From an uncultured Acidobacteriota bacterium (lineage in GTDB: Bacteria > Acidobacteriota > Terriglobia > UBA7540), in the NCBI GenBank assembly GCA_963804995.1, contig CAWDSK010000003.1:96001-160000 (forward strand): 64,000 nucleotides of DNA. The letters are read 5' to 3'. The notes beneath the pieces were generated by a model that was given only the letters and a program-made list of their open reading frames with translations, was not told where the DNA came from and searched no databases. The translations under genes were made by a program, and so were the position numbers. Shown here piece by piece: positions 1-64,000 of the stretch. Positions within the stretch are counted from its first letter, which is position 1; each line of letters begins with the position of its first letter.

Positions 1-182
1 GTCCGAAGCCAAAAGGATGTGGGGAAAAGAATGGTTATCTGGCGAGCAACAGGCTTTTTACCCTTGCCCGCGGACCACCAATGGAGGGCTTGACAAACAC
101 CGTATTCGTTGTTCCATCATGGGCGTGGGATTGAGAAATATCAGCGTTCGCATTTCCATTACTTATAAAAGGGAGGCCCGCC

Positions 183-371
183 ATGGCTACATTTACGGGA
201 AAACAAGAATACACTTTCACAATCGAAGCCGAGACCGATAAGGACGCAACGGATACCCTTGAGAAGTTTCACGAGGAGGAGGATCAGATCTTGTATCGCC
301 CGCAGAGCCGCATTAAGATTAATCGCTCTAGCGAATTTGCCTTGACAAGGATTGACGAGAAGAAGCATTAG
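183..371 (+). CDS. Small hypothetical protein (62 aa)
   Basis: ATG preceded by strong RBS (AAGGGAGG, ~169-176); natural charged composition; TTGACA at ~90-95 upstream. Confidence 0.55.
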   Translation: MATFTGKQEYTFTIEAETDKDATDTLEKFHEEEDQILYRPQSRIKINRSSEFALTRIDEKKH

Positions 372-2149
372 CAAGTGCAGGTCGCACTTCCGGCTTTGAG
401 GTCAGTGGTCTTTCCTAACGAAGAAGGGTCGCGGACGCTGCCCCCAACCTAAGAGTCAGTGCCAGAGCGTGGGCAAGGGATGAAGAATCGCCAGGCGAGG
501 ACTTTGGGTGCGATTGGGGAGTAACGCCTTGCTGCTGAGTGTTGGTCACGATGACAACGCGTCCGGCGGCGCGGCTCTATCGCCGTACCTTCTTGAGGAG
601 GCGCTCGTAGGCCTCCCGATAGACGCTATTCTTGGGATCGAGTTCGAAGGCCGACCGGTACTCTTCTAACGCCCCCCGGTGGTCGGTTTTCCGCTCAAGC
701 GCAAAGCCAAGGCGGTAATGGGCTTCTGCGTCGTTGGGGTTTAGTCGTAATGCTTGGCGCTCTTCGGAGATTTCTCCGTCCCAATCGCCCTTGATCTCAA
801 GCGTTTTCCCAAGGTAAACGTGCGCCATCTCGCTTTTGGGATTGAGGCGCAGCGCCTCACGATATTCCGCGATTCCTCCCTCCCAGTCGCCCTTGACAAC
901 AAGCCCATAACCGAGGGCCACGTGCGCCCCGTCATTATTGGGGTTTAGGCGCAGGGCCTCACGGAACTCCGCCATCGCACCATCCCAGTTGCCCTTGTTC
1001 GCAAGCGCAACGCCGAGGTTGTAGTGCACATTGTCATCATCGTGGTTCAACTGCGAAAGACGTTCGTAATTCCCTTTATAGGTCGCGTTTTTGGGGTCGA
1101 GCGTGAAGGCCGCGTGATATTCCTCCAGAGCCCCCCGCCGGTCACCTTTCTTCTCCAGTGCGAACCCGAGGCCCTCGTGCACCGCGTCACTATTTGGGTT
1201 TAAGCGCAGCGCCTCGCGGAATTCCGTGATCGCTCCGTCCCAGTCGTGCCTGAGTCCGAGCGCGACGCCGAGGTTGAAGTGCGGCTGGTCATTATTAGGG
1301 TTCAAGCGGAGGGCTTCGCGTTCTTCCGCGATCGCCGCATCCCATTCGCCCTTCTTTCCGAGCGCGAGGCCGAGGTTGCTGTGCGCCAAGTCATTATTGG
1401 GGTTTAGGCGCAGCGCCTCACGCTCTTCAGCGATCTCGCCATCCCTGTCACCCTTGTTTCCGAGCGCGATACCCAGGTTGTTGTGCGCCATGTCATTATC
1501 AGGGTTTAGGCGCAGCGCTGCGCGTTCTTCAGTAATCTCTCCGTCCCAATCGCCCTTGTTTCCGAGTGTGGCACCGAGGTCGAAGTGTAACTCCGCATCC
1601 TCAGGGGCTAGGCGAAGCGCCGCGCGAAACTCGGCCTCGGCGTCAGCGTACTGTTTGCCCCTGTAGAATTCCCCCGCACGCGCGACATGTTGCCGCACTT
1701 CCGTTTGCCGCGCCTGGAGTGCGGGGTCAACATGCTCCGGCTTCGTCACCTTGGCACTTTTGAGCGCGCTGATTAGTTCGTCCTCGCCACCAGCCAAGCG
1801 GGCTTCCTGAAGGTAGTCATCCGTGGGCTCAAAATCGATTCCGCGTTCCTGGACCAGCATAGTGACTCGATGGCTCGGCACTTGGCCCGCCAGCAAGGCG
1901 AAAACCTGCACCTGGTTCAGCGGCTTCTTCGCACTCGCAGACCCGGGCGGCTTGGCTGTGCGCAGCGCCTTAAGAAATGCCTCGCTCGCGCCTGCGGCCT
2001 TGAGGGTTTGGCAAAAATCCTCAGACGGGGCGAAATCAATCCCGCGCTGCTCGATCAGCTTGGCGCCCGACTCATCGCCCAACCCGTCCCGCACCAGGCC
2101 TTCGACCTGCTCCCGCGTAAAGGGCTTCGCCGTGCTGAGGCCTGGAGTT

Positions 2150-2297
2150 GTAGCGCTGACCTTGAAAGCCTGCCCTGAGCTTGCCGAAGGGTCAGCGTGC
2201 CGTAGCGGCGGCATGCATCCCGATCCTATCGGGACGCCGCCATGGCGAGGTAAACTCGCCGCTACGTAAGCATGTGCCGACCTCAAGGTCGGCGCTA
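2150..2297. repeat. Nested cluster of GTAG-type REP-like palindromes inside the TPR gene coding region
   Basis: GTAGCGCTGACC..GGTCAGCG (2150) with inner CCTGCCCTGAGCTTGCCGAAGGG; GTAGCGGCG..CGCCGCTAC doublet 2202-2265 with inner TCCCGATCCTATCGGGA; GCCGACC-TCAA-GGTCGGCGCTA(C) ending at 2297. Confidence 0.85.
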
Positions 2298-3061
2298 GTG
2301 CGCCTGAGAGCGCACACGACCGGAGAGGTGAAAGTCCTCTCCAAGTCGACGTAACTTGTAATCAACTGCAACTGCGTCGTGGTGACACGGGGTGGGGAGC
2401 AGCAGGAGGTGAACGGCCAGTCCGTACGATAAGAAACTCGATTCGGCCGGTGAGGCGTGGCGAGCCTGCTAGCGAATGGCGAAGCCCCGAGTTCCCGTTC
2501 CCATAGGGAAGCAATCTTGGTTCGATCCGCCGACAGGTAACGTGCCTTGGCGAGACGGAGCGCACGCAGGTGGTTGGAGACGGAATGGTCGGAAGGTCGG
2601 GTGCGTGAATCAGGGAGACCTGTTCGCGTGGAGCCGAAGGGGTGGCCGCTGGGAAGAGCCCGAGCACTGCCAGGACGGCGCGAGCAGGAGTCAGAGCGTC
2701 CATAAGAGCGACGAAGGGCCGTAATGGGTCTGGAGCGAAGGGACGCAGGAAGGTGGATGAGGAACTTCGGAGGAACGGGGATACCCCCACGGCCAAGTGC
2801 CTTCGGGCTAAACCGCACGTGGGCTCGACTCGCCATCGCTGGAGCCGAGCACCTGAACCTTGGGAGTTCATCATAGTGGTGGCCCTCTGCGGAGGGCGCG
2901 GCTTCTCGCCGATCCTCCGGTGCCTTCTCCTGGGCCTCGGTTGGACCGACATCACTCCTCTTCGAGGTAAAACCACCGACTGGAGAGCCGGATGCGGGAG
3001 ATCCGCCTGTCCGGTTCGGAGGGAGGGGGGACCGAACTCAATCGGTTCTCCCTACCCCTAT
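2298..3061 (+). mobile_element. Group II intron lacking an intron-encoded protein (764 nt)
   Basis: 5' GTGCG at 2298; domain V GAGAGCCGGATGCGGGAGATCCGCCTGTCCGGTTC (~2983-3017, AGC triad); domain VI ending CCTACCCCTAT at 3061; excision restores both the REP end (GGCGCTA|C) and the host reading frame. Confidence 0.92.
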
Positions 3062-3214
3062 CGATCTTCTGCTGTGCCCACAGGGGCGGCGTCAGAATCA
3101 GGGGTAGGACGAGGAGGAGCAGGAATAGTCGGGGCCGCATGGGTGCCTCCCGAAATGAGGAATGCGGGCATTCTACCACCTAGCGCAGCGCTGCGTAGCC
3201 GCAACCCAGGCAGG

Positions 3215-3360
3215 ACTCACCGCAGAGGCGCGGAGGCACAGAGTCTTGAAATCCAAAGGCCTTTTCTCTGCGTCTCAGCGCCTCGGCGGTAAATATTATA
3301 TTTACTCGCGGCTTTTCCTCCGCTCGGTCTCCGTGACCTCTGTGGCCTCTGTGGTGAAAT
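3215..3360. repeat. Imperfect palindromic repeats (CACCGCAGAGGCGCGGAG family)
   Basis: CACCGCAGAGGCGCGGAGGCACAGAG...CTCTGCGTCTCAGCGCCTCGGCGGT inverted arms; related copy at ~8232-8312. Confidence 0.6.
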
Positions 3361-3430
3361 CCTTTGGGGTTAATGGGGGGAGGGCGAGGGGTCTTGTCGC
3401 AGGTATTTCAGATTCTCAACTGGCGGCAAT

Positions 3431-4372
3431 TTAGAAACTTCCCACGGTTTCGCGGGGCAAGAGCCTGACCCCGTTGAGAAAATCGCGTGCCGGAAGGCGC
3501 CGGCGGCCCTCCAGTTGAACTTCCTTAGCCTCGAGCCGCGTTTTCTGGCCGCAAGCCACGAACAAGTTACCGTGTGAAGCCATCAGGGTGCCGGGCTCAA
3601 GTAAACAGGGCTCGGTGGCGGTTGGCACTCCGGCTGCCCAGATGTGCAAGTTCTTGCCGCGGAACATGGTGTAGGCGCCCGGCCAAGGACGCAGACCGCG
3701 AACGCGATACCAGACCTCTTTTGCGGGAAGCGTCCAATCTATTCGCCCGTCTTCCTTCTTCAGGATGGGTGCGAACGTCGCCTGCTTGTGATCTTGCGGC
3801 TGGGCCTGGATATCGCCACGTTCCAGCCGCCGCAGCGTTTCGACCATCAAATCTGCGCCCAACCGGCTAAGCCGTTCCCCAAGCGTTTCCGTCGTGTCCT
3901 CATCCTGAATGGCCTCTTCCCTCTTCAGCAGAATGTCGCCGGTATCCAATCCCTCATCGATCCGCATATTTGTCACGCCGGTCACAGATTCTCCCCGACT
4001 CAGCGCCCACTGAATCGGCGCCGCCCCACGGTATTTGGGAAGAAGGGAGGCGTGCAGGTTGATGCATCCCAAGCGCGGGAGGTCAATCAACCATTTCGGG
4101 AGGATGTGGCCGTAGGCAATTACTACCAGTGCGTCAGGCCGAAAGCGTGAGAGGAACTCCACCGTGGCCGGATCTTTAAGTTTCGGGGGCTGGAAGACTT
4201 CCAGGCCATAACGTAAAGCCGATTGTTTGACAGGCGGAACCTTCAGCTCATACCCGCGACCGCTGGGCTCGTCGGGATTCGTCACAACGAGATCGACGGA
4301 AAATTGCTCCGTGATAAGTTTTTCCAGGGTGGGGACGGCGAACTCAGGTGTGCCGCAGAAGATTAGTTTCAT
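3431..4372 (-). CDS. fmt: Methionyl-tRNA formyltransferase
   Basis: IFCGTPEFAV, NLHASLLPKYRGAAPIQW, LDTGDI motifs; adjacent to def. Confidence 0.97.
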   Translation of the reverse strand: MKLIFCGTPEFAVPTLEKLITEQFSVDLVVTNPDEPSGRGYELKVPPVKQSALRYGLEVFQPPKLKDPATVEFLSRFRPDALVVIAYGHILPKWLIDLPRLGCINLHASLLPKYRGAAPIQWALSRGESVTGVTNMRIDEGLDTGDILLKREEAIQDEDTTETLGERLSRLGADLMVETLRRLERGDIQAQPQDHKQATFAPILKKEDGRIDWTLPAKEVWYRVRGLRPWPGAYTMFRGKNLHIWAAGVPTATEPCLLEPGTLMASHGNLFVACGQKTRLEAKEVQLEGRRRLPARDFLNGVRLLPRETVGSF

Positions 4373-4521
4373 CTGTCCGTGGTCTGTGGTCAATGGTCAG
4401 TAATCCGTCGCATTTGACCGACTTTCATTAGTTGCTAGTGGCCCCTATAGGCAATCGGGGGGAATTTCATCTTAAGCCGAAACGGCAGGCAACTGACTAC
4501 GGACAACGAACCACGGACGCC

Positions 4522-5031
4522 CTACCATTCCCCGGCTTTCATCATTTTGCGAATCTTGCGTTGGATGGACTCCCGCTTGAGGCGGCCGACGTGTTGAATG
4601 AAAAGCTTGCCGTTCAAGTGGTCCGTCTCGTGGCAAAAGGCGCGGGCCAGTAAACCCTCGCCGATGGTGGTGAAATCCTTGCCGTGGATGTCCTGCGCCC
4701 GCACCGTGACGCGAGCCGGACGTGGAGTTTTGGCGCGAAAATCCGGCAGGCTTAAGCAGCCTTCCTCCTGTGTCTGCTCACCCTCCAAGGTCACGATTAC
4801 AGGGTTGGCCAGGACCAGCTTAGCGTTTGGATCTTCACCCGAGGTCACGTCAATAACAGTCAACCGCAAAGAGAGACCTATCTGCGGCGCCGCCAGGCCG
4901 ACCCCATTCGCCGCGTACATGGTCTCAAACATGTCCGCCACTAATTTTTCCAGATTGCCATTGAAGTCGGTAATCGGGTTCCCGGGCTTCTCCAGAACGT
5001 CCCGGCCGTATTTGACAATGGGATAGATCAT
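4522..5031 (-). CDS. def: Peptide deformylase
   Basis: GVGLAAPQIG, EGCLS, HETDH motifs. Confidence 0.98.
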   Translation of the reverse strand: MIYPIVKYGRDVLEKPGNPITDFNGNLEKLVADMFETMYAANGVGLAAPQIGLSLRLTVIDVTSGEDPNAKLVLANPVIVTLEGEQTQEEGCLSLPDFRAKTPRPARVTVRAQDIHGKDFTTIGEGLLARAFCHETDHLNGKLFIQHVGRLKRESIQRKIRKMMKAGEW

Positions 5032-5045
5032 TTTCGGAATTCGAC

Positions 5046-6221
5046 TTAGAATCTCCGGACTTGTTCCAGGTATCCTTCAACATTCCGGCGGGTCTCTTCC
5101 ATGGAGTCCCCGCCAAATTTCTCAAGGAAGGCGCGGGCCAGGATCAGCGCCACCATCGACTCACCCACCACCCCCGCGGCCGGAACAACACAAACATCGG
5201 AGCGCTCGTAAGCGGCCTTCACAATCTCCTTGGTTTCAAAGTCAACGGATTCCAGCGGCCGGCGCAGGGTTGAAATGGGTTTCAAATAACCCCGCACGAT
5301 AACATCTTCGCCATTCGTAATGCCGCCTTCCAGGCCGCCCGCACGATTGGTTTTTCGCGTATAGCGCGTGTGTTCGCGGTCGTATCCGATTTCGTCGTGA
5401 ACGTTCGAACCCACCGCCGCGGCGTTCGCGATGCCGCTCCCAATTTCCACGGCCTTGACCGCCTGAATCGACATCACCGCCTGCGCCAACTGGCCGTCCA
5501 GCCGCTCATCCCACTGCGCCGAGGAGCCTAGACCCGCGGGAAGGCCGCGTACCATCACCTCGAAGGTTCCGCCCACGGTGTCGCGGGCTTCGGTCGCACG
5601 GTCCACCTCTTCCCTCATGCGAGCTTCGACGGTGGGGTCCACGCAGGAGAGCATGGGATCCTCGCGGTCCGGCAAGGCCAACACCTTCTCGAAAGGCGCA
5701 GGGGAATTCCCTATCGTCACCTGACCGAGAGATACGACGTGGCTTGCGACCTCGATCCCAAAACTTTTGAGAAAGAGTTTCGCCACGGCGCCCACGGCCA
5801 CGCGCGCCGTGGTTTCGCGCGCGCTCGCGCGCTCCAATACGTAGCGGGCTTCGCGAAAGTTGTATTTCAGGCACCCTGCCAGGTCCGCGTGACCCGGCCG
5901 CGGTGGCGAAAGCGGCTTGTACTTGGCGCGCGATTCCGGCCGGTCTTCGACCGCCATCGCTTCCTTCCAATTCTCCCAATCCCGATTGGCAATTAAAATG
6001 GCGATAGGCGATCCGATCGTCTGGCCATGCCTTACACCGGAGAGGAACTGAGCCGTGTCGGTTTCAATCTTCATGCGCCCGCCGCGCCCATAGCCACCCT
6101 GGCGGCGCCGCAGGTCGCGGTTCACATAGTCGAAGTCAAGGCGCAAGCCCGCGGGCAATCCGGAAAGGATCGCGATCAGCCCCTGCCCGTGTGACTCGCC
6201 GGTGGTTTGGAAACGCAGCAT
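5046..6221 (-). CDS. aroC: Chorismate synthase
   Basis: MLRFQTTGESHG start, PRPGHAD, ERASARETTARV, NRAGGLEGGITNG, RSDVCVVP. Confidence 0.98.
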   Translation of the reverse strand: MLRFQTTGESHGQGLIAILSGLPAGLRLDFDYVNRDLRRRQGGYGRGGRMKIETDTAQFLSGVRHGQTIGSPIAILIANRDWENWKEAMAVEDRPESRAKYKPLSPPRPGHADLAGCLKYNFREARYVLERASARETTARVAVGAVAKLFLKSFGIEVASHVVSLGQVTIGNSPAPFEKVLALPDREDPMLSCVDPTVEARMREEVDRATEARDTVGGTFEVMVRGLPAGLGSSAQWDERLDGQLAQAVMSIQAVKAVEIGSGIANAAAVGSNVHDEIGYDREHTRYTRKTNRAGGLEGGITNGEDVIVRGYLKPISTLRRPLESVDFETKEIVKAAYERSDVCVVPAAGVVGESMVALILARAFLEKFGGDSMEETRRNVEGYLEQVRRF

Positions 6222-6360
6222 AGCTCTGACTCTTGGGCACTCGTTGGGCACGCCCAAATCATGTAATTCTATCGGATTCCGCGCGAGCGGTCAAAATTTG
6301 CGAAACACCGGTAGTGGGTCAATTTGGGTTGTTGTAGCGGCGGTCTCCGACCGCCGCTAC

Positions 6361-8123
6361 CTGGACTTTGGCCTTTAACTAGATAAAGGCTGTCGGAAAG
6401 TATTTACTTGCAGAAAAGCCAGTCTTCTGATATCTAGTTATATGACTAGATATTCCTCAAGGAGGCTTTTCTCATGGGGTTCCCTACCAAAGTACAGCTT
6501 ATCAAACGCCAGGCGAGCGAGCAGTGGTACATCAACTTTCCTTCCGCCCTCGCCCAAGCCATGGAGTTTGCGCGCGGCGAATCGGTCGAATGGTTCGTCG
6601 AAAACAAAGGTCTGCTGGCCCTGCGACGAGCCTCGCCGCCGCCTTCCGTGCTAAAAAAAACTCTACCGGCGTCCTCGCCGAACTCGAACAACTCTGGAGC
6701 CAATGTTTCCCGGGCTTCCGCCAGCGCCGCGTTGCCGCGCACGCCCAAGCCCTCGCGCTGAGCACCTTGCTTTGTCTGGGACGCCATACCGTGACCGGTC
6801 TGCTCACCACTTGCGGCCTGCAGTTCCGTGACTGGACCTCCAGTTACCGGCTCTTCTCCCAGCACCGTCTGCGGGTCGAGGCGCTCTTCTCCGTGGTGCG
6901 CCGCGCGGTGGTGAGCGAACTCGCACCCGGCGCTCCCGTCTGCGCCCTCCTCGATGACTCGCTGTTGCGTCGTTCCGGTCGGCGCACTCCCGGGGTGGCT
7001 TGGCGCCGCGACCCGCTGGGCCCGCGCTTTCAAACCAACTTCGTGCGCGCCCAGCGTTTTCTTCAAACCTCCCTCGCGCTCCCCACTCCCGACGGCTCCT
7101 GCCGCTTGCTCCCCATTGCTTTCCGCCATGCCCCCACGCCCCGCAAGCCTTCCCGGCAGGCCCCCGCCGCCGAGCAGCAGCAGTACCGCACCCAAGCGCG
7201 CGCTGCCCGCCTCGGTCAACGCGCCAGCGAACAGATCCACGATCTGCGTGCGGCCCTTGACTCCGATCCCGCCTCCGCTTCGCGCCTTCTCCTCGTCGCC
7301 TTCGATGGCGGATACACCAACCGCACCGTCCTCAAACGCCTTCCTCCCCATACCACCGCCATCGGCCGGCTCCGCAAAGATGCTCAGTTGCTGTTCCGGC
7401 CCGATCCCCAAACCCAAAAGGCGCGCGGTCGCCGTCTCTGCTACGGGCCTCCCGCTCCCACTCCCGAGCAGGTCCGCACCGACGATGCTCCCTGGCAGAC
7501 CTTGACCTTTACCCATCACGGCATTCCCCATCAACTCCGCTTCAAGCGCCGCACCGGCCTCCTGTGGCGTGCCGCCGGCGCCCACCAATTCCTGCAACTT
7601 GTCGTCATCGCGCCGCTCGCCTATCGTCTGCGCCAAGGTTCCAAGCTGCTCTATCGCCAACCCGCCTTCCTCCTCTGCACCGACGAAAACCTCGACCCCC
7701 AACTCCTCATCACAACTTACTTCCAACGCTGGGACATTGAAGTTAATTTCCGCGATGAAAAAACTCTGCTGGGAGTGGGCCAAGCCCAGGTCCGCTCCCC
7801 CCATTCGGTCGAGTCTGCCCCCGCCTTCACCGTGGCCGCCTATGCCCTCTTGCTCCTCGCTACCCATCGCGCCTTCGCCCGTACCCGCCACGGCCTGCTG
7901 CCGCGCCCCAAGTGGATCCACGCTGCCCCCACTGCCCGCATCTCCACCCAACACGCCATCCATCAACTGCGCGCCGAGGTCTGGGGCCGGGGACTGGGTC
8001 TCGATCATTTCTCCGGCTTCGCGCCTCCCCAACCCTCTACAACGAAGCCCCAGAATTGTACCTTCCCCCTCGCCTCCGCCCTCTGCTACGCCAATGCTTG
8101 AACTGCAAAAGGCCAAAGGCCAG
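6361..8123 (+). mobile_element. Insertion sequence, IS4-superfamily/IS701-like DDE type (1763 bp)
   Basis: 16-bp TIRs CTGGACTTTGGCCTTT / AAAGGCCAAAGGCCAG; flanked by identical 27-bp GTAGCGGCGGTCTCCGACCGCCGCTAC at 6334-6360 and 8124-8150. Confidence 0.9.
6474..8101 (+). CDS. Transposase: short AbrB-like N-terminal ORF (6474-6761) likely joined by -1 frameshift at A8 (6653-6660) to a DDE domain
   Basis: RBS AAGGAGG before 6474; DDE motifs LLDDS, AFDGGY, YFQRWDIEVNFRDEK; second ORF is in the -1 frame and overlaps the A8 tract. Confidence 0.8.
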
Positions 8124-8210
8124 GTAGCGGCGGTCTCCGACCGCCGCTACAGCAAATTGACCCACCACCGAAACACCAGAAGTGACGCATTTCGAGGTGC
8201 CACGGGCGTC

Positions 8211-8339
8211 CGAAGGTGTGAAAAAATACCATTTTCACCGCTGAGACGCTGAGACGCAGAGAAATGACCCTTTGTTTTCAAGCCTCTGCGCCTCAGCGTC
8301 TCCGCGGTGAAAGGTTTGATGGGATTTTTTCACAGCTTC
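8211..8339. repeat. Small MITE-like element with internal palindrome
   Basis: Inverted ends GAAGGTGTGAAAAAA / TTTTTTCACAGCTTC enclosing TTTCACCGCTGAGACGCTGAG...CTCAGCGTCTCCGCGGTGAAA. Confidence 0.6.
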
Positions 8340-8481
8340 TCCCGCCCGTGTTCGATCACGGCCAAGACCCCGATGGATCGGGGCAGGTCGGCCGTGGCAC
8401 CTCAGATCAAAGAGGTTTCAGGCAAAATCTGATTTTGCGCCCCTTGCTGTAGCATCTAGAATATAATGCGGCACTCTTGAG

Positions 8482-9234
8482 GTGGCCTTGAGATATCTCC
8501 TTTTTAGCGACGTGCATTCGAATCTGGAAGCGCTTGACGCGTGTCTCGCACTCGCCCAGGGGAAATACGACCAAGCCTTGTGCTTAGGCGATCTCGTAGG
8601 GTACGGGCCAAATCCGAACGAGGTGATAGAAAAGACCCGCCCCCTGGCGAAGGTCATCATCCGCGGCAACCACGATAAGGCCTGCTGCGGGATCGATGAT
8701 GCCTCAGATTTCAACCCCTTCGCGCGCCTGGCCACCCACTGGACACGTGAGGCCCTCACCCCTGCGCATTTGGAATTCCTTCGCACGCTCCCCATGGGTC
8801 CCGTAACCATGGACAACTTCATCCTGGTGCACGGCTCGCCTATCGATGAGGACGAATACATCCTCGGACCCGGCCAGGCTCTCCCCCTGCTCAAAACCCC
8901 CCAGATCCAGACCGTCTGCTTCGGCCACACGCATTACCAGGGGGGCTTTATGGTTACGCCCGCCGGCCGTTTTCAATCTATCCGCTTTCCCTCGAAGTCG
9001 GATGGACTGACCCTGACTCTCCCACTCGATAACAGTTCGCACTACCTTATCAACCCAGGCTCAATCGGGCAGCCCCGCGACGGCGACTGGCGCGCCGGGT
9101 TTGCTATTCTTGATATGGATAAGCAGGAAGTCGAGTATTACCGTACTCCCTATGAGGTGGCCAAGACACAAGCCAAGATGCGAGAAGCCCGTCTGCCCGA
9201 ACCCCTAATCCGCCGCTTGGAGCTGGGGCGCTAG
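8482..9234 (+). CDS. Metallophosphoesterase (calcineurin-like)
   Basis: SDVHSN, LGDLVGYG, RGNHD, VHGSP, GHTH, NPGSIGQPRD motifs. Confidence 0.93.
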   Translation: MALRYLLFSDVHSNLEALDACLALAQGKYDQALCLGDLVGYGPNPNEVIEKTRPLAKVIIRGNHDKACCGIDDASDFNPFARLATHWTREALTPAHLEFLRTLPMGPVTMDNFILVHGSPIDEDEYILGPGQALPLLKTPQIQTVCFGHTHYQGGFMVTPAGRFQSIRFPSKSDGLTLTLPLDNSSHYLINPGSIGQPRDGDWRAGFAILDMDKQEVEYYRTPYEVAKTQAKMREARLPEPLIRRLELGR

Positions 9235-9356
9235 TGTGCGTGTTTGTGGGGGTAGGGCTTGCCATGTCCTGAAAACCAGATCCGCCACCAGATTCCGAGA
9301 TTCAAAAGTCGAGGCGAGTTTCGAATTTCGAGTTTCGATTTTCGCCTTTCCACGGA

Positions 9357-9842
9357 TCAGAATTCCAAATACACAGGTCTGATGGACGGCGGAGCCTGGT
9401 TCCAATCCACCGGCATATGCTCAAAGCTCAGGCGGAAGGCGCGCGTTTCGCCCGGCTGCAAGGGCGCCCCGCGACGTGTCAGGGCGTGTCCGTTCTCGCG
9501 CAAGACAACCTGGTTGAGTGTGTCCACGAAATTCAACTCCACTTCCAGGTTGCTTATGGCCTTCGTCCCCTTATTGGTGACGCTGGCATCGAGATAGGTC
9601 ACTGTATTGCCCAGAAAGTTTTCCGCCGCGCTCATGTGCAGCCCGCTGAAGTCGAGAAACGCAAAGTAGGCCTTCTGCTCAGCGCTGAGGGCCGTCTGCG
9701 GCGCCCTCACGGACGCGGGTCCGGATGAGGCGGGATGTTGCATCAGGACATAGGCGGCAACGAGGCTTGCCAGCGCCACCGCCACGCAGAGGATGATGAT
9801 TAGAGTTGAGACACCACGATCATTCCGAGGCATGAGGGTCAT
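9357..9842 (-). CDS. Membrane-anchored hypothetical protein (DUF3426/FxLYD-like Ig-fold)
   Basis: N-terminal TM helix; VTNKG...PLQPGETRAF pattern; abuts pmbA. Confidence 0.7.
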   Translation of the reverse strand: MTLMPRNDRGVSTLIIILCVAVALASLVAAYVLMQHPASSGPASVRAPQTALSAEQKAYFAFLDFSGLHMSAAENFLGNTVTYLDASVTNKGTKAISNLEVELNFVDTLNQVVLRENGHALTRRGAPLQPGETRAFRLSFEHMPVDWNQAPPSIRPVYLEF

Positions 9843-11189
9843 TTAGGTGCCGGCCACAGTCAGGCCGGAGACGAGCAGTGTGGGGGCCGCCACGGAGCTG
9901 CGAAACTCCAGGTCCGAACCCACGATTTCGATGTGATTCAGCATCTCTACCAGGTTTCCTGCGATCGTAACTTCTTCGACGGGATAGGCGAATTCGCCGT
10001 TTTCAATCCACAGTCCGGCGGCTCCGCGCGAGTAGTCGCCCGTCACGATATTCACGCCGAAGCCAATCAGGTCAGTGACGTAAAATCCCGATTGGACAGA
10101 CTTGCGAATTTGCTCAGGACTCTCCGTCCCAGGCACCATGTAAAAGTTCTTTGGACCGACGTGGGGCGGGCCAGTGACTCCACGCGCCGCATTACCCGTG
10201 GTGCGCAAATTCAACTTACGCGCCGTGTAGCAATTCAAAAGATAATTGGTGAGCACTCCGTTTTCAATCACCGGAGTGACCGACGCGGGGATACCTTCGT
10301 CGTCGAAAGGACGGGTACCGAATCCGCCCTGCCGCAAACCGTCGTCGAGAATCGTCACGCGTTCGTTGGTCACCTTCTGCTTCAACTTACCGGTCAAGAA
10401 CGAGGCGCTGCGATAGATAGCGTCACCGCGCACGGCCTCAAAAATGTGGCCGACCAGTGAGCGCGCAGCCTCGGGATCGAAAATCACCGGCACCTGGCAG
10501 GTTGCCATCTTGCGCGCCCCCAGCTTGCGCAGAGTGCGCTCCGCCGCCTTGCGGCCGACCGCCTCAGGGCTCTCCAACTTATCGGCACGGCGCGCCACCG
10601 AGTACCAGTAGTCACGCTGCATGCCACCGTCCTCGGCTACCGGCGCCACGGAAACCGCGCAATAGGAAGATCGATAGCTGCCCGCAAATCCCAGCGTGTT
10701 CGCATAGGCCTTGCGGCTGACGCTCGCTTCAAACCAGGCGCCCTCGGAATTCTTGATGCGGGGATCAGCGCTGAGCGCCGCCTCTTCCGCCCGGCGCGCA
10801 TAGTCGATTCGGGTGTCGGTGGAAAGCTCGCCGACATCGGCAGAATAAAGCCCCAACTCGCCTTCATGCCGGCCGAGCAGGGCGGGATCCGGCAGCCCGC
10901 TGGCAGGATCCTCCGAGGTAACGCGGGCCATGGCGATCGTACGCTCCACCAGCCTATCCAGCGAGACAGCAGAAAAATCACTCGAAAACGACGTGGCGCT
11001 CCGCACTCCGAGGAAAACGCGCAATCCCAATACCTTGGAGGCGGCTTCCTTGAGGCTCTCAATCTTGCGCAGGCGCAAGGCAGTCGAGAAGTCATCGGCC
11101 TCGTGCACCAAGGCGTCCACGGCCGTCGCACCCTTCCCGAGGGCACGATTTACCAGCTCCACCGCAAGTTGTTCCAGTTGTTCTTCCAT
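9843..11189 (-). CDS. pmbA: TldD/PmbA family protein (PmbA/TldE)
   Basis: RPFDDEG, GVNIVTGDYSRGAAGLWIENGE, EVTIAGNL; downstream of tldD. Confidence 0.92.
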   Translation of the reverse strand: MEEQLEQLAVELVNRALGKGATAVDALVHEADDFSTALRLRKIESLKEAASKVLGLRVFLGVRSATSFSSDFSAVSLDRLVERTIAMARVTSEDPASGLPDPALLGRHEGELGLYSADVGELSTDTRIDYARRAEEAALSADPRIKNSEGAWFEASVSRKAYANTLGFAGSYRSSYCAVSVAPVAEDGGMQRDYWYSVARRADKLESPEAVGRKAAERTLRKLGARKMATCQVPVIFDPEAARSLVGHIFEAVRGDAIYRSASFLTGKLKQKVTNERVTILDDGLRQGGFGTRPFDDEGIPASVTPVIENGVLTNYLLNCYTARKLNLRTTGNAARGVTGPPHVGPKNFYMVPGTESPEQIRKSVQSGFYVTDLIGFGVNIVTGDYSRGAAGLWIENGEFAYPVEEVTIAGNLVEMLNHIEIVGSDLEFRSSVAAPTLLVSGLTVAGT

Positions 11190-11270
11190 AAGCAGTCGCT
11201 AGGAGCGAGAAGCTAGGAGCTAGAATCTGGGTCTGAAATTGTAACTCCTAACTTCTAGCTTCTGGATTCT

Positions 11271-12724
11271 TTAAGTAAACGATCCCCCGCCGCGCGGGCC
11301 TGTCCCGCCCACCGTCAACTGACTGACCTTGAGCGTAGGAATGCCCACGCCAACCGGCACGCTCTGCCCATCCTTGCCGCAGGTGCCGATGCCTGGGTCA
11401 AGCTTCAGGTCATTCCCCACCGCGGTCACACGGGTCAGTACCGTAGGGCCATCGCCGATCAGGGTAGCGCCTTTGACGGGCGCCGTCACGCGGCCGTTTT
11501 CAATCAGATACGCCTCGGACGCGGAAAACACAAACTTTCCGTTCGTGATATCCACTTGTCCACCGCCAAAGTTGACCGCATAAAGCCCCCGCCGAACGGA
11601 GCGGATAATGTCCTCAGGAGCATCGGTCCCCGCCAGCATGTAAGTGTTCGTCATGCGCGGCATGGGAATGTGCTCGTAGCTCTCACGGCGTCCGTTGCCG
11701 GTGCGGGTAGTTTTCAGGATGTCGGAGCTCAGCTTGTCCTGCAAATAGCCCCGCAACATGCCATTTTCAATCAGCACCGTCTTTTGGGTTGGCTCACCTT
11801 CATCATCCACATTCAACGAACCGCGCCTGGCGGGAATGGTCCCGTCGTCCACTACAGTGCAGATTTCGGAAGCTACGCGTTGCCCAATCCGGCCACTGAA
11901 AGCGGAAATGCCTTTGCGATTAAAGTCTGCTTCCAATCCGTGGCCAATCGCTTCGTGTAACAGGATGCCCGGCCACCCGGACCCAGCACCACTTCCATTT
12001 CACCCGCCGGCGCTTCCCGGGCGTCGAGTTGCACAATCGCCTGCCGCGCCGCTTCCTTCGCAAATTGTTCGGGATCACGCTCGCCGGCAAAAAATTCCAA
12101 TCCCACCCTGCCCCCGCCGCCGCTGGATCCGGATTGCAGCTTGCTACCCTCCTGCGCAATGGTGAACACATTCAGGCGCACCAGGGGCTGGAAATCCGTC
12201 ACGATGCGGCCGTCGGAGCCGGCAATCATAACGTGACGAATCTGGTCGCCGTAGGTGACCCGCACCTGCTTGACGCGGGAATCATAGGCGCGGGCGGCAA
12301 CGTCGGCGCGTACGACCAGCCCCAGTTTGTCGGCCAAGTCGCGGTCCGTCGACGGCAAAGCCACGGGGTAAAAATCATGATGCGCCTCGAAAGTGCTTAA
12401 ACCCACGGTCGAGACACGCGCCGGACCACTGGCAATGCGGGCCGCGATCTTCGCCACCTTCAGGATTTTCTCCGGCGCTAAGTCATCCGTGTACGCGTAG
12501 CCGGTCTGCTCTCCCGCCACCACGCGCACACCACAACCCAGCGATATTCCTTCCGTCGCGGTCTTCACCAGCGATTCATCCACCAGGAGCGAGGACGAGG
12601 TGGTGTGCTCGAAGTAAAGGTCGGCATACTCGCCGCCCTCGGAAAGCGCGGCCCCCAGATATGCGGAGAGGTTCGCCTCCGTCAGCCCAAAGCGCTCAAA
12701 GAAGAACCGATCAGAGTTGGCCAT
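11271..12724 (-). CDS. tldD: Metalloprotease TldD, apparent 1-nt deletion near 11977
   Basis: N-part ends VVLGPG; adding 1 nt restores [26 protein letters not shown]-part [37 protein letters not shown]. Confidence 0.92.
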
Positions 12725-12920
12725 AGTGAAAAGCCCGCCTCATGCGGAGCGTGAGGGATAAAAAAGTTTCCAGCAAACGCCTGAAAATCCAAGCTAACAC
12801 ACCACCCCAGAAGTGTCAATTTTGCCGCCCTCCAGCCCTCCGCCCGTAGGGATTGGATTGACACGCCTACTCAAGCACGATAAGGTTTTTGTGGCATTCG
12901 GAAAAGAACAATAGAAACGT

Positions 12921-13935
12921 GAGGTGCACGGTGGCCAGGAAAAGGTCGTCATTATCGCGTGATGTGGAACCCTTGAACCCCTGCGACGCCAGTCGTCGGA
13001 ACTTCTTGAAGGGCGCCACGACCGTTGCGGCAGGGATCATGGCGGCGCCGTACGGATGGAGCGTGGAAGCCGGAACGCTGCCCACGATTGCGCTGGGGCC
13101 ACACCGCGTGACCCGGATGATAGTGGGAAGCAATCCCATCCGCGGCTACTCGCATTTCAACCATCAGTACAACGAACACATGGTGGAATGGTACACGGAT
13201 GAACGCACCGCGCAGGTGCTGCTCGATTGCCAGAAAGCGGGAATCAATACCTTTCAATCGAGCTTCTATCAGCCTCGCGTCTTGCGGCATTTCGAGCTCT
13301 TGAAGAGGCGGGGCAGCACCCTTCAATGGATCGCCCTTACCTCTCCCGGCGATGTTATCACCCAAGTGGAACACGAGACTCCTGAGTGGATACGCGATGG
13401 CCAATTGACGGCTATTGACACGGTGAAAAAGCATAATCCCATCGCCATGGTCCACCACGGTTCCGACACAGATTCCCTCTGGCGATCCGGCAAAATCGAC
13501 TATCTCAAAACCTACATTAACAAGGTACACGACGTAGGTTGCCTGGCAGGAATCTCCACGCACAACCCGGCCATGCTGGAGGCGCTCGAAAGCAAGGGCT
13601 GGCCCGTGGATTTCTATATGACGGCGCTGTATTACCTGACGCGCACGGAAGAGGATTTCAAGAAGGAGATCGGCAAAGTGCCGGTGGGAGAAACCTATTT
13701 CGCGGAAGACCCGCCGCGCATGTGCGAAGTCATCCGTAAAGTTAACAGGCCCTGCCTGGCCTACAAAATCCTGGCTGCAGGGAGGAAGTGCAACTCTCCC
13801 GGCATGGTCCGCGAAACTTTCGAGTGGACCTTCAAGAATATCAAGCCCACCGACGCCGTTATCGTCGGATTGTACCCACGATTCACGGATCAAATCACGG
13901 AAGACACCAATACCGTTCGCCAAATTGCGGGTTGA
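12921..13935 (+). CDS. Tat-signal protein with aldo/keto-reductase-like TIM barrel (start uncertain)
   Basis: SRRNFLKG twin-arginine motif; LPTIALG, GISTHNP, AYKILAAGR. Confidence 0.7.
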
Positions 13936-14356
13936 GAGTAGACTGACAATTCTGAGGAATTCGCGACCCCACCGAACAAATTTTGCTATAGCTCCGTTGT
14001 CCCACTACCGGCACTTTTGGTGGGACAACGCCCGCTAGGCCCCGCGCTGGGCAACATCTGGGACACCCAAAGGCGCCATTATGTCCGATGGGCCGACTCT
14101 TCCCTTCTGGCCTACGGGGCAAGCATACGACCCAGTAATTCGCCGCTGGTGGACCATATTCTCACCTTCGCCGGAACGATTTGTGCTTTGAAGCGGGATT
14201 GCCTGCACCTGGCAGCGGCCGTGTCTCGCCCATGACTCACCACCGTGACTCATTTTGACATGGCACGGGCGTCCCGCCCGTATCCAGTCACGGCCAAGAC
14301 CCCGATAAATCGGGGCAGGTCGGCCGTGGCACATCAAACTGGGCACCCCCGAGCCA

Positions 14357-16193
14357 GGGTGTGCGACAAATCTGTGTGGGTCAGGCCGCGCGGGGGCGAC
14401 GGTTCTCCCAGTAATCCTCGAATTTGCCGCTCAAGCGATGGCAGCGAAGGGCGATGATGGCATTGGCCCCGCGGACCCTCCAGAACATACCGGAGCGCTT
14501 CAGCCGAGTGCCGATGAGGGTTTTGCAGCCGGCTTCGACGACCCCGGAACCTACGAACAGATGCTGACGCCGAAAGGTCGGATAGCGCATCCGTTGGGCG
14601 TTGACGGTAAAATAATCTGCCGCGTGGCGCAAGAGTTCGGCGGCTTCGGGCGTGGCTGGGAACAGCGAGCGCAAATCGCGCACTAGGGATTCGATCCGCC
14701 CGCTCTCCAACTTCTCCTCCCGTTTTCTGGTCCACCTTCGGCGGTGGCGCTCGTCGGTGGGCCAGAGCTGGCCCGACAGCTCCCATAAGTGCTGTCGGGC
14801 ATGATAAAGATCCACAATCTGAATGGCTCCCGGAAAGTGCTCGGCGGTGAGGTTCCAAATCCAAGGAGCACCATCGCCGATCACCACTTTCTTTTGGGCC
14901 CGGTTCCAGCCCCGACGATATGCTTCGAGGTAGATGCGCCGCCCAAAAACCTCGGCCGTTTCGATGCCTCCCGTGTAGGTGGTGGAGCCTTCTTCGCGCG
15001 CCGGTCGGCCCCGGGCATCCCGTGTCGTCTGGGCGAAGACACAACCTAATTTCACTTCCCGCGGGCGCGCTTGCTCGCTCTGTTTCCCCGCTCAACCCTC
15101 GGTTTCCGAACTCACCACCGGTACTCCCGTCCCATCCATCTCCACATAGAGTACCGGAATTTCCGGTCCCCTCACCTGCGGCAAGTTCCGTTGCAGGCCT
15201 TGCTGGATCGAGGCTTGTTCCTGGGCAGCAATCTCGGCGCCCAGAGCCTCTGCCTGCCGTTCCACGGCCTTGGTGGTCACCTCCAACCCGGCCAGCAGTT
15301 GCAGTTGTTCTCGACCGAGCGCAAAGGAGGTTTCGCTGCCCACCACCGCCATCATCCGTCGCACCCCAGGAGAATATTCCGTGCCCTCCACATCCAGTTC
15401 CTGATCGCGGGGACTCTGTCCCCGGTGACAGGCCGGACAAACGTAATAGGGACGCTCGGTCTCGACCCGCCCCAGCACGGTCAGCAGTTGCTTCCGACGC
15501 CTGCCGCGGTAGGGGGCCCCCCGACCACAGCCGCAGGGAACTTGGCGAGGGCACTCGTCCGGGGCGGCCAGCAACTCCTCCAGCACCGCCGCCCCCGCCC
15601 GGTGCAAGGCCGCGCGTGTGGCCATCTCAACGGCTTCCAAATCCAGCGTCCCGGACTTGCGCCGCCCAGCAAAGATCACCGCCAGCAGGGACTCTACTTC
15701 TCGCGCCACTTCCCGCTGAATGGCTTCCGCCGTTTTTTTTCCTGCTCCGCCGCTTCGGCCTCCTGGGGGAGGGGGCGCTGACGGCAGATTTTTTCGTTCA
15801 CCTCCACGAAGGCCCGGCGCAGTTGTTGAAACCTGCGGAACTCGGCAATCTGTCGTTCCGCCTGGTGCCGGGCGGCAGGGCTGGGGAAGGTTTCGCTGAC
15901 GGTCCGGCCCTGCACCTTGTAAGTGAGCCGGAAGTTAGGGCCGTGGCCGGGATGATGGGGCTGATGACAGTGACAGTTGGACTTGCCGCAGCGGGCGGTA
16001 ATGCTGGTGATCGAACCACTGCGGAGGTCACCCAGTTGGGCGATCTGGCGGATCAACTCCGCCCGTTGGTTCTCCAGGACGTCAAGGGATTGGGGCATGT
16101 TAAGGCCTCCTCTATCCTAACGTATCATATACGTTAGGATATAAGCGACAAAAAAAGAGCCAGCCCAGAGCGTTACATTTATGTCGCGCACCC
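14357..16193 (-). mobile_element. ISKra4-family insertion sequence (1837 bp)
   Basis: TIRs GGGTGTGCGACA / TGTCGCGCACCC; 9-bp TSD CCCGAGCCA (14348-14356, 16194-16202). Confidence 0.88.
14381..16098 (-). pseudogene. ISKra4-type transposase: DUF6788-like ORF, A8 -1 shift, DDE region with in-frame TGA at 15094-15092
   Basis: RCGKSNCHC..H; YVEMDGTG, IGDGAPWIW, DLYHARQHL, GSGVVEAGCK, RLKRSGMFW; ORFs 15709-15092 and 15055-14381 share a frame. Confidence 0.85.
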
Positions 16194-16281
16194 CCCGAGC
16201 CAGGATTCCTTGACGCTACAATGAGGCGGGCATTAGAATGGCCTATGTTCCATTGCATCAAAATGCGGAAAGAGGGGGGCT

Positions 16282-17754
16282 ATGCTGGACGGCGCCATTC
16301 CGGAGGGGCTTACCTTCGATGATGTCTTACTGATTCCTGGCAAATCCTCAGTTCTGCCAACCCAGGTTGACGTTGGCACCAAGCTCACTCGCCATATTGA
16401 TCTGAATATTCCCATTGTCAGTTCGGCCATGGACACGGTCACCGAATCGCGCCTGGCGATTGCGCTGGCGCAACAGGGCGGCATTGGCATTATGCATCGC
16501 AGCATGTCGGTGGCGCACCAGGCGCTGGAAGTCGACAAGGTGAAGCGTTCAGAAAGCGGCATGATCGTTGATCCCGTCACGATCGGCCCCAAACAGTTGA
16601 TCGCCGATGCGCTCGAGATCATGAAGAAATACAAGATTTCCGGCGTCCCGGTCACCGAAGAGGGCCGCCTGGTGGGCATCCTGACCAACCGCGACCTGCG
16701 CTTTGAAAACCGACTCGACCTGACCGTCGAGGAGGTGATGACCAAGGACAACCTGATCACCGTGCCGGTGGGTACCACCCTCGAACAGGCCGAGAAAACC
16801 CTGCACCGGCATCGCGTGGAAAAGCTTCTGGTGGTGGATGAGGATTATAACCTTCGTGGTCTTATCACCGTAAAGGATATCCAGAAGAAGATTAAGTATC
16901 CCAACGCCTGCAAGGATGAGCAGGGCCGCCTGCGCGTAGGAGCAGCCTTGGGCGCCACGGGGGATTATCTGGAGCGCGCCGCGGAGCTAGTAAAAGCCAA
17001 AGTGGATTTGTTGGTGATTGATACCGCGCACGGCCACTCCACGCGAGTGCTGGAAGCGGTGCGCAACGTGAAGCACCGATTCCCGGACGTGGATCTGGTG
17101 GCAGGAAACGTGGCCACGTTCAACGGCGCCTGCGACCTGCTGCAACTGGGAGTCGATGGCATCAAGGTGGGAATCGGGCCGGGCTCGATTTGCACCACCC
17201 GAGTGGTTACGGGCGCCGGGGTGCCGCAAATCACCGCGATTGCGGAATGCGCGCGTGCCGCGCGCCAGGCCGGCGTGCCGATCATCGCCGATGGTGGCAT
17301 CAAATACTCCGGCGACATTCCCAAGGCCATTGCCGCGGGCGCCAGCTCCGTCATGCTGGGCAGCCTCTTTGCCGGCACCGAAGAAAGCCCCGGCGAGACG
17401 ATTCTCTACCAGGGCCGCACCTTCAAGTCCTATCGCGGCATGGGATCGATTGCGGCCATGAGCGCCGGCTCCGGCGACCGCTATTCCCAGGAAGCGGAAG
17501 TGGCGCGCGGCGAAATCTCGAAGCTGGTTCCCGAAGGCATTGAAGGGCGCGTGCCGTACAAGGGCCTGCTGGCAGAACTGGTGGCGCAACTGGTGGGCGG
17601 ATTGCGCTCCGGCATGGGCTATTGCGGCTGCCAGACGATGGAGGAGTTGCAGGAGAAGGGCCGTTTTGTGCGCATCACATCCGCCGGCCTGCGCGAAAGC
17701 CACGTCCACGACGTCATCATCACCAAAGAAGCCCCGAACTACTGGCTGGATTAG
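16282..17754 (+). CDS. guaB: IMP dehydrogenase
   Basis: [21 protein letters not shown] pair, [17 protein letters not shown]. Confidence 0.99.
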
Positions 17755-17835
17755 CAACGCGTCACCGGAGTTTTCTTCTTAACGCGTTGTATGCGGCTAC
17801 GCTGCGCTACCTTGCTGCCGACGGGGGGTGATCGA

Positions 17836-18765
17836 ATGCTATCACGAAAGTTAGGGGCAATTTGTGCTGTATCGGTTGCACTTTCCTTCAGTAGCCTGCA
17901 CGCGCTTGCAAGTGACAAGTCGGTCTTAATCGAATCCACCCCCGCAGGAGCACAGGTTGAGGTGAACGGCAGCGTAACTTGCGTCACACCGTGCTCCATC
18001 ATGGTGCCTGGGTACTACTTTGGCATGAAGCACACCGCCGTGAGTTCGCATGGCGCGGAGCCGTTCCGCGTGAGATTGACGAAGGAAGGCTACGTCCCCA
18101 AAAGCGTTGAGCTTACAAACGGCCCCATTCATTGGTCCAGCCTAAGCGGGGCCCATGGCTATGATTACTACCTGATAAGTTCCGAGCACTTTACGTTTCC
18201 GCTCGATGCCGTCGTGGCGGCGCCCGCTGCGGCCCCATCACCGGAGCCCAAGATCCCCGCGCCAACTTCTTCTACCGCCATCGTGGTGGCGTCCCCCTCC
18301 GGCGTAAGCCCGAATCAAACCGTGGAGCTCAATGAATCCCCGCTGGTGATCCGTGGCGTGGCCACGGACAGCACGGGCATTCTGGTTGTTACCATCAATG
18401 GCTCGACTGCCAACATGCGGCCGCAAAACACGCAGGCGACTGAGTTCTGGTCAGAGCCCTTACCGATCAAGCCTGGATACACCTCCATCGAGATTATCGC
18501 CTCCAATTCGGCGCACCTGGAGACCAGGCTGGCCTTCACCCTTCATTACACCCCCAAGGTAGTACCCCCCAACCCTCGGGCATTGAGCAAAAAGGATATT
18601 GTCTCCTTGCTCCAGGGGGGTGTTTCCAACGCGAGGATTGAGGCGCTCATCAAGGAACGTGGCATCAAGTTCGCACCCACCGCTGACGACCTGCACGATT
18701 TTCGCCAGGCGGGTGGAAACGAGGATTTGATCCAGGCAGTCCAGCAAGCAGCGCCTCAAAAGTGA
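17836..18765 (+). CDS. Secreted PEGA-domain protein
   Basis: Signal peptide; IESTPAGAQVEVNG...TP...KEGY PEGA pattern; Ig-like middle; C-terminal helical module shared with the TPR protein. Confidence 0.75.
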   Translation: MLSRKLGAICAVSVALSFSSLHALASDKSVLIESTPAGAQVEVNGSVTCVTPCSIMVPGYYFGMKHTAVSSHGAEPFRVRLTKEGYVPKSVELTNGPIHWSSLSGAHGYDYYLISSEHFTFPLDAVVAAPAAAPSPEPKIPAPTSSTAIVVASPSGVSPNQTVELNESPLVIRGVATDSTGILVVTINGSTANMRPQNTQATEFWSEPLPIKPGYTSIEIIASNSAHLETRLAFTLHYTPKVVPPNPRALSKKDIVSLLQGGVSNARIEALIKERGIKFAPTADDLHDFRQAGGNEDLIQAVQQAAPQK

Positions 18766-19099
18766 GCGCCAGCCTGCCATTCCCCACGCCACACCTCCGC
18801 ACGCGATCTGGCGCCTTCAGAGCAGCAGGTAGCCCAGTCTGGCTAGCGCAGAGTCTGTGCCTTTCAGACTCTGCGGTTCTTAATCTGATAAACATCCACT
18901 GTATTATTAGCACACGGCTATCACATCTGACGTGGCATCCAGCTTCCCTGGAGGTCATAGTTGGTGATGGGAAGCCGCGCCTATCGAACGAAGAGCCGCA
19001 GAGTCTCTGGACAACTAGACTCTGCAACGCAATCCCGTAAATTCTAGTCTTTTTAGCAAACATTTTGGGGGCGCATTGAAAGTCGCGACTTCGATCCAA

Positions 19100-19290
19100 G
19101 GAACCCCTCATCCGCTTCGTACCTCAGCACCTTCTTCCGCCACGGCGGATCTGCGACCCCTGGGAGAAGGTTGGAAGTCAAACCGTCCTCTCCGAGGGGA
19201 GAGGGTGGACCGCCGCCAGCGTTTTCATCAGCCGGGGCGGGAAGGGGGCCCCACGTTTTGCGCGGTGGGGGTGAGGGGTTACTTCACCAC
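19100..19290. repeat. Palindromic repeat cluster (CCCTC...GAGGG family)
   Basis: CCTCTCCGAGGGGAGAGG hairpin and outer ACCCCTCA...TGAGGGGT arms. Confidence 0.5.
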
Positions 19291-19477
19291 CCGTTGAGCG
19301 GACCTGCACCAAACTATGGAACTAGCAGCGCCTTTTCTCGTTTGGCTGCGGCTCCTCCCCACTGCGCTACCCGCTCGCACCGGCTGCCGTGAACACTTGG
19401 GTGCGAATTGTCGCAGCGCGACGGCTTGGGTCGCATGCATGGAAGTCAATGTAGGCGCCACCCGCAAAAGAAAGGGC

Positions 19478-19506
19478 TTGACAAGGTCAATCTACATATG
19501 TAGACT
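19478..19506 (+). promoter_or_regulatory. sigma70 promoter with overlapping palindromic operator for padR
   Basis: TTGACA(19478)-17 nt-TAGACT(19501); perfect palindrome TCTACATATGTAGA 19491-19504; ATG at 19513 follows a 6-nt gap after the -10. Confidence 0.8.
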
Positions 19507-19512
19507 TTCCCC

Positions 19513-19821
19513 ATGAGAACTCCCCGCATTTCTCCAGAGACTCGCCTCCTGCTGGAAAAGTTCGTTGAGCGCCCTACCGAATGGCGCTACGGTTACGAGC
19601 TTAGCCGCGAAACTGGGCTGAAGTCCGGAACGCTCTACCCTATTCTCATGCGCCTGGAAAAGTACACGTTGCTGGAGGCGCGTTGGGTGGCGACGGAAGA
19701 TGGTGTGCCGCCGCGGCACACCTACCGGTTGACGCCGAATGGATTGGAATTGGCCAGAACCCAATTGGCCGAAGCACGCCCGCGCTCGATGGTGCGCCAA
19801 CCCGCCTTCTGTAGTGGGTGA
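19513..19821 (+). CDS. PadR-family transcriptional regulator
   Basis: YGYELSRETGLKSGTLYPILMRLE, PRHTYRLTPNG. Confidence 0.93.
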   Translation: MRTPRISPETRLLLEKFVERPTEWRYGYELSRETGLKSGTLYPILMRLEKYTLLEARWVATEDGVPPRHTYRLTPNGLELARTQLAEARPRSMVRQPAFCSG

Positions 19822-21510
19822 GGATGATGCTGGAAACGCATCTCCGTCAAACTGCGACATTACTCCTGGAATTCGCGATTCGCATTGCACCGCCCGACAC
19901 GCGCGACTGGGGCCGGGCGATGGTGGGCGAACTGCACCACGTGGAAAGCGCTTGGGCGGCCGTGAGGTGGGCGCTCGGCGGCACAAGCGTCCTGGTGAAG
20001 CATGCCCTCGCATCCCTTCTCATCCCGGGCCGCCGCGGCCAAGGCATTGCCCCTGACGGAGGGCTCTTTGCCAAGCGTGTGCCCCTGCGCAAAGTGGCAT
20101 TGGTTACTGGCGGGGCGTGCGTGCTGGCGGCACTGCTGTTTTTCGCTGCCCCGCCCTTCCGGCAGGCATTCCAGGTTGCGCTGAGGCCCTGGTATCTTAT
20201 ATTTCAGACTAGCCTCCAGGAATACTCAGCCGGGCTTTGAGGACCTTGCCAAACAGGCGAAGATGCGCCATGATCCCGAAGGGCTGGCCTTCTGCGCCGT
20301 GCGGCTCCAAAATCCCCACGAAAGCGCGCGCTTGGCGGAGGAAGCCGTCCGCCTTGACCCGAACCTCCTTTGGGTCTACGCCGTCGTCGCCCTGCGCAAC
20401 CCAGAACTTTCACAAACTGCCCCGTGGGTCGAGAAGCTCGAGCGATGGGACCCGCAGAACGCCCTTCTTTACTTGATTACGGCGGAGTCCATCGAGCAGA
20501 CGCACTATCGCCGGGGGGCGTGGACGCCACCCACCAAAGAACAGGAAAATGCGTGGCAGAGCGCTATGGCGGCAGCGTTCCAGTCACCGAAATTCGATGA
20601 TTACCTTGACCGAGTCGCGCAACTCAACCGCCGGGTGGTGCCCCGATACGGTTTTTACGACCCGTATGAGGTGGAGTCCCGAGACCGGATCGACCTGCCG
20701 GTTCATGCTTTCGAGAATTCCGACCGGTTTGCCAAATTGCTTCTTCACTCCGGGGCAGAGCTCGAAGCAAGAGGTGACCGGAAGGGCGGGCGTGACAAGT
20801 ACTGGACCGTGGCGCGTTTTGGCCAGTTGATCGATTCCCAGGGACGCACCGGGTTCGAACACTTGGTGGGCACCACCCTCCAAGCCATGGCCTACAAGCA
20901 ACTCCAGGCGGCTTCTGAGAAGGAAGGCCAGCAGTCAGAAGCCGCGCTCTTCGGTTACCTGGCGGCGAAGTTCGATCCCGTTGAGGGGAAACACCCAGGG
21001 TTCCCCGGGGATTCGGCCTTTGGGCGGGAAACTTCCCGGCGGAATGCCGCGGTGGTGGAAATTTCAGGGCTCATGATCCTTATCTTCTCCGGGCTCGTAG
21101 TGATTGCGACGTTGATCTTGATCGCCGGCAGTCGCCGGGGAGTGCAGCCTGCAGCCGAGCGCGCCAAGCCCGTGGCGACGATGGTTGTCTTGACCAGCGC
21201 GGTGGGTTTGTTGTTCTCCTCCATCACGCTCTACCTGACCTATCGCCCTTATTGGTACATTTTCCAAAGCGCGATCGGGAACGGTGAAAGAGTCCCGACC
21301 AGCGATCTTCGTTACTTTCTCCATGACTTTCCCATGCTCCCCGGCGTTTCACCACGCGGGTATATCGAGTTGCTGAATGCTCTGCTTTACTCCGGTTCGC
21401 CCAGCTTTCTGTTTTATGTCTGGACGGGCGTAACCCTGCTGGGTGTAAGCGGTCTGGCCCTCATTCTTCTGCGCCACCTCCTGGGCAGACCACATGCTCA
21501 CGCGCCGTAA
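19818..21510 (+). CDS. Multi-pass membrane protein coupled to padR, apparent 1-nt insertion near 20211
   Basis: GTGA overlap with padR; RDWGRAMVGEL motif typical of PadR-linked proteins; removing one base gives ...FQTASRNTQPGFEDLAKQAKMRHD joining both ORFs; C-terminal TM helices. Confidence 0.7.
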
Positions 21511-21707
21511 TGGCGCTTCGGCGCGCGCCGACTTATTACGCACTACTCAACAAAATAGCTTTTGGATTGTGCCAAGGCCTTTCGCCTGGCGGTAGCCAGG
21601 ATGGGGCTGTGCCAACCGGGGGTACGTGTGTGCAAAAGGACCGGCGCGGCCGAAGGGGGTTCGGCTAGGGCGCGTGCGGGTAAGAAAATTCCCACTGGAG
21701 GTGAAAT

Positions 21708-22244
21708 ATGAAGAAACTCATGGCGACGGCAGCGATGCTCCTCTTGGTGCCGGTATCTATGCCGGCGCAGAACACCGATCAAAAGTCTCAGGGCCTGGGG
21801 TACGTATTTATTGGCGGTGGGACCCGTCAGATGGGCCCTACCTTCGGTTTTGGCGGGGAATACCTCGACAAGGGTGGTTTCGGTGTGGGTGCGGAACTTG
21901 CAACCGCAGGCTGGGACACATCTGCCAACCACAATTCCAACTGGATTGGGTTGGGCTCACTGGACCTGTCCTACCACTTATTCCCCAAAAAGACCCGGGA
22001 CTATGCACCGTTTGTGGCAGGCGGGTACAGCATTTTCTTTGGACAAGACACAGACACGCCGGGGGGGAACGTTACAAATGGGTTTAACCTAGGCGGCGGC
22101 ATCGACCTCTTCGCGTCGAAGCATATCGGCGTGCGCTTCGACGGTCGGTACTATGGCCATGGCGGCCGGATCCTCTGGGCGTCATACCCAAATCTTACTC
22201 AGTTCAGTTTCGTTGCCATCCGGATTGGATTGACGTTCAGGTAA
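21708..22244 (+). CDS. Outer-membrane beta-barrel protein
   Basis: GGAGG RBS, signal peptide, APFVAGG, FNLGGGID, C-terminal IGLTFR. Confidence 0.8.
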   Translation: MKKLMATAAMLLLVPVSMPAQNTDQKSQGLGYVFIGGGTRQMGPTFGFGGEYLDKGGFGVGAELATAGWDTSANHNSNWIGLGSLDLSYHLFPKKTRDYAPFVAGGYSIFFGQDTDTPGGNVTNGFNLGGGIDLFASKHIGVRFDGRYYGHGGRILWASYPNLTQFSFVAIRIGLTFR

Positions 22245-22299
22245 GAACCGTGTCGGGTGCCCCCCTGGCGCGGGATGACCCATTCGGGATTGGGATAGA

Positions 22300-23154
22300 A
22301 TGCCTCCGTACCCCGGCTGGACTGGCCTAGAAGAATGGATTTCGATCTGCCGACTTACGAAAGGGAGAACAACTACGGAAATATGCACCCCGGATGGAGA
22401 ATTACCTGGCGATAGAAAGACAGGCCGCAGGGTGCTGGCCGCCGCGCTTTTGCTGACCTGTGCAAGACTCATGATGGCGCAGGACGTTGAGCAGACTCGT
22501 TCGTCGTTAGAACAAGCGCCGGCTTCGCTTGGAAGCGGTTCTGGCGTCATTGCCCTTCTGCCTCCGGCCATAAGCCAAAAACGCCTTACGGCAAAAGACA
22601 AGTTTCAGATCTACCTCCATCAAAGTTATGGTCCGCAGAATTTCATTTTTCCTGCATTCGGCGCAGGCTACTCCCTGCTGAATCCGCCCAGCCGTTATCC
22701 CCGCGAATGGGAGGACGGTGGGGGAGCTTTCGGGCGATGGTATGGAGAACAGCTAGCGACAAGCACATCGAGTCGAACGGGGCAACTCCTGGCGGAAATT
22801 GCCTTGCATGAAGATCCTCGCTACGTTCCATCAGGCAGCAAGAACGCCCTGCTTCGAATGTTTCATGCGGTTGCCTTTACCTTCGTTGATAAAACCGATT
22901 CAGGACACAACACCTTCGCGTTTTCTAACTTCGCTGCGGCTGCGGCAGGGGGATTCGTCGGAATGGGCGTATTGCCGGATGGATTTAATGATGTCACGCA
23001 TGCCGAGCAGCGCGCGTTGCGAGGCCTGGAAAGGGTTGCGGTTCGTAACATCGTAACGGAATTTCGACCCGAGTGGGCACCCCTCTTGAGGAAGATACAT
23101 ATCCCCAGCATTCTTCCGGAATGGTGGACCCCCAAGCATCCACAGCACCCTTAG
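22300..23154 (+). CDS. Conserved hypothetical exported/membrane protein (start uncertain)
   Basis: LTAKDKF, PREWEDGGGAFGRWYG, LHEDPRY pattern. Confidence 0.65.
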   Translation: MPPYPGWTGLEEWISICRLTKGRTTTEICTPDGELPGDRKTGRRVLAAALLLTCARLMMAQDVEQTRSSLEQAPASLGSGSGVIALLPPAISQKRLTAKDKFQIYLHQSYGPQNFIFPAFGAGYSLLNPPSRYPREWEDGGGAFGRWYGEQLATSTSSRTGQLLAEIALHEDPRYVPSGSKNALLRMFHAVAFTFVDKTDSGHNTFAFSNFAAAAAGGFVGMGVLPDGFNDVTHAEQRALRGLERVAVRNIVTEFRPEWAPLLRKIHIPSILPEWWTPKHPQHP

Positions 23155-23232
23155 CGGGTAGCGCGGAGGTATTTGGCTCCGAGCCGGATTCCTCCGCGGC
23201 CGTTTCTCATTGCCTGGCAATGAACAGGTCAA
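23153..23232. repeat. Structured ~80-bp dispersed repeat, copy 1 (other copies ~27527-27604 and partial ~28162-28196)
   Basis: GGTAGCGCGGAGGTRTTTGGC..GAGC..RATTCCTCCGCGGCC..TCTCATTGCCTGGYAATGAACAGGTC seen twice nearly full length. Confidence 0.8.
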
Positions 23233-23501
23233 GATTCCGATTTTACGAGCCGCAGAGGAAAGCAAACTGCGCTTGCCTCTGCGCTACAGACTCTACTCCT
23301 ATCCGATATCCCAGAGGCAACCGCATGTAATCAATCCTGATGGGGCACGCCGCCACCGTCGCCTTGCCCAGAGCAAAATTGCCATAACCTGACCACTGCC
23401 AGAAGAACCCACGGTCAGAAAGGCACTGAGCGTGGCTACCCCGCTGACCGTGGCCGCTCATGAAATCATCGGCGCGCCATAGGATCTTGGCGAGGCACTG
23501 G

Positions 23502-25702
23502 CTAAACTTCCTGAGAAGGCCCTGATCCCACGCTTGGGTCAGCATCCAAGACAGCGCGCAGCTTGCGCACTAAGGTATCTGGAGTAAAGGGCTTCTGAAG
23601 AAAGTTTGCGCCTGACTGAAGGCCCCCATGGTGAAGGATGGCGTTATCCGTATAGCCTGACATATATAAGATTTTCATTTCGGGGCGCTGAGCTGACACT
23701 TGCTCGGCCAATTGCCTTCCGCTCATCTCAGGCATGATCAAATCTGTCATCAGCAAGTGGATGGGATCTTTATGCTCATCACAAGTTACGAGAGCCGCCG
23801 CGCCATGGCTCGCTTCGAGCACATGGTAGCCGTTCGCTTCCAGAACCCTGCGAACAAGCACACGGACCGCCTCCTCGTCCTCAACCACCAGCACGGTTTC
23901 CGAACCCTGGCGTGAAGCGGTTTGGGCCATCGCTGGTTCAGCCTGCTCAAGGGCTTCTTTTACTCGGGGCAGATAAATCTTAAAGGACGTGCCGGAACCC
24001 AACTCGCTGTAAACCCAAATGTTACCGCCGCTTTGTTTGACGATGCCGAAGACAGTGGAAAGTCCCAATCCCGTTCCCTTACCCAGCCCTTTCGTCGTAA
24101 AGAAGGGTTCAAAGATGCGGGCTTTAGTTTGGGTGTCCATTCCCGTACCTGTATCACTGACCCCGAGCATGACGTGGGGGCCGGGTTTCGAATCCGCATG
24201 GGCCTGCGCGTAGTGCTCATCCAGGTCGACGTTGGCGGTCTCGATGGTGAGTTTCCCGCCCTGGGGCATAGCATCGCGGGCATTAACAGCCAAGTTGATG
24301 ATGACCTGCTCGATTTGGCCGGGATCGGCCTTAACGTTCCACAACCCCTCACTGGCCACCATCACCAAGTTGATATCTTCCCCGATAAGACGCCGCAGCA
24401 TCTTATCCATGTTCTTAACCACCGCATTCAAATCCAGCACGGCGGGCGCCAGGACTTGGCGGCGGCTGAAGGCCAGGAGTTGGCGCGTAAGACTTGCGGC
24501 CCGCTGTCCAGCCGAGAGGATTTCCATAACGTGGCCGCGCCGCGTGTCATCAGTGGGGAGTTGGCCTAGCAGGATATCGCCGTATCCATTGACGATCATC
24601 AAAAGATTATTAAAATCGTGAGCCACTCCTCCCGCCAGTTGCCCCACGGCTTCCATCTTCTCAGCCTGGCGGAGACGCTCCTTCGAGTTGGTTGCGCTCG
24701 GTTACATCGCGAGAGACGACGACAACCTTCGCGGTTTTCCCTTTTTCATCCGGAATGACACTCCCTTGGGACTCGATATAGCGGATACTCCCGTCTCTAA
24801 GCAAGAATCGATACTCGGCTCTCTGCCCGCGACCTGTCCTGACGGTTTCTTGGAATATGTGCCTGATTCTTTCCCTATCATCGGGATGAATTTCATCGAA
24901 CGAGATCGACCCGCGCACGCACCTGGATCGCCTAGGATATCTCTGTAGGAAGGGCTGTTATACAGTCGCTTGCCATCTAAGTTGAGGACAGCAATGAGAT
25001 CAGAAATGTTCTCCGCGATGAGGCGAAACTGCTCCTCACTTTGGCGAAGCTGCTCTGCCGCCATCTTGTGCCCAGCGATTTCTGTCCGAAGGGCAGCCGT
25101 TCTCTCTTCCACCTCTCTTTCTAGTCCTGCAGCCAGCCGCGTCAGCTCTATCTGCTTCTCGCCCAGCTCTGCGTTAATTCGGGTCGCATCCTCGTAAGTC
25201 GAAATCAGCAAATCAAGAATCTGCTGCGGCTCAGAAGTAATGTGATGAATGTTGTCACCCAGCTTGATCTGCAATGACACATCCCTCTTCGCACGCTCAC
25301 GCAACCTCCGATTTGACAGGGCATAGTCAATACGTGAGAGAAGGGCTGGTTCGTCGTACGGCTTCCTAATGAACATGTCCGCGCCGCACTCTAAACCCTT
25401 GACCACGTCTTCCGTGCTGGAAAGCGAGGTCATCAGGATAACCGGTACGTCCTTCAGCTCCTTCTCCGTTTTGAGGTGCTTGCAAAGGGCGTAGCCATCC
25501 ATTTCCGGCATCAAAATGTCGCTGACGATGAGCGAAGGCTTGCGAATGCGGGCCGCCTCGAGAGCCTCCTTGCCGTTAGCTGCCACCGTCACGGCGTGTC
25601 CGCGCTGTTCGAGCATGTGTTTCAGTTGCTCGGCTCGGGTGGGGCTATCCTGGGCAATGAGGATTTCTACGGGACCGTTGGTCGACGTTGGGGGGGGCTC
25701 AT
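23502..25702 (-). pseudogene. Hybrid sensor histidine kinase (REC-PAS-HisKA-HATPase-REC), broken by apparent indels at ~25695, ~24918 and ~24681
   Basis: SDILMPEMDG REC; IHPDDRE PAS; LAGGVAHDFNNLL H-box; NARDAM, DTGTGM, FFTTK, GTGLGL; C-terminal REC TDLIMPEMSG. Confidence 0.85.
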
Positions 25703-26108
25703 GAGTCAACCTTACCTCTTGGGAATAAACGTACTTGATATCATACACCAAATACCCTTTCGAGGGGAGGGCAGGGGGTTGTCTTCAGCGGTTTCGGAAG
25801 ATTGGGTTGGCGAAGTTAATTTGAACAAGCCACCCCGCTTGCAGGAAACTGGGTTACCCCGTCAGGTGTGAAAGATCATACTGAGAGCCGCAGAGTGTGA
25901 ACTGCATACACTCTGCCCTACCCTGCTGGTATGATGGGCATACGATTTGCTGAGGGATCCAGTGCTTCGATCCCGGAAATCGGAGTGAAGGGCAGGACTC
26001 ATCCGTGCCGCATCGGGATTGTGTTGCAGCGGTCTGGCAGCCGAATTCGCAGTCAGTCAATCTAACCTGAGCGTATTAATATTACTGTTGCCCTGAAGGG
26101 AGCCTCTC

Positions 26109-27440
26109 ATGAATAGAAGAGAATGTTGTCAAATGGCTGTGGCGGGCGCCATTGGTACGGTTTTGCCGGCAAAGCGCCTTGCCGCCGAGGAGCAAGTGGC
26201 GCGCGCGGTGCGCGGGTTGCCATCACCCCTCATCAAAGACATCAAGGTGATTACTACGGAGCCCTCCGGCGTGCGCCTGGTGGTGGTGAAGGTCCTCACC
26301 GATCAAGATGGCCTTTACGGTTACGGGTGCGCCACCTTTACCCAGCGCGCCGATTTGGTGGTGCCGGCGGTGGAAAAATACCTCAAGCCGTTCCTGCTCG
26401 GAAAGCCGGCAGACCGCATCGAGGATACGTGGCAGGCCTGCTACAACAGTTCGTATTGGCGCAACGGCCCCGTGCTCAACAATGCCATCAGCGGGGTTGA
26501 CCAGGCGCTGTGGGACATCAAGGGCCGGCAGGCCAACATGCCGGTGTACGAGTTGCTGGGCGGCAAGGCGCGCGAAGCAGCCACCATCTACGACACGTTG
26601 GAAGACATGGAAATCCCGAGGATCATCGATCGCGCCCGCCAATCCATGGAAAAGGGGTTTCGATGTATCAAACTGCAGACGGGAGTGCCGGGTATGGCCG
26701 GGTACGGCCCGGAGGCCGGCCCTGGAAGGAAAGGTTTGCACGCTGGCGCCGTGTTCGAGCCGGAACCTTACATGCGCCGGACGCGGCAAATGTTGGAAGA
26801 GTCCCGGAAACAGTTGGGGGAAGAAATCGAGCTGATTCATGACGTGCATGAACGCGTGAGCCCGCACCAAGCCGTGCAATTTGCCAAAGAACTCGAGCCG
26901 ATCGGGCTGTTCTATCTGGAAGACTTACTCTCCCCCGAGGACATCGCCTATTTCCGGCAGATCCGGCAACAGTGCGCAACTTCGCTCGCCATGGGCGAAC
27001 TCTTCAATAGCCCGCACGAGTGGCAGCCGCTGATTGCCGAGCGCCTCATCGATTATATCCGCGTCCACCTGTCGCAAGCCGGAGGTCTGACGCCGTCTCG
27101 AAAGATCGCCATCCTGGCGGAACAGTTCGGGGTCAAAACCGCCTGGCACGGCCCCGAGGATGTCTCGCCCGTGGGTCACATGGCGCAATTGCATCTGGAA
27201 CTTGCCAGCACCAACTTCGGCATCCATGAGGGTGGCGTTATCAGTGGTGTGACCGGCGAGATTTTCCCGGGCTACGCAACTTATAAAGATGGCTACTTGT
27301 GGGCCAACGAGTCGCCGGGCTGGGGGATGGAAGTGAATGAGCAACTCGCCGCGAAGTATCCCTTCCGTGACGGACCCGACCACCTCAATGGCGGATGGGG
27401 AGAAATCCGGCGGTATGATGGCACCATCATCAAGCAATGA
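26109..27440 (+). CDS. Mandelate racemase/enolase-superfamily dehydratase (RspA/ManD-like) with Tat-like leader
   Basis: SYWRNGPV, ISGVDQALWDIKG, HDVHER, YLED, MGEL, AWHGP. Confidence 0.9.
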   Translation: MNRRECCQMAVAGAIGTVLPAKRLAAEEQVARAVRGLPSPLIKDIKVITTEPSGVRLVVVKVLTDQDGLYGYGCATFTQRADLVVPAVEKYLKPFLLGKPADRIEDTWQACYNSSYWRNGPVLNNAISGVDQALWDIKGRQANMPVYELLGGKAREAATIYDTLEDMEIPRIIDRARQSMEKGFRCIKLQTGVPGMAGYGPEAGPGRKGLHAGAVFEPEPYMRRTRQMLEESRKQLGEEIELIHDVHERVSPHQAVQFAKELEPIGLFYLEDLLSPEDIAYFRQIRQQCATSLAMGELFNSPHEWQPLIAERLIDYIRVHLSQAGGLTPSRKIAILAEQFGVKTAWHGPEDVSPVGHMAQLHLELASTNFGIHEGGVISGVTGEIFPGYATYKDGYLWANESPGWGMEVNEQLAAKYPFRDGPDHLNGGWGEIRRYDGTIIKQ

Positions 27441-27526
27441 AGGTTCGTCTTCCCGAAAGGACTCGTGTGGGACATGGCGGCTCATTCCAATCAGCCCATA
27501 GGGAGGATCGACGCATCCTGCAACAA

Positions 27527-27604
27527 GCCGGTAGCGCGGAGGTGTTTGGCGCCGAGCTGAATTCCTCCGCGGCCCCTTCTCATTGCCTGGTAATGAACAG
27601 GTCG
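27527..27604. repeat. Structured dispersed repeat, copy 2
   Basis: High similarity to 23153-23232 with pairing-preserving changes. Confidence 0.8.
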
Positions 27605-27637
27605 ACATTTAGTGACGGGTTGCCTTGAGAATCTCAT

Positions 27638-28100
27638 TCAAACCGACGGACCCGGGATTTGCCGCCCCGCGTCGCTGAAGAGCTTCTCCGCAATTGGCAG
27701 GGGAATATAAAAATAGCTCTTATTCGACGGAACGTGGAAGCGTATGCACTCTTTCAACAAAAAGCGCTTTCGGCGATAAAGCAGGGCGCTCCAGGGAAGG
27801 AGGATGGGTATCTTCAACAGGGCAGGGTTCCCATCTTTCCAGGCGGTGAAAAATCCCCTTCGCGGCGGTTTCGGCGGAGAGGTCAAATACACTGCGGCCG
27901 CGTTGGCCCCAACCGAACACAGGACGTGGGCCGCTTCGCCAATCGTCATTCCATAGACGCGACACTCATAAAGGGGTCCGTTGAACACTGACGGCCCGGC
28001 GAAATCACGCGTGAGTTTGCGAATGCCATCCAGGTAGTACCATGCCAGGTATGTTCCAACCATCACGGCAATGAAACAGATCAAGGGAAGCACGACGTTA
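27638..28100 (-). CDS. Hypothetical membrane-anchored protein (start uncertain)
   Basis: Open frame with N-terminal hydrophobic helix VVLPLICFIAVMVGTYLAWYY. Confidence 0.5.
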
Positions 28101-28246
28101 CCTCGGTTCTTACGCCCTTCAAGCGTACGTCTTTGATACGCCGTACACGATAGCACCGGCTCAGCGGGTAGCGCGGGGGTATTTGGCGCCGAGCTAACGC
28201 ATGGCGTCATGCATTTGACGGGGGGATGATGACGGCAAAGAATAAC

Positions 28247-30965
28247 CTATCGAAAATTACTGATCAGGATCACGTCGTGGGACGTGGTTCCGCGGGCGAG
28301 GGCGAGCTGTTTACCGTCGCGCGACCAGTCAAAGGAGAAGATCTGCTCTGATTTGAAATTGGTGATCTGCTTGAGCGGACCTCCCGCCAACGGCTGACGC
28401 CAGATGTTAGAAACGCCACCGCGGGTCAGGGAATAGTCCAATGCTTTCCCCTCTGGCGCCCATCGAAACCATGTCGCAGTAGGGGGAAGATCGAACTTGT
28501 AGAGAGGCTCGCCACCATCGAAAGGAACAACGGTAAGGACAGAGGGGCTTGAAAGCGTGGTTCCCCAGGCGGTATAAGCGAGCAGCTTGCCGTCCGGGGA
28601 GGTTAAGGCCAGGGGGCTGCTCCGATTCTGTATTTGCACGTGCGTTGGCGTGCCGCCCTGAATAGGCACTCGCCACACGCTCATGTCATTGAGCCGGGCG
28701 TACACGACCCATTTGCCATCTGGAGAACATGTGGGGAAGCTAGCAAAACCTTCGTTCGTCAACTGCGTCGGATTGGAGCCGTCCGCGTCCATCCTCCACA
28801 CGTTCATCCTCTCCTCGCGGTAGGACTGAAAGACAACGAAGCGCCCGTCCCCGCAAATTTCGGGCTGGTAATTGTTGCGTTCGTTCGGGGTCAGCAACGT
28901 CTGGCTACTGCCATCCGCTGGCGCGGCGAATAGTTCTCCGTTCCGGTTTTGATAAACGATCCCACTGCCAGGCATCCAGGAGAGGTGGGATATCGCCGGG
29001 CCCCCCGAGGTAATCTGGCGGGCACGTGAAGCGTCGCCGGCGGGCGCCACCCAAAGGTCAGAAGCCGTCGTGGTTTCGACGGCAACCACGGTTTTGCGAT
29101 CCCGGGTCAAATCAATAGAGTAACGTTCATAGTCCATCAGATCGTTGGTGAAACGGCGGGCCTCTCCGCCGGGAAAGGAGATGTACCAGAGCTGTCCGCG
29201 GAATCCTTGGGAGGGATCGGATATGACAGTCAGAAGGCTGTTTCCGTCCGCCAACCAGCGAACCTGGCCCACCGGGTTCAGGCTTGAGTAGATTTCGCGC
29301 CGCGTTCCGTCCGAGACCGCTACGGCCGAGACCACGGCCCGGACGCGGCTGGTGACTTCCGTAGTCGCGAGAGCAATGGTTTTTCCATCCGGTGACCAGG
29401 CGGGCCCGAAAAAGTATCCCGTCACGACAATTACCGGGAGTCTGGCCAACAGCCGCTCTCCGCCGCCGCCCACCTGAGCCACCAGGAGGTGGGCCTCATT
29501 CTTATCAGGAATTCCCCTGACAAAAGCGAATTGCTTGCCGTCAGGGGAGAAGCTGATAGGGGCATCAATATCGCGGACCAGTTGGCGTGGTGTACCCCCC
29601 AGCACGGGCATCTGAAAGAGGTAGTTGTAAAGAAGGGTGCTCTTATCGGAGCGGACGAAATAGATGTAGTTCCCGTCCGGGGAGAAGGTCAGCCCCGCGA
29701 AGCTGACTACGTCCGGTGGCAGGATCTGGAACGTCGCTGCCGGTGGCCACCTGGCGCACGTTCAGGCTCTGCTTTTCTCCTTCCCGGAGGACGTAGACCA
29801 CGTATTGCCCGTCGGGGGAAATCGCCACATCTATCGCCTTGCCGCTCTGCGTGAGCCGGACAATCTTCATGGTCTGGAGATTCAATTCACTCTTCCGCAC
29901 GTTCAGCCGGTAAAGGCTATAACCCAGCCCCCCCAGCAACAGTAGGAAGAAGCCGATCAACAGGCCCGCCGCCAATCTGTGGCGTTTGGCTTCGCGGAGA
30001 AGGACAGAGGCGCTCGAGGACGAGGTGGCAGATGGCTGCGCCTCAACCTCTGCGGATGTTAAGCCTGCGGCACCCACCGCCGATTGCCGGCCTGAACTGC
30101 TGTCGCGCTTGAGGCGCTTGAGGTCGGCGCCGAGGTCCGTCGCGTGCTGGTACCGAATCTCGCGATCCTTCTCCAACGCCTTGTTGAGGATATGTTCCAA
30201 TTCCGCCGGGCAATCGGGATTCACTCGTACCGGCGAGGTGGGGGCTTTGTGTAGAATCGCGTCAAAGATAAGCGCCGACGTGGTGCCGGGGAAAGCCTGG
30301 CGGCCCGTGGCCATCTCATAGAGCACCACACCGAAACTGAAGAGGTCGGTGCGGGCGTCGAGTTCTTCGCCGCGCGCCTGCTCGGGCGACATGTAAGCCA
30401 CCGTGCCCATCGCCACACCGGGACTGGTCAGATGCTCCTCCGCGGCGGTGGCCAAAGCCGAAACTCCCACGGCTTCTGGTACACGCCGTGCCGCCGGCGC
30501 CAGCTTGGCCAGCCCGAAGTCCAGAATCTTCACCTGGCCGCGCGTGGTCACGAAGATGTTCGCCGGTTTGATGTCGCGGTGCACGATCCCCTTGGCGTGG
30601 GCCGCCTCCAGCGCCTCCGCAACTTGCAGGGCAAGGTCCAGTATTTCCTCGGTCTTCAGTGGCGTGCTTCCGATGCGATCCTTGAGCGTCTGCCCTTCCA
30701 GAAGCTGCATCACGATGAAGGGCTGGCCTTCGTGTTCACCAATGTCGTGAATGGTGCAGATGTTGGGATGATCGAGTGCCGAGGCCGCCTGAGCCTCGCG
30801 CTGGAATCGCTCCAGCGACTGTCGATCGCTCGCGAATCCTTCGGAGAGGAATTTCAATGCCACGTGACGGTGGAGGTTGGTGTCTTCGGCTCTGTAGACA
30901 ACGCCCATGCCTCCACCACCAAGCTTCTCTAGAATGCGATAGTGGGAAACAGTCCGGCCGATCAT
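28247..30965 (-). CDS. Ser/Thr protein kinase fused to TolB-like/PD40 beta-propeller, apparent 1-nt insertion near 29729
   Basis: [36 protein letters not shown] helix; SPDG repeats; removing one C gives [28 protein letters not shown]. Confidence 0.9.
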
Positions 30966-31292
30966 GGCGAGGTGGTCTCCTGAGGATTGCTGCCGTAACT
31001 GCTGGTGCTGACATCATAGGCCGTGATCTAGGGCAAGTCAACGTTCTCTGGACGCATAGTCTCTGGACGCATAGTCGCACACACGGCAAATACACGCATA
31101 GTGTCGCGGAAGGATCTTTTTGCTCTTCTCACTTCAAGTTAATGCCGGTCAGGAGGCGCTAGTTGTGTTGAGTACCGCGGAGTGGTGCCTGGTGCGCACG
31201 ACTCGGCGCTACTTGCTGGTACGCGACGGAGTACTAAACCTCATTGCCGCTCACGACTGAATCCTATAGAATCAAGGGTGAAACGAATACCC

Positions 31293-32858
31293 ATGCGCAG
31301 TGCGCCCCCTCCAGGGCGCGAAGGTGATCAAGAATTGGCTGCTTCCCGCCCTCGGCTCGTCTCCAAATACCGGCTTCTGATCACCTCGATATTTCTTGCC
31401 GGTCTGGTGGCGCTCATCTGGCCGGTGCGCGAGCTGCGCAGCGACAACTTCATCTTCTATTTCCCTGCCAGCCACCACTTGCTGCCCTTTGAGACCATCG
31501 ACAACACCAAGTACCTGCCGCTCTTGCAGATCCTGAACCTGGTGGGCAAGGTGGGAGGGCTACAGGAAAAGAAAAATTCCCTCAAAGTATGGTTTGGCTC
31601 GGCGCAAATCGAATTACGGCCGGCCGATACCAAAGTGCGCGTTGATAAAACCAACGTCAACCTGCCGGCGCCCGTGCGGGTTTCCAACGGTCAGTGGATG
31701 GTGCCGGTGGATTTCCTGACCACCGTGCTGCCGCGCCTGACGCACCAGACGGTGGAATATCAGGTGGGCACCAACCGGATTTTCATTGGCGATGTCAAAC
31801 CCTATTCCTTCACCGTGCGCCTGGACCCTCTGGCCAACGGGGCGCGGCTGACCGTCCAGTTCACCGATAAAGTCACCGTGCGCACCGCCTCCCAGAACGG
31901 TAAATGGGTGATGTTTCTGGGCGATCGCCCCGTGGAACCCATGGAGAACAGCTACCATTTCCAAAACCCCTACGTGAACGATTTGCAGTTTGACGATCAG
32001 GACGGCGTCCCGAAGCTGGTCCTTTCCCCGACCTCGAGTGGCCTGAACTTCTATCCGGTGCAGGCCGAGAATGGGAAAATCCTTCTGGCGGACGTGCTGA
32101 AACCTCCGCCCGTGGTTGCCCAAGGGCCACCCCAACAACCTACGCAACCAACCGTGCCCGCGCCTGGCACGCCCGCCACAACCGGACAGCCCACGCCGCC
32201 TGCCGAGGAAGTTCCTGCGACGCCACCCGGCCCGCCCTTGCCAGTTGTGGTGCTCGACGCCGGACACGGTGGTACGGAAGTGGGGGGGCGGGGCCGCGAC
32301 GGAGTGCTGGAGAAAGACCTGGTGGCCCAATACGTGGCCCGCGTCCGGTTGGCCCTGCTCTCCACGAATAAGTACCGCATCGTTTTGACCCGAACGGGTG
32401 ACGCAACCGTAAGCTTCGAGCAGCGCGCCCTGGCAGCCAATATGGCAGGAGCGCTCTACTTCCTGAGTTTTCATGCCGGAGACCTGGGCTCAGCTTCACC
32501 CCGGCTCACGGTTTTTAGTTTCGAGCCTTCTTCTCCCGCGGCGCCGGACGCCAGTGCAACGTCCCCACCAGCTTTCATCCCCTGGGCACAGGTCCAGCAA
32601 GGGCACCTTGAGCAAAGCCGCCAACTCGCTGCCGCCTTGCAGCAGCAACTCACCCTCATAAACGGGGTCGAAGTCGACATGCCCGGGCAGGCGCCGGCAC
32701 GCACGCTCCGCAACGTCAATGCCGCCGCCGTAGCGATCGAATTGGGGCGCCTGGCTCCAGATGCGGATTCCGCGCCGCTCACCAATCCCGTTTTCCAGCA
32801 ACAGGTGGCCACGGCCATCGCGCAGGCGCTTGCCAACCTCAACAAGGGAGGCAACTAA
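31293..32858 (+). CDS. N-acetylmuramoyl-L-alanine amidase (Amidase_3) with N-terminal extension (start uncertain)
   Basis: VVLDAGHGG, EKD, LTRTGD, SFHA, AIELG. Confidence 0.85.
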   Translation: MRSAPPPGREGDQELAASRPRLVSKYRLLITSIFLAGLVALIWPVRELRSDNFIFYFPASHHLLPFETIDNTKYLPLLQILNLVGKVGGLQEKKNSLKVWFGSAQIELRPADTKVRVDKTNVNLPAPVRVSNGQWMVPVDFLTTVLPRLTHQTVEYQVGTNRIFIGDVKPYSFTVRLDPLANGARLTVQFTDKVTVRTASQNGKWVMFLGDRPVEPMENSYHFQNPYVNDLQFDDQDGVPKLVLSPTSSGLNFYPVQAENGKILLADVLKPPPVVAQGPPQQPTQPTVPAPGTPATTGQPTPPAEEVPATPPGPPLPVVVLDAGHGGTEVGGRGRDGVLEKDLVAQYVARVRLALLSTNKYRIVLTRTGDATVSFEQRALAANMAGALYFLSFHAGDLGSASPRLTVFSFEPSSPAAPDASATSPPAFIPWAQVQQGHLEQSRQLAAALQQQLTLINGVEVDMPGQAPARTLRNVNAAAVAIELGRLAPDADSAPLTNPVFQQQVATAIAQALANLNKGGN

Positions 32859-32861
32859 GCC

Positions 32862-33461
32862 GTGTCGAGGCGCGCCAAAATCTTTCTTGTCATACTGCTG
32901 ATCGTGCTGGGAGCGGCCTCCTTCTACCTGCGGGCGCTGGTGCACCGCGTCTTTATTGAGCCCGCTCAGCACGCCGAGGAGACCGCGCGCGCCAGACTAA
33001 GTGAGTTCGCGCTGCAATCCCAGAAGAGCGTCAGCCAGACAGTCACCCTCTACTTCCCTTCCCTGGATGAGGGCCGGCTCATTCCTGAAAGCCGCTCGCT
33101 CACCTGGGCTGAGACGGACGGCGACCGCGTGCGTCAAATCGTGTTGGCGCTGGCGGAAGGTTCGCACCAGGGCCTGAGCCGCGTCTTGCCCGCTTCCACC
33201 AGCGTCCGCGCCGTCTTCCTGAACTCCGACGGCACCGCCTACGTCGACCTCTCGAACGAGGGCATGGGCGAGTTAGTGCCGGGCATCCAGGCAGAGAGTC
33301 TGGCCATTTATTCCATTGTTAATTCTATTACCATGAATATCCCCTCGGTGAAGAAGGTGCAATTCCTCATTCAGGGGCAGGAGGTGGAGACCCTGGACGG
33401 ACACGCGGACTTGACTGCCGCCTTTGCTCCGGATCCCACCCGCATCAAATCAGGCCCGTGA
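32862..33461 (+). CDS. GerMN-domain protein
   Basis: VTLYFP, TAYVDLS, IYSIVNSIT, ETLDGHADL; amidase-GerMN-rph synteny. Confidence 0.88.
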   Translation: MSRRAKIFLVILLIVLGAASFYLRALVHRVFIEPAQHAEETARARLSEFALQSQKSVSQTVTLYFPSLDEGRLIPESRSLTWAETDGDRVRQIVLALAEGSHQGLSRVLPASTSVRAVFLNSDGTAYVDLSNEGMGELVPGIQAESLAIYSIVNSITMNIPSVKKVQFLIQGQEVETLDGHADLTAAFAPDPTRIKSGP

Positions 33462-33467
33462 GGTTCT

Positions 33468-34247
33468 ATGTCCACACCCCGTCCCTTGAGCGGTTTACTC
33501 TACCAGGGGGGCAAGCTGATCCGCCCCGACCAGCGCGCAGCTACGGATATGCGCCCGGTGGAGATCGTGCCGAACTTCATCTCCAGCGCCGAGGGTTCCG
33601 CCCTCATGCGCCTGGGCGAAACCCAAGTCATCTGCACCGCTTCGGTGGATGAAGGCGTTCCGCAGTTCCAAAAGGGGAGCGGGCGCGGCTGGCTGACCGC
33701 TGAATACGCCATGATTCCTCGCGCCACCCAAACCCGCACGGCGCGTGAATCCACCCGCGGACGCCAGGGTGGGCGCACCATGGAAATCCAGCGGCTGATC
33801 GGACGCTCGCTCCGCGCCGTAATGGATTTCACAGTGTTGGGGGAGCGCACGATCTGGATTGATTGCGACGTCATTCGCGCCGATGGCGGTACGCGCACGG
33901 CCTCAGTTACGGGCGCCTGGGTGGCGCTGGCGCTGGCGATACAGAAGGTCCAGGAACGGCGCGCGCTCAATCGCAATCCGCTCAAGGATTACCTGGCCGC
34001 TATCAGCGTCGGTATGGTGGGCGGTGAGTTGCTGCTCAACCTCGGCTACGCAGAGGATTCAAACGCCGAAGTTGATATGAATGTGGTGATGACCGGCGCG
34101 GGGCAGCTCGTCGAATCCCAGGCCACGGCGGAGGGGCGCGTGTTCAGCGTGGAGGACTTGAATAAGATGATCGAGTTGGCCCGCCCTGCCATCGGAAAAT
34201 TGATCGAAGTGCAGAAGTCGATAGTTAAACTCTCCGTGCCGCGCTAG
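33468..34247 (+). CDS. rph: Ribonuclease PH
   Basis: AEGSAL, GWLTAEYAM, EIQRLIGRSLR, DCDVIRADGGTRTAS. Confidence 0.97.
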   Translation: MSTPRPLSGLLYQGGKLIRPDQRAATDMRPVEIVPNFISSAEGSALMRLGETQVICTASVDEGVPQFQKGSGRGWLTAEYAMIPRATQTRTARESTRGRQGGRTMEIQRLIGRSLRAVMDFTVLGERTIWIDCDVIRADGGTRTASVTGAWVALALAIQKVQERRALNRNPLKDYLAAISVGMVGGELLLNLGYAEDSNAEVDMNVVMTGAGQLVESQATAEGRVFSVEDLNKMIELARPAIGKLIEVQKSIVKLSVPR

Positions 34248-34284
34248 GGTAGTCGGCAAAGGCAGGAGAGCTGGATAGCCACTT

Positions 34285-34932
34285 ATGGGAGCCCGGTCAC
34301 TCTATCTGGCCTCCTCCAACCCGGGAAAGTTGCGTGAATTCCGTGGGGCAGCGGCGGCGCGGGGCGTCGTGGTTGAAACTCTGCCGCACTTCGACGATTT
34401 GACAATCTGTGTCGAGGACGGTGCGACGTTCGAGGAGAACGCCCGCAAGAAAGCGGTGCACTATAGCCGCATCTTCCCGGGCCTGGTGTTCGCCGACGAT
34501 TCGGGCCTCTCGGTCGATGCCTTGGGCGGCAGGCCAGGCGTGTACTCCGCGCGTTTTGCCGGGCCTGATGCGACCGACGAGCAGAACAACGAGTGGTTGC
34601 TGGCAGAGTTGCACCGCGTCGAGGCAACCTGGCGCGCCCAGGCTGGCGCTTCACCTCAACCCCACGGGCGGTTTAATCGCGCCGCACACTACGATTGCGT
34701 CATCGCGCTGGCGGAACATGGCAAGGTGCTGACCGTCGTGGAAGGACGTGCGGCGGGCCTCATCATCGATGCGCCGCGCGGCTCCGGGGGCTTCGGCTAT
34801 GACCCGTACTTCTTCTACCCTCCCTTAGGCAAGACCTTCGCGGAAATCTCTCCGGATGAAAAATTCCCAGTCTCCCATCGTGGTGCAGCATTTCGCAAAC
34901 TGCTCGATTACTTCTGCCAGAACGGTGCGTGA
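34285..34932 (+). CDS. rdgB: dITP/XTP pyrophosphatase (RdgB/HAM1)
   Basis: SSNPGK, ADDSGL, PGVYSAR, GFGYDP, SHRG. Confidence 0.95.
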   Translation: MGARSLYLASSNPGKLREFRGAAAARGVVVETLPHFDDLTICVEDGATFEENARKKAVHYSRIFPGLVFADDSGLSVDALGGRPGVYSARFAGPDATDEQNNEWLLAELHRVEATWRAQAGASPQPHGRFNRAAHYDCVIALAEHGKVLTVVEGRAAGLIIDAPRGSGGFGYDPYFFYPPLGKTFAEISPDEKFPVSHRGAAFRKLLDYFCQNGA

Positions 34933-35000
34933 TGCAGGCCTGCCTGAGAAGGCGGCAATGTTGTGCCTTGACCTGGCGGGGCGCAGGCTAAAGCCCGGCG

Positions 35001-37667
35001 CTACTTTGCTTCCTTCCAATTCTGGCCCACGCCCAGGTCGACTTTCAGCGGGACACGCATGGGGTAGGCGCCTTCCATTTCCGCACGCACAACTTCGGTG
35101 GCGCGTTCGAGTTCCTCCTGCGGAGCTTCGAAAACCAGCTCGTCATGCACGGTAAGGATCATGCGCGTTTGCATCTTCTCCTGCTTCAACCGCGCCTGGA
35201 CTTTCACCATGGCCAGCTTCATCAGGTCCGCAGCGGTGCCCTGGAGCGGCGTGTTCATGGCCTCCCGTTCGGCGCGATTGCGTGCTGCCACATCAGTACT
35301 ATGGATCTCAGGCGTCGGCCGAAGGCGGCCGAAGAGCGTGCGCACGCGGCCTGTCGAGCGCGCTTCCTGGACCAAACCGTCGAGGTACTCCTTCACTTTA
35401 CTGTAACGCTCAAAGTAGGCGTCGATGTAACGCTGCGCTTCGGTCCGGCTGGTGCCGGTGCGGCCCGCGAGACCAAACGAACTGAGCCCGTAAATGACTC
35501 CGTAGTTGATGGCCTTCGCCATGCGGCGGTGCTCATGATTCTGGAGGCCGGCGGGTACGCCGAAAATTTCCTGCGCCGTGCGCGCGTGGATGTCCTCGTT
35601 GCGCGTAAAGGCTTCGACTAGGCGAGGGTCTTCAGAAAGATGCGCGAGCACGCGGAGTTCAATTTGCGAGTAATCCGCAGAGATCATCCGCCAGCCAGGG
35701 TCAGCGACAAAGGCCGAGCGGATACGCAAACCGAACTCGTCGCCAATGGGTATATTCTGGAGATTGGGATTGGAAGAAGAAAGGCGCCCCGTGCGCGCCA
35801 CGGTCTGGTTGAAACTCGTGTGCAGGCGGCCGGTATCCGGTTGGATAAACCTGGGCAGCGCGTCGATGTAGGTGGACTTGAGCTTAGCGCGGGTACGGTA
35901 TTCGATGATCTTGCGTGGCAGGTCGTGCCCCTCGGCAAGCGCTTCGAGTACCGAGGCATCCGTTGAGTACTGGCCGCTTTTTTTCAAACGCTTCCCGCCC
36001 GGGAGCTTGAGTTTTTCAAACAGGATTTCTCCAAGCTGCTTGGGCGAATCGATGTCAAACGACGTGCCGGCCAAATCGTAAATCTCATGCGTCAGCGTGG
36101 TCAGTTCCTTATCGAATTCCCCTGACATGCGTGCAAGTATCACGGGGTCGATACGCACCCCCACGGCTTCAACCTCCGCGAGCACGGCGGCAAGCGGCAA
36201 TTCGATTTCCTGGTAAAGCTTCTGTAAATCCTCCCTCACGATTTCTGGACCGAACAACGTGGCGAGTTCCCGTGTGCGCTGAGCGGCCTCCGCAAGCGAG
36301 CCTGAAAGTTTGCGGCCCTGCCGTCTCAAGACCACGTCCGCAAGCGCATGGCTAGAGGCCAGCGGCTCCAGCAGGTAGGAGTTGAGCATGGTATCGTCAG
36401 CCACACCGGCAAGATCAATTCCCTGCTTGGCAAGGTGAAGTCCGAGCAGCTTGGAGTTGTGGACAGCTTTTGGCTGCGCGGCATCCCTGAGCACGGGGGC
36501 AAGAGCTACAAGTGGCTCGGGCGTACCTCCCAGTGGAATCATGGCGAGCCGCTGACCATCCGACAGGCCGAGTCCCGACAGACGGCCGGCAAAACCTTCC
36601 TCTCCGTCCACCGTCATGGCCACAGCCAGCGGCCCGCTGCCACCGCTCAGGTGCTTGGCCCAATCTGCGACGGACGCCTGCGTGTGCAGCTCTTCGGATG
36701 CGATGGCAGCTTCAGCCGGCGCGGGCGCTTCTTCCAGGAACTCGCGCAACAGCGTGGAGAATCCTAGCTCCTGACAGAGCGCCGTCAGTTCCGGAATATC
36801 CAAGGCCGCCACTTTGAGCTGATCGAGACTGGTTTCCAAGGACACGTCGGTGCGAATCGTGGCGAGCTCACGGCTGAGCAGCGCTTCGTTGCGGAAGTCG
36901 CGCAGGGCGTCGCGGTAGCTCTGCTTCTTTACCTGCTCGTAATTGGCAAGCACCTTTTCCAGGGTCCCAAATTGCTGGATCAGCTCCGTTGCCCCCTTGG
37001 GGCCGATGTAGCTGCGCTTCTTCTCGCCCTCCGCCAACACGGGTTCGTGGCCGGGCAGCGGACGGGCACCCGGGATGTTGTCGCTAGGGTCGCCCGTGAG
37101 CGCTAGCCAATCGACGACCTGCGCGGGCTCAACCCCCAGAATTTCTTTCACCTTCTCGACGCCACAAAGAGTCTCGCCATCGCTCGCGCCCCGTGAAGGC
37201 TTGAGCACACGGACGCGTTCGTTGACCAACTGAAACAGGTCCTCGTCGCCGGAAACAATCACGACTTCGGCGCCCTGCGCGGATCCGGCCTGGGCTAGCG
37301 TGCCAATCACATCGTCGGCCTCAAAGCCTTCGAGCTCAAGCAAGGACAATCCCAGGGCACGGCAGAATCTCCGCACGTAAGGAAGCTGGACGGCAAGGTC
37401 CTCCGGAAACTCCGGCCGGTTGGCTTTGTACTCCTCAAAAAGTTTGTCGCGAAACGTGGGGGCCGCGAGATCAAAGGCCACGGCCATGTAGCGAGGGTGA
37501 TGATCTTTGAGAAGCTTGCGGAGCGTGCGGACGAATATATAGATAGCCTTGGTGGGCATGCCGCTGGGCGCGACCAGCGCCATCTGCATGGGCGCAAAAA
37601 AGGCGCGGAAGACCAACGACATGGCGTCAATCAGAAACAACTTCTCGCCGGCCTCAGACAATGCCAC
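35001..37667 (-). CDS. polA: DNA polymerase I
   Basis: 5'-3' exo (YKANR, EADDVIGT, GDPSDNIPG); polymerase motifs TGRLSSSNPNLQNIP, ADYSQIELR, AKAINYGVIYG, VHDELV. Confidence 0.98.
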   Translation of the reverse strand: MALSEAGEKLFLIDAMSLVFRAFFAPMQMALVAPSGMPTKAIYIFVRTLRKLLKDHHPRYMAVAFDLAAPTFRDKLFEEYKANRPEFPEDLAVQLPYVRRFCRALGLSLLELEGFEADDVIGTLAQAGSAQGAEVVIVSGDEDLFQLVNERVRVLKPSRGASDGETLCGVEKVKEILGVEPAQVVDWLALTGDPSDNIPGARPLPGHEPVLAEGEKKRSYIGPKGATELIQQFGTLEKVLANYEQVKKQSYRDALRDFRNEALLSRELATIRTDVSLETSLDQLKVAALDIPELTALCQELGFSTLLREFLEEAPAPAEAAIASEELHTQASVADWAKHLSGGSGPLAVAMTVDGEEGFAGRLSGLGLSDGQRLAMIPLGGTPEPLVALAPVLRDAAQPKAVHNSKLLGLHLAKQGIDLAGVADDTMLNSYLLEPLASSHALADVVLRRQGRKLSGSLAEAAQRTRELATLFGPEIVREDLQKLYQEIELPLAAVLAEVEAVGVRIDPVILARMSGEFDKELTTLTHEIYDLAGTSFDIDSPKQLGEILFEKLKLPGGKRLKKSGQYSTDASVLEALAEGHDLPRKIIEYRTRAKLKSTYIDALPRFIQPDTGRLHTSFNQTVARTGRLSSSNPNLQNIPIGDEFGLRIRSAFVADPGWRMISADYSQIELRVLAHLSEDPRLVEAFTRNEDIHARTAQEIFGVPAGLQNHEHRRMAKAINYGVIYGLSSFGLAGRTGTSRTEAQRYIDAYFERYSKVKEYLDGLVQEARSTGRVRTLFGRLRPTPEIHSTDVAARNRAEREAMNTPLQGTAADLMKLAMVKVQARLKQEKMQTRMILTVHDELVFEAPQEELERATEVVRAEMEGAYPMRVPLKVDLGVGQNWKEAK

Positions 37668-37937
37668 CCCCCATACTGCTGAATTTGTGAACCAGCCATT
37701 CTACCCCAATCGAGGGCGGGCACGCGCCCGGATGATTATGACTATCCCGCTAATCCCCGCTAGTGCTCGCTAAAGGCCGGTGGCATCGATGCGACCAAAG
37801 TGTTGTACTTCTACCACACCAAACTGTTTCACCTCCTTTACAAGCCGCCCGTAACTTGTAGACATATAAAGGAGTAGGATTTTACATTGACATGGCAAAT
37901 CAGGTGCAGTACAAGGAGTTTACGTCGGGGAGGAATT

Positions 37938-38849
37938 TTGGGTCAACAGCAGACTCTGGCTTCCGCGGTATCATTATCGGGAATAGGCCTCCATACCGGC
38001 GTAACCGTCAACGTTCGGATTTGCCCGGCTCCCGCCAATTCCGGCGTCACCTTCAAGCGCACTGATTTGGACGGCTTCACCATCGAAGCGGAGTCTCGTC
38101 ACGTCGCCCGCGTAAGCTATGCGACGAGCCTAATGAAGAAAGGCGTGCTGATCTCCACGACCGAGCATTTGCTCTCGTCGCTCGCGGGTCTGGGGGTTGA
38201 TAACGCCCTCGTGGAAATCGACAACCTGGAACTGCCTATCGTCGATGGTAGCGCCTTGCCCTTCGTGAAGGTGATCCGGGGGGCAGGGTTGCGGCCACAG
38301 CGGGCCCGGCGCGCCTACGCCAAGATATTGAAACCCTTAGAAATTGTGGACGGCGTGAAGCGGATTGCCGTATTTCCCTCCGATACCTTCCGCATCAGTT
38401 ACTCGATCGCCTTCCCCCATCCCGTGATCGGGGCAGAATCACTCGACTTCATTCCTGGCGCCGGGAAGTACGAAGATGAAATTGCCCCGGCGCGTACCTT
38501 TGGATTTTTGGAAGAGGTCGAAATGCTGCTCAAGAGCGGGCTCGTGAAGGGCGGCTCACTCGAGAACGTGGTGGTTCTCAACCGCGAAGGCGTGATGAAT
38601 CCCGAAGGACTGCGCTTCCCCGATGAGTTCTGCCGGCACAAGATACTGGACCTGATTGGAGATATTTCCCTGCTCGGGCATCCCTTGATTGGACATGTGG
38701 TAGCCGACCGCGCCGGCCATGCCATGCACGCCCAGTTGGTCTCACAACTGCTCCGTCAAAAGCATTGCTGGACCCTCACCACCCACCCCGAAGCCGTTTC
38801 GAAAACCCCCGTCGTCCCGGCTACCGAACTTGCCACGAGTGGCGCGTAG
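37938..38849 (+). CDS. lpxC: UDP-3-O-acyl-N-acetylglucosamine deacetylase
   Basis: GIGLHTG, TEHLLS, DGSA, APARTFGF, HKILDLIGD, GHAMH; TTG start after GGAGG. Confidence 0.97.
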   Translation: MGQQQTLASAVSLSGIGLHTGVTVNVRICPAPANSGVTFKRTDLDGFTIEAESRHVARVSYATSLMKKGVLISTTEHLLSSLAGLGVDNALVEIDNLELPIVDGSALPFVKVIRGAGLRPQRARRAYAKILKPLEIVDGVKRIAVFPSDTFRISYSIAFPHPVIGAESLDFIPGAGKYEDEIAPARTFGFLEEVEMLLKSGLVKGGSLENVVVLNREGVMNPEGLRFPDEFCRHKILDLIGDISLLGHPLIGHVVADRAGHAMHAQLVSQLLRQKHCWTLTTHPEAVSKTPVVPATELATSGA

Positions 38850-38917
38850 GTTTGGCGCTGGCTTTATCAACATCACCCCTTCATCGTCTTGTTAGCACAA
38901 CCCCTTTCTCGCTTCTT

Positions 38918-39132
38918 CAACACCACCCCGGCGCGCAGCCCCGATCATCAATTTGGAAAGAACGCGCTATCGGGGCACGGCGCGCCACCCCTCCTCTTCA
39001 GCACCACCCCGGCGCTCAGCACGCCACCCCTCCTCATCTGAGGAGGGGAGTTCTGTACCAACTCCCCTCCTGATTCAGGAGGGGTGGCGCTCCGAGCGCC
39101 GGGGTGGTTATCGTTTGCGCCGGGGTGGTTAT
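38918..39132. repeat. REP-like palindromic cluster
   Basis: Repeated ACCACCCCGGCGC / GCGCCGGGGTGGT and CCCCTCCT..AGGAGGGG arms. Confidence 0.75.
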
Positions 39133-39296
39133 TTCCTTTACACAGCAGTTGTCTGCGGTGGGGCGTTTTTCCACCCTGCACTTAATAGAACCGTACTGAG
39201 CCATTTGCTATACTCTCCCCTGCACCGACGGGCATTTCAGCCTTGGGAATCTAGTCATCAGCGAGCGGTTTTCATGCTCGCGCTTGGGGGGGCGTT

Positions 39297-40562
39297 ATGA
39301 GCGTTCAGGAATCCGAGAAGGAACTGAGTGTCTACGAATCCATGGCGGTCAGGTTTGATGTGGCGGCCCGCAAACTGGGGCTCGACGAGGGATTGTTGAA
39401 GTATCTTCGTACCCCTAACCGCGAGATCATCGTCCACATTCCCGTGGCTATGGACAACGGCACACTGGGAGTATTCGATGGCTACCGCGTCCAGCACAGC
39501 ATCGCGCGCGGTCCCTGCAAAGGAGGGCTTCGCTACTCCCCCCACGTCACGCTGGATGAGATTCGCGGGCTCGCCGCTGAAATGACCTGGAAGTGCGCAG
39601 TCGTGAACATTCCCTTTGGCGGCGCCAAGGGTGGGGTTGTGTGCGACCCCTCTAAACTCTCCCTCGGCGAACTGGAACGGATTACGCGGCGCTACACGGC
39701 GGAGATTCTGGACTATATCGGGCCGGAGCGTGACGTGCCGGCCCCCGACATGAACACCAACGAGCAAACCATGGCCTGGATCATGGATACCTACTCCATG
39801 CACGTCCGCCACACGGTGACGGCCAGCGTGACCGGCAAACCGCTCGACTTGGGTGGCTCCGCAGGACGCCGCGAGGCGACGGGCCGCGGCTGCATGATTA
39901 CGGCGGACCAGGCGTTGGCACGCTTCGGCTGGAAGCGGGAAAGCACGCGGGTTATCGTGCAAGGATTTGGCAACGTGGGGTCGCAAGCGGCTCGCCTGAT
40001 GCATGAAGCGGGCTACAAAATTATCGGCGTCGCGGACATCACCGGCGGCGTGTTCAACACCTCGGGCATTGATATCCCCAGCTTGCTGGTGTACGTCGGC
40101 GAACATCGCACGCTGAAGGGCTTCGCGGGCGGAGAAAGCATTGGAACCCATGAAATCCTGGAACAAGATTGCGAAGTCTTGGTGCCCGCCGCCACGGAAA
40201 GCGTCATCACCAGCAAGAATGCCCATAAAGTGAAGGCGAAACTTCTGGTGGAAGGCGCTAACAGCCCCACCACGCCTCCCGCCGATGCCATTCTGTTTGA
40301 GCGCGGCGTGTTCGTGATTCCCGATATTCTGGCCAATGCCGGGGGCGTCACGGTTTCCTATTTCGAATGGGTGCAGGACCGGCAGGGTTACTTCTGGCCG
40401 GAAGATACCGTAAATGAGCGAATGAAACATATTATGATCTCCGCTTTTAACGACGTTGTGAGCTACGCCGAAAAACATAACGTCAATAACCGCATTGCCG
40501 CCTACATGCTGGCTATCGATCGCGTGGCGTTTTCGATTAAGCTACGCGGGATTTACGCCTGA
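39297..40562 (+). CDS. gdhA: Glu/Leu/Phe/Val dehydrogenase (glutamate dehydrogenase)
   Basis: [46 protein letters not shown]. Confidence 0.95.
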
Positions 40563-40789
40563 GGTTGCCGCGTCAGAATCAAATGCCGCTTCCCACGTGT
40601 TGTAAGACATTCACCTCAAGTCGTGGCGCGGAACAGGAGGGAGGACCCGCATAGGCGTTAAAATAAGCGCCGAATTGCTCTCGCGAGATTAAGGTACATT
40701 TTTCGAAAACAAGCCCACGTTGCGGAAACTTCCCTGGGTAGGCGGCTGCACGTCAAACTGAGCACGCGCAATGTTTCGGGTGCTCTGCC

Positions 40790-40966
40790 AAGACTAATTT
40801 CCTCGAAGCGGAGGTTGAGCTCTTCGCTCCGCTGCGCGGCCTTAATCTGGATTTTGAGCGCGAAAGGGACACCGGCCGGGATATCAACCTGTGAAGGGCT
40901 ATGCGGAACGTCAAGGACTTCGCCGGCCTCGGCGTCGTTCTCCTCAACCCCTGGGACGAGGCGTGA
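40790..40966 (+). pseudogene. Decayed antitoxin/PIN toxin pair (fragments)
   Basis: ...ELFAPLRGLNLDFERERDTGRDINL* overlapping GTG KGY, then RNVKDFAGLGVVLLNPWDEA* (VapC/FitB-type C-terminus). Confidence 0.55.
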
Positions 40967-41170
40967 ATCTTCAGGCCGCGGCGCTGCATTTATAGTGCGC
41001 TCGGCCCTCCCCACTAACCACTAGCCACTAACCACTTTCCTCATGACTCCGGACAGTTCTTTGTGTCGCTCTTCAGGCATCATTGTTCTTATAGAGCATC
41101 CGGCTTGCAGTTGCGGTACACTAAGGATTGAGATGGCTGGATCAATGCTCGTGGTCACACGAATCGACTC

Positions 41171-41458
41171 ATGGAATTTGAATGGGACGCCAAGAAAGCA
41201 GATTCGAACGTTGCGAAGCACGGCGTCACGTTCTCAGAAGCGATGACGGTGTTTGGGGACCCGCTGGAACTCGCGATTGCCGATCCAGAACACTCGGAGG
41301 ACGAATTCCGATTTCTCAGTATGGGCCAGTCGGCAATGGGACGCCTACTTGTAGTCGCCTACACTGAGCGCGAAGGCCGAACCCGAATCATCAACGCCCG
41401 GGAAGCGACTCCCCGAGAGCGGAGACAGTATGAATCAACACGTTCACCAAAACGATAA
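41171..41458 (+). CDS. BrnT-family toxin
   Basis: MEFEWDAKKADSNVAKHGVTFSEA, DPEHSEDEFR, RIINAREATPRER. Confidence 0.92.
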   Translation: MEFEWDAKKADSNVAKHGVTFSEAMTVFGDPLELAIADPEHSEDEFRFLSMGQSAMGRLLVVAYTEREGRTRIINAREATPRERRQYESTRSPKR

Positions 41459-41732
41459 CGACGAAATGCGGCCCGAGTACGACTTCTCGCACGGCGTTCG
41501 CGGGAAGCACTATGAGGCATACCGCGCCGGTACGAATGTGGTGTTTCTCGATCCCGATGTGGCCAAAGCGTTCGCCGATTCAGCTTCAGTCAATCAAGCC
41601 TTGCGCCTGCTCTTGCAGCTTGCCCGCACGAGCGCTCCCTTAGACATCCAATCTGGCAAGACGGTGCAGCCGAGTAACCGTGCCCCGCGCCGCGCCAAGA
41701 AGCCCAAGCCCCTTCGCGCCACTCGCGGGTAG
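41430..41732 (+). CDS. Cognate antitoxin (BrnA-like)
   Basis: EMRPEYDFS, VFLDPDVAKAF, VNQALR; overlaps brnT. Confidence 0.85.
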   Translation: MNQHVHQNDNDEMRPEYDFSHGVRGKHYEAYRAGTNVVFLDPDVAKAFADSASVNQALRLLLQLARTSAPLDIQSGKTVQPSNRAPRRAKKPKPLRATRG

Positions 41733-42320
41733 GCGCAGCAGGCAGTCTTGAATCTTGAATCCCGTGTCCCGCCTCTGACACCCGGCACCTGTGTTAGGCA
41801 GTAGGCAGCGGGCAGTAGGCAGTTTTTCCTAGCCCCCTGACACCCGGCACCGGACACCTTGCACTTAGCCCCCGAATCCCGAGTTCCGCACCTGGCACCC
41901 GACACCTGATACCTGCTTTTTCTTTCTCGCCACTCGCCACTAACCACTGGCCACTGTTCTTACCCGTTCGAAATGCCGCGGACCTCACACGGCAGAGGTC
42001 CGCGCTAGGCTTGCTTGCTGGCAATCGCCAGCCAGCGGCGGTGCATTGGTTATGCATCACCAATGCTAGGGAGCGCAAATCTACGCCGCTTGCCTGGCCT
42101 CTCAGTGCTGAAAAAGAATCAATCGGAAGATATGGAAAGAAACGGGTGACAAAGCCGCGGCCCACCGCTAGAATAAAGCGCCGTCGGCGGGGCGACCAGG
42201 GAAGCCGCGGGCCTCGAGATACGTTGGTGATCTTTTATCAATAAATTCGCGAGGAGCAGGCCGCATTTCTAGAGGGGCGGTCGAACGCACGGATTCATCA
42301 CTGTTCAGCTTCCCAAGGAG

Positions 42321-42857
42321 GTGAGATTGAAAGCTAAGGCGAAAGCGTCAGCCGCGGTCATAAGCAGAGACGGAAAATATCGTTACAAGCTGTCCAGGCG
42401 TTGGACTCCGGGAAGTGATCGTGCTGTCTGGATCATGCTAAATCCGAGTACAGCAGACGCGATAGAAGATGATGCTACGATTCGACGGTGCATTTCATTT
42501 GCCAAGCGCTGGGGCTGCGACGGGATTGAAGTGTACAATCTTTTCGCATTACGATCGCGCCATCCGATCAGAATTGAGATAGTCGAGGATCCGGTGGGAC
42601 CGGACAATGACCTTTGGCTAAGCGTTGCGGCACAAACTACAGGAAAAGTAATTGCAGCATGGGGTGCATGCAATACACCGTTACAGTTGAGAAGAGCGAA
42701 TAAGGTGATCGAGTTCCTTCTCCGCGACCGGCGTGTTTTCGTATCCACTCTGGGCCTTACAAAGGGTGGCCAACCTCGACATCCACTTTACGTCCGAAAC
42801 GACACACCATTAACTCCCCTCGTTCACCCCCTAGGATTTAGCAAACAGTATCGATAA
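42321..42857 (+). CDS. DUF1643-family protein
   Basis: YRYKLSRRW, IMLNPSTAD, DDATIRRC, YNLFA, AAWG, PRHPLY; AAGGAGG RBS. Confidence 0.88.
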   Translation: MRLKAKAKASAAVISRDGKYRYKLSRRWTPGSDRAVWIMLNPSTADAIEDDATIRRCISFAKRWGCDGIEVYNLFALRSRHPIRIEIVEDPVGPDNDLWLSVAAQTTGKVIAAWGACNTPLQLRRANKVIEFLLRDRRVFVSTLGLTKGGQPRHPLYVRNDTPLTPLVHPLGFSKQYR

Positions 42858-42954
42858 ACACGGATTTTCTGCCGACAAAAGGCGACGAAAGAGCTAAATT
42901 TGCGCAAATGCGAATCCCTAACTTATAGGAATGGAATGACTTACATTCTTAGTA

Positions 42955-43014
42955 ACAATATCTTACAAGTCCAAGATATTGTGCTTGACTTTCTTACAGT
43001 AATCGACGTAAGAT
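42955..43014 (+). promoter_or_regulatory. Putative promoter/operator region of the six-gene operon
   Basis: ACAATATCTT-N8-AAGATATTGT (42955-42982); TTGACT(42985)-18 nt-TAAGAT(43009); TCTTAC-N10-GTAAGA (42992-43013). Confidence 0.6.
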
Positions 43015-43020
43015 TTGTTC

Positions 43021-43356
43021 ATGAATGCAGGAGAATTGACCCAAACACCGATTAAGACCCAACCCCAGGCAGTGCCAAGGATTGACCCTCTTGAGGTTCT
43101 GCGCGAGGTGCTCGAATTGCAACGCGAGAGTAGCCCGGAATTGGACGTCGAAGGGATGCTGGCCTTCGCGGTCGCAAATCCGACCACAGAAGTAGTGGAT
43201 TCGCTGGGCGCAGTAAGTATCGTTTGTGTTCTCTTCGGTGCGTACAAGCCTGACAATCTTATCCCGCAAAATCTTTTGACTCACGAGAACTTTAGCACGT
43301 TGAACGGACTAAGAAATGTTGTCAGAGAACTGAAGAAAAATCAAGGCAAACCATGA
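43021..43356 (+). CDS. Acyl-carrier-protein-like protein
   Basis: VDSLGAV phosphopantetheine-site motif and C-terminal ENFSTL helix; stop overlaps next start (ATGA). Confidence 0.7.
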   Translation: MNAGELTQTPIKTQPQAVPRIDPLEVLREVLELQRESSPELDVEGMLAFAVANPTTEVVDSLGAVSIVCVLFGAYKPDNLIPQNLLTHENFSTLNGLRNVVRELKKNQGKP

Positions 43357-44327
43357 TGTCACCTGTTCGTTTAACCGATCTCACTCTGGAAATCACAAAT
43401 GCCTGCCATCATCGATGCGTGCATTGCAGTACGTATGGTGGGATACCTCGCGAAAACGAACTGACCCAAGATGAGCGACTCGATGTTTTGCGGCAAGCTT
43501 GCGCACTTGGTCTAATAGAGCTGCGCTTGCTTGGAGGGGAGCCGCTCTTACGCAAGGAAGACACATTCGAACTACTTGCGGAAGCCAATCGGCTTGGCGT
43601 GAAAAAAGCTCTGATATACACTTCTGCCGCTGAGAACGACTTTGGGTGGCTGACGACGTTACGCAACTTTGCTCCCATGGAAGTCTCCGCCGAAGCGAGT
43701 ATATACTCGGCGACGCAAGCAGTACACGATGGAATCACGGTAAAACCGCTCTCATTTGAGCGGCTACTCTCCAATTCCAAAGAGGCAGTGCAGGTCGGAT
43801 TCGATTTGAATTGGAACTTCGTTTGGATGAAACCGAATTTTTGGGAATTGGGACCTGTAATAGCACTAGCCTCGAAGATTGGTATTAGAAGAGTGCGGAT
43901 CCTGCGCTTAATGCTGAATGGGCGGGCGCGAGAAAACAGGGACACGTTGGAACTGCCGGCCGAAATGGAAATCCAGTGCGAGACGATTCTTAATTTGTTA
44001 ACCTCTCGCTATCCGGACGTTTTCATAGCTCATTCGAAACCACTTGTATTTCAGCTTGGGAGAAGCAACCACGATCATGTGGCTTCCTGCAGCGCCGGTA
44101 AAGGCCAGATTATCCTGCAGGCAGACGGTAGAGTCCTTCCTTGCATCGGGATGAAGGACACGCCGCAGCTTGAAATTGGAAATGTACGCATCGAAACTAT
44201 CGAAGACATTTTCTCACGCGCTCGCGGAATGAATTTCCCAGGAATGTCACAAGAGTATCGGGAATGTCCGGCGATCCAATTTCAAAAAACGCCAGAACTA
44301 ATCCAACTAACTCCAGGGAGGATTTAG
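43353..44327 (+). CDS. Radical SAM protein with SPASM/twitch-like C-terminal domain
   Basis: LEITNACHHRCVHC (CX3CX2C), LLGGEPLL, CSAG...DGRVLPC, GNV, ECP. Confidence 0.93.
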   Translation: MMSPVRLTDLTLEITNACHHRCVHCSTYGGIPRENELTQDERLDVLRQACALGLIELRLLGGEPLLRKEDTFELLAEANRLGVKKALIYTSAAENDFGWLTTLRNFAPMEVSAEASIYSATQAVHDGITVKPLSFERLLSNSKEAVQVGFDLNWNFVWMKPNFWELGPVIALASKIGIRRVRILRLMLNGRARENRDTLELPAEMEIQCETILNLLTSRYPDVFIAHSKPLVFQLGRSNHDHVASCSAGKGQIILQADGRVLPCIGMKDTPQLEIGNVRIETIEDIFSRARGMNFPGMSQEYRECPAIQFQKTPELIQLTPGRI

Positions 44328-44329
44328 GA

Positions 44330-44767
44330 ATGTCACCAAAGAGGGACATTGAACGTACGCTTAGCAGTGATCAGGAGCGTGCCTATCTTGCCCAGAAACT
44401 CAGAGAGGCTCGCGAGTACCTGGGACTGTCGCAGGAATACGTCTCGCAGCAAACGAATATGACGCGGCCGGCCATTTCTGAAGCAGAGGCTGGCAGACGG
44501 AAGGTCGAGAGTCTTGAACTAAAAAGACTAGCAACCCTCTATGGCCGCCCCCTTAATTATTTCTTGCCGGATCAAAATGGGATTGATCTCGACGGGTCTC
44601 GCGACGGGGTTTCCGAAAAAATAAATAGTGATCAGACCGAAATAAAACTACGAAACCTAACGAGGGACTTGCCATCCGAAGATAGGGAAGAGATTATCCG
44701 ATTCGCCGAATACTTGCGCCACAAGAAACAAGTGTCACAAACGCGCCGGGGCGTTGCTGCAAGATAG
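44330..44767 (+). CDS. XRE-family HTH transcriptional regulator
   Basis: KLREAREYLGLSQEYVS...AISEAEAGRRKV...LATLYG. Confidence 0.92.
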   Translation: MSPKRDIERTLSSDQERAYLAQKLREAREYLGLSQEYVSQQTNMTRPAISEAEAGRRKVESLELKRLATLYGRPLNYFLPDQNGIDLDGSRDGVSEKINSDQTEIKLRNLTRDLPSEDREEIIRFAEYLRHKKQVSQTRRGVAAR

Positions 44768-44774
44768 GGATCCT

Positions 44775-45740
44775 ATGACTCGAGCCCAGTTGGTCACGGC
44801 TGCCAGCGGTGCAGCCTTGCTTGCCCATCGGAGGCACCATGTTGACCGCCAAAGGCGGATCGACGTGTTCGATATCCTCCGAGAGGTATCGAGCGAGGTT
44901 TTCTTTAGGCCGCTGCGAAAGGTGTGTGGTGCGTACCTTCCTAGTGACGGTCCTGTTCCTGCTGTCCTGATCAATTCGAATATGCCACTGAGTCGCCAAC
45001 GGTACACTGCTGCTCACGAGTTTGGCCATCTATTCTTAGGGCACAAAGTTGTAAGTCTTGATCAAGTAGTTGGCACCAGTTTTGAAGAACGTAAGAACTG
45101 GACCGATGAAGAGAACATCGCCGAAACGTTTGCTGCTTTCTTCTTAATGCCCCAGGGTTTAGTGGAGACCAGTCTACGTGAACTTAACGAAACGGAGATA
45201 ACCCCACAGACCGCTTACCTTCTGTCGCTGAAAATGGGCACTAGTTACTTGGCGACGGTCAATCACCTCCAAACTTTGAAGAAGCTGAATTATGCTGAGG
45301 CTGCCGAATTCCGAAAAATACAACCAAAAACGATAAAGGCGGAAATAATTCCCAGCGTTGCCAATAGGCACGACGTGTGGATTTTGGACGAGCGATGGAA
45401 TGATCAACCAATATACCCTGCGGTGGAGGACACGATTGTTGTTCGATTGGCTGAAACTCCCACTTCAGGGTATACGTGGGTTTGGCACAGGGACCCCGAA
45501 AGCCTTCGCGTCTTACAGGACGGATTCGCCGACGAACCCACACAGGAAATTGGGGGTGCCCGTGTACGCGAACTGGTAACGGAAGTATCGTCCGATGCCC
45601 ATGCTGAAAGAATCGATTTGGAACGGCGGCAACCGTGGGATGACAATGGCGAACCGTCAGCTCACTTCAGCGTGAATCTCTTCCCGCAGCAAATGAGGAA
45701 GAGCGGGCCTCTGGTCTTGCCGACGCTGGCCGCGAGCTGA
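44775..45740 (+). CDS. ImmA/IrrE-family metallopeptidase fused to chagasin-like (I42) cysteine-protease-inhibitor domain
   Basis: RQRYTAAHEFGH, EENIAETFAAFFLMP; C-terminal VRLAETPTSGYTW, IGG, RQPWD matching the three chagasin loops. Confidence 0.82.
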   Translation: MTRAQLVTAASGAALLAHRRHHVDRQRRIDVFDILREVSSEVFFRPLRKVCGAYLPSDGPVPAVLINSNMPLSRQRYTAAHEFGHLFLGHKVVSLDQVVGTSFEERKNWTDEENIAETFAAFFLMPQGLVETSLRELNETEITPQTAYLLSLKMGTSYLATVNHLQTLKKLNYAEAAEFRKIQPKTIKAEIIPSVANRHDVWILDERWNDQPIYPAVEDTIVVRLAETPTSGYTWVWHRDPESLRVLQDGFADEPTQEIGGARVRELVTEVSSDAHAERIDLERRQPWDDNGEPSAHFSVNLFPQQMRKSGPLVLPTLAAS

Positions 45741-45743
45741 ATT

Positions 45744-46418
45744 ATGCACATAAGTGTTCGTGGTGCACAAACTGGCGTAAAAGACCAATATGACCGACCA
45801 ACATGTGTTGCTTTCGCGGTAACTGCTCTTCATGAGTACACCCACGACGTGTTGAAGGAGCTCAAAAAGGCGTCCGAGATCGACCTCTCTGAGGAATTTT
45901 TGTATTATCATTGCAAGCGACTTGACGGGTTAGGACCGAATTCCACTGGGACAACGATTTCGGCTGCTTCCACGTCACTTGCAGCGGATGGGCAATCCCT
46001 TGAGAGTTTGTGCCCGTACAAGGTGTCGTGCCCACCGGGGTTAATTACTCCCCCAGATCCCGGCGCTTTTGCTGATGGAAAAGCCCGGCGCCTCTTGGGC
46101 CTTCAGCAGCTAAACCTCTCCCTGTCGAGCATCCAGAACTCTCTCACTCTTTCGAAGCCAGTAATCGCAGTGTTGGATTGGTTTTCTAACGCGTATGTCA
46201 CCCAACTTGGCCGAATCGAAATTCCACGGACAACGGACCGCCTCCTTGGACGGCATGCCGTACTGATAGTTGAACTTGAAGAGGAGCCACGGGCTGGATT
46301 GTGCTTGATCACTTTCAAGAATTCTTGGGGTGCTAAATGGGGCGATAGCGGCTATGGTAGCTTCGGATTGGATTACTTCAGTGCATATGCGCGAGAAATC
46401 TGGGGAGTGAGCACCTAA
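45744..46418 (+). CDS. Papain-like C1 cysteine peptidase
   Basis: VKDQYDRPTCVAFA (Gln/Cys), DLSEEFLY, GRHAVLIV (His), FKNSWGAKWGDSGYG (Asn). Confidence 0.92.
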   Translation: MHISVRGAQTGVKDQYDRPTCVAFAVTALHEYTHDVLKELKKASEIDLSEEFLYYHCKRLDGLGPNSTGTTISAASTSLAADGQSLESLCPYKVSCPPGLITPPDPGAFADGKARRLLGLQQLNLSLSSIQNSLTLSKPVIAVLDWFSNAYVTQLGRIEIPRTTDRLLGRHAVLIVELEEEPRAGLCLITFKNSWGAKWGDSGYGSFGLDYFSAYAREIWGVST

Positions 46419-46433
46419 AAGGAGAAGACCAAC

Positions 46434-47204
46434 TTGAGTAAGTTTTTTTCTTCGGCAACTTGCGCACATGCATGGGCCGACGCCATGGAGCACCTCATTG
46501 AATGTGAAGGGGGGAAGGATTTCAATCTTGTGATTGCGATCCAGAATCCGTGCGTTGAGATCCCAGAAGCAACGCGGGTTATAGATGAACTTGCTAAAGC
46601 CTGTGACCTAAAAGGCACGATGGAAAACGCAAACGCGATTTGGCCGTCGTTCTTCGCACGACCAAATAGGAAGAGCACTGAAGTGTTTGCTGACATTGAA
46701 CGCTTCGCGGTCCCGGCAATTAAGGCAGCGTGCAAGAATCGCCATGACTCCTATGTAGAGCGCCTAGTTGCTTGGCGAAGCGCAGATTCCAGCGAACCGG
46801 TTCCTCAGCTTCAGAACGTTTTGGCGCGACTTAAAAACGAGATTGGGAATCATGCCCCTAAGAGTTCGTCGTATGAAGTCTCAATTTATTCACCAGGTCT
46901 TGATGCGGGCTACATGAGTTTTCCATGTCTTTCTCACCTGTCCTTCAAATACGCTCACAATTGCGGCCTTCTTCATTTAACGGCCCTTTATCGGAATCAC
47001 GCCTACCTCAGCCACGCCTATGGAAATTTCATTGGATTGGGGAGGATGATGCAGTTTGCCTGCCGAGAGACGGGAACCCACCCAGGGGAACTCGTCTCAA
47101 TAAGCACCCACGCCGATTCAGAGATTGGTTCGGGGCGAAAATCTCGGACGCGTGAGGCGATTGTTCGCGTGAAGGAAATTTTATCCAAGCACCAGCAACC
47201 GTAG
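46434..47204 (+). CDS. Thymidylate-synthase-fold protein (divergent)
   Basis: FPCLSHLSFK, LHLTALYRNH, AYGNFIGL, GELVSISTHA follow the ThyA/hydroxymethylase core motif order; AAGGAG RBS. Confidence 0.8.
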   Translation: MSKFFSSATCAHAWADAMEHLIECEGGKDFNLVIAIQNPCVEIPEATRVIDELAKACDLKGTMENANAIWPSFFARPNRKSTEVFADIERFAVPAIKAACKNRHDSYVERLVAWRSADSSEPVPQLQNVLARLKNEIGNHAPKSSSYEVSIYSPGLDAGYMSFPCLSHLSFKYAHNCGLLHLTALYRNHAYLSHAYGNFIGLGRMMQFACRETGTHPGELVSISTHADSEIGSGRKSRTREAIVRVKEILSKHQQP

Positions 47205-47238
47205 CGCGGACCTGTTTTGCAGGTCCGCGGCTTTTTGT
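47205..47238 (+). terminator. Rho-independent terminator (GTAG-led hairpin)
   Basis: CGCGGACCTG-TTTTG-CAGGTCCGCG then GCTTTTT right after the operon's last stop. Confidence 0.75.
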
Positions 47239-47554
47239 TGTCGATGGGGGACGAGCCCGCTTTGGCCCGATTTCTGTTCATCATCGCGAACTCATAATTC
47301 ACCTTTCACCATTCACTCTTCACAATTCTCCCCGCCCATGCGAATATTCCCATCCAACCGCCAAGACCGAGGTTCAAACCATGGCCAACCCGGAGGAGCA
47401 GTGACAAGTGGCAACTACGATGGCAGGTGAGATTGGGTAGAACTGCGCCACCACCCGATTAATGGGAAGGTGAGCATGTTTGGTGCTACAATGATGAAAG
47501 GAAGCCCTGTGCTAGCAAGAAGCCACTTGGCCCAGGGGTTGCAGAGACGAATCC

Positions 47555-47782
47555 ATGACGATCACGGCAAAATATGAAGATGGCGTCTTCAAGCCCTTGG
47601 AGAACGTGCGCATCATCGAAGGGACGATAGTTGAGGTCCGCGTGCCCTCCGACGCCGGCCGTCCCGAGAACAAGGCGCAGTCGGTTGGGGATTTCGCCTT
47701 CTACGGCATGTGGAAGGACCGGACGGACATCGGTGACAGCGTGGAATACATCAGCAATCTCCGTCGTAATCTTCGGGGCTGA
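47555..47782 (+). CDS. DUF104/AF2212-like antitoxin
   Basis: MTITAKYEDGVFKPLE, FYGMWKDR. Confidence 0.85.
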   Translation: MTITAKYEDGVFKPLENVRIIEGTIVEVRVPSDAGRPENKAQSVGDFAFYGMWKDRTDIGDSVEYISNLRRNLRG

Positions 47783-47802
47783 AAGCTTCTTTCCAACTTT
47801 CC

Positions 47803-47885
47803 ATGCCTTACTTGATAGACAGCGATGTCCTGATTGACATATCAGCGCCATCACGGGATTGCGCCTGGAAATTCCTGGTTACTAG
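47803..47885 (+). pseudogene. VapC/PIN toxin remnant with internal deletion
   Basis: PIN start MPYLIDSDVLID joined out of frame to PIN-like end SAITGLRLEIPGY*. Confidence 0.65.
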
Positions 47886-48225
47886 CGCGACTTTGCCTTC
47901 CACCCTCCAAAACCGGTTAGTACCGCGCGGCGACGCCGCAACCAAAATCTTGGTCCAGGTCCAGGCCAAAGCGCCCAGACTTTCAGCTACACCGCGCCGC
48001 GAATTCCAAGCGATCCACCTGGCTGGTTAGACGCCAAGCCATGGACGTGCCCCGTGCACTCAAGCTCCCCGGGGTTCTGGGAATCAGCTCCTGGGTTGCC
48101 GCCCCAGCGTTTACCGATCCACGCAACTCTGGACGGTTGACGGGGGAAAACAAATCACCTGGCCGGTAACGGCAGGGGTGCGAGGCGCCTCCAGTCCGGC
48201 TTATTTTAACGCCTATGGAGGACCC

Positions 48226-48942
48226 GTGAGGGGGAAGTCAGGCTCCGCACTAAGAATTCATTACCTGCAACACGTTCCCTTTGAAAAACCCGCCAGAATC
48301 GCTACCTGGGCTCGCCGCCAAGGGCACACTTTCAAAGGGTCAGGCCTCTATCGCGGAGAACCTCTCCCTTCACTCGCTGATTTCGACTGGCTGGTTATCA
48401 TGGGCGGGCCGATGAGCGTGCACGACGAAGGCCTCTATCCCTGGCTTACCGATGAGAAAAAGCTGATCGAACGCGCCATAAAAGCACGCAAGCGAATTCT
48501 GGGCGTTTGCCTGGGCGCCCAGCTCCTTGCGGATGTTTTGGGAGCGAAGGTCTACCGGAATCCGCACAAGGAAATCGGCTGGTTTCCTGTAAATCTGACT
48601 CCTCACGCTACACCGTCAAGTCTGCTGGCTGACTTCCCGGAAAGCTTTAGGGCCTTCCACTGGCACGGGGAGACATTTGAACTTCCTAGGGGCGCACGGC
48701 ATCTGGCCACTAATCACGCCTGCAAGAATCAAGCCTTCGAATTCGACGGGACCGCGCTGGGCGTGCAATTCCACCTGGAGGTTACTCCGAGTGTCGTGCG
48801 GGCGTTAATCCAGAACTGTCGAGCTGACATCGGCTCAGGCCAATATCAGCAAACCCCTGATCAAATACTGGCGCGCCCTGAAGAGTTTGGTATGATTAGG
48901 CGGCTCTCGTATAGAATGCTCGATCGGCTTGCTGCGTCTTGA
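48226..48942 (+). CDS. Class I glutamine amidotransferase (start uncertain)
   Basis: LQHVPFE, IMGGPMSV, GVCLGAQ, HWHGE, QFHLE. Confidence 0.92.
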   Translation: MRGKSGSALRIHYLQHVPFEKPARIATWARRQGHTFKGSGLYRGEPLPSLADFDWLVIMGGPMSVHDEGLYPWLTDEKKLIERAIKARKRILGVCLGAQLLADVLGAKVYRNPHKEIGWFPVNLTPHATPSSLLADFPESFRAFHWHGETFELPRGARHLATNHACKNQAFEFDGTALGVQFHLEVTPSVVRALIQNCRADIGSGQYQQTPDQILARPEEFGMIRRLSYRMLDRLAAS

Positions 48943-49016
48943 GGCTGACAGCCGGCAAAACAGATATTCTCATCATCGAGCGAACATTTACGCAAAACAT
49001 CTGAAGGAGAGAAAGC

Positions 49017-49916
49017 ATGGCAGATCTTGAAGGCGAAAAAGAAACAAAGAATTTTTTCCTGGATGTTCCCTTTGAAAACCAGGCCTTTTTCCTGCGGGGC
49101 GCCGGAGCGCTCGATTGGGGCATGCAGAACCGGCTGGCCAAAATCTTCAGTCCGGCATCCGGGCGCACCGTGATGCTGGCGATCGATCATGGCTACTTCC
49201 AGGGCCCCACCACGGGTTTGGAGCGCGTGGACGTCAGCATCGTTCCCCTCCTTCCCTACACCAACGCCTTGATGTTGACGCGCGGCATGTTGCGAACCAC
49301 GATTCCCTCGGCTTTTTCCCAGGGGGTTGTGCTCCGGGCGAGCGGCGGCCCCAGCATCCTCAAGGAACTTTCCAACGAGCAAATCGCCATGGACGTCGAA
49401 GATGCGGTCCGGCTTAATGCGTGCGCCATGGCGGTGCAGGTCTTCATCGGCGGCGAATATGAGACGCAATCCATCCACAACATGACGCGCCTCGTGGACG
49501 CGGGCTTGCGCTGCGGTATTGCCACGCTGGGCGTGACCGCGGTGGGCAAGGATATGGTGCGCAATGCCAAGTACTTCCGCCTGGCCTGCCGCATCTGCGC
49601 GGAATTAGGGGCGCAAGTTGTGAAAACCTATTACGTGCCGGAAGGCTTCGAGACGATCACCGCCTCCTGCCCGGTGCCGGTGGTAATGGCGGGCGGCAAG
49701 AAACTGCCCGAACTCGAGGCTCTGACCATGGCTTACCGCGCGGTCAGTGAAGGCGCTGCGGGAGTCGATATGGGCCGCAACATCTTCCAGTCTGACGCGC
49801 CCGCTGCGATGATCCAAACCGTGGGAAAGGTCGTTCACGAACTCATGAAGCCTGAGCAGGCCTACGATTTCTATCAAACGCTCCGGCACGAGAAGCCGGA
49901 AACCATGGCGAAATAA
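49017..49916 (+). CDS. lsrF: LsrF-like class I aldolase/thiolase
   Basis: [57 protein letters not shown]. Confidence 0.88.
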
Positions 49917-50032
49917 GAAGGCGGGAGTCAGGAGCCAGAATCGAAACTCGAAATTCGAAACTCGAAACTCGGCGTGTAAATTGCGAGTTTCGTCACTCCC
50001 GAGACTCCCGACTCCTCTTAACGAGGGACGGC

Positions 50033-50761
50033 ATGCCAAATCCCAAAGGTCTCGAACTGCTGCGCGACGCGGCGCCGACGGTCAGCGTGGGCGTGGTTAC
50101 GGCCAACCTTCTCTCCCTGGGATCGGAGATTAACCTCCTGGAGGGGACGGGCGTGAAGTTGGCGCACATCGACGTGATGGACGGGTGCTTTTGCCCCATG
50201 ATGACGGTGGGGCCGCCATTCATCAAGGCCATCAAGACTTCCCTGCTCAAAGACGTGCACCTGATGATTGACGAACCGCTCGAAAAGGTGGCGGAGTACG
50301 TCGCCGTGGGGGCGGACATCGTCACCTTTCATGTGGAAGCCTGCACGCACGTGCATCGAGTATTGCAAAAGTTGCGGACCCTCACGAACGCGAACGACCC
50401 GGAAAGAGGGATCGTGCGCGGCGTGGCGCTGAACCCCGGAACGCCACTGGAAACGCTCGACCCGCTCCTTGAGGAACTGGAACTCATCCTGCTGCTGGCT
50501 GTGAACCCGGGCTGGGGTGGCCAAAAATATAGCCCCTCCACTAATCGGCGCATCGCCCGGGTGCAACGCATGATCGCCGACTCAGGAAAGGAAATCATTC
50601 TCTGCGTCGATGGTGGCATTACCAAAGAAAACATCGCGGAGGTTGCTGCCACTGGGGCCGACTTAATCGTTACCGGCAGCGCGGTGTTCGACGGCAAAAC
50701 GCCAGAGGCCAATGCGCGCTTTATGCTGGAGGCCGTGGCGGCGGCAAGCCGCCGGCGCTAG
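50033..50761 (+). CDS. Ribulose-phosphate 3-epimerase family protein (Rpe/LsrE-like)
   Basis: HIDVMDG, DVHLMI, ALNPGTP, VNPGWGGQ, VDGGI, VTGSAVF. Confidence 0.9.
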   Translation: MPNPKGLELLRDAAPTVSVGVVTANLLSLGSEINLLEGTGVKLAHIDVMDGCFCPMMTVGPPFIKAIKTSLLKDVHLMIDEPLEKVAEYVAVGADIVTFHVEACTHVHRVLQKLRTLTNANDPERGIVRGVALNPGTPLETLDPLLEELELILLLAVNPGWGGQKYSPSTNRRIARVQRMIADSGKEIILCVDGGITKENIAEVAATGADLIVTGSAVFDGKTPEANARFMLEAVAAASRRR

Positions 50762-50791
50762 AAGCGTAGGGCGGCGGGGCCGCAACCAACG

Positions 50792-51540
50792 CGTCTCGTA
50801 GGGGCATAGGCGTTAACCTAAGAGTTCGATGCGTCCGAAAGCCCGCAAAGCGGGCGTAAGGTCGTAGCCCACTGCGTAAGCGGTGGGTAAAGAAATCGTG
50901 TAAAATTCCCGCCCAGCCCCGGAGGGGCGAAAGGACATGTCGCACACCTACACCAACCTGCTAACGCACGTTATTTTCAGCACCAAGTACCGCGAGCCAT
51001 TGATTACCTCGGCACTCCAAGACGATCTGCTCGGCTACGTGGGCGGAATTGTGCGCGAACTGGGCGGGGCGCTCCGGGCCGCGAACGCCCGACCGGACCA
51101 CGTGCACCTGCTCTGCTCGCTGCCGCCCACGGTTGGGACGGCGGACGCCTTGCGGGTCGTGAAGACCAATTCCTCACGTTGGCTACACCGCAGCCGGGGT
51201 TTTCCCCGATTCGACTGGCAAACCGGCTATGGAGCGTTCAGCGTCAGTCATTCCCTCGCACCCGCCGTTGTGCGGTACATTCGCGAGCAGGAGAAACACC
51301 ATCGCCGCGTAACGTTTCAGGAAGAATTCATAGACTTTCTGAAGAAGAACGGCATTGCGTATGATGAGCGCTACATTTGGGCGTGAATCCTTTCGCCCCT
51401 GGCGGGGCTTAGGGGAGAGAGGCGCGTCTTTTCCCACGGCTTACGCCGTGGGCTACGACCTTTCGCCCGCTTTGCGGGCTGTCAGCATTTCTGAGAGTTA
51501 GGTTAACGCCTATGCCCACGAGGGGTGCCCCTACGAGACG
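50792..51540. mobile_element. Y1 tnpA unit flanked by mirrored REP arrays and nested inverted repeats
   Basis: Mirror arms CGTCTCGTAGGGGCA/TGCCCCTACGAGACG, CATAGGCGTTAACCTAA/TTAGGTTAACGCCTATG, AGCCCGCAAAGCGGGCG/CGCCCGCTTTGCGGGCT, GGGGCGAAAGGA/TCCTTTCGCCCC. Confidence 0.8.
50937..51386 (+). CDS. tnpA: IS200/IS605-family Y1 (HUH) transposase
   Basis: HVIFSTKYR, PDHVHLL (HUH), WQTGYGAFSVS, RYIREQEKHH. Confidence 0.93.
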   Translation: MSHTYTNLLTHVIFSTKYREPLITSALQDDLLGYVGGIVRELGGALRAANARPDHVHLLCSLPPTVGTADALRVVKTNSSRWLHRSRGFPRFDWQTGYGAFSVSHSLAPAVVRYIREQEKHHRRVTFQEEFIDFLKKNGIAYDERYIWA

Positions 51541-51666
51541 TGCAAATTGTTTGCTAAAAGAACAAGGATTTACGGTATTGCATTGTAGAGGCCTCCTTTA
51601 GAGGGCATCAATTGTTGAAGGCTCGGAGACAGTTGTTTATTCAACCCTGACCACCTTGAGACTCCC

Positions 51667-53775
51667 ATGAAAAACCGTTGGTCTGATCAAGACGCCCATC
51701 AATTCGTGGCGCAATACGGCACCCAGTGGGGAGAAGATCTGGCTTTACGGACGTACACCACGCGCTTGCTCGGCAGCGATGCGGCGCTCGTGCTGCACGG
51801 TGGTGGCAATACTTCCGTGAAGGCAACTTATCGGAATGTCTTTGGCCAGGCTATGCCGGCGCTCTTCATGAAGGCGTCGGGGTTCAATATGGCCAAGATC
51901 GAACCTCCGGGCCACACCCCGCTTGACCTTGAATATTTGAAACGGCTGTGCGCCTTGCCGGAGCTCTCCGATGACGCGATGGCCGGCGAGTTCCTCTTGC
52001 ATCGCCTGGATCCGGAAGCCGCGCCGCCCTCGATCGAGACCCTTTCGCACGCTTATCTCCCCGCCAAATTCATCGACCACACGCACGCAGACGCCATCCT
52101 GGTGCTGACCAATCAGCCCGAGGGCGATAAGCTGATTCGCGAAGCGCTGGGCGACGGCGTAGCGCTGGTGGACTACTTCAAGCCCGGATTCAAACTGGCC
52201 AAGGCCGTGATCGCCGCTTACGATTCGAACCCAGGGTGCCGGGCTCTGGTGTGGTTGCGGCACGGAATCATGACTTGGGGCGCGACGGCACAAGCCTCCT
52301 ACGAAGCCATGATTGATTTGGTGACACGCGCCGAGGAATTCGCGGCCCGGCGCGCTTCAAAGCCGCTAGTAGTGGTAGTCCATACGCCGCTTGCCGAAGC
52401 GGAAAAACGACTAGTGGAAATTGTCCCAGTAGTGAGGGGTTTGATGGGACGTCGCGCGCTAGAGCGCGCGGAGCCGCAACGTCGTCGCGTAATAGTGCGA
52501 CATATTGTCAATCCCAGCATCCTGGATTTTCTTGCGTCTGACCGCGGGAAAGAACTGGCGCTGACACCCACGCTGACGTCCGACCATCTGATCCGCACCA
52601 AGGCCCTGCCCCTCTGGATCGATGACCCTGACTACAGCGACCCCGTGAAGCTGCGCGCCCAGCTCACCAAGGGGTTCGAAGAGTATGCCCTCCAGTACCA
52701 GGCTTATCTCGCCAGGCACGCCGCGCTGATGCCCCCGGGCATGCAGCCTTTCGATTCCCTGCCCCGAGTGGTTTTGCTGCCCGGTCTCGGAGCCCTATGC
52801 GCCGGCAAGGATGTTTACGCAGCCAACATCGCCCGCGACATCACGGCGCAGACGCTCGCGGCCAAGGCCAAAATTGCCGCGATGGGAACCTACCAAGGGC
52901 TCGACGAGCGGCACCTTTTTGAGGTGGAATACTTCACCTTGCAGCACGCCAAACTGCGCACCGATGAGCCTCCCCTGGGGCGCGAGGTCGCGATTGTAAC
53001 CGGAGCGGCGGGGGCGATTGGTTCAGCCATTGCGGAGGGGCTTCTCAAGCAAGGGTGTCACGTGGCGCTGACCGACTTGCCGGGCGCGGCGCTCGACAAA
53101 CTCGGCGCAGAACTCAGTTCTCAATACGGTGACCGAGTCGTCACCGCGCCCCTGGACGTGACTGATCCCGCTTCCGTCACGCAGGGCTTCGAGGCGGTAA
53201 TCAGAACCTGGGGGGGCGTCGACCTGGTGATTATCAACGCCGGCATCGCCATGGTCTCACCCCTGGAGCAGATGGACCTCCAGGCTTTCCAGCGCGTCGA
53301 GCGGGTCAATACCGATGGAACGCTGCTGCTGTTGCGCGAATCGGCGCGCCACTTCCGACTGCAAGGGACAGGCGGCGATATCATCCTGGTATCGACCAAG
53401 AACGTTTTTATGCCGGGCGCAAAGTTCGGCGCGTACAGCGCCACCAAAGCCGCGGCTCACCAGTTGGCGCGCATCGCCAGCCAGGAAATGGCGGAGTTGG
53501 ATGTGCGCGTCAACATGGTGGCTCCGGACGCGGTCTTTTCACATGGCAGTCGCCGGTCCGGGCTGTGGGCGGAAGTCGGCCCCGACCGGATGCGCGCGCG
53601 GGGGCTGGATGAAAAAGGTCTGGAAGAATACTACCGGTCACGCAATCTTTTGAAGGCGGCGGTGACCGCCCAGCACGTTTCGCGCGCCGTGCTGTTCTTC
53701 GCCACACGGCAAACTCCCACCACCGGCGCCACAATTCCCGTGGACGGCGGGTTGCCCGACGCGACGCCAAGGTAG
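51667..53775 (+). CDS. Bifunctional class II aldolase / short-chain dehydrogenase (RhaD-like)
   Basis: LVLHGGGNTSVK, PSIET, DHTHAD, VTGAAGAIG, NAGI, YSATK, PVDGG. Confidence 0.93.
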   Translation: MKNRWSDQDAHQFVAQYGTQWGEDLALRTYTTRLLGSDAALVLHGGGNTSVKATYRNVFGQAMPALFMKASGFNMAKIEPPGHTPLDLEYLKRLCALPELSDDAMAGEFLLHRLDPEAAPPSIETLSHAYLPAKFIDHTHADAILVLTNQPEGDKLIREALGDGVALVDYFKPGFKLAKAVIAAYDSNPGCRALVWLRHGIMTWGATAQASYEAMIDLVTRAEEFAARRASKPLVVVVHTPLAEAEKRLVEIVPVVRGLMGRRALERAEPQRRRVIVRHIVNPSILDFLASDRGKELALTPTLTSDHLIRTKALPLWIDDPDYSDPVKLRAQLTKGFEEYALQYQAYLARHAALMPPGMQPFDSLPRVVLLPGLGALCAGKDVYAANIARDITAQTLAAKAKIAAMGTYQGLDERHLFEVEYFTLQHAKLRTDEPPLGREVAIVTGAAGAIGSAIAEGLLKQGCHVALTDLPGAALDKLGAELSSQYGDRVVTAPLDVTDPASVTQGFEAVIRTWGGVDLVIINAGIAMVSPLEQMDLQAFQRVERVNTDGTLLLLRESARHFRLQGTGGDIILVSTKNVFMPGAKFGAYSATKAAAHQLARIASQEMAELDVRVNMVAPDAVFSHGSRRSGLWAEVGPDRMRARGLDEKGLEEYYRSRNLLKAAVTAQHVSRAVLFFATRQTPTTGATIPVDGGLPDATPR

Positions 53776-53957
53776 GACAGTGGCTAGTGGTTAGTGGCTG
53801 GAAAAGGCTGAAATTCGAAAATCGAAACTCGAAAATCGTGGCGAGTTTCGAATTTCGATTTTCGAGTTTCGGCTTTCGGGTGCAACGCACAACCAACGTC
53901 TTCCGGCCCACCGATCCCCCTGCGCAAACCCGCCGCCGGATGTTACAATCCTTCCGA

Positions 53958-54483
53958 ATGGTCCGGAACGTCCCAGGAGACAACGCGCGTCATTGGCATC
54001 GACCCGGGGTTGAATATCACCGGGTATGGGGTGGTGGAAAGCTGCGCCAGTGAAGTCAAACTTGTGGAGGCCGGCGTGATTCGGCTGCCCCCCAGCCAGG
54101 GGGAAAATCTGGCGGCGCGGTTGGAATCGCTGTTCAATGAGCTTCAACAAGTGATCAAGGAGTTCAACCCGCGGGCCATGTGTCTGGAGGAAGTTTACAG
54201 CCATGCCGATTACCCCCGGACAGCAATTCTGATGGGCCACGCGCGTGGGGTTATTTGCCTGGCGGCGCAACTGGCGGGAATCCCGGTGCTGAGTTTTTCC
54301 GCCAAACGCGTCAAGCAGTCGGTGACGGGCAATGGCAATGCCTCGAAACTTCAAGTGCAGCGCTCGGTGCAGCACTTCTTTTCGCTCAATCGAACGCCGC
54401 ACCCACCGGATGTGGCCGATGCGCTGGCGGTGGCTCTGTGTTATGTGAACGCCACCCGCTACGCGAGGAATGGGAAGCGATAG
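53958..54483 (+). CDS. ruvC: Holliday junction resolvase RuvC (one extra G after the ATG)
   Basis: RVIGIDPGLNITGYG, LEEVY, GHARG, VKQSVTGNGNASK, DVADALAVA; removing G at 53961 gives MSGTSQETTRVIGIDPG. Confidence 0.93.
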
Positions 54484-54579
54484 GTGCCGGGTGTCAGGTG
54501 CCAGGTGTCAGCAAAACCCTAGCATCCAACACCTGATACCTGGTACCTGACACCTGATACCTTAGGGAGGAAACACACC

Positions 54580-55224
54580 CTGATCTCCGAAATAACCGGC
54601 GAAGTACTCTACGACCGCATCCAACGCCACTCACTCCTAGTGAGAGTGGAATCGCTTTGCTACGAGATTTTCGTGCCCTCGGGCATTGCCTCGCGCCTGC
54701 GAACCACGCCGGGCCCGGAACGCCGCAATCCCCTGACCTTTTACACGATTTATTACATCGACGGCGGCCTGGGCGGGGGCCACCTGACGCCCAAGCTGGT
54801 CGGCTTCCTCAACCCCCTGGACCGGGAGTTTTTCGAAACCTTCACGACGGTACCGGGTGTGGGTTTTATGAAGGCGTTGAAGTGCCTAATCCGACCAATC
54901 AATGAAATTGCACGCGCGATCGAGCGGGGGGACTCCGCCTTCCTGCGGGGGTTACCATCCGTGGGCCCTAAAATCGCGGAGCGACTCATCACCGAGCTGC
55001 GTGGCAAGATGGCCAAGTTTGCGCTGGCACCTAGCGAAGAACCACTTTCTGTCGAAGAAGAATCCGTATCTCAGATAAGGGTAGAAGCGGTGCATGCACT
55101 TGAGCAGATCGAATTCCCACATGCAGAAGCAGAGCGCATCGTGGCGCAAATCTTCAGTCAGAATAAGAACCTGAACTCAGTGGAGGATTTCCTACGAAAG
55201 GTGTTTGAACAAAAGGAATCATGA
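54580..55224 (+). CDS. ruvA: Holliday junction DNA-binding protein RuvA (divergent; probable CTG start)
   Basis: GGGAGG RBS then CTG ISEITG; LVGF, TVPGVG, LPSVGPKIAERLITELRGK HhH motifs; between ruvC and ruvB. Confidence 0.85.
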   Translation: MISEITGEVLYDRIQRHSLLVRVESLCYEIFVPSGIASRLRTTPGPERRNPLTFYTIYYIDGGLGGGHLTPKLVGFLNPLDREFFETFTTVPGVGFMKALKCLIRPINEIARAIERGDSAFLRGLPSVGPKIAERLITELRGKMAKFALAPSEEPLSVEEESVSQIRVEAVHALEQIEFPHAEAERIVAQIFSQNKNLNSVEDFLRKVFEQKES

Positions 55225-56513
55225 AGGAAAAGCGTACAAGGCACCGCTCGCGGGAGCTAGATCAACGGAAGCCGGCTTCACTAGCATCACCTTCGGCGCT
55301 TGGCAGCCAGAATGATGCTATGTCAGAAGACGGACTCGTAACTGGTGCCCTGTTATCAGAAGGCAAGAACGAGCGAGCAAAGCGGCAGAAATTCGTGGTC
55401 AGGCGCATTGAGCCCGGCACTATCGATAATCCGAACCTCAAAACACCTGCCAAGGAAGCCACGCTGGGCCGGCAGCGATTGGTCACGCCTGCCGCGATTT
55501 CGAAAGAAGAGGAAACATTCAATCAAAGTCTCCGCCCTCCCACGCTCCGGGAGTACGTCGGCCAGAAGACCGTTGTGGAAAAGCTCGAAATTGCACTTGA
55601 GGCCGCGAAACAGCGCCGAGAACCGTTGGAGCACGTACTCTTTCACGGGCCGCCGGGTCTTGGCAAGACAACCCTAGCCTACATTATCGCCCACTGGATG
55701 GGATCTAAGATCGTTACTACGTCTGGACCGGCCCTCGAGCGTACGCACCAACTAATGGGTGTTCTCACTAACCTAAACCAAAATGATGTGTTGTTTATCG
55801 ACGAAATTCATCGTTTGCCAGTAAATATTGAGGAGTTTTTGTACCCTGCAATGGAAGATTTTAGATTAGACATCCCAGTAGATAAAGGACCTTTCGCGAG
55901 GATCATGACGTACCCGCTTAAGAGATTCACACTTGTTGGTGCTACTACCCGCGCGGGGACTGTATCAGCCCCGCTTCGAAACAGATTCGGGCTCTCTTAT
56001 CACTTGGATTTCTATGGTGTGGACGAACTGCAAAACATCGTCCTCCGCTCAGCACGCATCTTAAAAGTAAAAATCAACCGTGCAGGGGCAAGCGAGATCG
56101 CACGCCGCGCCCGTGGTACGCCGCGCATTGCAAACCGCTTATTGCGCCGCGTCCGGGATTTCGCCCAGGTAAAGAAAAAAGGGCTTATTAGTCCGAAGGT
56201 CGCCGGGGAAGCTTTGGACCTCGAAGGTATCGATCAGAAAGGCTTGGATGCGCTCAACCACAATTTCCTCCTGACCATTATCCAACATTACAACGGTGGG
56301 CCGGTCGGTGTCGAAGCGCTCTCTGCTACGCTTAATGAAGAAGTGGACACGCTTGTGGACATGGTTGAACCATACCTATTGCAGCAGGGGTTCATTAGCC
56401 GCACCAAAAGCGGTCGCAAAGCAAATAAACCAGCCTACGAACACTTGGGCATTCGACCACTCACCAATATGGAAGTGGAGTTACCATTTGAGAAACCGGA
56501 TCCGATTGATTAA
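55221..56513 (+). CDS. ruvB: Holliday junction branch-migration ATPase RuvB (long N-terminal extension)
   Basis: LRPPTLREYVGQ, GPPGLGKTT, FIDEIHR, LYPAMEDF, GATTRAG, RGTPRIANRLL, EPYL. Confidence 0.96.
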   Translation: MKEKRTRHRSRELDQRKPASLASPSALGSQNDAMSEDGLVTGALLSEGKNERAKRQKFVVRRIEPGTIDNPNLKTPAKEATLGRQRLVTPAAISKEEETFNQSLRPPTLREYVGQKTVVEKLEIALEAAKQRREPLEHVLFHGPPGLGKTTLAYIIAHWMGSKIVTTSGPALERTHQLMGVLTNLNQNDVLFIDEIHRLPVNIEEFLYPAMEDFRLDIPVDKGPFARIMTYPLKRFTLVGATTRAGTVSAPLRNRFGLSYHLDFYGVDELQNIVLRSARILKVKINRAGASEIARRARGTPRIANRLLRRVRDFAQVKKKGLISPKVAGEALDLEGIDQKGLDALNHNFLLTIIQHYNGGPVGVEALSATLNEEVDTLVDMVEPYLLQQGFISRTKSGRKANKPAYEHLGIRPLTNMEVELPFEKPDPID

Positions 56514-57702
56514 GCCAGAGGTGGGCTTGTCACCAAGGCAACGTGATGTGCCCGAACGGGAGCCAGTGCGCCATCCCCTTGGGTTTGCGGAAATTGTTGG
56601 CCAAACGACCGCGATTCAGCGATTGAAGGAATTCGTCGCTTTGTATTACCAATCTGGAAAACCACCGGGGCATGTCTTACTCACAGGAGTCGAGGGCATT
56701 GGAAAACGAACGCTCGCCCGTGCCTTCGCGGCGGAATACTCCAGCACCCTCAAGGAGATTGATTCCAAGGCACAGAAGAAAACTTTTGACATTTTAGGAA
56801 TCCTAACGAATCTCGGTGACGGGGATTCCCTTTTGGTTAGCGATGTCGCGAGGATTCCCAAGAATCTCATGAGTTTCTTCGTGCCGTGTTTGACAGAGTT
56901 CGGCTGCGATTTCGTTATAGATAAGGGCATGTTCGCCAGGACCGTAAAGATCCCACTTAAACGGTTTACCTGCCTTGCTACTGCACGTTCAAAAACAGAA
57001 TGCCCACCCGAATTGGTCGAGGCTTTTCCACTGATCATCCCCCTTCAGGGTTATTCACAAAAGGAGATGGTAGGTATTTGCGAGCAATTGGTACAGCGGA
57101 GAGGTATTACCATCACGCCGGTGGCAGCGGATCTCGTAGCAGGGGCATCGGCGGGCACTCCCCACCACATCGAGGTGTTGGTTGACCGGCTAGTTCAATT
57201 AGGACGAACTACGATTTCGGCGGAGGATATTGCTCAAGTCGCTTCGCTCCTCGGTTTGAACACAGGCGAGACTGGCTCGGGTTCACCTGGTGAGATTGAC
57301 TCAATCTCCGGAGTAGACTTTGAAAAGGTTGTTGCCGCGCTTTTGCGTGCAATGGGCTTTCAGACTGAAATGACCGAGGTCACAGGTGACGGCGGTATTG
57401 ACATTGTAGCGACCCTCAACAAGCCGTTAATTGGTGGGCGTTTCCTAATCCAATGCAAGAGGTTCGCTCCCGATAAGCTCGTCGGCGCCGCGACCGTTCG
57501 GGACTTCTACGGCGCTGTTACTGCCGACCGTTCGGCTGTTAAGGGGATTCTGATTACAACGTCAGGTTTTACGTCGCAGGCTCTGGCTTTCGCTCAACGA
57601 CTACCAATTGAACTTATTGGCGGCCCGCAGTTACGATCGCTTCTTGCCCAACATGGGATTTCACCAGAAAGTCAGAATGGGCCACATTCCCTCTTTGAGT
57701 GA
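56506..57702 (+). CDS. RuvB-like AAA+ domain (degenerate) fused to Mrr-like restriction endonuclease (start uncertain)
   Basis: IVGQ, HVLLTGVEGIGKRT, GILTNL, IDKGMFAR, PLKRFT mirror the adjacent RuvB; C-terminal FEKVVAALL, GDGGIDIV, IQCKRF, GILITTSGFT. Confidence 0.85.
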   Translation: MIKPEVGLSPRQRDVPEREPVRHPLGFAEIVGQTTAIQRLKEFVALYYQSGKPPGHVLLTGVEGIGKRTLARAFAAEYSSTLKEIDSKAQKKTFDILGILTNLGDGDSLLVSDVARIPKNLMSFFVPCLTEFGCDFVIDKGMFARTVKIPLKRFTCLATARSKTECPPELVEAFPLIIPLQGYSQKEMVGICEQLVQRRGITITPVAADLVAGASAGTPHHIEVLVDRLVQLGRTTISAEDIAQVASLLGLNTGETGSGSPGEIDSISGVDFEKVVAALLRAMGFQTEMTEVTGDGGIDIVATLNKPLIGGRFLIQCKRFAPDKLVGAATVRDFYGAVTADRSAVKGILITTSGFTSQALAFAQRLPIELIGGPQLRSLLAQHGISPESQNGPHSLFE

Positions 57703-57731
57703 AACCGTCATGCTGCCTAACCAGGGTTTCC

Positions 57732-58268
57732 ATGTTACCTGAAACGAATGCTTCCGCACCGCCCCGTCGCGATGAACTGAAGCAGGTTTACCTGTCGCTG
57801 GGATCGAATATCGGCGATCGGGTGGCAAACCTTCGCAAAGCCATCGAAGAGCTCGACAAGGTCCGGGTCAAGGTTCAAGGGGTATCGTCGTTTTACCGGA
57901 CTGAGCCGGTGGATTTCAGTCCCCAGGCCTGGTTCCTGAATTGCGTAGTGGAGGCCACGACCGAATTGATGCCTCTGCAACTTCTCAAGGCGGTGAAATC
58001 CGCGGAGCGGGCCGTGGGGCGTCGACCGGGAGTCAGCAAGGGCCCTCGACCGATTGACATTGATATCCTGCTTTACGAAAATGTAGTGGTTCGCTCCTCC
58101 GTCTTGACGATTCCTCATGCGCGCATGAGCGAAAGACGGTTTGTGCTGGTCCCCTTGCGCGAATTAGCGCCCGCGGCGCGTCACCCGGTGACCCGGCGGA
58201 CCGTGCTTGAGATGCTTCAGGAGACGAGGGACCTTAGTCAGGTGGTTCGATTCAGAGTTGAGTCATAG
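57732..58268 (+). CDS. folK: 2-amino-4-hydroxy-6-hydroxymethyldihydropteridine diphosphokinase
   Basis: YLSLGSNIG, FLNCV, GPRPIDIDIL, IPH, RRFVLVPL. Confidence 0.96.
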   Translation: MLPETNASAPPRRDELKQVYLSLGSNIGDRVANLRKAIEELDKVRVKVQGVSSFYRTEPVDFSPQAWFLNCVVEATTELMPLQLLKAVKSAERAVGRRPGVSKGPRPIDIDILLYENVVVRSSVLTIPHARMSERRFVLVPLRELAPAARHPVTRRTVLEMLQETRDLSQVVRFRVES

Positions 58269-58339
58269 GCCGCGATATAGTAGCATTTTGGAGCGTCAAT
58301 TCAGGGCCGGCGGGTTGGTGCGGCCCTATGAGGTAAGCG

Positions 58340-59005
58340 GTGTCAAAACCCCGGGATCGCGAGCCCCTACGCTTCCTCGCCATTGAAGGTCCGATTCGTG
58401 TCGGCAAGACCAGTCTCGCCGACCTGCTGGCGGACTCTCTCCACGCGGAGCGCATCCGCGACGTTGAAGACAATCCGTTTCTGGAATCCTTTTATGGCGA
58501 TAAGCCCGGAGCGGCATTTCCCGCCCAGTTCCACTTTCTCATGCAACGGTTCAAGCAGTTGCGCTCACTCGATGTGGCGGCTCATCCCAATCGTCTGATC
58601 ATCAGCGATTACATTTTTGAAAAAGATAAAATCTTTGCGTATCTGAACCTCAACGACACCGAGCTGAAGCTCTACGACCAGTATTATGAGGTGTTTGCCG
58701 AACAGACCCCCATCCCGGATTTGGTGATATACTTGCAAGCGAAGCCGGAAGCGCTGAAGAAGCGGATCGAGAAGAAGGATGTGCCGTTTGAACACAGCAT
58801 TTCTGACGATTATCTGGAAGCTGTAGTGAACGCTTACGAGCACTTCTTCTTCCATTACAAGTCCAGTGATTTGCTGGTGATCGAAACCTCCGAAATCGAT
58901 TTTGTCGACCGGAAGGAAGATTTGCAGCAACTCCTGGACCGCTTGAGCCAGCCGGTTAAAGGCACGCAGTATTTCTTGCCGCTTGGATCCGCCTCGGCGG
59001 ACTGA
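58340..59005 (+). CDS. Deoxynucleoside kinase
   Basis: IEGPIRVGKTSLA, NPFLESFY, DYIFEKD, PDLVIYLQA. Confidence 0.9.
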   Translation: MSKPRDREPLRFLAIEGPIRVGKTSLADLLADSLHAERIRDVEDNPFLESFYGDKPGAAFPAQFHFLMQRFKQLRSLDVAAHPNRLIISDYIFEKDKIFAYLNLNDTELKLYDQYYEVFAEQTPIPDLVIYLQAKPEALKKRIEKKDVPFEHSISDDYLEAVVNAYEHFFFHYKSSDLLVIETSEIDFVDRKEDLQQLLDRLSQPVKGTQYFLPLGSASAD

Positions 59006-59065
59006 GACGGTCGAAGCCCGCGGAATGTGTCCTGTCCAGCCCGTGTAGCGATGCACGGGCGAGCA

Positions 59066-59181
59066 GAGGCTAGAAGAGTTTCAGACCCTCTCTGTCCAGG
59101 CGAGTGGAGGCCCGCACGGGCCCCCCGGACGCTACGTGATGAGCGCCGGAATTACTTCCTGTGACCGAGAGGTTTTTTTAT
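59066..59181 (+). ncRNA. Probable pan RNA motif / attenuator leader of panBC
   Basis: GGCTAGAAGAGTTTCAGACC..TGTCCAGGCGAGTGGA..GGAC bulged stems resemble the pan motif as I recall it; CCTCTC...GAGAGG then T7; directly upstream of panB. Confidence 0.6.
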
Positions 59182-59262
59182 TTGAAAGACCCGGCGGTCG
59201 CCGGACGCCCATTCGTTACGATTGATGTGAAGGTTTTAAATCTCCCTCAAGGAGGAAACGCC

Positions 59263-60135
59263 ATGGACCCCAACTCTCAGGCCGTGAGCAAAGTAACCGT
59301 TCCCGTCATCCTGGAAAGAAAGCTGCGAGGGGAGAAGATTACCTGCCTGACTGCCTACGACTACCCCACGGCCCGGCTGGTGGACGAAGCCGGATTCGAC
59401 ATGATTCTGGTAGGAGACTCGCTTGCGCAGACCGTTTTGGGTTATAATTCTACAGTACCTGTAACTGTGGAGGAGATGCTACATCATACACGGGCGGTAC
59501 GCCGGGCGGTTCGACGGGCCTTACTGATTGCCGATCTGCCGTTTGGCGCTTATCACGTGGACGACGACCAGGCGGTGGCCTGTTCCGTGCGTTACCTCAA
59601 GGAAGGCGGCGCGGAAGCCGTCAAGCTCGAGGGTGGACAAAGGCGCGCCGCCCTGGTGCGACGGCTGGTGCAAGCGGAGATCCCCGTGATGGGCCACATT
59701 GGCCTGACGCCCCAATCGATCCATGCCCTGGGCGGCTATCGGGTCCAAGGGAGGACGATGGACTCCGCGAACGAACTGCTGGCCGACGCCGAAGCCCTGG
59801 AAGAAGCCGGCGCCTTTGCCATTGTTCTGGAAGGCATGCCGCGCGAACTGGCCGCCAAGCTCACCCGCCGCCTGCGAGTTCCCACCATCGGGATCGGCGC
59901 CGGACCCGACTGCGATGGGCAGGTGCTGGTGGTCAATGACCTGGTGGGTTTAAGTTTTGGACGGCCGGCAAAGTTCGTACGGACGTACGCAAACCTCGCG
60001 GAGACCATGCGCCAGGCTTTTTCAAGTTTTCGCAATGACGTGATAGAGGGCCGCTATCCCAACGATGACGAGTCGTACCACTGGCCCGCCGCCCTGCGCG
60101 AGCAGGTTGAAAAGGAAATGATCGGCCCAGCCTGA
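59263..60135 (+). CDS. panB: 3-methyl-2-oxobutanoate hydroxymethyltransferase
   Basis: LTAYD, LVGDSL, AVKLEGG, GHIGLTPQ, IGIGAG; GGAGG RBS. Confidence 0.97.
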   Translation: MDPNSQAVSKVTVPVILERKLRGEKITCLTAYDYPTARLVDEAGFDMILVGDSLAQTVLGYNSTVPVTVEEMLHHTRAVRRAVRRALLIADLPFGAYHVDDDQAVACSVRYLKEGGAEAVKLEGGQRRAALVRRLVQAEIPVMGHIGLTPQSIHALGGYRVQGRTMDSANELLADAEALEEAGAFAIVLEGMPRELAAKLTRRLRVPTIGIGAGPDCDGQVLVVNDLVGLSFGRPAKFVRTYANLAETMRQAFSSFRNDVIEGRYPNDDESYHWPAALREQVEKEMIGPA

Positions 60136-60238
60136 CCCATTCTCTCCAGGCGCCCGCTGGCCTGCCGCCCAGCCCCGCCTACTCAGTATTCCAAAACGGC
60201 ACCTCTGCCGGGCCGGCACGCAGGTGAACGCGTCCACC

Positions 60239-61795
60239 ATGAGCACACGACTGATCTCGACGGTCGCTGAATTCCAAACCTACTCGCGCGAAGTGCGGTC
60301 GCGCGGAAAGTCGTTGGCCTTGGTGCCCACCATGGGTGCGTTGCATGAGGGGCACATGAGCCTGGTCCGCCAGGCCAAGCACCAATGCGATACGGTGGTG
60401 GTTTCCATCTTTGTAAATCCCAAACAATTTAGCCCGGGAGAGGATTTCAACCGCTACCCAAGAAACCTCGAGAAGGACGCGGAGCTTCTCCGCTCCCTCA
60501 ACGTGGACGCCATCTTCACTCCATCGAGCGAAGAGATATACCCGCCGGAGTTTGACACCTTTGTTAGGCCCGGAAAGCTCGCCCAGTCTCTGGAAGGCGC
60601 CACGCGGCGTGGACATTTCCAGGGAGTTACCACCGTAGTCCTGAAGCTCTTCAACATTGTCCACCCTGACGTCGCCTACTTCGGCCAGAAGGATTTCCAA
60701 CAGGTTCAAGTGATCCGCAGGCTGGTGGAAGATTTGAACCTGAGCGTGCGCCTGGTCATCTGCCCCATTGTGCGTGAGCCCGATGGCCTGGCGCTGAGCT
60801 CTCGCAACACTTACCTTGGCCCCGCGGCCCGCGCCGCCGCGGTAGTTCTCCATCACTGCCTGAAACGCGGGGAAGAGCTGGTCCACGGCGGCGAGGTGGA
60901 AGCGAAGGTCCTGCTGGAAGAGATGCGGCAGGTTATAGCGGGTGAGCCTCTGGCGAAGCTCGATTATCTGGCGCTCGTCGACCCCGTCGACCTCGCGCCT
61001 GTGGAGCGCGTGGCAGCAGGCACCGTGGCTCTGGTGGCGGCGCGAGTAGGAACCGTCCGCCTGATCGACAACCTGATCTTCGGGCCACGCGGGGCAAGCC
61101 CGGACCTCCTGCTGCAACTGGCCTTCACCTCCCGGCCCGTCATGGATTTGGGGGCGCGAATTCCCGGCCTTGAAGCGGAAGCTCTGCGCAAGCGGATTGA
61201 AAGCTGTCGCGATTGCGCCGCAATTTCTGCCGTGCAGATTCCTCCCCGCGAATTCCTCGCCAAGTATTTGAAGCGTGACTACCCGGACTTAAACCGCGTT
61301 CGCGTGGTGGTCATCGCCCGGGACGCGCCCATGGTTGCGGACGACTATTTCTATCGACGCCCTGAAACACCCACCGCCTTCGCCGTGGCGCTCTACGAGT
61401 TGTTGGGCATCAACGGCTTTCAGGAATTCAAGACGGCCTGTGTTTTGACGGACGCTCTGCGTTGTCATATCCAGGCTGACCACGCCTCAGAAAGGGCTCT
61501 GGGCTATTGCGCGCGGCATCTCCGTGATGAGTTGAAGCAATTCCCCAACTTGCGGACTGTGATAATTATAGGAGAGGATGCCTACCTACAATTCCAACGA
61601 GACGTGCTCGGCCGCCCGCCGGAGGAAATCAAGCCTTTTGAAGAACTCCTCCGGCAGGAAAGTTGGGCGAAGGAAGATGTTCAACTCCCCCTCGTGAAGG
61701 CCGGGCCCATTCAGGTGATTTACTGCTATCACCCGACCTGGGGGTACAAACGCAGCCCCTCCCTTGCCCCCTTGTTCCAATTGCTCCCGAAATAA
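60239..61795 (+). CDS. panC: Pantoate-beta-alanine ligase with C-terminal uracil-DNA-glycosylase-like domain
   Basis: VPTMGALHEGH, SIFVNPKQF, GHFQGV, FGQKD, GLALSSRN, RLIDN; then CRDC, TDALRC, YCARHLRDEL, IIIGEDA, CYHP. Confidence 0.9.
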   Translation: MSTRLISTVAEFQTYSREVRSRGKSLALVPTMGALHEGHMSLVRQAKHQCDTVVVSIFVNPKQFSPGEDFNRYPRNLEKDAELLRSLNVDAIFTPSSEEIYPPEFDTFVRPGKLAQSLEGATRRGHFQGVTTVVLKLFNIVHPDVAYFGQKDFQQVQVIRRLVEDLNLSVRLVICPIVREPDGLALSSRNTYLGPAARAAAVVLHHCLKRGEELVHGGEVEAKVLLEEMRQVIAGEPLAKLDYLALVDPVDLAPVERVAAGTVALVAARVGTVRLIDNLIFGPRGASPDLLLQLAFTSRPVMDLGARIPGLEAEALRKRIESCRDCAAISAVQIPPREFLAKYLKRDYPDLNRVRVVVIARDAPMVADDYFYRRPETPTAFAVALYELLGINGFQEFKTACVLTDALRCHIQADHASERALGYCARHLRDELKQFPNLRTVIIIGEDAYLQFQRDVLGRPPEEIKPFEELLRQESWAKEDVQLPLVKAGPIQVIYCYHPTWGYKRSPSLAPLFQLLPK

Positions 61796-61811
61796 AGGGT
61801 AGCGCGGCGCC

Positions 61812-62270
61812 TCAGGATTTCAAGGCGGCCAGGACTTCCTGCGCGTGGCCCTCTACCTTCACCCTCAGGAAGACATGCCGGATGCTACCGTCCGGATCGA
61901 TGAGGTACGTGGTGCGCACGACGCCCATGGACTTTCGGCCGTAAAGATTCTTCTCCTGCCAGACTCCATAGGCCTCGAGCATCTTGTGGGATGTATCACC
62001 CGCCAGGGGAAAGTTCAGCTTGTACTTGTCCCTGAACTTTTGCAGTTGTTCGACCGTATCCCCGCTCACCCCCAGAACTCTTGCACCCAGCTTGTCCAGT
62101 TCTTTTTTGGCGTCACGGAACTGGTTCGCCTCGCTGGTTCAACCCGGAGTATCCGCTTTGGGAAAGAAGAAGAGGACCACATGTTTCCCTTTAAATGCCC
62201 CCAGGCTGACTTGCTCCCCCGAATCCGAGGGCAAGGAAAAGTTTGGCGCTTTGTCTCCCACGTTGAGCAT
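61812..62270 (-). CDS. bcp: BCP/PrxQ peroxiredoxin with in-frame TGA (probable selenocysteine) at codon 44
   Basis: MLNVGDKAPNFSL...FFPKADTPG*TSEA...VRTTYLIDPDG; TGA at 62141-62139 occupies the PxxxTxxC peroxidatic position. Confidence 0.88.
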
Positions 62271-62327
62271 AAGTGAATCCTTCCGTCAGAATTTGTATCT
62301 CTCGGTTACGGGTCACGTCGTCTTTTT

Positions 62328-62375
62328 GTAGCGGCGGTCTATGACCGCCGGTCGGCGCTCATAGAGCGCCGCTAC
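62328..62375. repeat. GTAG-type REP doublet
   Basis: GTAGCGGCGGTCTATGACCGCCG-GT-CGGCGCTCATAGAGCGCCGCTAC; same family as 6334/8124. Confidence 0.85.
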
Positions 62376-62388
62376 AACCAACCGACCA

Positions 62389-63849
62389 TCACCCCAACTC
62401 TTTCTTGAGCGTCTCTTGCACTACTTGAGGATTTGCTTGGCCGCGCGTTGATTTCATGACCTGCCCTACAAACCAGCCGAGCGTGGCCGTTTTCCCGCTG
62501 CGATATTGTTCCACCTGCTTGGGGTTGGCGGCCATGATCTCACGCACGACCTCTGCAATGCGGCCCGCGTCGCTGATCTGGGTCAGACCCTTTTCACTGA
62601 CCAATTGCGCGGCGCTCTTCCCTGTCGAAAACATCTCCGCCAGGATTTCCTTCGCCATCTTACCGGAGACGGACCCTTTCTGGATCATCGCCAGCAATTC
62701 CGCGAGGCGTTCCGCGGACACGGGCGACTCGGTGATTTCTTTATTGGCTTCCTTCAAGAGATAGAGCAATTCACTGAGAACCCAATTGGCGACGAGTTTG
62801 GGCTCGCCACTCGCCTTCGCGACCTGCTCAAAGTATTCCGCTAGATCCTTGGAGAGGATCAATTGCCCGGCGTCGTACTCAGGAAGTCCATATTCCCGGA
62901 TAAAGCGCTGCCGGCGGGCGTCTGGAAGCTCGGGCAGTGCCCTCCGCGCTTCTTCCTTCCACTCCTCCGTAATCACCAGGGGCAGCAGATCGGGCTCCGG
63001 GAAGTAGCGATAATCATGCGCAAATTCCTTCGAGCGCATTCCATACGTCCGCTGCTCGCGGCTATCCCAGAGGCGGGTTTCCTGTTGAATCGTTCCTCCC
63101 TTCTCCACAATCTCAATCTGCCGTTCGATTTCGTAGGCCAGGGCCTTATGCAGGAAGCGGAAGGAGTTCAGGTTCTTGACCTCGGTCTTGACGCCGAAAT
63201 CCGACGCACCCGCCAGGCGCACGCTCACGTTGGCGTCGCAGCGCAGACTTCCCTCCTCCATGTTGCAATTGGAGACTTCCAGGTACGACAGAATCGTTTT
63301 AAGGCGGGTCACATATTCATAGGCCTCGTCGGGAGTCCGCAGATCCGGCTCGCTGACAATTTCAATCAGGGGCACGCCGGAGCGGTTTAAATCGATATAA
63401 GACTTGCGGTCGGAATCCGGAAAGCCCTCATGCAGGGATTTGCCCGCGTCCTCTTCCATGTGCACGCGCGTGATCCCAATGCGCTTTCTGGTCTTGTCGA
63501 CTTCGATCTCGATCCATCCGTTCTCGGCGAGGGGCTCATCGTATTGCGATATCTGGTAACCCTTGGGGAGATCCGGATAGAAGTAATTTTTGCGGGCAAA
63601 ACGCGAGCGCGGATTGATGGCACAGTTGAGTGCCAGTGCCGCCTTCATCGCCATGGTTACGGCCTCCCGGTTTAACACCGGGAGCGCTCCGGGCAGGCCC
63701 AGACAGACCGGGCACACGTTCGAATTCGGAGGATCGCCAAAATGCGTCGAGCAGGAACAGAAGATTTTTGATTTGGTAAGAAGCTGGAGGTGCACTTCCA
63801 GGCCAATCACCGCCTCGTATTTCGTGCCCGCTACTACGGAAGCATTCAT
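62389..63849 (-). CDS. gatB: Asp/Glu-tRNA amidotransferase subunit B
   Basis: [50 protein letters not shown]. Confidence 0.98.
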
Positions 63850-64000
63850 GAATCGATTCCTTGTTTTCGATGACGCCTGACCAGCCGATTATTATACACG
63901 CTTCCGGAATAGGTCGGAGCGCCCGTGCGTGGGGGGTACGGGTCCCTCAAGGGCGGCACGCCGCAGCCCCATCGGCTCGACAACTAGAACGAAAACTTTA

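Follow-up and report, generated by a model that had tools for sequence, protein, structure and literature searches.

How does a group II intron that carries no RT gene come to lie exactly inside a REP hairpin, and can such an element still move? The question is raised by a 764-nt element in a stretch of 64,000 nt from the genome of an uncultured Acidobacteriota bacterium (the window; G000:C3:96001-160000). The initial annotation, made from the letters of the window alone, took the element for a complete but ORF-less intron that is non-autonomous, is mobilised in trans and uses an abundant repeat as its homing site.

The intron is complete. It begins with GTGCG at 2298 and ends with CCCCTAT at 3061, and these GTGCG and TAT ends follow the group II rule (GUGYG ... 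AY). The proposed search with the Rfam intron model (RF00029) matched domains V and VI, at 2983-3061, with 52.6 bits (gathering score 40; E 1.8e-7 in the 64-kb window), and the same region displays an AGC catalytic triad, a 2-nt bulge and a bulged branch A3054, as expected of a group II ribozyme. Further, the architecture of six domains is backed by covariation in domains I-III (21 helices), together with the domain IV stem and domains V/VI (Table 1). The absence of an RT ORF was likewise correctly annotated: tblastn with the cognate IEP returned nothing inside either this intron or the second copy described below, and the four ORFs that overlap the intron (82-216 aa) have no Pfam match. When 12 ORF-less copies were aligned with 4 ORF-bearing ends, the first ~70 nt of domain IV proved homologous to the beginning of both domain IV and the IEP gene in ORF-bearing relatives, and its remainder is common only to other ORF-less copies.

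Table 1. Features of the intron and its surroundings, in positions of the window
Feature	Position	Strand	Details
TPR-repeat protein gene split by antisense intron	577..3140	-	start codon and signal peptide 3140-3062, rest 2297-577
Neighbouring REP doublet	2202..2265	.	GTAGCGGCGG...GCCGCTAC; ends in unoccupied hairpin+CGCTA|C site, 2264|2265
Target REP, 5′ part	2276..2297	+	stem GCCGACC 2276-2282 / GGTCGGC 2287-2293, tail GCTA 2294-2297; IBS1 = CGCTA 2293-2297
ORF-less group II intron	2298..3061	+	764 nt, GTGCG to TAT
Domain I	2303..2614	+	intron positions 6-317, closing stem 6-10/313-317; RNAalifold on 22 relatives, pair counts on 26
EBS1 (TAGCG)	2470..2474	+	11-nt terminal loop of domain I
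Putative EBS3 (G)	2573	+	partner of IBS3 = C3062
Domain II	2615..2692	+	intron positions 318-395; helix 18 with both-side changes in 5/11 pairs
Domain III	2696..2746	+	intron positions 399-449; helices 19-21
Domain IV without ORF	2752..2977	+	basal stem GGUGG/CCACC
Domain V	2985..3017	+	33 nt, AGC triad, 2-nt bulge, loop GAGA
Domain VI	3018..3061	+	bulged A at 3054, 7 nt 5′ of the 3′ splice site
IBS3 (C)	3062	+	first 3′ exon base; last base of REP head CGCTAC

The structure of domains I-III was modelled with RNAalifold from an alignment of the first 465 nt of 26 relatives. Its 21 helices are paired in 97.6% of the cells and 40 of the 125 pairs have changed on both sides, among them compensatory changes in the helix that closes the EBS1 loop (A1 columns 211-213/225-227). 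None of 500 shuffled controls scored as high, and partners slid along the alignment pair in about 40% of the cells. Because the aligned relatives are kin, these figures express consistency and no probability; as a model, the structure is nevertheless far beyond chance. Both copies in this genome lack an inner hairpin of domain I that is present in relatives, and the second copy lacks six more bases there.

The second copy, of the kind the initial annotation had advised looking for, lies 53 kb from the first, at C3:45244-46001. It is 758 nt long and differs from the first by 4 substitutions and one 6-nt deletion (~99.5% identity). The two copies have unrelated outer flanks, and each sits in a different REP hairpin, GCCGACC-tcaa-GGTCGGC for copy 1 and GGCGGTC-ata-GACCGCC for copy 2. 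Both junctions nevertheless read hairpin-GCTA|intron|C, so that the 5′ exon consists of the hairpin plus CGCTA and the 3′ exon starts from C. Stem, GCTA tail and C3062 all bear out the view that the insertion splits the terminal tetranucleotide of a REP just after the GCCGACC/GGTCGGC hairpin. The stem of copy 1 followed by GCTAC occurs at 21 sites of the genome, and eight paralogous loci run uninterrupted across the reconstructed 2297|3062 junction; the REP of copy 2 is found in at least nine exact uninterrupted copies of 25-27 nt that span its junction. No target duplication was seen at the insertions. Since uninterrupted paralogous sites cross the junctions and the target is not duplicated, the boundaries of the intron are exact. 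An empty orthologous site from a sister species was considered as a boundary test and set aside, as the nearest genomes are only 69-76% identical at the flanking fmt gene, and the paralogous empty sites were used instead.

Sites of this type are abundant. A perfect hairpin followed by GCTAC occurs 896 times in the genome, the tail being common to many stem families, and the REP doublet next to the intron has dozens of genome copies at 88-96%. The four other REP ends that had been put forward as potential targets (A|C at 2264/2265, 6359/6360, 8149/8150 and 62374/62375) are real hairpin+CGCTAC sites. Only 2 of the roughly 860-900 suitable sites in this genome are occupied. When 133 genomes of the bacterial family were searched for the REP type that received copy 2, 100 proved to have it, with 1 to 231 copies in each, and a reversed-pattern control gave 0 in every genome. 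These repeats correspond to a REP/RAYT system in that they are short hairpin repeats headed by GTAG and coexist with a Y1 transposase gene flanked by such repeats: the Y1 transposase family (PF01797) has 14 matches in the genome, one of which, at 50938-51387 of the window, lies between inverted GTAGCC hairpins. An Rfam match to the sRNA family Acido-Lenti-1 (40 bits, window 51433-51480) coincides with the hairpin+CTAC REP located 3′ of this RAYT-like gene. The inverted partner of that REP lies upstream of the gene, at about 50866-50890, and the Acido-Lenti-1 motif at this place looks like a transposase-end REP and no sRNA gene. Another palindrome, an imperfect repeat of about 75 nt at 3216-3293 of the window, has weak miRNA-like Rfam matches only; copies with 80-95% identity occur in many genomes of the genus, and some of these genomes have dozens.

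The choice of the site can be read from base pairing. The sequence TAGCG, which had been noticed for its complementarity to the 5′ exon end CGCTA, occupies a terminal loop of domain I in the structure model and forms 5 of 5 pairs with IBS1 in both copies of this genome. Among 31 junctions where both partners are readable, 26 pair at all five positions, three at four, one at three (L040) and one at a single position (L076, seemingly one base short at the junction). Eight variants of the loop sequence were encountered (TAGCG, TAGCT, CAGCT, GAGTG, AGTGC, TGCCG, GTAGT and GTAGA), each with a matching exon. The loop thus covaries with the 5′ exon in relatives that belong to other species of the bacterial family, which identifies TAGCG as EBS1. 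Five pairs covary and a sixth position is unpaired in copy 1 (A opposite G).

A scan of all alignment columns singled out the column of G2573 as the sole one to pair with the +1 exon base in every relative (23 of 23); three letter types occur in it (G opposite C or T, A opposite T, T opposite A). Two relatives fetched later also fit, one of them with the predicted A and T, which brings the total to 25 of 25. As the column was found by scanning all columns and RNAalifold places it inside a helix, the assignment of G2573 as EBS3 is only inferred, well supported as it is. Between them, EBS1 and EBS3 read CGCTA|C, which on the opposite strand is the REP head GTAGCG, and the insertion splits GTAG (G|TAGCG on that strand). 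That both pairings covary and both copies lie in multi-copy REPs upholds the idea of an abundant repeat as homing site.

No EBS2 pairing was seen, the candidate region of the intron staying constant while the stem changes. In G045, the hairpins that precede four near-identical ORF-bearing copies differ in sequence, which argues that EBS2 is absent. The hairpin was counted by form, as a perfect stem of at least 6 bp that ends 0-6 nt upstream of the 5′ junction. It is present at 33 of 41 junctions (32 of 40 without L067, which comes from an unpublished genome), compared with 378 of 20,000 random positions (1.9%) and 857 of 9,148 CGCTA sites (9.4%) in this genome. At least two of the eight junctions without a perfect hairpin, L055 and the copy on contig C6 of this genome, have imperfect ones. 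On the strength of these counts the hairpin itself is a target feature of the lineage, and REP/hairpin targeting is a trait of the whole lineage, including its ORF-bearing members, rather than a peculiarity of the ORF-less copy. Two ORF-less introns with EBS1 TAGCG, L040 in G016 and L041 in G018, are located at hairpin sites with the tails CACTC and TGCCA (3/5 and 4/5 pairs). These tails fit the EBS1 of other subfamilies better than that of the introns they hold, and the two sites could result from ectopic insertion or from recombination between subfamilies.

A hairpin followed by short pairings is the target of class C (IIC) introns, and the lineage may be a divergent branch of that class with ordinary IIC targeting, in which case the copy studied here would be one more ORF-less IIC intron of the HYER type. 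This is a tentative reading, of lower standing than the one we prefer. The available text of PMC1702495 defines IIC introns by a CGC triad, a distal domain V stem 2 bp shorter than in IIA/IIB, an EBS1-IBS1 pairing of 3-4 bp, and a stem-loop of the 5′ exon at the position of IBS2, with no EBS2. The lineage has the last of these, the stem-loop at the IBS2 position with no EBS2, and it also agrees with IIC introns in the target of hairpin, short IBS1 and IBS3, in an IEP without endonuclease domain and in a length of ~1.9 kb. Contrary to this, the triad is AGC in all aligned relatives (GAGCCGG...), domain V has 33 nt, one position less than the 34-nt Rfam consensus, and EBS1-IBS1 has five covarying pairs. 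The annotation had already remarked that, despite the hairpin-adjacent insertion, an AGC triad and a full-length domain V are not of the IIC type, and the comparison with the available text of PMC1702495 agrees. In the part of domain I where IIC introns have their epsilon-prime region (an 11-nt bulge with a conserved AGGAA) lies a nearly invariant stretch of the form GCAGCAGGAGGUGAAC, which may or may not correspond to that motif.

Among solved RTs in the PDB, the IEP is closest to IIC enzymes (GsI-IIC 211.8 bits and the 7uim chain 206.8, compared with 147.8 for LtrA and 140.1 for TeI4h), which would favour membership of class C. This ranking is uninformative, since the IEP of the resident family B, which homes to plain sequence sites without a hairpin, also reaches 181-196 bits with the same IIC RTs; PDB scores do not separate hairpin-targeting from ordinary families and were discarded as a basis for classification. 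The Rfam D1-D4 models, which the initial annotation had also suggested, yielded no class assignment: the sole match was to group-II-D1D4-3 with 19.3 bits (E 0.28 in a 1.4-kb search), and an ORF-bearing relative had none at E <=0.5. Because two features of domain V differ from the definition, EBS1 is longer and the PDB scores do not discriminate, we regard the lineage as working like IIC in its targeting and do not file it as IIC.

The effects of the insertion on the host gene bear on its age. The intron lies antisense within the TPR-repeat gene and cannot be spliced from its mRNA, so the gene is split. Removal of the intron in silico gives a 599-aa frame that is open from the ATG at 3140, with a signal peptide common to about 11 paralogues, and the remaining 569-aa frame is still open. 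The open 569-aa frame and the 99.5% identity of the two copies together point to a recent insertion. The paralogues form a secreted protein family, represented at 3140-2100 (minus strand) of the window and at about 11 further loci (e.g. on C5 and C9), in which MRPRLFLLIL...QQK is followed by PFTREQVEGL.... In two members both parts are adjacent, and the others carry between them an in-frame, stop-free, REP-derived insert (e.g. VAPTLRSAH, ADLKVSATT). It appears that translation turns REP hairpins into variable linkers in this family.

Both intron copies are on the strand opposite to the flanking ORFs, which makes their transcription doubtful. Four public runs, in which the strain was not shown to be present (at most 0.20 of the sampled words in any run), contained no exon-exon contig joining 2297 to 3062. 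Contigs from RNA libraries of three runs join the ORF-less domain IV to domain V in relatives that are ~90-92% identical; they derive from other strains and may reflect DNA carry-over.

Relatives of the intron were sought at the DNA level in 133 genomes of the bacterial family. In 58 of these genomes there were matches, many of them to domain V alone and so possibly belonging to other intron families. Twenty-four elements could be extracted with both ends: 13 are ORF-less (441-795 nt), one measures 1265 nt and ten measure 1888-1905 nt. The frame is open over 457-532 aa in seven of the ten long elements and broken in the other three. In the IEP of full-length relatives RVT_1 and GIIM are the only domains, and an endonuclease domain is missing. 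The 1265-nt element is the one on contig C6 of this genome, where the RT gene is internally deleted. One homologous ORF-less domain IV, unlike an ORF and with changes that look compensatory, recurs in 10 copies from six species (G000, G016, G018, G019, G024 and G034) at different target sites. Since the same domain IV occupies different sites in six species, the ORF-less form itself has moved, and the intron is indeed non-autonomous. Two other ORF-less copies (G031, G039) share a different domain IV. A single origin of the ORF-less form did not emerge, as the ribozyme tree resolves no single clade and ORF-bearing copies of G045 and G017 are nested among the ORF-less ones. Deletion has gone to extremes in L085 (G031:C32) and L055 (G007); a derivative of about 200 nt joins intron positions 1-115 to 676-760, and a 441-nt derivative is without domains II-IV.

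Which protein moved the two introns? No intact cognate RT gene was found in this genome, whose assembly is 92% complete and may miss a copy, and the broken copies are two. The cognate element on contig C6 has lost the middle of its RT gene. The remnant IEP gene at C9:153780-155135 keeps a 452-aa open frame, with YADN instead of the catalytic YADD; the element matches positions 125-1610 of a full-length relative and is without the C-terminal ~55 residues, domain V and both intron ends. The search for copies and for an RT-bearing parent advised by the initial annotation thus gave a second copy, also in a REP, and a parent that is broken here and full-length in other species. Among the six genomes with this ORF-less form, an intact cognate IEP was detected in G024 only; G018 has frameshifted pieces, and G016, G019 and G034, whose assemblies consist of 110 to 770 contigs, have only IEPs of 37-39% identity. 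With the cognate RT genes of this genome broken, the two introns are most likely recent but now stranded insertions. Of the annotated mobilisation in trans, the part that stands is that the ORF-less form has moved; because an intact cognate RT is missing from this genome, mobilisation in trans would be a piece of history and no present state.

The genome houses three further intron families, A (38 copies), B (3) and D (6), all of them with open RT frames, and an RT-maturase of one of these could be keeping the two copies mobile. Family B resembles the 764-nt intron in the layout of its 5′ end and in domain V, where identity is 89% across 37 nt, the near identity of the two copies (~99.5%) would suit continued mobility, and the available text of PMC2882425 reports that in Thermosynechococcus some IEPs of relaxed specificity mobilise several ORF-less introns. 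However, the IEPs of the three resident families share only 35-39% identity with the cognate IEP, compared with 84-100% among the Thermosynechococcus IEPs (PMC2882425, in the available text), the targets of families B and D are ordinary sequence sites that lack a hairpin, and two copies are few for some 900 targets. Present-day mobility through a resident family is, on balance, improbable. Family A is autonomous, with an RT ORF and 38 full-length copies of 1913 nt (e.g. C2:245871-247783), all in the 3′ arm of one REP family, ...G(A/G)GGTCTG|CGC(TAC/CAG). Its copies keep to one strand per contig. No replication-strand bias could be read for the REP-targeted 764-nt intron, as the cumulative GC skew is weak and two copies are too few to judge. 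Family D, with 6 copies of ~1960 nt (e.g. C4:160354-162315 and C6:293626-297542, two of them head to tail on C6), matches group-II-D1D4-4 with 125.9 bits, and its domain V gives no RF00029 match at E <=0.1. Its target is a plain sequence site (...GGCGAAGGA|). It was considered as an IIC-type helper and rejected as an ordinary homing intron, given the D1D4-4 match and the lack of an upstream hairpin.

Taken together, the element at 2298-3061 is very probably a non-autonomous, ORF-less member of a group II lineage with IIC-like targeting of REP hairpins, which would have relied on an RT-maturase acting in trans and is now most likely stranded. The lineage is spread across this family of soil Acidobacteriota, its full-length members of ~1.9 kb encoding an RT-maturase without endonuclease domain. 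Its target is a DNA hairpin, then five bases that pair with EBS1, then one base that pairs with EBS3, with no part for EBS2. As the GTAGCG head belongs to the REPs that go with the REP-associated transposases of the genome, each such REP is a potential homing site. The sequences show the anatomy, the pairings, the target rule and the presence of the ORF-less form at several sites; the cycle built on them is a proposal. In it the intron would be transcribed, spliced with the help of an RT-maturase supplied in trans by a full-length relative, reverse-spliced into the REP hairpin strand and then copied into DNA. Several of the findings above weigh against this account: a helper was not identified, five of the six genomes with the ORF-less form yielded no intact cognate IEP, 2 of roughly 860-900 suitable sites are occupied, both copies run opposite to the flanking ORFs, the inner hairpin of domain I is absent, L040 and L041 lie at sites that do not suit their EBS1, and the ribozyme tree gives no single ORF-less clade.

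Some of these same findings would suit an ORF-less RNA that is kept for an activity of its own, namely a HYER-like, protein-free hydrolysis in which EBS1 and EBS3 would guide the cutting of REP DNA or RNA in single-stranded form. Hydrolysis of single-stranded DNA by ORF-less IIC introns, with recognition of ~7 bp, has been reported (cited in the available part of bioRxiv 10.1101/2024.08.31.610620), the ORF-less form persists in six species, five of them without a detectable cognate IEP, and the changes in domain IV look compensatory. Low copy numbers, positions that look accidental and the breaking of a gene by one of the copies speak against such a function, and the data behind it also fit decaying relics, so that we consider it very improbable. 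Spread of the copies at the DNA level without reverse splicing, by carriage with a REP transposase or by REP-REP recombination, might be suspected from the embedding of the intron in REPs and the 14 Y1-transposase matches, and is next to negligible, because the two REP stems differ (GCCGACC and GGCGGTC), which means that no REP sequence moved with the intron, and because both junctions are exact at A|C in agreement with EBS1 and EBS3 and the flanks contradict it.

A 2015 review states, in its available text, that insertion guided by a structural motif is confined to class C, all other lineages homing to sequence sites, and that ORF-less introns are rare in bacteria (PMC4424553). The lineage described here obeys the target rule of IIC introns although its catalytic domain is of a non-IIC type. 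Its six guide bases are fixed on the conserved head of a REP family that 100 of 133 related genomes contain, so that each genome offers the intron hundreds of safe places to land. In the same genome another intron family (A), which is autonomous, fills 38 REPs. The lineage therefore provides a natural, sequence-readable system for the evolution of hairpin recognition in group II introns, for the interplay between retroelements and REP/RAYT systems (the GTAG head being split by the insertion) and for the persistence of gene-less introns; it also puts on offer compact ribozymes with a readable guide of 5+1 bases. The boldest picture, in which targeting guided by structure (hairpin plus six bases) extends beyond class C, a lineage with an AGC triad and a nearly full-length domain V is tied to the REP/RAYT repeats of a whole bacterial family, and its gene-less offshoot survives in several species without an RT of its own, on borrowed unrelated RTs or as a protein-free, REP-cutting ribozyme, is an unlikely one. 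In the openly accessible literature that was searched, we found neither a group II lineage homing to REPs by EBS1/EBS3 nor hairpin targeting outside class C; the parts are known singly and their combination was not found described.

Several known systems resemble the lineage in one respect or another. The closest in targeting are the class C introns, e.g. B.h.I1, which according to the available text of PMC1702495 and PMC4424553 insert a few bases past a DNA stem-loop, use short EBS1-IBS1 and EBS3-IBS3 pairings with no EBS2, encode an IEP that consists of RT and X domains alone, measure ~1.9 kb when full-length, and lie outside or against genes. Unlike them, the present lineage has an AGC triad, a 33-nt domain V and an EBS1 pairing of 5 bp instead of 3-4, and its stem-loops are REPs with a fixed 6-base head instead of terminators or attC sites. 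The HYER ribozymes, described as ORF-less IIC introns in the available part of bioRxiv 10.1101/2024.08.31.610620, are also natural ORF-less RNAs that recognise ~6-7 target bases; in contrast to them, domain V here does not support IIC membership and hydrolysis is hypothetical. In Thermosynechococcus elongatus, TeI4 IEPs mobilise the ORF-less TeI3 introns in trans. These introns are likewise ORF-less derivatives that share a deletion form, occupy several sites, show good EBS/IBS pairing and keep the proximal part of domain IV (PMC2882425, in the available text). The Thermosynechococcus introns home to type sites of 20-35 bp beside closely related IEPs, whereas here the target is a hairpin repeat and the ORF-less form is found in six species, five of them without a detectable intact cognate IEP. 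Group IIB introns located beside attC in hypersaline samples provide another case of non-IIC introns just past a stem-loop, and the authors speculate that the structure helps targeting (PMC7923331); the available text describes single or fragmentary copies with no covariation or target statistics, in contrast to the 41 junctions available here. Finally, REPs are known as insertion sites of mobile elements (Tobes and Pareja 2006, PMC1525189), and 2 of 9 copies of a group II intron of Pseudomonas putida KT2440 are REP-associated. That is a minority association for which the available text gives no mechanism, whereas here every copy of two intron families lies in a REP, and the pairing that reads the head of the repeat has been identified.

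Follow-up and report, generated by a model that had tools for sequence, protein, structure and literature searches.

What does an inhibitor of papain-like proteases do when it is built into a bacterial metallopeptidase, and is the papain-family peptidase encoded next to it the target? The locus that raises this question lies in a 64,000-nucleotide stretch of an uncultured Acidobacteriota genome (Terriglobia; GCA_963804995.1, contig CAWDSK010000003.1), which we call the window. A preliminary description of this DNA, made from the letters alone, had reported a HEFGH peptidase that ends in a beta domain and, behind it, a C1 peptidase gene. The pair sits within a larger cassette, a context missing from that description, and the coordinates of its features are collected in Table 1.

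Table 1. Features of the cassette and its upstream neighbor, in window coordinates
Feature	Coordinates	Strand	Basis
DUF1643 protein, 178 aa	42321..42857	+	Pfam PF07799 2.8e-39; phrog_3230 5.6e-54
Promoter-like site, TTGACT + 18 nt + TAAGAT, with TCTTAC/GTAAGA inverted motifs	42955..43014	+	Consensus scan
Small carrier-protein-like gene	43015..43356	+	Profile matches to carrier proteins
Radical SAM/SPASM enzyme, 324 aa, CX3CX2C motif	43353..44327	+	Pfam
XRE-family HTH repressor	44330..44767	+	Pfam HTH_3 8.5e-10; PADLOC capH 1.2e-5; RmrA N-terminal part
M78 (ImmA/IrrE/CapP-type) metallopeptidase fused to chagasin I42 domain	44775..45740	+	Pfam, PDB profile, AF2; PADLOC capP 1.3e-17
M78 Pfam match; I42 Pfam match	~44898-45182; ~45423-45674 (within 44775..45740)	+	
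Cytoplasmic papain-family (C1) peptidase, 224 aa, catalytic set intact	45744..46418	+	Pfam, alignment, PDB profile
Thymidylate-synthase-fold enzyme, 256 aa	46434..47204	+	Foldseek, AF2, TIGR03283 match below cut-off
Terminator-like hairpin, 11-bp stem then T run, operon end	47205..47229	+	

A metallopeptidase fused to a chagasin-type domain

The fusion ORF extends from 44754 to 45740 and encodes 328 residues, whose numbering we use here; ATG 44775 is its most likely start, because the homologues open with MTRAQL. Pfam Peptidase_M78 matched residues 49 to 143 (40.3 bits; cut-off, 22) and Inhibitor_I42 (PF09394) matched residues 224 to 307 (39.0 bits; gathering cut-off, 27.2), and both domain assignments of the preliminary description were thus upheld. 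It had also been right about coordinates and motifs: HEFGH occupies residues 88 to 92, and the C-terminal domain carries ETPTSGYTW at 234 to 242, IGG at 266 to 268 and RQPWD at 292 to 296.

The loop motifs of I42 inhibitors are NPTTGY-like, GxGG-like and RPW. The loops of the fusion (ETPTSGYTW, EIGGA and RQPWD) align with NPSTGYAW and SRPWE of EhICP2. HExxH and the third-ligand Glu were kept in all 81 fusion proteins that we compared, E120 being invariant. In the same set the loop 2 residues were E in 80, G in 79, Y in 74 and W in 80 proteins; loop 4 kept its G in 78; and loop 6 had R in 63, P in 59 and W in 68. A profile of the I42 region matched 79 of the 80 related fusion proteins.

A profile of the whole fusion family matched solved I42 proteins, namely amoebiasin-2 (3m86, 1.2e-15), the P. 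aeruginosa ICP (2wgn_B, 2.5e-12) and chagasin (2nnr/2nqd, 3e-12), and its N-terminal part matched IrrE and CapP. The AlphaFold2 (AF2) model of the fusion (pLDDT 87.4, pTM 0.86) superposed on EhICP2/chagasin over about 110 columns at an rmsd of 2.2 to 3.1 Å and a target TM of 0.77 to 0.88 (3m86, 0.84 to 0.88; 2nnr, 0.82; 2nqd_A, 0.79), which bears out the earlier suggestion of a chagasin fold. The model also matched IrrE and CapP 7t5t, the CapP match covering 183 columns only. Judged by motifs and model, the M78 domain appears to be an active zinc peptidase of the type that cleaves repressors (ImmA/IrrE/CapP), and by the same predictive evidence the I42 domain adopts a chagasin fold in which none of the three protease-binding loops is missing.

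Repressor-cleaving M78 peptidases are known to act as switches in prophages, ICEs, the radiation response and CBASS. The window resembles the CapH/CapP, DdrO/IrrE (PprI) and ImmR/ImmA systems in that an XRE HTH gene lies directly 5' of an M78 gene with HExxH and a downstream Glu. The PADLOC capH and capP models matched the XRE protein and the fusion, and the M78 domain matched CapP (7t5t) and IrrE (3dte/8slm) in both sequence and fold. It differs from CapP and IrrE in having a chagasin domain in place of GAF, and its cassette differs from those of CapH/CapP, IrrE and ImmA in adding an obligatory papain-like partner gene downstream. With the chagasin/ICP inhibitors (MEROPS I42, PF09394; T. cruzi chagasin, EhICP2 and P. 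aeruginosa ICP) the fusion has an Ig-like fold in common, as well as all three loop motifs. Known bacterial ICPs are free-standing and exported; here the domain is predicted to be cytoplasmic, is fused to a metallopeptidase and is genetically coupled to its own putative target.

The preliminary description had wired the pair to a sensor, with activation of the IrrE domain and a possible role of single-stranded DNA. According to PMC13228613, the ssDNA-binding groove of CapP and IrrE is formed by the peptidase and the C-terminal GAF domain. The C terminus of the fusion has no GAF domain, its position being occupied by the chagasin fold, and the sequence has no cysteine-switch loop, with no Cys between H92 and E120. 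Attachment to a metallopeptidase of the repressor-cleaving type therefore stands, whereas IrrE-style or ssDNA activation loses its basis, because the GAF domain and the cysteine-switch loop are both missing.

The papain-family partner

A gap of 3 nt separates the fusion gene from the C1 gene, which matched Pfam Peptidase_C1 at 36.0 bits (cut-off, 20.7). Residues Q15, R18, C21, H171, N193 and W195 were the same in all 31 sequences of the alignment. A profile of the family, whose members are 210 to 250 aa long, matched 3ois in the PDB (1.2e-27) as well as Der p 1 and cathepsins K, L and H. C1A peptidases typically have a signal peptide and an inhibitory propeptide; the window's C1 peptidase has neither, because only 14 of its 224 residues precede the catalytic Gln (Q15). 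The gene had been described earlier as lying 3 nt downstream, with no obvious leader and intact at Q/C/H/N, and that description holds. The product looks like an active, leaderless papain-family peptidase, and it would be translationally coupled to the fusion on the same message.

We looked at 80 related loci from many phyla and found C1 directly 3' of the fusion in 75. Five loci lacked a full C1 after the fusion. One of these (L061) stops at a contig edge and is not assessable, giving 75 of 79; in L058 a remnant of 33 aa is left of C1; and C1 is absent from L013, L022 and L036. The I42 domain is retained in L022 and L036, and L013 was the only fusion relative in which the first round of profile searching found no I42 domain. 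The distance from fusion stop to C1 start was between −4 and +5 nt in 70 of the 75 pairs, with overlapping stop and start codons in 48. The pairing is more than a chance neighborhood, and the cytoplasmic pair of protease and inhibitor domain proposed in the preliminary description is real and conserved.

A mirror-tree test gave no specific I42-C1 coevolution signal. All cassette parts correlated with one another at r 0.83 to 0.91, and the partial correlation of I42 with C1 (0.28) was lower than that of C1 (0.39) or of M78 (0.45) with the thymidylate synthase (TS)-like enzyme. The comparison of I42 with C1 is uninformative, because the whole cassette is coinherited. No PADLOC model matched C1 or the TS-like protein.

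The cassette, its variants and its spread

The conserved core of the cassette consists of the carrier-like protein, the XRE protein, the M78-I42 fusion, C1 and the TS-fold enzyme. Usual extras in the relatives are MazG/MazG-C, a 5-hmdU DNA kinase (HMUDK), a 4'-phosphopantetheinyl transferase (PPTase) and UDG-like or dCTP-deaminase-like genes. Among the 80 loci we counted TS-like neighbors in 74, MazG_C-type neighbors in 50, HMUDK in 43 and PPTase in about 40; MazG-C and/or HMUDK occurred in 66. The XRE gene lies directly 5' of the fusion in 78 loci, and its product is the presumed substrate of the M78 domain. In the window its likely start is ATG 44330, within an ORF that opens at 44264.

The window holds a Terriglobia variant of the cassette, with a radical SAM/SPASM gene and a neighboring DUF1643 gene but without the kinase; its genome (92% complete) had no match to HMUDK (PF18723) or MazG_C anywhere. 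The radical SAM gene, whose first 4 nt lie within the carrier-like gene, was seen only in loci L001 to L004 and, downstream, in L006. Its product matched Pfam Radical_SAM (2.7e-13) and SPASM (9.4e-6), and its best NCBIfam match was PqqE at 95.6 bits, far under the cut-off of 381. The DUF1643 gene occurs only in L001 to L004, being an upstream neighbor only in the window's own clade. Membership of DUF1643 in the UDG-like superfamily, as a replacement for the UDG-like neighbor of other loci, was considered and dropped: hhalign, run on shallow alignments, gave a probability of 0.8%, and no PDB entry matched.

The TS-like enzyme matched TIGR03283 at 37.9 bits (cut-off, 174.55). Its invariant residues are Y107, R110, C165, Y186, R187 and N198, and Foldseek with its AF2 model (pLDDT 93.5) found thymidylate synthases (E 6.6e-11), the CMP hydroxymethylase MilA and a phage dCMP hydroxylase. 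In an alignment with TS the nucleophile Cys (PCL) is conserved, as are the Arg that binds phosphate and the Asn that reads the base, and the TS fold is kept. On these predictions the enzyme is a member of the TS superfamily and not a canonical ThyA.

One promoter-like site and one terminator are common to all six genes of the window's cassette. The element TGCTTGACTTTCTTACA is invariant across the window and loci L001 to L004 despite differing flanks, and the region of the promoter-like site is a candidate operator of the XRE repressor, the promoter itself being a consensus match only. The carrier-like ORF that follows starts with TTG 43015, ATG 43021 being the likelier start. A second copy of the terminator-like hairpin is found at 41977-42004. 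We considered the two hairpins as specific borders of a mobile element and rejected this, since both belong to a REP-like family that is spread over the whole 7.55-Mb genome in 79 copies. BrnT-type and AF2212-type small modules flank the window's cassette.

The cassette is widespread, mobile and apparently unstudied. Clustering, at 50% identity, of the proteins that matched the fusion at E 1e-30 or better gave at least 634 clusters, the best 150 being nearly all full-length fusions. Matches were found in 9 of 133 genomes of the window's family and in 4 of 29 of its own genus. A quick tree showed intermixed phyla and identical proteins across three alphaproteobacterial families; one copy lies on a plasmid record (L021), and the GC content of the cassette is 0.50 to 0.53, against about 0.59 in its flanks. 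A phage origin was rejected, as the fused form was present in only 1 of 19 viral-collection loci, at a contig end. Our literature search found no published description of the cassette, an earlier one (e.g., Iyer 2013 or Burroughs 2015) being possible, and nothing relevant on chagasin with ImmA, on chagasin in phage defense or on TS-like with papain-like and COG2856.

A related validated system is DS-4 ("NTTI"; DefensePredictor, E. coli), which, according to PMC13092281, comprises TS, dNMP kinase, HMUDK, NDT/TIR-like and Nmad2 proteins (Table S8) and protects E. coli from phage. The two have in common a TS-fold gene in a mobile nucleotide-modifying cassette, and HMUDK is common to most relatives of the window's cassette. 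DS-4 differs in having the dNMP kinase, NDT/TIR-like and Nmad2 genes and in lacking XRE, M78, I42 and C1, names that do not occur in the DefensePredictor supplementary files searched. The window's own cassette falls outside the DS-4 composition, sharing only the TS-fold gene; its likeness to DS-4 comes down to that fold because its genome lacks HMUDK and MazG_C.

A proposed two-protease switch and its alternatives

We favor, at roughly even odds (a probability of about 0.5), a reading in which XRE, M78-I42 and C1 form an inducible two-protease switch that gates a nucleotide-directed cargo, in the window the carrier-like protein, the radical SAM/SPASM enzyme and the TS-fold enzyme. The XRE repressor would shut the operon at the TCTTAC/GTAAGA promoter until, upon some signal, the M78 domain cleaved it. 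The chagasin domain would bind C1 at 1:1 and plug its active-site cleft; C1 would become active only once the fusion had been consumed, cleaved or out-titrated, and the freed protease would be either the effector or an activator of the cargo. Binding of C1 by the I42 domain is quite likely, and cleavage of the XRE protein by the M78 domain is likely too. Because fusion and C1 would be made at about 1:1, a release step must be postulated, none being visible. An order in which M78 activation precedes the release of C1 is doubtful. A role in defense or conflict is suggested by the patchy distribution, with its horizontal spread, and by the parts in common with DS-4, which is validated against phage. 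Such a role is slightly favored, and the cassette would probably act in phage defense by altering DNA building blocks.

The preliminary description had proposed a toxin-antitoxin-like logic. As a self-contained or abortive trio, C1 would be the toxin, M78-I42 the antitoxin and XRE the autoregulator, while the nucleotide genes would be mere frequent neighbors or would make up a system of their own that this regulator also controls. Stand-alone XRE/M78-I42/C1 trios with full flanks do occur, at 3 of the 80 loci (L008, L014 and L018), and C1 is the only candidate output there, with no TS-like or kinase gene present; L008 sits between hsdM and hsdR of a type I R-M system. Such loci had at least two origins in the quick tree, and the BrnT-type and AF2212-type neighbors in the window fit the same logic. 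However, the trio-only loci look like reductions, because they are nested among full cassettes in that tree, and the TS-like gene, a near-constant neighbor, coevolves as tightly as the parts of the trio do. The six window genes, moreover, lie between a single promoter-like site and a single terminator. Trios thus exist, but the pair is not an isolated unit, given its TS-fold, MazG-C and HMUDK neighbors, and a self-contained trio is unlikely to explain the family.

The cassette might instead be a pathway of biosynthesis or self-DNA modification rather than a defense switch. The carrier would hold a thioester-bound group on which the papain-fold enzyme would act as hydrolase or transferase, the TS-fold, radical SAM and kinase enzymes would build a modified pyrimidine, and I42 would merely tune the papain-fold enzyme. 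The carrier-like protein had no Pfam match, but its profile matched the aminoacyl carrier proteins 4h2s_C (2.6e-5) and 4h2w_C as well as ACPs and a PCP. S63, in a VDSL motif, is the sole invariant column among 26 homologues, and a PPTase gene adjoins the carrier-like gene in other loci. The TS-fold enzyme keeps its nucleophile, and PMC5889632 gives 5-HMUDK and a TS-type hydroxymethylase as the core of phage thymidine hypermodification, with this enzyme pair in the clusters of phiW-14, SP10, ViI and M6 and a radical SAM enzyme in those of M6-like phages. In contrast to these clusters, the present cassette is cellular, repressor controlled and putatively protease gated, and no aGPT-Pplase was found among the annotated neighbor families of its loci. 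XRE/M78 and protease-inhibitor control would be unusual for housekeeping modification, C1 has lost none of the papain residues, oxyanion Gln and Trp included, and the distribution is patchy even within one genus. Because only 1 of the 19 viral-collection matches carries the fused form, the cassette is not a phage modification module. We consider a role in biosynthesis or self-DNA modification improbable.

C1 could also be the input of the switch and not its output. Occupancy of I42 by C1 would then set M78 activity in a guard-type sensor, and a phage factor that engaged, inhibited or was cut by C1 would alter the complex and turn M78 on, with loss of the repressor and induction of the cargo. 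The position of I42 suits this arrangement, since the regulatory groove of CapP and IrrE lies between peptidase and GAF (PMC13228613); so does the missing cysteine-switch loop, and the pTM of the fusion model suggests that its two domains are held in a fixed arrangement. No connection between C1 and a phage factor is apparent, however, and the three trios would sense without any output, so we give this possibility little weight. It is more improbable still that infection is sensed by the protease-inhibitor complex itself, with C1 docked on the GAF-replacing chagasin domain as bait or guard. A phage protein that bound C1, blocked it or was its substrate would then alter the complex, free M78 to attack the repressor and fire a nucleotide-poisoning cargo.

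At this locus, a protease-inhibitor domain has taken over the place of the sensor domain in an M78 switch, and a cytoplasmic papain-like protein is its dedicated partner. If the protease is gated by the inhibitor, as in the two-protease switch that we favor, the arrangement would represent a new wiring of a proteolytic cascade into bacterial immunity and a rare endogenous cytosolic regulator of the chagasin type in bacteria. The fusion also offers a way into a family of nucleotide-modifying cassettes that is large and unstudied and has parts related to those of DS-4, a recently validated system. Cultured carriers, which include Mesorhizobium, Devosia, Sphingomonas sp. Root710 and Paenarthrobacter, make the fusion-C1 cassette testable.

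The chagasin domain of the M78 peptidase and its C1 neighbor

The preliminary description had placed a metallopeptidase with a chagasin-like inhibitor domain beside the papain-family protease that it could inhibit. Its observations held as a whole: the coordinates, the 3-nt gap between the fusion and C1 open reading frames (ORFs), the ATG at 44775 and the motifs were all present (in 328-aa ORF numbering, HEFGH at 88 to 92, ETPTSGYTW at 234 to 242, IGG at 266 to 268, and RQPWD at 292 to 296). That ATG is the likely start of the fusion, since homologues open at the Met of MTRAQL. The Pfam profiles for both domains scored above cut-off (see the table).

Three routes, namely profile, alignment and AlphaFold2 model, identified the C-terminal domain as a chagasin domain. 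A 21-member family profile matched the solved I42 proteins amoebiasin-2 (3m86, 1.2e-15), Pseudomonas aeruginosa ICP (2.5e-12) and chagasin (3e-12), and its N-terminal part matched IrrE (4e-13) and CapP (1e-8). When EhICP2 was aligned with the window's I42 domain alone, NPSTGYAW paired with ETPTSGYTW and SRPWE with RQPWD. The model of the fusion (pLDDT 87.4, pTM 0.86) superposed on EhICP2 and on chagasin, including the chagasin of the cathepsin L complex (target TM 0.77 to 0.88, rmsd 2.2 to 3.1 Å), while CapP (7t5t) and IrrE/PprI matched its N-terminal two thirds. The earlier ground for refutation, a C-terminal domain of another fold, therefore does not hold. Fusions from Actinomycetota (L010, L022, L035, L057, L059, and L071) were 436 to 501 aa long and the I42 profile matched them piecewise, suggesting that a large insertion lies within or after the chagasin domain.

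In the C1 protein, residue 15 is the oxyanion Gln and residue 21 the Cys, leaving no room for a signal peptide or propeptide, neither of which had been obvious in the preliminary description. Residues Q15, R18, C21, H171, N193, and W195 were invariant in an alignment of 31 C1 proteins. All 81 aligned fusion proteins keep HExxH and the Glu that serves as third ligand, and the chagasin loop residues are kept in 59 to 80 of them. Protease activity and the integrity of the inhibitor surface are thus both under selection.

We found 88 relatives among about 5.8 billion protein sequences: 72 had both Pfam domains, 12 M78 alone and 4 I42 alone, several of the single-domain matches being short pieces. 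A genome scan with one genome per species gave at least 599 pattern matches; 550 of those listed code for a relative, and from these we took the best 80. A C1 gene lay directly 3′ of the fusion in 75 of these 80 loci (best of at least 550). The stop-to-start distance was −4 to +5 nt in 70 of the 75 pairs, with overlaps of 4 nt in 35 and of 1 nt in 13. The remaining five loci comprised a contig edge (L061), a 33-residue C1 remnant (L058) and three with none (L013, L022, and L036); L013 also stands alone among the best 80 in that its M78 protein went unmatched by I42 in the first round of the profile search. A mirror-tree test did not single out the I42-C1 pair.

The surrounding cassette

A larger cassette surrounds the fusion/C1 pair, which forms its middle. 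To map the 80 loci we used the window's proteins together with neighboring families; the presence of the fusion in all 80 follows from the construction of the scan.

Features of the window and components of the cassette (counts are loci among the best 80 of at least 550)
Feature	Position in window	Strand	Match	Loci
BrnT-type toxin gene, then overlapping 100-aa ORF	41171-41732		PF04365, 6.1e-25	
Short direct repeats	41797-41907			
Hairpin copies	41977-42004; 47205-47229			
Carrier-like small ORF 5′ of HTH	43015-43356		4h2s_C, 2.6e-5	38 (plus 7 of divergent form)
Radical SAM/SPASM gene	43353-44327			
XRE HTH				78
M78-I42 fusion	44754/44775-45740	+	Peptidase_M78, 40.3 bits (cut-off 22); Inhibitor_I42, 39.0 bits (cut-off 27.2)	80
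C1 peptidase	45744-46418	+	Peptidase_C1, 36.0 bits (cut-off 20.7)	75
Thymidylate synthase (TS)-fold gene	46434-47204			74
AF2212-like small protein, then 75-aa ORF	47555-48030		PF01954, 9.9e-10	
IS200-like Y1 transposase gene	50937-51386		PF01797, 1.4e-20	
MazG with MazG_C			PF18722	50
5-hmdU DNA kinase (HMUDK)			PF18723	43
Either kinase				66
4′-Phosphopantetheinyl transferase				about 40
UDG-superfamily gene				22
dCTP-deaminase-like gene				16
Large metallophosphatase				14

The small-ORF profile matched aminoacyl and acyl carrier proteins, which fits the neighboring phosphopantetheinyl transferase; the single invariant column of its alignment is the Ser in VDSL. The TS-fold protein keeps the nucleophile Cys, Arg and Asn, the last at the alignment position of the base-reading Asn in thymidylate synthase, and its model (pLDDT 93.5) matched thymidylate synthases, MilA and phage dCMP hydroxylase. 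It scored far below the equivalog cut-off and is therefore assigned to the superfamily rather than to a specific reaction.

The window and four loci from Terriglobia/Acidobacteriota (L001 to L004) formed one clade in a quick tree (support of 99) and have the same gene order: DUF1643, carrier-like ORF, radical SAM/SPASM, XRE, M78-I42, C1, TS-fold. A promoter-like consensus match sits directly 5′ of the carrier-like ORF inside the block TGCTTGACTTTCTTACA, which does not vary among the five sequences and has TCTTAC/GTAAGA inverted motifs on its flanks, and a strong terminator-like hairpin lies 3′ of the TS-fold gene. From these consensus matches and their conservation, we infer that the stretch of six genes between 43015 and 47204 may be a single autoregulated operon. 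A relative of the radical SAM/SPASM gene (5e-21) occurs 3′ of a metallophosphatase gene in a distant Dehalococcoidia locus (L006:7260-8348). Since it accompanies the cassette there also, it may be a recurrent accessory part. Neither HMUDK nor MazG_C had a match anywhere in the window's 7.55-Mb, 92%-complete genome. In five to six loci (L020:10245-12586, L031 to L033, and L075:308-3712), caspase-like (Peptidase_C14) and alpha/beta-hydrolase genes adjoin the cassette as a second protease-type module.

The cassette region has a GC content of 0.50 to 0.53, versus about 0.59 in its surroundings, and is bounded by the BrnT-type and AF2212-like genes, with housekeeping genes farther out. The 100-aa ORF had no family match and is presumably the antitoxin of BrnT; the 75-aa ORF had no Pfam match and possibly forms a degraded antitoxin/toxin pair with the AF2212-like gene. 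Copies of the hairpin CGCGGACCT...AGGTCCGCG, of which the genome holds 79, bracket the cassette, and the Y1 transposase could be the REP-associated transposase. The stretch 5′ of DUF1643 has no convincing ORFs and contains two copies of GGCAGTAGGCAG and a 19-nt unit whose two copies are 48 nt apart.

Distribution

A match at an E value of 1e-20 or better was present in 9 of the 133 genomes from the window's taxonomic family and in 4 of the 29 from its own genus. Of the nine, seven are full-length, and two (the unpublished G032 among them) span the M78 part alone. Searching 1.84 billion cluster representatives with a profile gave 634 at 1e-30 or better, and nearly all of the best 150 were full-length fusions. 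Phyla were mixed in the quick tree. Identical fusion proteins shared by three alphaproteobacterial families, as the genomes are classified (L076, L077, and L079), together with a copy of the cassette on a Devosia plasmid record (L021), are signs of recent horizontal transfer. In a viral collection, the fused form occurred in 1 of 19 matching loci, with the whole cassette, at a contig end. This distribution marks the cassette as cellular, accessory and spread by horizontal transfer.

A possible two-protease switch

The XRE/M78 pair of the window matched the PADLOC models for capH and capP. According to PMC13228613, CapP combines peptidase and HTH-like domains with a C-terminal GAF domain; ssDNA is bound in the groove between peptidase and GAF, and many members have a cysteine-switch loop. 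The window's fusion, in contrast, has a chagasin domain at the GAF position and no Cys in the corresponding loop, so the activation of an IrrE domain that had been suggested, with an ssDNA assay, lacks a structural basis. M78 is most likely regulated by way of the chagasin domain and C1, or else in some new manner. Of the earlier interpretation, the pair and its cytoplasmic location stand; the sensor logic is unsupported, and the cassette context had been overlooked.

Our best reading of XRE, M78-I42 and C1 is a two-protease switch. The operon would be kept off by the repressor, which the M78 domain would remove; the chagasin domain, produced 1:1 with C1 from the coupled message, would keep C1 inactive, and C1 would become active once the fusion was lost or outnumbered. 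Three loci with full flanks (L008, L014, and L018, among the best 80 of at least 550) carry this trio without TS-fold or kinase genes. There C1 is the sole possible output, which supports the earlier idea of C1 as an effector; the rival in which C1 is instead the sensor input has to be weighed against these loci. They also bear on a second rival, that the trio is a pure toxin-antitoxin-like unit; the quick tree nests them within groups of full cassettes, so that they look like reductions of these. In the Chloroflexota locus (L008:3681-10908), the trio alone is inserted between the type I restriction-modification genes hsdM and hsdR. The third rival would give C1 a biosynthetic role on the carrier protein.

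PMC13092281 describes DS-4, which DefensePredictor validated against phage and which in Escherichia coli comprises TS, dNMP kinase, HMUDK, Nmad2 and an NDT/TIR-like protein (Table S8). Its predicted defenses include MazG, MazG-C, UDG, and dUTPase systems. In 10 of its supplementary files, Inhibitor_I42, PF09394 and chagasin do not occur, and the prefix "Peptidase_C1" has six matches, including an unrelated Peptidase_C107 row. We found no description of the M78-I42/C1 arrangement in the literature; two comparative-genomics papers might have one. The proposed switch sits within a widespread, nucleotide-directed cassette that is apparently undescribed so far.

Follow-up and report, generated by a model that had tools for sequence, protein, structure and literature searches.

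A degenerate RuvB-like module fused to an intact Mrr-type nuclease beside ruvB: a putative RuvB mimic in Acidobacteriota and Binatia

The fusion gene and its domain architecture

The window, namely the whole stretch of 64,000 nucleotides analyzed here, carries a ruvC-ruvA-ruvB cluster followed by a gene (FUS) for a RuvB-like AAA+ module fused to an Mrr-type nuclease domain, and then by folK. The features are given below, with the residues of FUS numbered from the TTG codon at 56506.

54010..54483, + strand: ruvC (Pfam RuvC, 2.4e-36)
54580..55224, + strand: ruvA, probable start CTG 54580 (Pfam HHH_5; RuvA alignment; Shine-Dalgarno-like AGGGAGG at 54564-54570)
55221..56513, + strand: canonical ruvB, 430 aa (Pfam RuvB_N, AAA_lid_4 and RuvB_C; NCBIfam equivalog)
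56488/56506..57702, + strand: fusion gene FUS (ORF; Pfam RuvB_N and Mrr_cat; database protein P0001)
56575..57000, + strand: degenerate RuvB-like large AAA+ domain, aa 24-165 (Pfam RuvB_N, 6.2e-22; PDB profile; Foldseek; motif counts)
56686..56712, + strand: altered Walker A, aa 61-69 (motif counts in 76 sequences)
56764..56835, + strand: helix patch co-varying with the resident RuvB, aa 87-110 (sliding-window identity; per-genome strings)
56890..56979, + strand: presensor-1 beta-hairpin region, aa 129-158, strands at 133-138 and 145-150 (model; co-variation; codon control)
57001..57264, + strand: RuvB-like small (lid) domain, aa 166-253 (PDB profile alignment; helices 185-249 in the model)
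57295..57660, + strand: Mrr-type PD-(D/E)xK nuclease domain, aa 264-385 (Pfam Mrr_cat, 4e-29; invariant residues; Foldseek)
57400-57402 and 57451-57459, + strand: catalytic D299 and Q316-C317-K318, respectively (76/76 sequences)
57699..58268, + strand: folK, HPPK (Pfam HPPK; synteny)

Two start codons can be considered for FUS, TTG 56488 giving 404 aa and TTG 56506 giving 398 aa. The latter overlaps the TAA of ruvB (56511-56513), as the original prediction had stated, while the upstream TTG is also possible; the 404-aa database protein P0001, 100% identical to FUS, starts at TTG 56488 and its N-terminus is common to relatives. At the other end, the GTG start of folK at 57699 overlaps the FUS stop by 4 nt. 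The ruvB product of the window has a basic N-terminal extension of ~100 aa. The GC content of ~55500-57750 was 0.49-0.54 compared with 0.58-0.64 in most flanks, in agreement with the early impression that ruvB and FUS are AT-richer than their surroundings. The dNK gene at 58250-59000 likewise showed a low GC content of 0.50-0.54. A promoter and terminator scan over 53700-59200 gave counts not exceeding the shuffled expectation.

The Pfam matches of FUS were RuvB_N (6.2e-22, aa 24-162) and Mrr_cat (PF04471; 4e-29, aa 264-380), the latter scoring 101.5 bits against a gathering score of 21. RuvB_C was not detected by Pfam in FUS, where Mrr_cat takes its place, whereas true RuvB has RuvB_N, AAA_lid_4 and RuvB_C. 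The layout is the large and lid domains of RuvB, a short linker, and Mrr_cat replacing the winged-helix head. BLASTP against the neighboring RuvB aligned 249 aa at 32% identity (E 3e-30), and the shared motifs originally pointed out were visible in this alignment. The two NCBIfam RuvB equivalog models, NF000868 and TIGR00635, scored FUS at 106.1 and 100.8 bits, below their cut-offs of 282 and 299, respectively, while the neighboring true RuvB reached 464.7 and 415.8 bits. A profile of the FUS family matched RuvB structures in the PDB at 1e-51, spanning RuvB residues 17-252. The AlphaFold2 model (pLDDT 87) matched RuvB 8efv_A in Foldseek at 2.4e-20, and the large and small AAA+ fold with the presensor-1 beta-hairpin was present in FUS according to the PDB profile, Foldseek and the model. 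These analyses bore out the proposed combination of RuvB_N with an Mrr nuclease lacking the winged-helix C-domain. The architecture had been noted as one not recognized as characterized, and a full-text literature search on RuvB-Mrr architectures found no description of it either.

Altered ATPase motifs and an invariant nuclease site

Motifs were counted in 76 family sequences. In Walker A, G61 (74/76), G64 (75/76), G66 (76/76) and K67 (69/76) were well kept, but the residue following the lysine was Arg (R68) in 62 sequences and Ser/Thr in only six. Asp was found at the Walker B position in 6/76 and Glu at the Glu position in 12/76, and just two members had Arg at the Arg-finger position. In the window copy, compared with RuvB, Walker A ends in GK-R-T, S-D stands in place of the Walker B acidic pair, and Ala occupies the Arg-finger position. 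The alteration of these three motifs, first described for this copy alone, is thus a property of the family. Judged by these residues, ATP hydrolysis is lost in FUS, which has no Mg-binding Ser/Thr, Walker B acids or Arg finger. The glycines and lysine kept in the P-loop suggest a possible nucleotide-binding switch or retained ligand pocket.

D299, Q316, C317 and K318 were each found in 76/76 sequences, and D299, Q316 and K318 are presumably the catalytic Asp and (Q/E)xK of the Mrr_cat family. The D..QCK nuclease site proposed at the outset is accordingly intact and invariant. The Foldseek search with the C-terminal domain retrieved MspJI (1.3e-8), AF1548 (2.1e-7, TM 0.69) and AspBHI (2.7e-7), along with Avs3; the Hjc (1gef) and Hje (1ob8) structures, which are Holliday-junction resolvases of the nuclease fold, appeared only after restriction enzymes, at E ~6e-3 and ranks 34-35. 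Mrr_cat, the D...QxK triad and the structural matches are shared with type IV-like restriction nucleases of the Mrr/MspJI/AspBHI type, but Pfam detects no Mrr N-terminal, SRA or PUA modification reader in FUS, and the module that would target it is a dead RuvB. The mREase_IV models of PADLOC matched the nuclease domain only: all nine PADLOC matches covered just aa 262-387, with no full-length match to a system protein and no conserved neighboring partner.

One explanation that we consider unlikely, but to be taken seriously, is that FUS is a stand-alone restriction or defense nuclease of the Mrr type, whose RuvB module would be a nucleotide-binding or oligomerizing sensor making no contact with RuvA or RuvB, and whose adjacency to ruvB would be a relic of tandem duplication. 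The structural neighbors MspJI, AspBHI and Avs3 agree with it, as do the PADLOC matches, which hit the Mrr domain in type IV enzymes, PDC-S02 and ZorD, the occurrence of the closest Mrr domains in fusions with other candidate sensors, TPR among them, and the highly conserved P-loop, if this holds a ligand. The distribution and co-variation described below bear on the same explanation.

The database contained 411 matches to FUS, and at least 117 of them, out of 120 listed, carry both domains; hundreds of intact homologues reach down to ~40% identity. In 39 of the 45 full-length genome loci, 90% or more of the match lies within a single ORF. The dN/dS values between FUS and its two closest orthologues were 0.13-0.16 overall; the Mrr domain had 0.06-0.10, the lid 0.16-0.18 and the N domain 0.12, this last value coming from the one pair with estimable dS. 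In both pairs that allowed an estimate, purifying selection acts on each of the three parts. The original prediction had allowed for a recent decaying duplication or chimera with no other intact examples, whereas many intact examples exist. Such a functionless duplicate or assembly chimera would agree with the degenerate ATPase motifs and with the broken frame in 6/45 loci, some from MAG assemblies in which ruvB is frameshifted too. This explanation is effectively refuted by the intact homologues and ORFs, the invariant nuclease site and the purifying selection on all domains, and the confident predicted fold also speaks against it.

Genomic association and co-variation with RuvB

The family is rare and patchy, being found in Acidobacteriota and Binatia. 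The fusion was present in one of 24 other genomes of the same genus and in none of 400 genomes sampled from the phylum, an accessory distribution that suits a stand-alone nuclease. Full-length FUS was absent from 72,556 plasmid and 50,697 phage records (tblastn, >=80% query coverage), which counts against that explanation.

Of the 45 full-length loci, 14 had ruvB within 7 kb of the fusion, and three arrangements were seen among them: the fusion was co-directional downstream in five, convergent in eight, and upstream of ruvA in one. The eight convergent genes are not co-transcribed with ruvB owing to their orientation. No ruvB was present within the available DNA at the other 31 loci. One of the adjacent loci is from Binatia, and the only RuvB of that genome appears native. 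In the genus of the window, the fusion is a presence/absence insert placed exactly between ruvB and folK, and folK directly follows ruvB in relatives without it. We also considered that ruvB and the fusion might have been transferred together, which is unsupported, as the window RuvB is 70-76% identical to RuvBs of the same genus with or without the fusion.

In the family tree, members with an adjacent ruvB are spread across the basal splits; the root of this tree is uncertain because of the quick method and the very long RuvB outgroup branch. The tree leaves out seven of the 45 full-length loci, L047, L055, L057, L058, L069 and L086 with a broken frame and L048 with an ORF stopping ~100 nt before the match end, as well as L036, which is cut at a contig end. 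The adjacency may be nothing more than a trace of where a tandem duplicate arose; its occurrence in three arrangements and two phyla is nevertheless left unexplained by a stand-alone nuclease. On the other side, a Pfam search of 85 neighbors at 20 non-adjacent loci revealed no conserved partner gene and no methyltransferase among the matches, and transposases, an integrase and PIN, DUF4143 and Schlafen-like proteins are among these neighbors, which agrees with such a nuclease.

In family members, the presensor-1 hairpin resembled that of the RuvB in the same genome, with a mean identity of 0.61 to the co-resident RuvB versus 0.40 to RuvBs of other genomes (16 pairs; permutation test with 12 representatives, p = 5e-5). 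In 16 of the 27 rows, unlinked gene pairs included, the cognate RuvB took rank one or two among 27. A sliding window confined the co-variation to aa 129-158 and to aa 87-110; in the latter patch, which contains a helix at aa 93-101, cognate exceeded non-cognate identity by up to 0.23. Outside both patches, the two identities were about equal row by row. Codon data led us to reject recent gene conversion as an explanation of the similar hairpins, since the same-codon fraction at identical residues showed no excess in the two patches (0.35 and 0.34) over the rest (0.33); an old conversion followed by selection is a conceivable, if less likely, source. The co-variation also had exceptions. The L018/G451 member has a degenerate hairpin with an identity of 0.22, the signal was weak in L016, L048 and L015 (0.39-0.43), and the window hairpin shared more with RuvB hairpins typical of the genus (0.70-0.74) than with that of its own RuvB (0.57).

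Passages of PMC9477746 and PMC10272136 describe the binding of RuvA domain III to the alpha-3 helix of RuvB together with its presensor-1 hairpin, the oligomerization of RuvB through its large and small domains, and the head domain as its DNA-binding part, which is missing from FUS. The co-varying helix of FUS at aa 93-101 may be the counterpart of this alpha-3. The adjacency to ruvB in three arrangements and the co-variation of the hairpin are two independent lines that support a functional tie of FUS to the RuvAB machine. A hairpin and helix that track the resident RuvB by lineage, even between unlinked genes, are left unexplained by a nuclease acting alone.

FUS could instead be mainly a regulator or competitor of RuvAB, which would occupy RuvA domain III or poison RuvB rings and thereby stall branch migration, with the nuclease being secondary. 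The RuvA-docking surface is kept and co-varies, and FUS without the Arg finger could not support hydrolysis in an adjoining subunit, given that this Arg acts in trans in RuvB according to a passage of PMC9477746. The nuclease domain is however the most conserved part of FUS, with an invariant triad and the lowest dN/dS (0.06-0.10), which points to cleavage as the activity under selection and makes a mainly regulatory role improbable.

A putative RuvB mimic carrying a nuclease

The balance of these observations tips toward FUS being a RuvB mimic that docks on RuvA or RuvAB and delivers a nuclease. As a dead RuvB copy with an intact nuclease and a RuvA-docking surface that tracks the resident RuvB, it probably brings the nuclease to branched DNA bound by RuvA/RuvB. 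FUS may have originated from a ruvB duplicate that kept the large and small AAA+ domains and exchanged the DNA-binding head for a PD-QxK nuclease of the Mrr type, which is intact. What is left of the AAA+ module, though dead, would serve as an adaptor, with the presensor-1 hairpin as the RuvB surface presented to the C-terminal domain III of RuvA. With the hairpin and nearby helix kept matched to the resident RuvB, FUS could attach to RuvA or fit in next to RuvB at a Holliday junction or a reversed fork, and its nuclease would there be placed on the DNA. Both the binding partner and the cleavage of branched DNA are predictions, and docking on RuvA domain III fits the data at least as well as co-assembly into RuvB hexamers. 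FUS might provide a reserve nuclease for junctions or forks, or act as a defense effector cutting foreign recombination or replication intermediates.

We hold more tentatively, at somewhat below even chances, that FUS binds to domain III of RuvA or occupies a position in the RuvB ring, with its nuclease at the head position, as a hitherto unrecognized accessory component of junction processing. It could then be a new junction or fork nuclease, or an immune effector using host RuvA as a sensor of branched foreign DNA. Several of the results above count against a RuvB mimic that delivers a nuclease, namely the 31/45 full-length loci without ruvB in the available DNA, the eight convergent cases, an adjacency that may only mark the birthplace of the duplicate, the patchy spread resembling that of an accessory or defense gene, the exceptions to co-variation including the window's own hairpin, and the shuffled sensor-plus-effector-like architectures (e.g., Mrr with TPR) in which the closest Mrr domains occur. 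Moreover, no resolvase is missing in the window, as RuvC is present.

Known systems share parts of the proposed arrangement. FUS is like RuvB in its large and small AAA+ domains with the presensor-1 beta-hairpin, its 32% identity and its genomic association with ruvA/ruvB, but differs in carrying a nuclease instead of the winged-helix head and in the family-wide loss of the Walker A Ser/Thr, Walker B acids and Arg finger. Clamp-loader delta-prime is an inactive AAA+ subunit, and FUS would be comparable in principle only, in that a degenerate AAA+ fold is retained for a structural or adaptor role; FUS belongs to a different clade and has a nuclease, and its NCBIfam delta-prime matches were weak (~23 bits against cut-offs above 250). 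The nuclease proposed for the RuvA/RuvB-bound junction would resemble RuvC in the RuvABC resolvasome, following the model in a passage of PMC9477746. RuvC, however, has an unrelated RNase H-like fold and is a core component present in the window, whereas the fusion is rare and would dock as a RuvB mimic rather than by replacing a RuvA tetramer. McrBC and other restriction systems of the AAA+-plus-nuclease kind also couple an AAA+ module to PD-(D/E)xK-type cleavage (for McrBC, PMC6344862). McrB differs from FUS in that it actively hydrolyzes GTP, belongs to another AAA+ clade and sits on a chain separate from McrC, while the AAA+ module of FUS is RuvB-derived, apparently hydrolysis-dead and fused to the nuclease.

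The co-variation signal maps partner-binding surfaces of RuvB from sequence alone. To our knowledge, no nuclease is known to reach RuvABC, a textbook system, by imitating its motor subunit, and our literature search found none doing so through such mimicry. If the docking is real, FUS would represent a new way of targeting a nuclease to branched DNA and a natural pseudo-ATPase adaptor co-evolving with its active paralogue. It would also offer a tractable question, whether such a nuclease serves in repair or protects against mobile DNA dependent on recombination intermediates.

Architecture of the fusion gene and its locus

The fusion gene encoding a RuvB-like module and an Mrr-type nuclease was located between ruvB and folK, in the following arrangement.

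54010-54483: ruvC, upstream of the fusion
between ruvC and ruvB: ruvA, upstream of the fusion
55221-56513: ruvB, complete, upstream of the fusion
stop at 57702, + strand: open reading frame of the fusion
from 57699: folK, downstream, overlapping the fusion stop by 4 nt

Beyond folK, genes for a deoxynucleoside kinase (dNK) and then panB and panC were found. The start codon in the original prediction, TTG 56506, from which residues are counted here, overlaps the ruvB stop (56511-56513); the identical database protein P0001 (404 aa) starts at TTG 56488, six codons upstream, with an N-terminus common to the relatives. The predicted combination of a RuvB-like domain and an Mrr-type nuclease was confirmed by Pfam, which detected RuvB_N (6.2e-22, aa 24-162) and Mrr_cat (4e-29, aa 264-380), and by BLASTP against the adjoining RuvB (32% identity over 249 aa, E 3e-30), a protein carrying RuvB_N, AAA_lid_4 and RuvB_C. 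The lower GC content claimed for ruvB and the fusion gene was also found (0.49-0.54 vs about 0.60), and the dNK gene was low too.

The upstream genes showed some features of their own. No ATG, GTG or TTG was present at the true N-terminus of ruvA (54560-54640). The conserved N-terminal residues start at CTG 54580, 9 nt past AGGGAGG (54564-54570), and the alignment of RuvA from 11 related loci opens at the same first residue; judged from the sequence, ruvA likely starts at this non-canonical CTG. The ruvC-ruvA spacer (54482-54562) is filled by a large imperfect palindrome with 30-nt arms, 83% complementary and 21 nt apart, which could be a terminator, attenuator or REP-like element. A second one (53804-53876; 35-nt arms, 86% complementary), between ruvC and the gene upstream, is made of short TCGAAA-type units and gives look-alike ORFs on both strands. 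The window RuvB bears a Lys/Arg-rich N-terminal extension of ~100 aa (55221-55520) outside the RuvB families, the Pfam match beginning at aa 104; the extension is variable, since in relatives the alignment does not begin until aa 47-84.

A family profile built from 76 members matched experimental structures of RuvB at 1e-51, the alignment covering RuvB residues 17-252, which correspond to the large and small ATPase domains, and its top PDB match was the RuvB R170A finger mutant. In the AlphaFold2 model of the fusion (mean pLDDT 87.2), an alpha/beta domain resembling RuvB carries a beta-hairpin with strands at 133-138 and 145-150 and is followed by a lid of helices; a linker modelled at low confidence (254-261) then leads into a compact C-terminal domain, also alpha/beta. 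The whole model matched RuvB 8efv_A in Foldseek at 2.4e-20. The C-terminal domain modelled separately (pLDDT 86) matched the catalytic domains of MspJI (1.3e-8), AF1548 and AspBHI, followed by NucS/EndoMS and Avs3, while the archaeal resolvases Hjc and Hje appeared only at about 6e-3.

Among the 76 members, the Walker A glycines and lysine were retained (G61, 74/76; G64, 75/76; G66, 76/76; K67, 69/76), after which 62 members have Arg and just six Ser/Thr. Asp and Glu occupied their Walker B positions in six and 12 members, respectively, and Arg the arginine-finger position in two. The nuclease residues D299, Q316, C317 and K318 were present in all 76. On sequence grounds, these motif states mark the ATPase of the whole family as unable to hydrolyse ATP and the nuclease joined to it as intact. 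Nucleotide binding may have been retained, as the preserved P-loop suggests. The fusion failed four of five defining RuvB tests and passed those of the Mrr_cat nuclease domain, and the protein is not a RuvB.

According to Wald et al. 2022 (PMC9477746), RuvB oligomerises via its large and small domains and grips DNA with four arginines in its C-terminal head, and a trans-acting Arg, together with two acidic residues, drives ATP hydrolysis in the adjacent subunit. Both this paper and PMC10272136 describe binding of the RuvB hairpin to RuvA domain III, a published site that also includes helix alpha-3 of RuvB. The fusion retains the domains that dock and oligomerise, whereas it lacks the ATP-hydrolysis residues and has a nuclease in exchange for the DNA-holding head.

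Family, selection and genomic distribution

The protein search gave 411 matches, at least 117 of them with both RuvB_N and Mrr_cat; among the 120 matches listed, 117 were two-domain proteins and the other three short fragments. Three ESM Atlas clusters, with 59, 63 and 52 members, had the same domain combination and were mostly from Acidobacteriota. The species-level genome collection yielded 158 relatives, from which 80 loci were kept. Full-length members, from Acidobacteriota and Binatia-type MAGs, accounted for 45, the remainder having only the nuclease domain in common. In 39 of these full-length loci, one ORF spanned 90% or more of the match. With dS near saturation, comparison with the two closest orthologues gave dN/dS values of 0.13-0.16 overall, 0.06-0.10 for the nuclease, 0.16-0.18 for the lid, and 0.12 for the N domain in the one pair with estimable dS. 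The fusion is a family, not a product of decay.

Within the same genus, one of 24 other genomes (G007) carried a full-length orthologue, also directly 3' of ruvB, and most others matched only via their own RuvB or unrelated Mrr proteins, one of these being an Mrr-TPR protein. Nine same-genus loci without the fusion had the order ruvC-ruvA-ruvB-folK-dNK. As folK directly follows ruvB there, the fusion is a presence/absence insert at one site in this genus. Across the phylum, 400 other genomes sampled evenly gave no match at E <= 1e-40, and the 72,556 plasmid and 50,697 phage records searched gave none at >=80% query coverage.

Different architectures were also seen among the relatives. The closest nuclease-only relatives in the genus, the 499-aa ORFs of L003 and L050, combine an N-terminal Mrr_cat with C-terminal TPR repeats, an unrelated sensor-like architecture. 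Additional N-terminal parts occur in some family members. In P0034, P0041 and P0070 these are zinc-ribbon-like, Cys-rich segments that lead into long charged repeats, and in P0093 a large unknown domain; P0068 has precomputed Pfam matches to SCP2 and Alkyl_sulf_C. In L035 (6029-8194) a ChlI/Lon-like domain lies in frame upstream; the long open frames of L035 and L054 (L054:6203-8140) may be run-on from the upstream gene.

Of the 45 full-length loci, 14 had ruvB within the available flanks, and three arrangements were seen.

L013, L014, L015, L047, L048: fusion downstream of ruvB, co-directional, as in the window
L016, L017, L020, L023, L024, L025, L033, L069: fusion convergent with ruvB
L019: fusion upstream of ruvA

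In six of the eight convergent loci folK lies on the other side; it is about 4 kb off in L017 and absent from the neighbourhood in L016, a Binatia genome with a single RuvB. The latter RuvB looks native, since it shares 64-65% identity with other Binatia-type RuvBs vs 57% with that of the window. A tree of 38 members, built by a 'quick' method and rooted with the window RuvB, excluded six broken-frame loci, L048 (ORF ending about 100 nt short of the match end) and L036 (cut by the contig end). The ruvB-adjacent members formed a basal grade and the clade of the window, L013, L014 and L015 was well supported; the root is uncertain because of the very long outgroup branch and the method. No recurring partner was found among 85 neighbour proteins of 20 non-adjacent loci, which were housekeeping proteins with a few transposases, an integrase, PIN, DUF4143 and a Schlafen-like protein.

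Source annotations named these proteins 'Holliday junction resolvasome ... helicase subunit' or 'restriction endonuclease'. PADLOC matched no system beyond the Mrr_cat domain of the fusion, and a full-text literature search found no description of the RuvB-like plus Mrr_cat architecture.

Co-variation with the resident RuvB

The N-terminal module of each fusion was aligned with the RuvB of the same genome (cognate). The presensor-1 hairpin of the fusion resembled the RuvB hairpin of its own lineage in four lineage groups, each with a distinct RuvB hairpin, and also at a finer scale within them. Mean identity over aa 133-155 was 0.61 to the cognate RuvB vs 0.40 to those of other genomes (16 genomes; permutation on 12 representatives, p = 5e-5). 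The cognate RuvB ranked first or second in 16 of 27 rows, which included fusions and ruvB genes on different contigs (G438, G439, G441, G443-G450). In a sliding window the cognate excess, up to +0.24, was confined to two patches: aa 87-110, spanning a helix and the first part of the Walker B strand, and aa 129-158, the hairpin. The co-varying helix, aa 93-101, is the third by the model's own count and may be the published alpha-3. Outside aa 87-158, cognate and non-cognate identities were about equal, row by row.

The main rival explanation is a stand-alone restriction-type nuclease, for which adjacency to ruvB merely marks the birthplace; it accounts for the patchy distribution but leaves the patch-specific co-variation of unlinked genes unexplained. 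Identical residues of fusion and RuvB used the same codon at fractions of 0.35 and 0.34 in the two patches and 0.33 elsewhere, so no excess pointed to recent gene conversion, and the stretch between the patches remains degenerate, which argues against long conversion tracts. Exceptions were the L018/G451 member with a degenerate hairpin (identity 0.22), the weak identities of L016, L048 and L015 (0.39-0.43), and the window fusion, whose hairpin shared 0.70-0.74 with genus-typical RuvB hairpins vs 0.57 with the window RuvB.

The window shows mosaic similarity (54580-56513 compared with L013-L015 and L004-L012): its RuvB shares 83% identity with the L015 protein and 70-76% with same-genus RuvBs, and its RuvC, FolK and dNK are closer to L013. 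A variant RuvB hairpin was shared by L014, L015 and the window (three of the four clade genomes with a fusion) and by none of the nine loci that lack one; the same three carried a variant RuvA domain III, which was absent from all eight loci without the fusion that the RuvA alignment covered. The mosaic similarity, these variants and the low GC of ruvB may reflect allelic replacement. G442 (L034, L106, L108), a MAG labelled Acidobacteriaceae, has two RuvB genes, one of them Binatia-like; its fusion matched the Binatia-like RuvB, in line with the tree, suggesting that it is probably a mixed bin.

Proposed role of the fusion

Beside the observed anatomy, selection, synteny and co-variation, we infer the partner, substrate and activity of the fusion as follows. 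The dead RuvB module would most likely be an adaptor kept fitted to the partner that the resident RuvB also fits. The simplest candidate for this partner is RuvA domain III, the alternative being RuvB itself within a mixed ring. Through the adaptor, the Mrr nuclease would be tethered to branched DNA bound by RuvA/RuvB. The presence of RuvC in the window argues against a simple resolvase replacement. A role in defence or conflict would fit the rarity of the fusion and the recurrence of close relatives of its Mrr domain in other sensor-like fusions, and the fusion offers a specific, testable mechanism.
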